From an uncultured archaeon (GTDB lineage: Archaea; Asgardarchaeota; Jordiarchaeia; Jordiarchaeales; Jordiarchaeaceae): 19,699 nucleotides of DNA. The stretch lies in assembly GCA_964510585.1 (NCBI GenBank), contig CAZECW010000056.1, positions 1 through 19,699 on the forward strand, in the 5' to 3' direction. Of this stretch, positions 1 through 19,699 are shown in pieces; positions within the stretch are counted from its first letter, which is position 1; each line of letters opens with the position of its first letter. The position numbers and the translations under genes are program-made. The notes below the pieces were generated by a model. It did not search any database and was not told where the DNA came from. It saw only the letters and a list, made by a program, of their open reading frames with translations.

Positions 1-8206: not shown

Positions 8207-8653
8207 TTGTTGGATGCTGAAAATATTATCGAATATATAGCAAGTAATTACAAGGGTTCCAGAAAAATTGTTGAGATAGGAGTGGGGAGAGTTCATCAAA
8301 TAGCTTTAGGACTAAGGGAAAAACTACCAGAAACAGAGATTGTCGTCACAGACATAGAACCTAACAACCTTGAGCAGATACCCCATTGCCATGGCTTAAA
8401 AACTGTTGTCGACGATATAACCGCACCAAAGATGGGAATATATGCTAACAGCACGCTCATTTACTCTATTCGTCCCCCTCCCGAGCTTCATCCCCACCTT
8501 TTAGAATTAGCAAAAAAAGTGCAAGCCGACCTTATAATTCGATTACTGACAAATGAACCTCTCTACATACATCATACTACGCATAAAATTATAAATTATA
8601 AAAAAACAGTGCTACATCTTTTTAAGTTCAGAGACATTAAAGAGAACAGATAA
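8207..8653 (+). CDS. UPF0146-family protein
   Basis: KIVEIGVG, VTDI, DDI..P...IY....LIYSIRPPPEL pattern. Confidence 0.8.
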   Translation: MLDAENIIEYIASNYKGSRKIVEIGVGRVHQIALGLREKLPETEIVVTDIEPNNLEQIPHCHGLKTVVDDITAPKMGIYANSTLIYSIRPPPELHPHLLELAKKVQADLIIRLLTNEPLYIHHTTHKIINYKKTVLHLFKFRDIKENR

Positions 8654-8808
8654 GATGTTTATGCTTCAATAGTTTTAATCATTTGTTGTAAAACAATATA
8701 TTTTATTAAGTAAAGGGGTAAGATTATTTTTCATTACCGAATACTACAAAAAATTAATAAAAGATTTGTATTAATTGACATATTACACTGTAACTGGAGG
8801 TTATAAGT

Positions 8809-11240
8809 ATGAATCCCAGTGAAAAAAGGTTTATCTTATGGTTCGAAGAAGTTGGAAAAAGCGATGTGACTGCAGTAGGAGGAAAATCCGCTAACTTGGG
8901 CGAATTAACAACAAAAGCCAAAGTTCCAGTTCCACCAGGTTTTTCAGTTACTACCTATGCCTATAAAAAGTTCCTCGAGGATGCAAAAATAGAAACTAAG
9001 ATATTTAACATGCTGGAAAAAACCGATATTAAAGACTTCCAGCAACTCGAAGATACATCAAACAAAATTAGGCGCCTTATTGAATCTACACCAATACCTA
9101 AGGACATTTCAGAGGCAATAATGGAGAGTTACGATGAACTAGGTAAAAGAGTAAAACAAAGAGAGCCATTAGTGGCTGTCAGGTCGAGCGCCTCCGCAGA
9201 GGATAAAGTAATGGGCTAACCGTTCTTCCTCTATTGCCAGGCGCATCTTTTGCTGGACAACAGGAAACTTATCTAAATGTAAACAGGGAAGGTTTGCTTG
9301 AAGCAGTAAGAAAATGTTGGAGTAGCTTATTCACAAAGAGAGCCATAACTTATAGGCAAGAAAAGGGATTCAGACACCAAGATGTGCTAATTAGCGTAGC
9401 TGTCCAACTTATGGTCGATGCGAAATCTGCGGGAGTCATGTTTACACTACACCCAACAACTGGAGATGCTACAAAAATAATGATAGAAGCCAGTTGGGGA
9501 TTAGGAGAAGCTGTCGTAAGCGGAGCAGTAACACCAGACACATACTTAGTGGACAAATCCACTCTAGAAATAATAGAAAAACATGTTGTACCCAAAAAAG
9601 TAGAGTACAAACTGAATCCTAAGACTGGAAAAACCGAACACTTAGAAGTCCCCCCAGAAAGACAAAATATCCCCGCTCTGACCGATGATGAAATAAAAAA
9701 GGTTGCGTGGTATGGAAAACAAATAGAAAACCACTATAAAACACCACAAGACATAGAATGGGCAGTAGATAAGAGTGGAGAAATATACATATTACAATCC
9801 AGACCAGAAACAGTACATGGTTTAAAACTGGAAACTATGGAAACAACAAAGGCCGTCCCACAGGAAACCACCACGGAACGCGAAATAATACTCAGGGGAC
9901 TAGGGGTATCGCCGGGAATAGCGTCAGGCCCCGTGAAGGTTATTAAAGATGTTAGTGGCATAAGGCAAGTAGAGGAAGGAGACATTTTAGTAACAAAAAT
10001 GACCACGCCCGACTGGGTTCCCGCTATGAAAAAAGCGGCAGCCATTGTAACTGATGAAGGAGGATACACTTGCCACGCGGCGATAGTATCCCGAGAACTA
10101 GGGACTCCCTGCATAGTGGGAACCGAAAAGGGAACGGCTGTCTTGGCGAATGAGGGGCAAGTGACCGTTGATGGTGGAAGAGGAATAGTTTACCGGGGAG
10201 TTTTAGAAAGGGCAAAAGAGGAATTTGTAGCAACAAATACTGGCATGGGAATAATACCTACTGCCACAAAAATCTACGTGAACCTATCGATACCAGAAAT
10301 AGCAGACAGAGTTGCGAAACAGACGCAGGCAGATGGAGTTGGATTACTCAGAGCAGAACACTTAATGATAACCATTGGAAAACACCCAAGAAAACTTATT
10401 GAAGAGGGCGGAGATCAAGAAATGATAGACAAATTTGCAGAAGGTATAAGAAAAGTTGCAGAAGCCTTCAGCCCAGGTCCAGTGGTGTACCGTTTTCTAG
10501 ACTTTAAACCTGACGAATTCTTAGCTTTAGAAGGGGGAAGAGAATATGAAGCCGGCCACATTGGCCCAAATCCAATGATTGGTTTTAGAGGCCAATTCCG
10601 ATACGTAAAGGAGCCAGATGTTTTTAGGCTAGAGTGCAGGGCGGTGAAAAAGGTTAGAGAAACATATGGATTAAAAAATCTTTGGGTAATGCTCCCCTTT
10701 GTTCAAAGTATAGAAGTTTTTAGAATTGCAAAGCAGATTATGAAAGAAGAAGGACTGGATCCAGAAATAGACCCCGACTTCCAGATCTGGATTATGGTGG
10801 AAGTCCCAAGCAGTGTACTTTTGATAGACAAATTCTGCCAAGAGGGGATAAATGGGGTTAGCTTTGGGACAAATGATTTAACGATGTTAATTCTGGGTGT
10901 AGACCGTAATGATGCTAGCGTTCAGGAGTTGTACGATGAGCGTAACTTGGCAGTTCTACGTGCAATTGCATATACTATTAAAATATGTAAAAAATATGGG
11001 GTGACCACTTCTATCTGTGGGCAGGCGCCAAGCGTTTATCCAGACTATTTAGAGTTTCTAGTTCGTATGGGTGCCACCAGCATTAGCGTAAACCCTGATG
11101 CAGTCACATTTACCCGTCAAATGGTCGCCAAGATTGAGCGAAAATTACTATTGGAAAATGTCACAGGGCCTACACGTATACGTGTGGGTAAGAACTTTAT
11201 GGATGATGTAGAATTCTGGAAACTGGTGGAAGACAAGTGA
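8809..11240 (+). CDS. ppsA: Phosphoenolpyruvate synthase (pyruvate,water dikinase); join(8809..9204,9234..11240), 800 aa after intron removal
   Basis: GGKSANLGEL, PVPPGF, AVRSSASAED|LPGASFAGQQETYLN, DIEWA, ILQSRPET, phosphocarrier GGYTCHAAIVSRELG, GVGLLRAE, MVEVPS, SFGTNDLT and ICGQAPS. SD GGAGGT at 8796-8801. Confidence 0.95.
9205..9233 (+). other. Candidate 29-nt BHB-type mRNA intron in ppsA
   Basis: Central helix GAGG (9199-9202) / CCTC (9228-9231). 3-nt bulges AT|A (9203-9205) and TA|T (9232-9234). Exon-exon helix GCA/TGC plus GCGCCT/AGGCGC. Intron stem AAG-AATGG / CCGTT-CTT around a GCTAA loop. Removal restores the frame. Confidence 0.88.
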
Positions 11241-11367
11241 CTACCTAGTAAACCATATATTTCCAGATGAAACCTTTAAACATGAAAGAGTAAAAAATTG
11301 GCTCAACATACCAATTAACTAGTTACCTATAAAACCAATAAATCTAACTTTATTGGCAAACGTGTAT

Positions 11368-11380
11368 GGAAACCTTAATA
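11368..11380 (+). promoter_or_regulatory. Putative BRE-TATA promoter of rpl10e
   Basis: GGAAACCTTAATA, ending about 45 nt upstream of ATG 11426. Position and pattern only. Confidence 0.4.
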
Positions 11381-11425
11381 TGCTAATGAGTTTTAGTATT
11401 GGTGTCACTTAAAGAGGTGAGCAAA

Positions 11426-11947
11426 ATGTCTAAGAGACCCGCAAGGTGCTACACCGAAATTGATCGTCCGCCCTATACCCGAAGAGAGTATGTTCGTGGC
11501 GGCCCAGATCCAAAGATAAGGATTTTTGATATGGGCAATCGTCAAGGGAAATTCGATTTGAGAGGGGACCTCATCATTGAAGAAAGGTGTCAGGTCAGCC
11601 ATAAGGCACTCGAAGCTCTGCGTATCTCCGTTAACAGGAATCTTTCCACAATGATGGGAAAAGACGACTTCCGCTTTGTTATACATGTAAAACCATTCCA
11701 TATTCTTAGAGAAAATAGAATGATGGCGTTTGCAGGAGCTGACCGTTTACAGGATGGGATGCGTCGAGCGTTTGGTAAGCCAGTTGGTCGTGCGGCGCGG
11801 GTTCGTGATGGGCAAGTCATCTGCAGTATTTGGGCTTATGATACTCCCAAGAATAGAGAGATTTTAAAGAAAATTCTTCGTATTGGCGGCTCAAAACTTC
11901 CTAGACCCTCCAGGGTTAAACTTGTATCCGAAGAAAATTCAGATTAG
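11426..11947 (+). CDS. rpl10e: 50S ribosomal protein L10e (uL16)
   Basis: RPARCY, PYTRREY, HILREN, GADRLQDGMRRAFGKP, SKLP. ATG 11426 follows GAGGTGA. Confidence 0.96.
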   Translation: MSKRPARCYTEIDRPPYTRREYVRGGPDPKIRIFDMGNRQGKFDLRGDLIIEERCQVSHKALEALRISVNRNLSTMMGKDDFRFVIHVKPFHILRENRMMAFAGADRLQDGMRRAFGKPVGRAARVRDGQVICSIWAYDTPKNREILKKILRIGGSKLPRPSRVKLVSEENSD

Positions 11948-12017
11948 CGATTTCCTCGTATTATTTGCTTAGATCTTTTCCCTTATTTTAACTAGTTTTG
12001 CTACACGCTTTTGCTTT

Positions 12018-12623
12018 TCACTTTAAAAGTTTCCACTCTTTATCTGTATGTATTTTGCTGAATTCAGGGCCCACAGCGCCAATATACTTTGCCTCCGGTT
12101 TGCTAATGTATCCTCTATCTTCATCGTCCATGGTATGGAGAACTAATTGAGCTATTCTTGTTCCAGGGTACAATGCTAGATTTGCTTCTCCCAAGTTAAC
12201 CAATTCCAAGGTTAGCGATCCTGAAAAGCCTGGTCCTACCATTGTTGCTGTAGCAATGATTAGTCCAACACGCCCCCACGATGATCTTCCTATTACGTAT
12301 CCCAAGAGGTCGTTTGGCAATTTTATGTATTCTAAGGTGCTTCCTAGAACGAATTGGCGTGGTTGGAGGACAAGTTTTCTTTTGTATCCAATGTAGATTT
12401 TATCTTGATATTGTTCTATTTGGGACTCAATATTTTCCTGCATCGGATCCAAGAGGTGATACTTAGTTCTTTTCGTGATGATAAATTCTGTTCCTAGCCT
12501 TAGGTCTATTGAGCCGTGAGCTATTTGATCTTCATGACTAATTATTGGCGTAATTACTAGCCTCTTTTGTGGGTTTTCATGAAATAGCCTATCCATTATA
12601 CTCTTTGAGGATAGTACGGTCAT
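12018..12623 (-). CDS. dcd: dCTP deaminase
   Basis: GSIDLRLG, F.LGSTLEYIKLP, GRSSWGRVG, PGFSGSLTLELVN, LYPGTRIAQL. ATGA overlap with the upstream gene. Confidence 0.9.
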   Translation of the reverse strand: MTVLSSKSIMDRLFHENPQKRLVITPIISHEDQIAHGSIDLRLGTEFIITKRTKYHLLDPMQENIESQIEQYQDKIYIGYKRKLVLQPRQFVLGSTLEYIKLPNDLLGYVIGRSSWGRVGLIIATATMVGPGFSGSLTLELVNLGEANLALYPGTRIAQLVLHTMDDEDRGYISKPEAKYIGAVGPEFSKIHTDKEWKLLK

Positions 12624-14431
12624 TTTGTTGATTCCCTCATCCTTCTATGTATTTCGCTAAGTTCTATTGCTTTTTGTATCAAGCTGTCGAGTTTGATGTC
12701 AACTTGACTTTTTTCTTTAGATGTCTTGGCATTGAGCAATTTGTACACTTCGTTTATGTGGCTTAATTTTAATAACCAACTAGCATTCAGAATTGAGATT
12801 ATTTTTGCGGGGCGACTTTTTCTACTTTTAAAATCTAAAATCTCGTTGGGCGGTATAAGGTTTGAGATTGAGGAAATTAGGAAGTAAACTTCTTCCTCAA
12901 AAAGTTCTAAAGTATATCTTTTTCCTTCAGTTATTTTTTTTATCTCCTCTTTAATTTTGCTAATTAAATTGAGTACTTCTTTGTTTGCCAAACTATCATC
13001 TATCGTATATTTCTCTATTTTTTCAATTTCTTTTCCAATTTCAACATTTCTTGTATAATTTAACTGTTTAATCTCCTCTGTAATTATTTTTAATCGACTT
13101 TTTAGCGGCACCTCTGATTCCTGGTTATCCGTATTAAAAGTGTATTTAAAAAAGGAAAACATGTAAGATGGACCAAAAATATGGGTCGATAACAAGTCTG
13201 AGGCAACAGTTGTAATCCAATTCTTAATTTTCTTTAGAGACTGCTCAGCTACTCTAACTTTTTCAATTTCTTGTTTTTCCAAATCCTTTAAATCAAATGA
13301 TGATAAAAATGAAACAAAATCAGAAAAATTTTTTGAACTTACTATTTTTGGGAAGGTTTCGTAATATTCAAGCAAATAACTGCCAATTCGATTTGCTATA
13401 GAACTATGTAAAAACAAATTATCTCTCTCTAATTTTGGGATATTAAAAATTAGTATACGTTGACACATGTCATCCCTTAATTTTACCATTTCTTCTTTAT
13501 CCAGAGCATATTTTAGGATGGTTTCTAAGATAGTTGGTAAATCTAAATATGAAAGATTGCTATCGCCCGAGAGGCTTACAATTATTAGCACATCTTTTTG
13601 AAAATCACTAATAATGCTCTCTAGAGCATAATGTACTCCCAGGGGAAAGTGTCTTACATTTGACGCCTCTAAAAGTTCTGATATTTCGTATGTAAGTGAT
13701 ATGAGTTGGTTATATCTCTCCGCATTGATTTGCAATATTTGAGTTAATTGCTCTTGAAGTTCAGGGGGCAATTTAATTATATCTGCATTTTCCTCTGCTA
13801 AAGAAGCCAACTTTCTATATATCTTTGAGGAGATTTTTAGCAGTAGGCTTATGACCTTTTCTTGTGTATTTGTTGGGAATTCTTCAGATCTCAGTCGTTC
13901 TAATAAATGCTCTTGGGATAAAATTCTTTCTATCGCTAATTCTATGGCTCTTTTATCATTAATGTAGTGTTTATGACCTTCTAAGGATTTGAAAAAGTTA
14001 TTGCCTTCTTCCAGAGTTTTTTCACTAATTTTATTAAAAAACTTTACTATACTATCTAACTTTTCATTAATTCTCTTTCTAGAAATTATTCCCTCTAACT
14101 TTCGCCTCATTTCGGCTATTTCCGCCATTAAATTCTTTCCCTCAAGCTCAGAGCAGGTAGACAACACCAAGCGGTAGATTATTAAATTAAAGTATGTGTC
14201 TTTTTCGATAATTATTGGTGGAAAATTATCTTTAGCCTTTTCAACTGCTCTAAGGAATATCAAGGCCTCTCTCAAAATTTCTTCATCTATCCTCTGCAAT
14301 CCAACTGTATAACAAAAAAGAGCTTTTACTATTCTGTCAGAGAGGAAACCAATTTCGAACAGTATTGACAATTCTGATAACTCATTTTGGCTCATCATTT
14401 TAAGCACCATAACATTCCCTAGCAAATTCAC
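12620..14431 (-). CDS. Hypothetical 603-aa protein, possibly containing a degenerate HExxH-peptidase-like domain
   Basis: Long ORF with its stop overlapping the dcd start. Start may be ATG 14410 or 14398. Domain call is inference only. Confidence 0.7.
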   Translation of the reverse strand: MNLLGNVMVLKMMSQNELSELSILFEIGFLSDRIVKALFCYTVGLQRIDEEILREALIFLRAVEKAKDNFPPIIIEKDTYFNLIIYRLVLSTCSELEGKNLMAEIAEMRRKLEGIISRKRINEKLDSIVKFFNKISEKTLEEGNNFFKSLEGHKHYINDKRAIELAIERILSQEHLLERLRSEEFPTNTQEKVISLLLKISSKIYRKLASLAEENADIIKLPPELQEQLTQILQINAERYNQLISLTYEISELLEASNVRHFPLGVHYALESIISDFQKDVLIIVSLSGDSNLSYLDLPTILETILKYALDKEEMVKLRDDMCQRILIFNIPKLERDNLFLHSSIANRIGSYLLEYYETFPKIVSSKNFSDFVSFLSSFDLKDLEKQEIEKVRVAEQSLKKIKNWITTVASDLLSTHIFGPSYMFSFFKYTFNTDNQESEVPLKSRLKIITEEIKQLNYTRNVEIGKEIEKIEKYTIDDSLANKEVLNLISKIKEEIKKITEGKRYTLELFEEEVYFLISSISNLIPPNEILDFKSRKSRPAKIISILNASWLLKLSHINEVYKLLNAKTSKEKSQVDIKLDSLIQKAIELSEIHRRMRESTK

Positions 14432-14476
14432 ATTGTTAACAGTAAATTCGATTTTAATTTGGAAGTGTAATTCTTC

Positions 14477-15205
14477 TTATTTATTTTTTGAAGTTAAAAA
14501 TGAATGTATTCTTCTAAGAACGCCTATTAGTGTATAAATTTCCCTCCCAGAAATAAAAGCTCTGGAAATAACATTACGAAAAACCCTCTCCGCGATATGG
14601 TATTTAAAGGAGGGATAGTTTATGTCTGATAGAATTAGCTGAAAATACTCTAAAGCCTTTTCTTTTTCCAGCCTTGAAGAAGCCCTAGGAGCGCCTTTTC
14701 GCCATCGTGCTTGGCTTTTATAAATCTCGTAAAATATGATTGCAGCAGCATGTGAAACATTTAGAGCCGAATAATTTGATGTAGGAATTGTAACAATAAT
14801 ATCTGCCTCCTCCAATTCTTCATTGCTCAGACCACTACTTTCCCGCCCAAAAAGTAAAGCAATTTTTCCACTGATATTTACCAGTCTATCCACTAATGCT
14901 TCAGGATTTATAACAGTTCTAAGAACATTGTAGTTCATTCCCGATTTAGCCGTTGTGCCTACTATGAAATCTGCATCCGAAATAGCTTCTTTGAGGGTAT
15001 TAACTATACGCATATTTCTAAGAATATCTATACCGTGCATTGCACGTAGCTCTGCTTCAAACATGTTTTCGAATTTTGGATTAACCAGTATGAGCTCTTC
15101 TAGTGCAAAATTTTTCATCACACGAGCAATCGCACCAACATTTCCAGCATTTTCTGGCTCTAAGACGACCACTTTAACATTTATCAAAATAATCATCCAC
15201 TTCAA
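14477..15205 (-). CDS. trmJ: TrmJ/LasT-family SPOUT tRNA methyltransferase
   Basis: VLEPENAGNVGAIARVMKNF, IVGTT, LFGRESSGLSNEEL, IPT..YSALNVSHAAAI. Confidence 0.88.
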   Translation of the reverse strand: MKWMIILINVKVVVLEPENAGNVGAIARVMKNFALEELILVNPKFENMFEAELRAMHGIDILRNMRIVNTLKEAISDADFIVGTTAKSGMNYNVLRTVINPEALVDRLVNISGKIALLFGRESSGLSNEELEEADIIVTIPTSNYSALNVSHAAAIIFYEIYKSQARWRKGAPRASSRLEKEKALEYFQLILSDINYPSFKYHIAERVFRNVISRAFISGREIYTLIGVLRRIHSFLTSKNK

Positions 15206-16362
15206 TTAACATAAAACTGAATAATATCATTATCCTCGAGCACATGTTCTAATCCCACTTTTTCTCCTTCATGCTTAACAGATTTCCCATATATACGAGC
15301 ATACTTGAAATTCTTAATAAAGCGTACATGAAGCCTTTTAGCTACATCCTCAACACTGGAGCCCTTTTTAAGAACAAGAGGTTTCTCTGAAACAACTTTT
15401 CCAGGCTCCCGAGTATAAATTCGAATAATACCTAGCGATTTGAATATTCCCTCTTTAAATTCATTGATCCCTTTTTCTTTAAAAATGGATATTGGATAAA
15501 TTTCAAATCGTTTACCATAATGATCCACGAGCTTTTTATAATTCTCGGAAGAACCCATCAAATCCCCCTTAGTGGCAACTATTATAGCATTTTTATATTC
15601 CACACTATTATTCATAGCTAAATCGATATCCTCCAAGGTGGTTTTACCCCAGATACGAACTATTGCATTGATTACACGTTTTCCCCGCAAAAAATTTGAA
15701 ATATCTTCTGAACTGCCATCAAAAAAATGCTGACCCATTATTTGTATTCCCCCGCTGCCAGTCTTTTTTACTTCAACTGGGGGTGGATTTAAGTTAAGTA
15801 GAATCCCCGCAGATTCTAATTCCCCTAATAAAATTCTAACTTGCTGCAAAACATCCTGAGACAAATCTACAACTAAAACTATAGAGTCAGCATTTCTAAT
15901 AGCGGAAAAAATTTGAGGCCCGTTCTCGCTACTTCTGCAACCTTCAAAAAGTGCAGGTGATTCCACTATCTGTATGGGAACCGAATTAAAATCTAAAATA
16001 CCAACTTCAGGGCGGGTTGTCGTAAAAGGATAACCCCCTACTTTAGCTTTGGCTCCAGTGAGGTAGTTCAAGATTGTGCTTTTTCCGGTGCTTGTTAATC
16101 CCACTAAAATAACCTGCCCGGCTCCTTGCTTTTTAATGCTGAACTCTTGGGTTCTACCATACTTCCTTGTCTTTTCTTTTTCAACTTCTGCCCTGAGTTT
16201 TGCTAATCTCTTTTTAAGCTGATTTACGAAATTCTCTGTTCCTTTATGTTTATCCATACACTTTAATAACTCTTGTATAGCCGCAATTTTCTCTTCCTTT
16301 GTATCTGCTTCTTCCAATCTCCTCAAGGCTACTTGGGCCTCGGGATTTAGATTGATTGGCAA
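15202..16362 (-). CDS. DRG/OBG-family GTPase with C-terminal TGS domain
   Basis: KHKGTE, G1 GLTSTGKST, YPFTT, G4 TKGD, RIYTREPG, GLEHVLEDNDIIQ. TTG start after GGAGG. Confidence 0.9.
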   Translation of the reverse strand: MPINLNPEAQVALRRLEEADTKEEKIAAIQELLKCMDKHKGTENFVNQLKKRLAKLRAEVEKEKTRKYGRTQEFSIKKQGAGQVILVGLTSTGKSTILNYLTGAKAKVGGYPFTTTRPEVGILDFNSVPIQIVESPALFEGCRSSENGPQIFSAIRNADSIVLVVDLSQDVLQQVRILLGELESAGILLNLNPPPVEVKKTGSGGIQIMGQHFFDGSSEDISNFLRGKRVINAIVRIWGKTTLEDIDLAMNNSVEYKNAIIVATKGDLMGSSENYKKLVDHYGKRFEIYPISIFKEKGINEFKEGIFKSLGIIRIYTREPGKVVSEKPLVLKKGSSVEDVAKRLHVRFIKNFKYARIYGKSVKHEGEKVGLEHVLEDNDIIQFYVN

Positions 16363-16460
16363 TTCAAATCCTCCAGTTGAATATTTTTTGTTGGAGGCTA
16401 GTTTTGCCGATATTACGGAAAATTGTTAACATTTTTAAACATGTCTAAAAATGAATCCCT

Positions 16461-17072
16461 TTATACCTTTTTGAGATTAATTAAAAATAATTTTTCGAAG
16501 AAAAAATTTTTTTCTACTTTTATTTCCACATCAAACTGTTTCTTTTTAACATAAGAGAGGGTATCCCCTATTTTAGATAATGAGGATAAAACCATCTGCA
16601 CTCGTCCCCCCTCTCTTAAAAAATCATCAAGCCTTGCAAGGAATAAATTAATTACCGCCCTACCATTTTCTCCTCCATCCCATGCTCTTTCAAGTATACT
16701 CTCAGTTTTTTCGGTTTCAGGTATTGGCAAATAGGGTGGATTAAAAAGTATCAAACTGAAAATTTCATTGGGTTTTAAAACATCCCACAAATCACCTAAA
16801 CGTGCTTCGACACGTGTTTCAACTTTATTTAGAGATATATTTACTCTCGCATTCATGATTGCTCTTTGGGAAATATCAATGCCCACAACTTTTTTAGCAA
16901 TTTTCCCCGCAATAACCGCTAAAATTCCACAACCAGTGCCCATGTCAAGAACATAATCATTTTTTGATACATCCATATTTTCGGCTAATAAAAAAGTATC
17001 ATCTGAAGGATCGTAAACGTCTTCAAAAACAAGAAATTTAAACCCTTGATACTCAAAACTTTTCATAATCAA
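16461..17072 (-). CDS. HemK2/PrmC-like methyltransferase
   Basis: VYDPSDDTFLL, DMGTGCG, FNPPYLP, AWDGGENG. Start is probably ATG 17066. Confidence 0.9.
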   Translation of the reverse strand: MIMKSFEYQGFKFLVFEDVYDPSDDTFLLAENMDVSKNDYVLDMGTGCGILAVIAGKIAKKVVGIDISQRAIMNARVNISLNKVETRVEARLGDLWDVLKPNEIFSLILFNPPYLPIPETEKTESILERAWDGGENGRAVINLFLARLDDFLREGGRVQMVLSSLSKIGDTLSYVKKKQFDVEIKVEKNFFFEKLFLINLKKV

Positions 17073-17896
17073 CCCTTCTTCAATGTCATGAGAACTTTAA
17101 CTATCTTATTTATCTCCATGGGTGTCAGGTCTCTAACCCTTCTTTCGAATAGTTCAGGGGCGGATTCTAGTTTATTAATTTCGATATCTTTACTTTTTAG
17201 ATAATACTTTATACTATGTTTTGCCTTTTTATTTGGATGCATAAACAGAAAACGCACTATCTCAAAAAAGAGGTTCTCATTTGAAATTTCGAACGGTGGA
17301 TGCTTTGGTCTCAACAAGATAACTGCAGATTCAACTTTTGGGGGCGGATAAAACGCTTTTCTGGGAACCCTCTCCAGTAACTTTGCATCCGCTTTACAGT
17401 ATACTCCAATAGTTATTCTACCGTAATCTTTTGTACCTGGTTCTGCTATTAACCGTTTAGCAAATTCCAGTTGGTAGATCAAAACCGCTCTTTCATATTT
17501 CGATGAGAGAATTTTAAAGGTTAATGGGGAAGATATAGAGTATGGAATGTTGGAAACAATTTTTTGAACTGCTGGAAATTCTAATTTTAGGGCGTCGCCA
17601 GATATTAATTCCACGTTATTAAAACTAGATAACCGCTTTCTCAGAATACTGAATAATTTTTGATCCTTCTCTATCGCAAAAACTTTTTTAGCCTTTTCCG
17701 CTAGAGCCGCGGTTAAGGTACCTAACCCTGCGCCTATTTCAAGTACCGTATCGGACGGTTTTATTTCCGCGTATTCGATCTCTCTTTTGAGTAAGTTGGA
17801 ATTGACTAAGAAGTGTTGTCCTTTCCTTTTATCTGCCTTAATATTATACTCTTTTAATATTTTGATGGTTTCTAAAAACAAATTATCATCGAGCAA
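17069..17896 (-). CDS. ksgA: 16S rRNA adenine dimethyltransferase KsgA/RsmA
   Basis: GQHFL, LEIGAGLG.LT, SNIPYSISSP, YGR, FYPPPKVES. Confidence 0.95.
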   Translation of the reverse strand: MLDDNLFLETIKILKEYNIKADKRKGQHFLVNSNLLKREIEYAEIKPSDTVLEIGAGLGTLTAALAEKAKKVFAIEKDQKLFSILRKRLSSFNNVELISGDALKLEFPAVQKIVSNIPYSISSPLTFKILSSKYERAVLIYQLEFAKRLIAEPGTKDYGRITIGVYCKADAKLLERVPRKAFYPPPKVESAVILLRPKHPPFEISNENLFFEIVRFLFMHPNKKAKHSIKYYLKSKDIEINKLESAPELFERRVRDLTPMEINKIVKVLMTLKKG

Positions 17897-17902
17897 TCTA
17901 AA

Positions 17903-19699: not shown

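What the first reader, a model, noticed from the sequence alone, without database searches (positions are those of the whole stretch)
9188..9244. Canonical bulge-helix-bulge intron inside the ppsA mRNA
Seen: a 29-nt insert (9205-9233) splits the conserved AED|LPGASFAGQQETY motif, shifts the frame and carries an in-frame TAA (9217-9219) in its apical loop. It forms a full BHB: 4-bp helix GAGG/CCTC, two 3-nt bulges (ATA at 9203-9205, TAT at 9232-9234), an intron stem (9206-9214 with 9220-9227) and exon-exon stems (9196-9198 with 9235-9237; 9188-9193 with 9239-9244). Established: archaeal splicing endonuclease (EndA) cuts after the second base of each bulge, and RtcB ligates. Those cuts fall exactly at 9204/9205 and 9233/9234, the only junction that gives Asp-Leu and an 800-aa protein. 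The well-known protein-coding example is crenarchaeal cbf5; I know of none in ppsA. Inference: a tRNA-type mRNA intron makes a central carbon-metabolism enzyme depend on the tRNA-splicing machinery. The downstream TTG has no SD, so independent restart is unlikely.
Basis: partly seen in the sequence, partly recalled or inferred. Interest (0 to 1): 0.96.

Follow-up and report, generated by a model that had tools for sequence, protein, structure and literature searches.

The report
tRNA-type mini-intron inside Asgard ppsA
The phosphoenolpyruvate synthase gene of this hot-spring Asgard archaeon is split by a 29-base intron of the kind normally cut out of tRNAs, one of at least 14 such introns in its protein genes, whereas the papers I could search document this kind of splicing for only one archaeal protein gene (cbf5).

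Summary
Removing 9205-9233 joins two ORFs into an 800-aa PpsA reading ...SASAED|LPGASFAGQQ. The flanks fold into a canonical bulge-helix-bulge (BHB) motif.

The organism is a Jordarchaeia/Freyarchaeia Asgard archaeon. The same codon boundary is interrupted in every relative of its order that I examined. I found 14 distinct insert versions of 18, 19, 20, 28, 29 and 30 nt. All keep the 4-bp helix and 3-nt bulges at the junction inferred from the protein, although their inner stems differ. Thirty-six other ppsA sequences (Baldr-, Odin-, Bathyarchaeia, bacteria) have no insert, and the 29 tested lack the exon-exon helix.

Both exons are under purifying selection. The genome encodes a two-subunit EndA and RtcB.

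A homology census found 13 more conserved genes with 25-33-nt BHB inserts, including cbf5 (same codon as in Crenarchaeota) and rtcB itself.

Splicing is not shown directly. One metatranscriptome contig ends exactly at the predicted 5' cut, and no spliced contig was seen.

Earlier follow-ups of this scan reported such introns in other genes of this genome and lineage. I found no paper describing them.

Verdict: a real BHB mRNA intron, about 0.87 likely, and a new member of a known kind.

The parts
8796..8800 (+). Shine-Dalgarno-like GGAGG, 8 nt before the ppsA start codon
   Evidence: Read directly. It contrasts with the absence of any such motif before 9234.
8809..9204 (+). ppsA exon 1 (132 codons, ends ...GCA GAG GAT = A-E-D)
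   Evidence: Pfam PPDK_N profile positions 3-114. dN/dS 0.08-0.21 against congeners.
9188..9198 (+). 5' strand of the exon-exon (outer) helix: 9188-9193 and 9196-9198, within the codons for S-A-S-A
   Evidence: Pairs listed. Duplex energy is -14 to -22 kcal/mol in intron-bearing sequences, against a mean of -7.9 in 29 intron-less homologues.
9199..9202 (+). 5' strand of the 4-bp central helix (GAGG), exon sequence
   Evidence: GAGG is invariant in all 14 intron versions.
9203..9205 (+). 5' bulge AUA; predicted cut between 9204 and 9205
   Evidence: An RNA contig of run X21 ends exactly at 9204.
9205..9233 (+). 29-nt BHB intron
   Evidence: DNA contigs of an independent study run through it without gaps.
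9206..9227 (+). Intron hairpin: 9206-9208/9225-9227 and 9210-9214/9220-9224, U9209 bulged, loop 9215-9219 holding the in-frame TAA 9217-9219
   Evidence: The stem is replaced by unrelated stems in the sister family, and there is one compensatory A-U to G-C change (L007 against L270).
9228..9231 (+). 3' strand of the central helix (CCUC), intron sequence
9232..9234 (+). 3' bulge UAU; predicted cut between 9233 and 9234
9235..9244 (+). 3' strand of the exon-exon helix (9235-9237 and 9239-9244), within the codons for L-P-G-A
9234..11240 (+). ppsA exon 2 (668 codons plus stop), begins TTG CCA GGC = L-P-G
   Evidence: Pfam PPDK_N 114-317, PEP-utilizers and PEP-utilizers_C. dN/dS 0.05-0.09.

Best explanation
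Bases 9205-9233 are an archaeal bulge-helix-bulge (BHB) intron in the ppsA pre-mRNA of a Jordarchaeia/Freyarchaeia Asgard archaeon. In the transcript, coding bases 9188-9198 pair with coding bases 9235-9244. GAGG (9199-9202) pairs with CCUC (9228-9231), and the intron forms its own hairpin. This presents two 3-nt bulges separated by a 4-bp helix. The splicing endonuclease cuts after 9204 and after 9233; here it is probably a heterotetramer of a catalytic and a structural EndA paralogue. RtcB then joins the exons and probably circularises the 29-mer. The result is an mRNA for an 800-aa phosphoenolpyruvate synthase. Unspliced mRNA can give only a 136-aa fragment that ends at the TAA in the intron loop. 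Shown here: the motif, its exact agreement with the protein junction, its conservation with covariation across an order, selection on both exons, and the presence of the enzymes. Inferred: the cleavage, the ligation, and their timing relative to translation.
For: (1) Geometry: a canonical hBHBh' motif lies exactly at the junction that restores AED|LPG. Pfam PPDK_N is cut at profile position 114. (2) Comparative: in relatives of the same genus and of the sister family, the open frame of the C-terminal part is 671-685 aa. In other families of the phylum it is 798-831 aa. Fourteen distinct insert versions of 18, 19, 20, 28, 29 and 30 nt were read at the same boundary. Thirteen have 4/4 central pairs and one has 3/4. 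Inner stems are 3-9 bp and unrelated in sequence between groups, and L007 against L270 shows a compensatory A-U to G-C change. Shuffled introns reach the observed central and inner pairing in 0 to 2112 of 200,000 trials per sequence. (3) The exon-exon duplex is -14.0 to -21.8 kcal/mol in six intron-bearing sequences. In 29 intron-less homologues the mean is -7.9 and the best is -13.7. Intron-bearing sequences read SASAED where intron-less ones read SATAED. (4) Neither a pseudogene nor an artefact: dN/dS is 0.08-0.21 for exon 1 and 0.05-0.09 for exon 2. DNA contigs of another study cover 8700-11296 with no gaps. (5) No independent start: L006/L268 have CTG at the junction and no ATG, GTG or TTG upstream in that frame. 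(6) Machinery: there are two EndA paralogues. One keeps the catalytic His and the other does not, which fits the (alpha-beta)2 type reported for Asgard archaea (PMC5829648). RtcB is present. (7) Context: 13 more conserved genes of the same genome carry 25-33-nt inserts, each with the same geometry at the junction inferred from homology. The lineage is known for introns in 92-95% of its tRNA genes (PMC11291895). (8) RNA, a weak hint: in the metatranscriptome run X21, a 253-nt contig covers 8952-9204 and stops exactly at 9204 with no loose end.
Against: No ligated junction or circular intron was seen. No listed contig of the lineage in RNA run X21 crosses 9205-9315, and 22 records were not shown. 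Among 5.8 billion predicted proteins, every Frey/Jord-type PpsA is recorded as two pieces, and none above 76% identity is full length. That collection is mostly derived from DNA, so this weighs little. The minimum-free-energy fold prefers a register slid by one pair. One natural variant (L005/L188) has an A-C mismatch in the central helix, and one (L273) loses the first outer pair. In archaea, ribosomes may follow the polymerase and would unwind the exon strand of the motif. rtcB itself carries such an insert, so ligase supply depends on its own product.
Confidence: 0.87

Rival explanations
1. Split gene: the two ORFs are translated separately, as a 136-aa N-terminal piece and a 668-aa piece started at TTG 9234, and they assemble into an active enzyme without RNA splicing.
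For: Gene callers annotate two genes in every genome of the lineage. The junction codon is TTG, a possible start, in most versions.
Against: L006/L268 have CTG at the junction and no ATG, GTG or TTG before it in that frame. No Shine-Dalgarno motif precedes 9234, whereas GGAGG precedes the true start. The break lies inside one Pfam domain, at a conserved motif. This reading does not explain why a BHB with covarying stems and an exon-exon helix is kept.
Confidence: 0.05
2. Translational recoding: ribosomes bypass or frameshift across the insert, as in phage T4 gene 60.
For: A short untranslated gap with an early stop and a hairpin looks superficially like a bypass element.
Against: Insert lengths of 18, 19, 20, 28, 29 and 30 nt would need different recoding events: two different frame shifts, plus bypass of in-frame stops in the 18- and 30-nt versions. 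The take-off codon is GAT or GAC, but the last intron codon is CTA, CCA, CAG, CTC, CCC or CAA, so there is no matching landing codon. No slippery run is present.
Confidence: 0.02
3. Decaying pseudogene: an old insertion inactivated ppsA in this lineage.
For: Frame disruption and in-frame stops are present in all versions.
Against: Both exons stay open. dN/dS is 0.05-0.21 within the genus. Amino-acid identity is 60-77% across families whose synonymous sites are saturated. No other stops occur in 668 codons in any relative. Pfam domains are complete.
Confidence: 0.02
4. Assembly or sequencing artefact.
For: None beyond the short length of the insert.
Against: The insert is present in more than 14 independent assemblies from NCBI, JGI, ENA and Logan, including a closed, long-read-validated genome (PMC11291895). 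DNA contigs of other studies cross it without gaps.
Confidence: 0.01

Closest known systems
cbf5 pre-mRNA intron of Crenarchaeota (Desulfurococcales, Sulfolobales; Watanabe 2002, Yoshinari 2006, Yokobori 2009 = PMC2738675)
   Same: Both are short (16-44 bp there, 18-30 nt here) protein-free introns in a protein-coding gene. Both are bounded by a BHB motif and cut between the 2nd and 3rd bulge base. Both disrupt a conserved catalytic-region motif. Both hosts have a hetero-oligomeric EndA.
   Different: The gene differs (a central-metabolism enzyme, not an RNA-modification enzyme) and so does the phylum (Asgard). The motif here is the strict hBHBh' form, whereas most cbf5 motifs are described as unconventional. 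Splicing of cbf5 has cDNA support; this one has none. This genome also carries the cbf5 intron, between the 1st and 2nd base of the catalytic Asp codon, as in Crenarchaeota.
Archaeal tRNA/rRNA BHB introns, exceptionally frequent in Freyarchaeia and Atabeyarchaeia tRNA genes (PMC11291895)
   Same: Same motif, same size range, and the same predicted enzymes (EndA, RtcB).
   Different: The host RNA is an mRNA. The exon half of the motif is built from codons, so coding and pairing constraints overlap.
HAC1/XBP1 unconventional mRNA splicing in eukaryotes (established knowledge)
   Same: A short intron is removed by a protein endonuclease. The frame changes. In animals the ligation is done by RtcB.
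   Different: The endonuclease is IRE1, not EndA/TSEN. The substrate is a pair of stem-loops, not a BHB. The splicing is regulated by stress, and no regulation is shown here.
Translational bypass of phage T4 gene 60 (established knowledge)
   Same: A short coding gap with a stop and a hairpin.
   Different: Bypass needs matched take-off and landing codons and works on the ribosome. These features are absent here.

Membership tests
Archaeal BHB intron (substrate of EndA) | Two 3-nt bulges on opposite strands separated by a 4-bp helix | tested here: met
   GAGG/CCUC with bulges AUA and UAU. It is a near-optimal alternative rather than the MFE register. The same holds in 13 of 14 natural versions; one has 3 of 4 central pairs.
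Archaeal BHB intron (substrate of EndA) | Flanking helices h (exon-exon) and h' (intron) | tested here: met
   Outer helix of 3+6 bp, inner helix of 3+5 bp. In relatives the outer helix is 3-7 bp in 13 of 14 versions (0 in L273, which loses the first outer pair) and the inner helix is 3-9 bp.
Archaeal BHB intron (substrate of EndA) | Cuts between the 2nd and 3rd bulge base give a functional exon junction | tested here: met
   The junction yields AED|LPG and an 800-aa ORF. The Pfam domain is continuous at profile position 114. The cut rule is as stated in PMC2738675.
Archaeal BHB intron (substrate of EndA) | The structure, not the sequence, is conserved among homologues (covariation) | tested here: met
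   Inner stems are unrelated in the 18-, 19-, 20- and 28-30-nt versions. L007 against L270 shows a compensatory A-U to G-C change. Shuffle tests support this.
Archaeal BHB intron (substrate of EndA) | The host encodes the splicing endonuclease and the RtcB ligase | tested here: met
   PF01974 matches twice (108 and 80 bits) and PF01139 once (578 bits). One EndA paralogue lacks the catalytic His.
Archaeal BHB intron (substrate of EndA) | Spliced RNA and/or excised circular intron observed | tested here: inconclusive
   An RNA contig stops exactly at 9204. No listed contig bridges the junction in either form. No spliced-type protein is on record.
Archaeal BHB intron (substrate of EndA) | Cleavage by purified EndA in vitro | not testable with these tools
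   Needs a bench experiment.
Split gene (two polypeptides) | The downstream half has its own conserved start codon and ribosome-binding site | tested here: not met
   CTG at the junction and no start codon upstream in L006/L268. No SD before 9234.
Programmed translational bypass or frameshift | Matched take-off and landing codons, or a slippery site, with a constant frame change | tested here: not met
   Lengths of 18-30 nt fall in all three phases, and no matching codon is present.

The most novel reading that the evidence does not exclude
In Jordarchaeia, mRNA splicing by the tRNA-splicing enzymes is routine and acts as a control layer. Expression of ppsA and at least 13 other core genes would be gated by EndA/RtcB capacity. 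These genes include tyrS, gatE, eL42, Alba, POR alpha, ahcY and cbf5. The intron in rtcB's own mRNA would close a feedback loop. That would be a prokaryotic precedent, in a close relative of eukaryotes, for regulated splicing of protein-coding transcripts without a nucleus. The apparent excess of exon-1 RNA, and an RNA contig that joins the exon-1 end to its 5' leader, could be traces of cleaved or circularised intermediates.
Probability: 0.2. Interest if true: 0.92.

Novelty: new member of a known kind. Interest (0 to 1): 0.8.

Why it matters
For more than twenty years, cbf5 has been the only archaeal protein gene with documented BHB splicing. A 2025 paper on these endonucleases still cites only the cbf5 work.

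Here a central-metabolism gene carries a well-supported BHB intron that is conserved across an Asgard order. It is one of at least 14 in a single genome, and the RNA ligase gene is among them.

There are two consequences.

1. Practical: public annotation splits or truncates these genes. Every Frey/Jord PpsA on record is 610-671 aa plus a separate fragment. Metabolic reconstructions and protein families for this lineage are therefore affected.

2. Conceptual: a nucleus-less relative of eukaryotes apparently has to splice many mRNAs before translation. This makes testable how splicing and coupled translation coexist, a question central to hypotheses on the origin of the nucleus.

Tried and rejected
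1. RNA evidence. Both run searches and the single read-laying run are spent. The true RNA run X21 holds contigs of the lineage at about 93-95% identity, but none listed crosses 9205-9315. Contigs with a loose end before 9234 read ...SATAED and belong to other organisms with an intron-less ppsA. They are not spliced transcripts. The joint 8904->9235 is likewise another organism's homologue.

2. A search for a spliced-type protein (full length, above 76% identity, or exon 1 continuing into LPGASF) found none.

3. A genome-wide scan for any BHB that fuses two ORFs gave 24,354 candidates. It is useless without homology, so I replaced it with a tblastn census using the ORFs of the closed genome G011.

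4. G011 was meant as an intron-free control but carries a few such inserts itself, for example in a gatA-like amidase. The census is therefore conservative and is not a clean negative control.

5. L011 (G010) starts an insert after GAGGAC, but it then runs into N bases, so it was not used.

6. My first version of the scanner and one outer-helix counter had index errors. They were corrected. The duplex energies are unaffected.

7. ARAGORN found no tRNA in the window.

8. The intron and its flanks have no second copy in the genome, so it is not a repeated mobile element.

Full report
**Observation.**
The window holds two same-strand ORFs, 8809-9219 (136 aa) and 9234-11240 (668 aa). The first matches Pfam PPDK_N at profile positions 3-114. 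The second matches positions 114-317, followed by the PEP-utilizers and PEP-utilizers_C domains. So one phosphoenolpyruvate synthase gene is cut at a single point inside a domain.

Deleting 9205-9233 (29 nt) yields a 2403-nt frame of 800 aa reading ...VRSSASAED|LPGASFAGQQETY.
- outer helix 9188-9193/9239-9244 and 9196-9198/9235-9237;
- central helix GAGG 9199-9202 with CCUC 9228-9231;
- bulges AUA 9203-9205 and UAU 9232-9234;
- intron stem 9206-9208/9225-9227 and 9210-9214/9220-9224, with loop 9215-9219 holding TAA.

The segment 9180-9252 folds at -26.0 kcal/mol (z = -2.87). The MFE slides one pair, using A9203-U9227. The canonical register costs -24.4 kcal/mol, and its defining pair A9206-U9227 has probability 0.33 against 0.65 for the slid pair. 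Only the canonical register, cut after the second bulge base, removes 29 nt and gives Asp-Leu. This is the cut rule used for cbf5 (PMC2738675).

**Organism.**
Close relatives are named Candidatus Freyarchaeota, Jordarchaeia or Freyarchaeum. The window's genome is a 3.78-Mb, 217-contig assembly. DNA runs holding the stretch come from hot springs. The lineage is published as having introns in 92-95% of its tRNA genes, many at non-canonical positions (PMC11291895). In line with that, ARAGORN calls only 9 tRNA genes in this 96%-complete genome.

**Comparative test.**
The genome search showed that the C-terminal open frame is 671-685 aa in the same genus (G001, G003, G004, G005) and in the sister family of the same order (G006, G007, G009, G010). 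It is 798-831 aa in other families of the phylum.

I read the junction in loci from four collections. This gave 14 distinct insert versions at exactly the same codon boundary: 29 nt (four versions), 28 nt (one), 30 nt (four), 20 nt (two), 19 nt (one) and 18 nt (two).
- At the homology-defined junction, 13 have 4/4 central pairs and one (L005/L188) has 3/4 with an A-C mismatch. All have 3-nt bulges, and inner stems are 3-9 bp.
- The outer helix is 3-7 bp in 13 versions. L273 loses the first outer pair.
- Inner stems of the 18-, 19-, 20- and 28-30-nt groups share no sequence.
- L007 (GAGAC/GUCUC) against L270 (GAGGC/GCCUC) is a compensatory change.
- Shuffling each intron while keeping its exons reaches the observed pairing in 0 to 2112 of 200,000 trials.

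Thirty-six other ppsA sequences (Baldr-, Odin-, Bathy-, Hydrothermarchaeota, bacteria) have no insert. They read SATAED rather than SASAED. Of these, 29 were tested for exon-exon pairing. Their 5' and 3' exon segments pair at only -7.9 kcal/mol on average (best -13.7), against -14.0 to -21.8 where the intron is present. The coding sequence has evidently been shaped to build the exon half of the motif.

**Rivals.**
- Pseudogene. dN/dS is 0.08-0.21 for exon 1 and 0.05-0.09 for exon 2 within the genus. Identity is 60-77% across families with saturated synonymous sites.
- Artefact. More than 14 independent assemblies hold the insert, including a closed long-read-validated genome. DNA contigs of another study cover 8700-11296 without gaps.
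- Split gene. L006/L268 have CTG at the junction and no start codon upstream in frame. No SD precedes 9234, although GGAGG precedes the real start.
- Recoding. Inserts fall in all three phases, in-frame versions carry stops, and there is no landing codon.

**Machinery.**
PF01974 matches two 206-codon frames. The C157 product keeps the Tyr/His/Lys pattern, and the C126 product lacks the His. This fits the (alpha-beta)2 EndA reported for Asgard archaea (PMC5829648). RtcB is present.

**Wider pattern (found before I consulted earlier notes).**
The RtcB match contains a TGA, and the Cbf5 match is split. rtcB carries a 30-nt in-frame insert between LPD and AHQGYGFPIGG. cbf5 carries a 31-nt insert between the 1st and 2nd base of the catalytic Asp codon. 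That is the position known in Crenarchaeota.

I then fetched a closed 1.418-Mb genome of another family (G011) and ran its 2,440 ORFs against this genome with tblastn. Fourteen conserved genes carry 25-33-nt inserts. In 13 of them my scanner finds the canonical geometry exactly at the junction that restores the conserved peptide. In the 14th (eL42) I found it by hand. The genes are:
- ppsA, cbf5, rtcB, pcm, ahcY, gatE;
- a class-Ib aaRS (tyrS);
- an HflX-like GTPase;
- Alba;
- an aconitase-family large subunit;
- POR alpha;
- eL42;
- two proteins without a Pfam family.

Names come from Pfam matches on the G011 orthologues. The introns are unique sequences, and 10 of 13 begin with A. G011 itself has a few such inserts.

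Earlier notes of this scan report the tyrS, ahcY, gatE, pcm, rtcB, cbf5, queE and Rab cases in this genome and in related genomes. My census recovers six of these independently.

**RNA.**
One true metatranscriptome (X21) holds contigs of the lineage. One contig (8952-9204, 253 nt) stops exactly at the predicted 5' cut with no loose end. DNA contigs of other runs continue through that point. This is what a graph assembler does where two RNA forms diverge, but it comes from one study and is only a weak hint. No spliced contig or protein was found.

**Literature.**
Six full-text searches found no report of a BHB intron in ppsA, nor of protein-coding BHB introns in Asgard archaea. The 2009 cbf5 paper states that no other archaeal pre-mRNA splicing had been confirmed. 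A 2025 paper still cites only the cbf5 work.

**Verdict.**
This is a genuine BHB intron in an mRNA (about 0.87). The mechanism is inferred from motif, covariation and machinery, and cleavage and ligation are not yet shown. It is a new member of the cbf5-type class, and part of a lineage-wide set that is much larger than anything I found in the papers I could search.

Noticed in passing
G000:C58:3762-3791 (+), not in the window: rtcB, the gene for the ligase that should join the exons, carries a 30-nt in-frame insert with a TGA between LPD and AHQGYGFPIGG. It has a 4-bp central helix and 3-nt bulges but only 2-bp outer and inner helices. Ligase synthesis would then depend on existing ligase.
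   Followed up: partly
G000:C18:27688-27718 (-), not in the window: cbf5 has a 31-nt BHB intron (outer helix 5 bp, inner helix 7 bp) between the 1st and 2nd base of the catalytic Asp codon (GTL|D|PKV). The crenarchaeal cbf5 intron sits at the same position. This means either an ancient intron or a repeated gain at one site.
   Followed up: partly
G000: C180:1146-1173, C187:67020-67051, C4:20568-20597, C16:2275-2299, C18:16244-16273(-), C4:22120-22149, C3:18313-18339(-), C20:52144-52173, C181:4156-4188(-), C72:43796-43828(-), C73 about 5690-5722(-): Eleven further conserved genes have 25-33-nt inserts at conserved motifs, with canonical BHB geometry at the junction inferred from homology. In order they are: an unknown 437-aa protein, pcm, ahcY, an unknown 111-aa protein, gatE, tyrS, an HflX-like GTPase, Alba, an aconitase-family subunit, POR alpha and eL42.
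   Followed up: partly
G011 (closed 1.418-Mb genome of another family; loci L117-L187): The intended intron-free reference also has short stop-bearing inserts in conserved genes. Examples are a gatA-like amidase (10 codons) and a protein with the motif SGWPKP|GNIHR (9 codons). It also has a few frame-shifted splits of 28-43 nt. mRNA mini-introns may therefore not be confined to Jordarchaeia.
   Followed up: no
window 8797-8801 joined to 9198-9202 (RNA run X21, record 25): A 209-nt RNA contig starts with 24 letters matching the 3' end of exon 1 (up to GCA, then a shared GAGG). It then continues with the ppsA 5' leader from 8797. It could be a circular or tandem exon-1 RNA, a template-switch artefact at the 4-nt GAGG homology, or a rearrangement in that strain. 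It is unexplained.
   Followed up: no
window 8797-9204 versus 9316-11127 (RNA run X21): Contigs over exon 1 have word depths of 36 and 70. Contigs over exon 2 have depths of 9-19. Contig depths are crude, and the tool warns against ranking parts of a gene by them. If real, the difference would fit accumulation of the cleaved or prematurely ended 5' part.
   Followed up: no
public protein records (P0003-P0015, P0123-P0143): Every Frey/Jord PpsA on record is annotated as two proteins. One is 'phosphoenolpyruvate synthase' of 610-671 aa. The other is a 'PEP/pyruvate-binding domain-containing protein' of 130-165 aa ending in intron-encoded residues. This is a systematic annotation error for the lineage.
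   Followed up: yes
G000 whole genome: ARAGORN calls only 9 tRNA genes (5 without its intron option) in a 96%-complete genome, against 34 in the 1.4-Mb G011. This agrees with heavy, non-canonical interruption of the tRNA genes.
   Followed up: no
G000:C63:14166-14476 (-) and C97:16863-17178 (-): Two conserved genes have much longer extra segments (about 282 and 293 nt) between collinear matches to one G011 protein. They could be inserted domains, long introns or something else.
   Followed up: no
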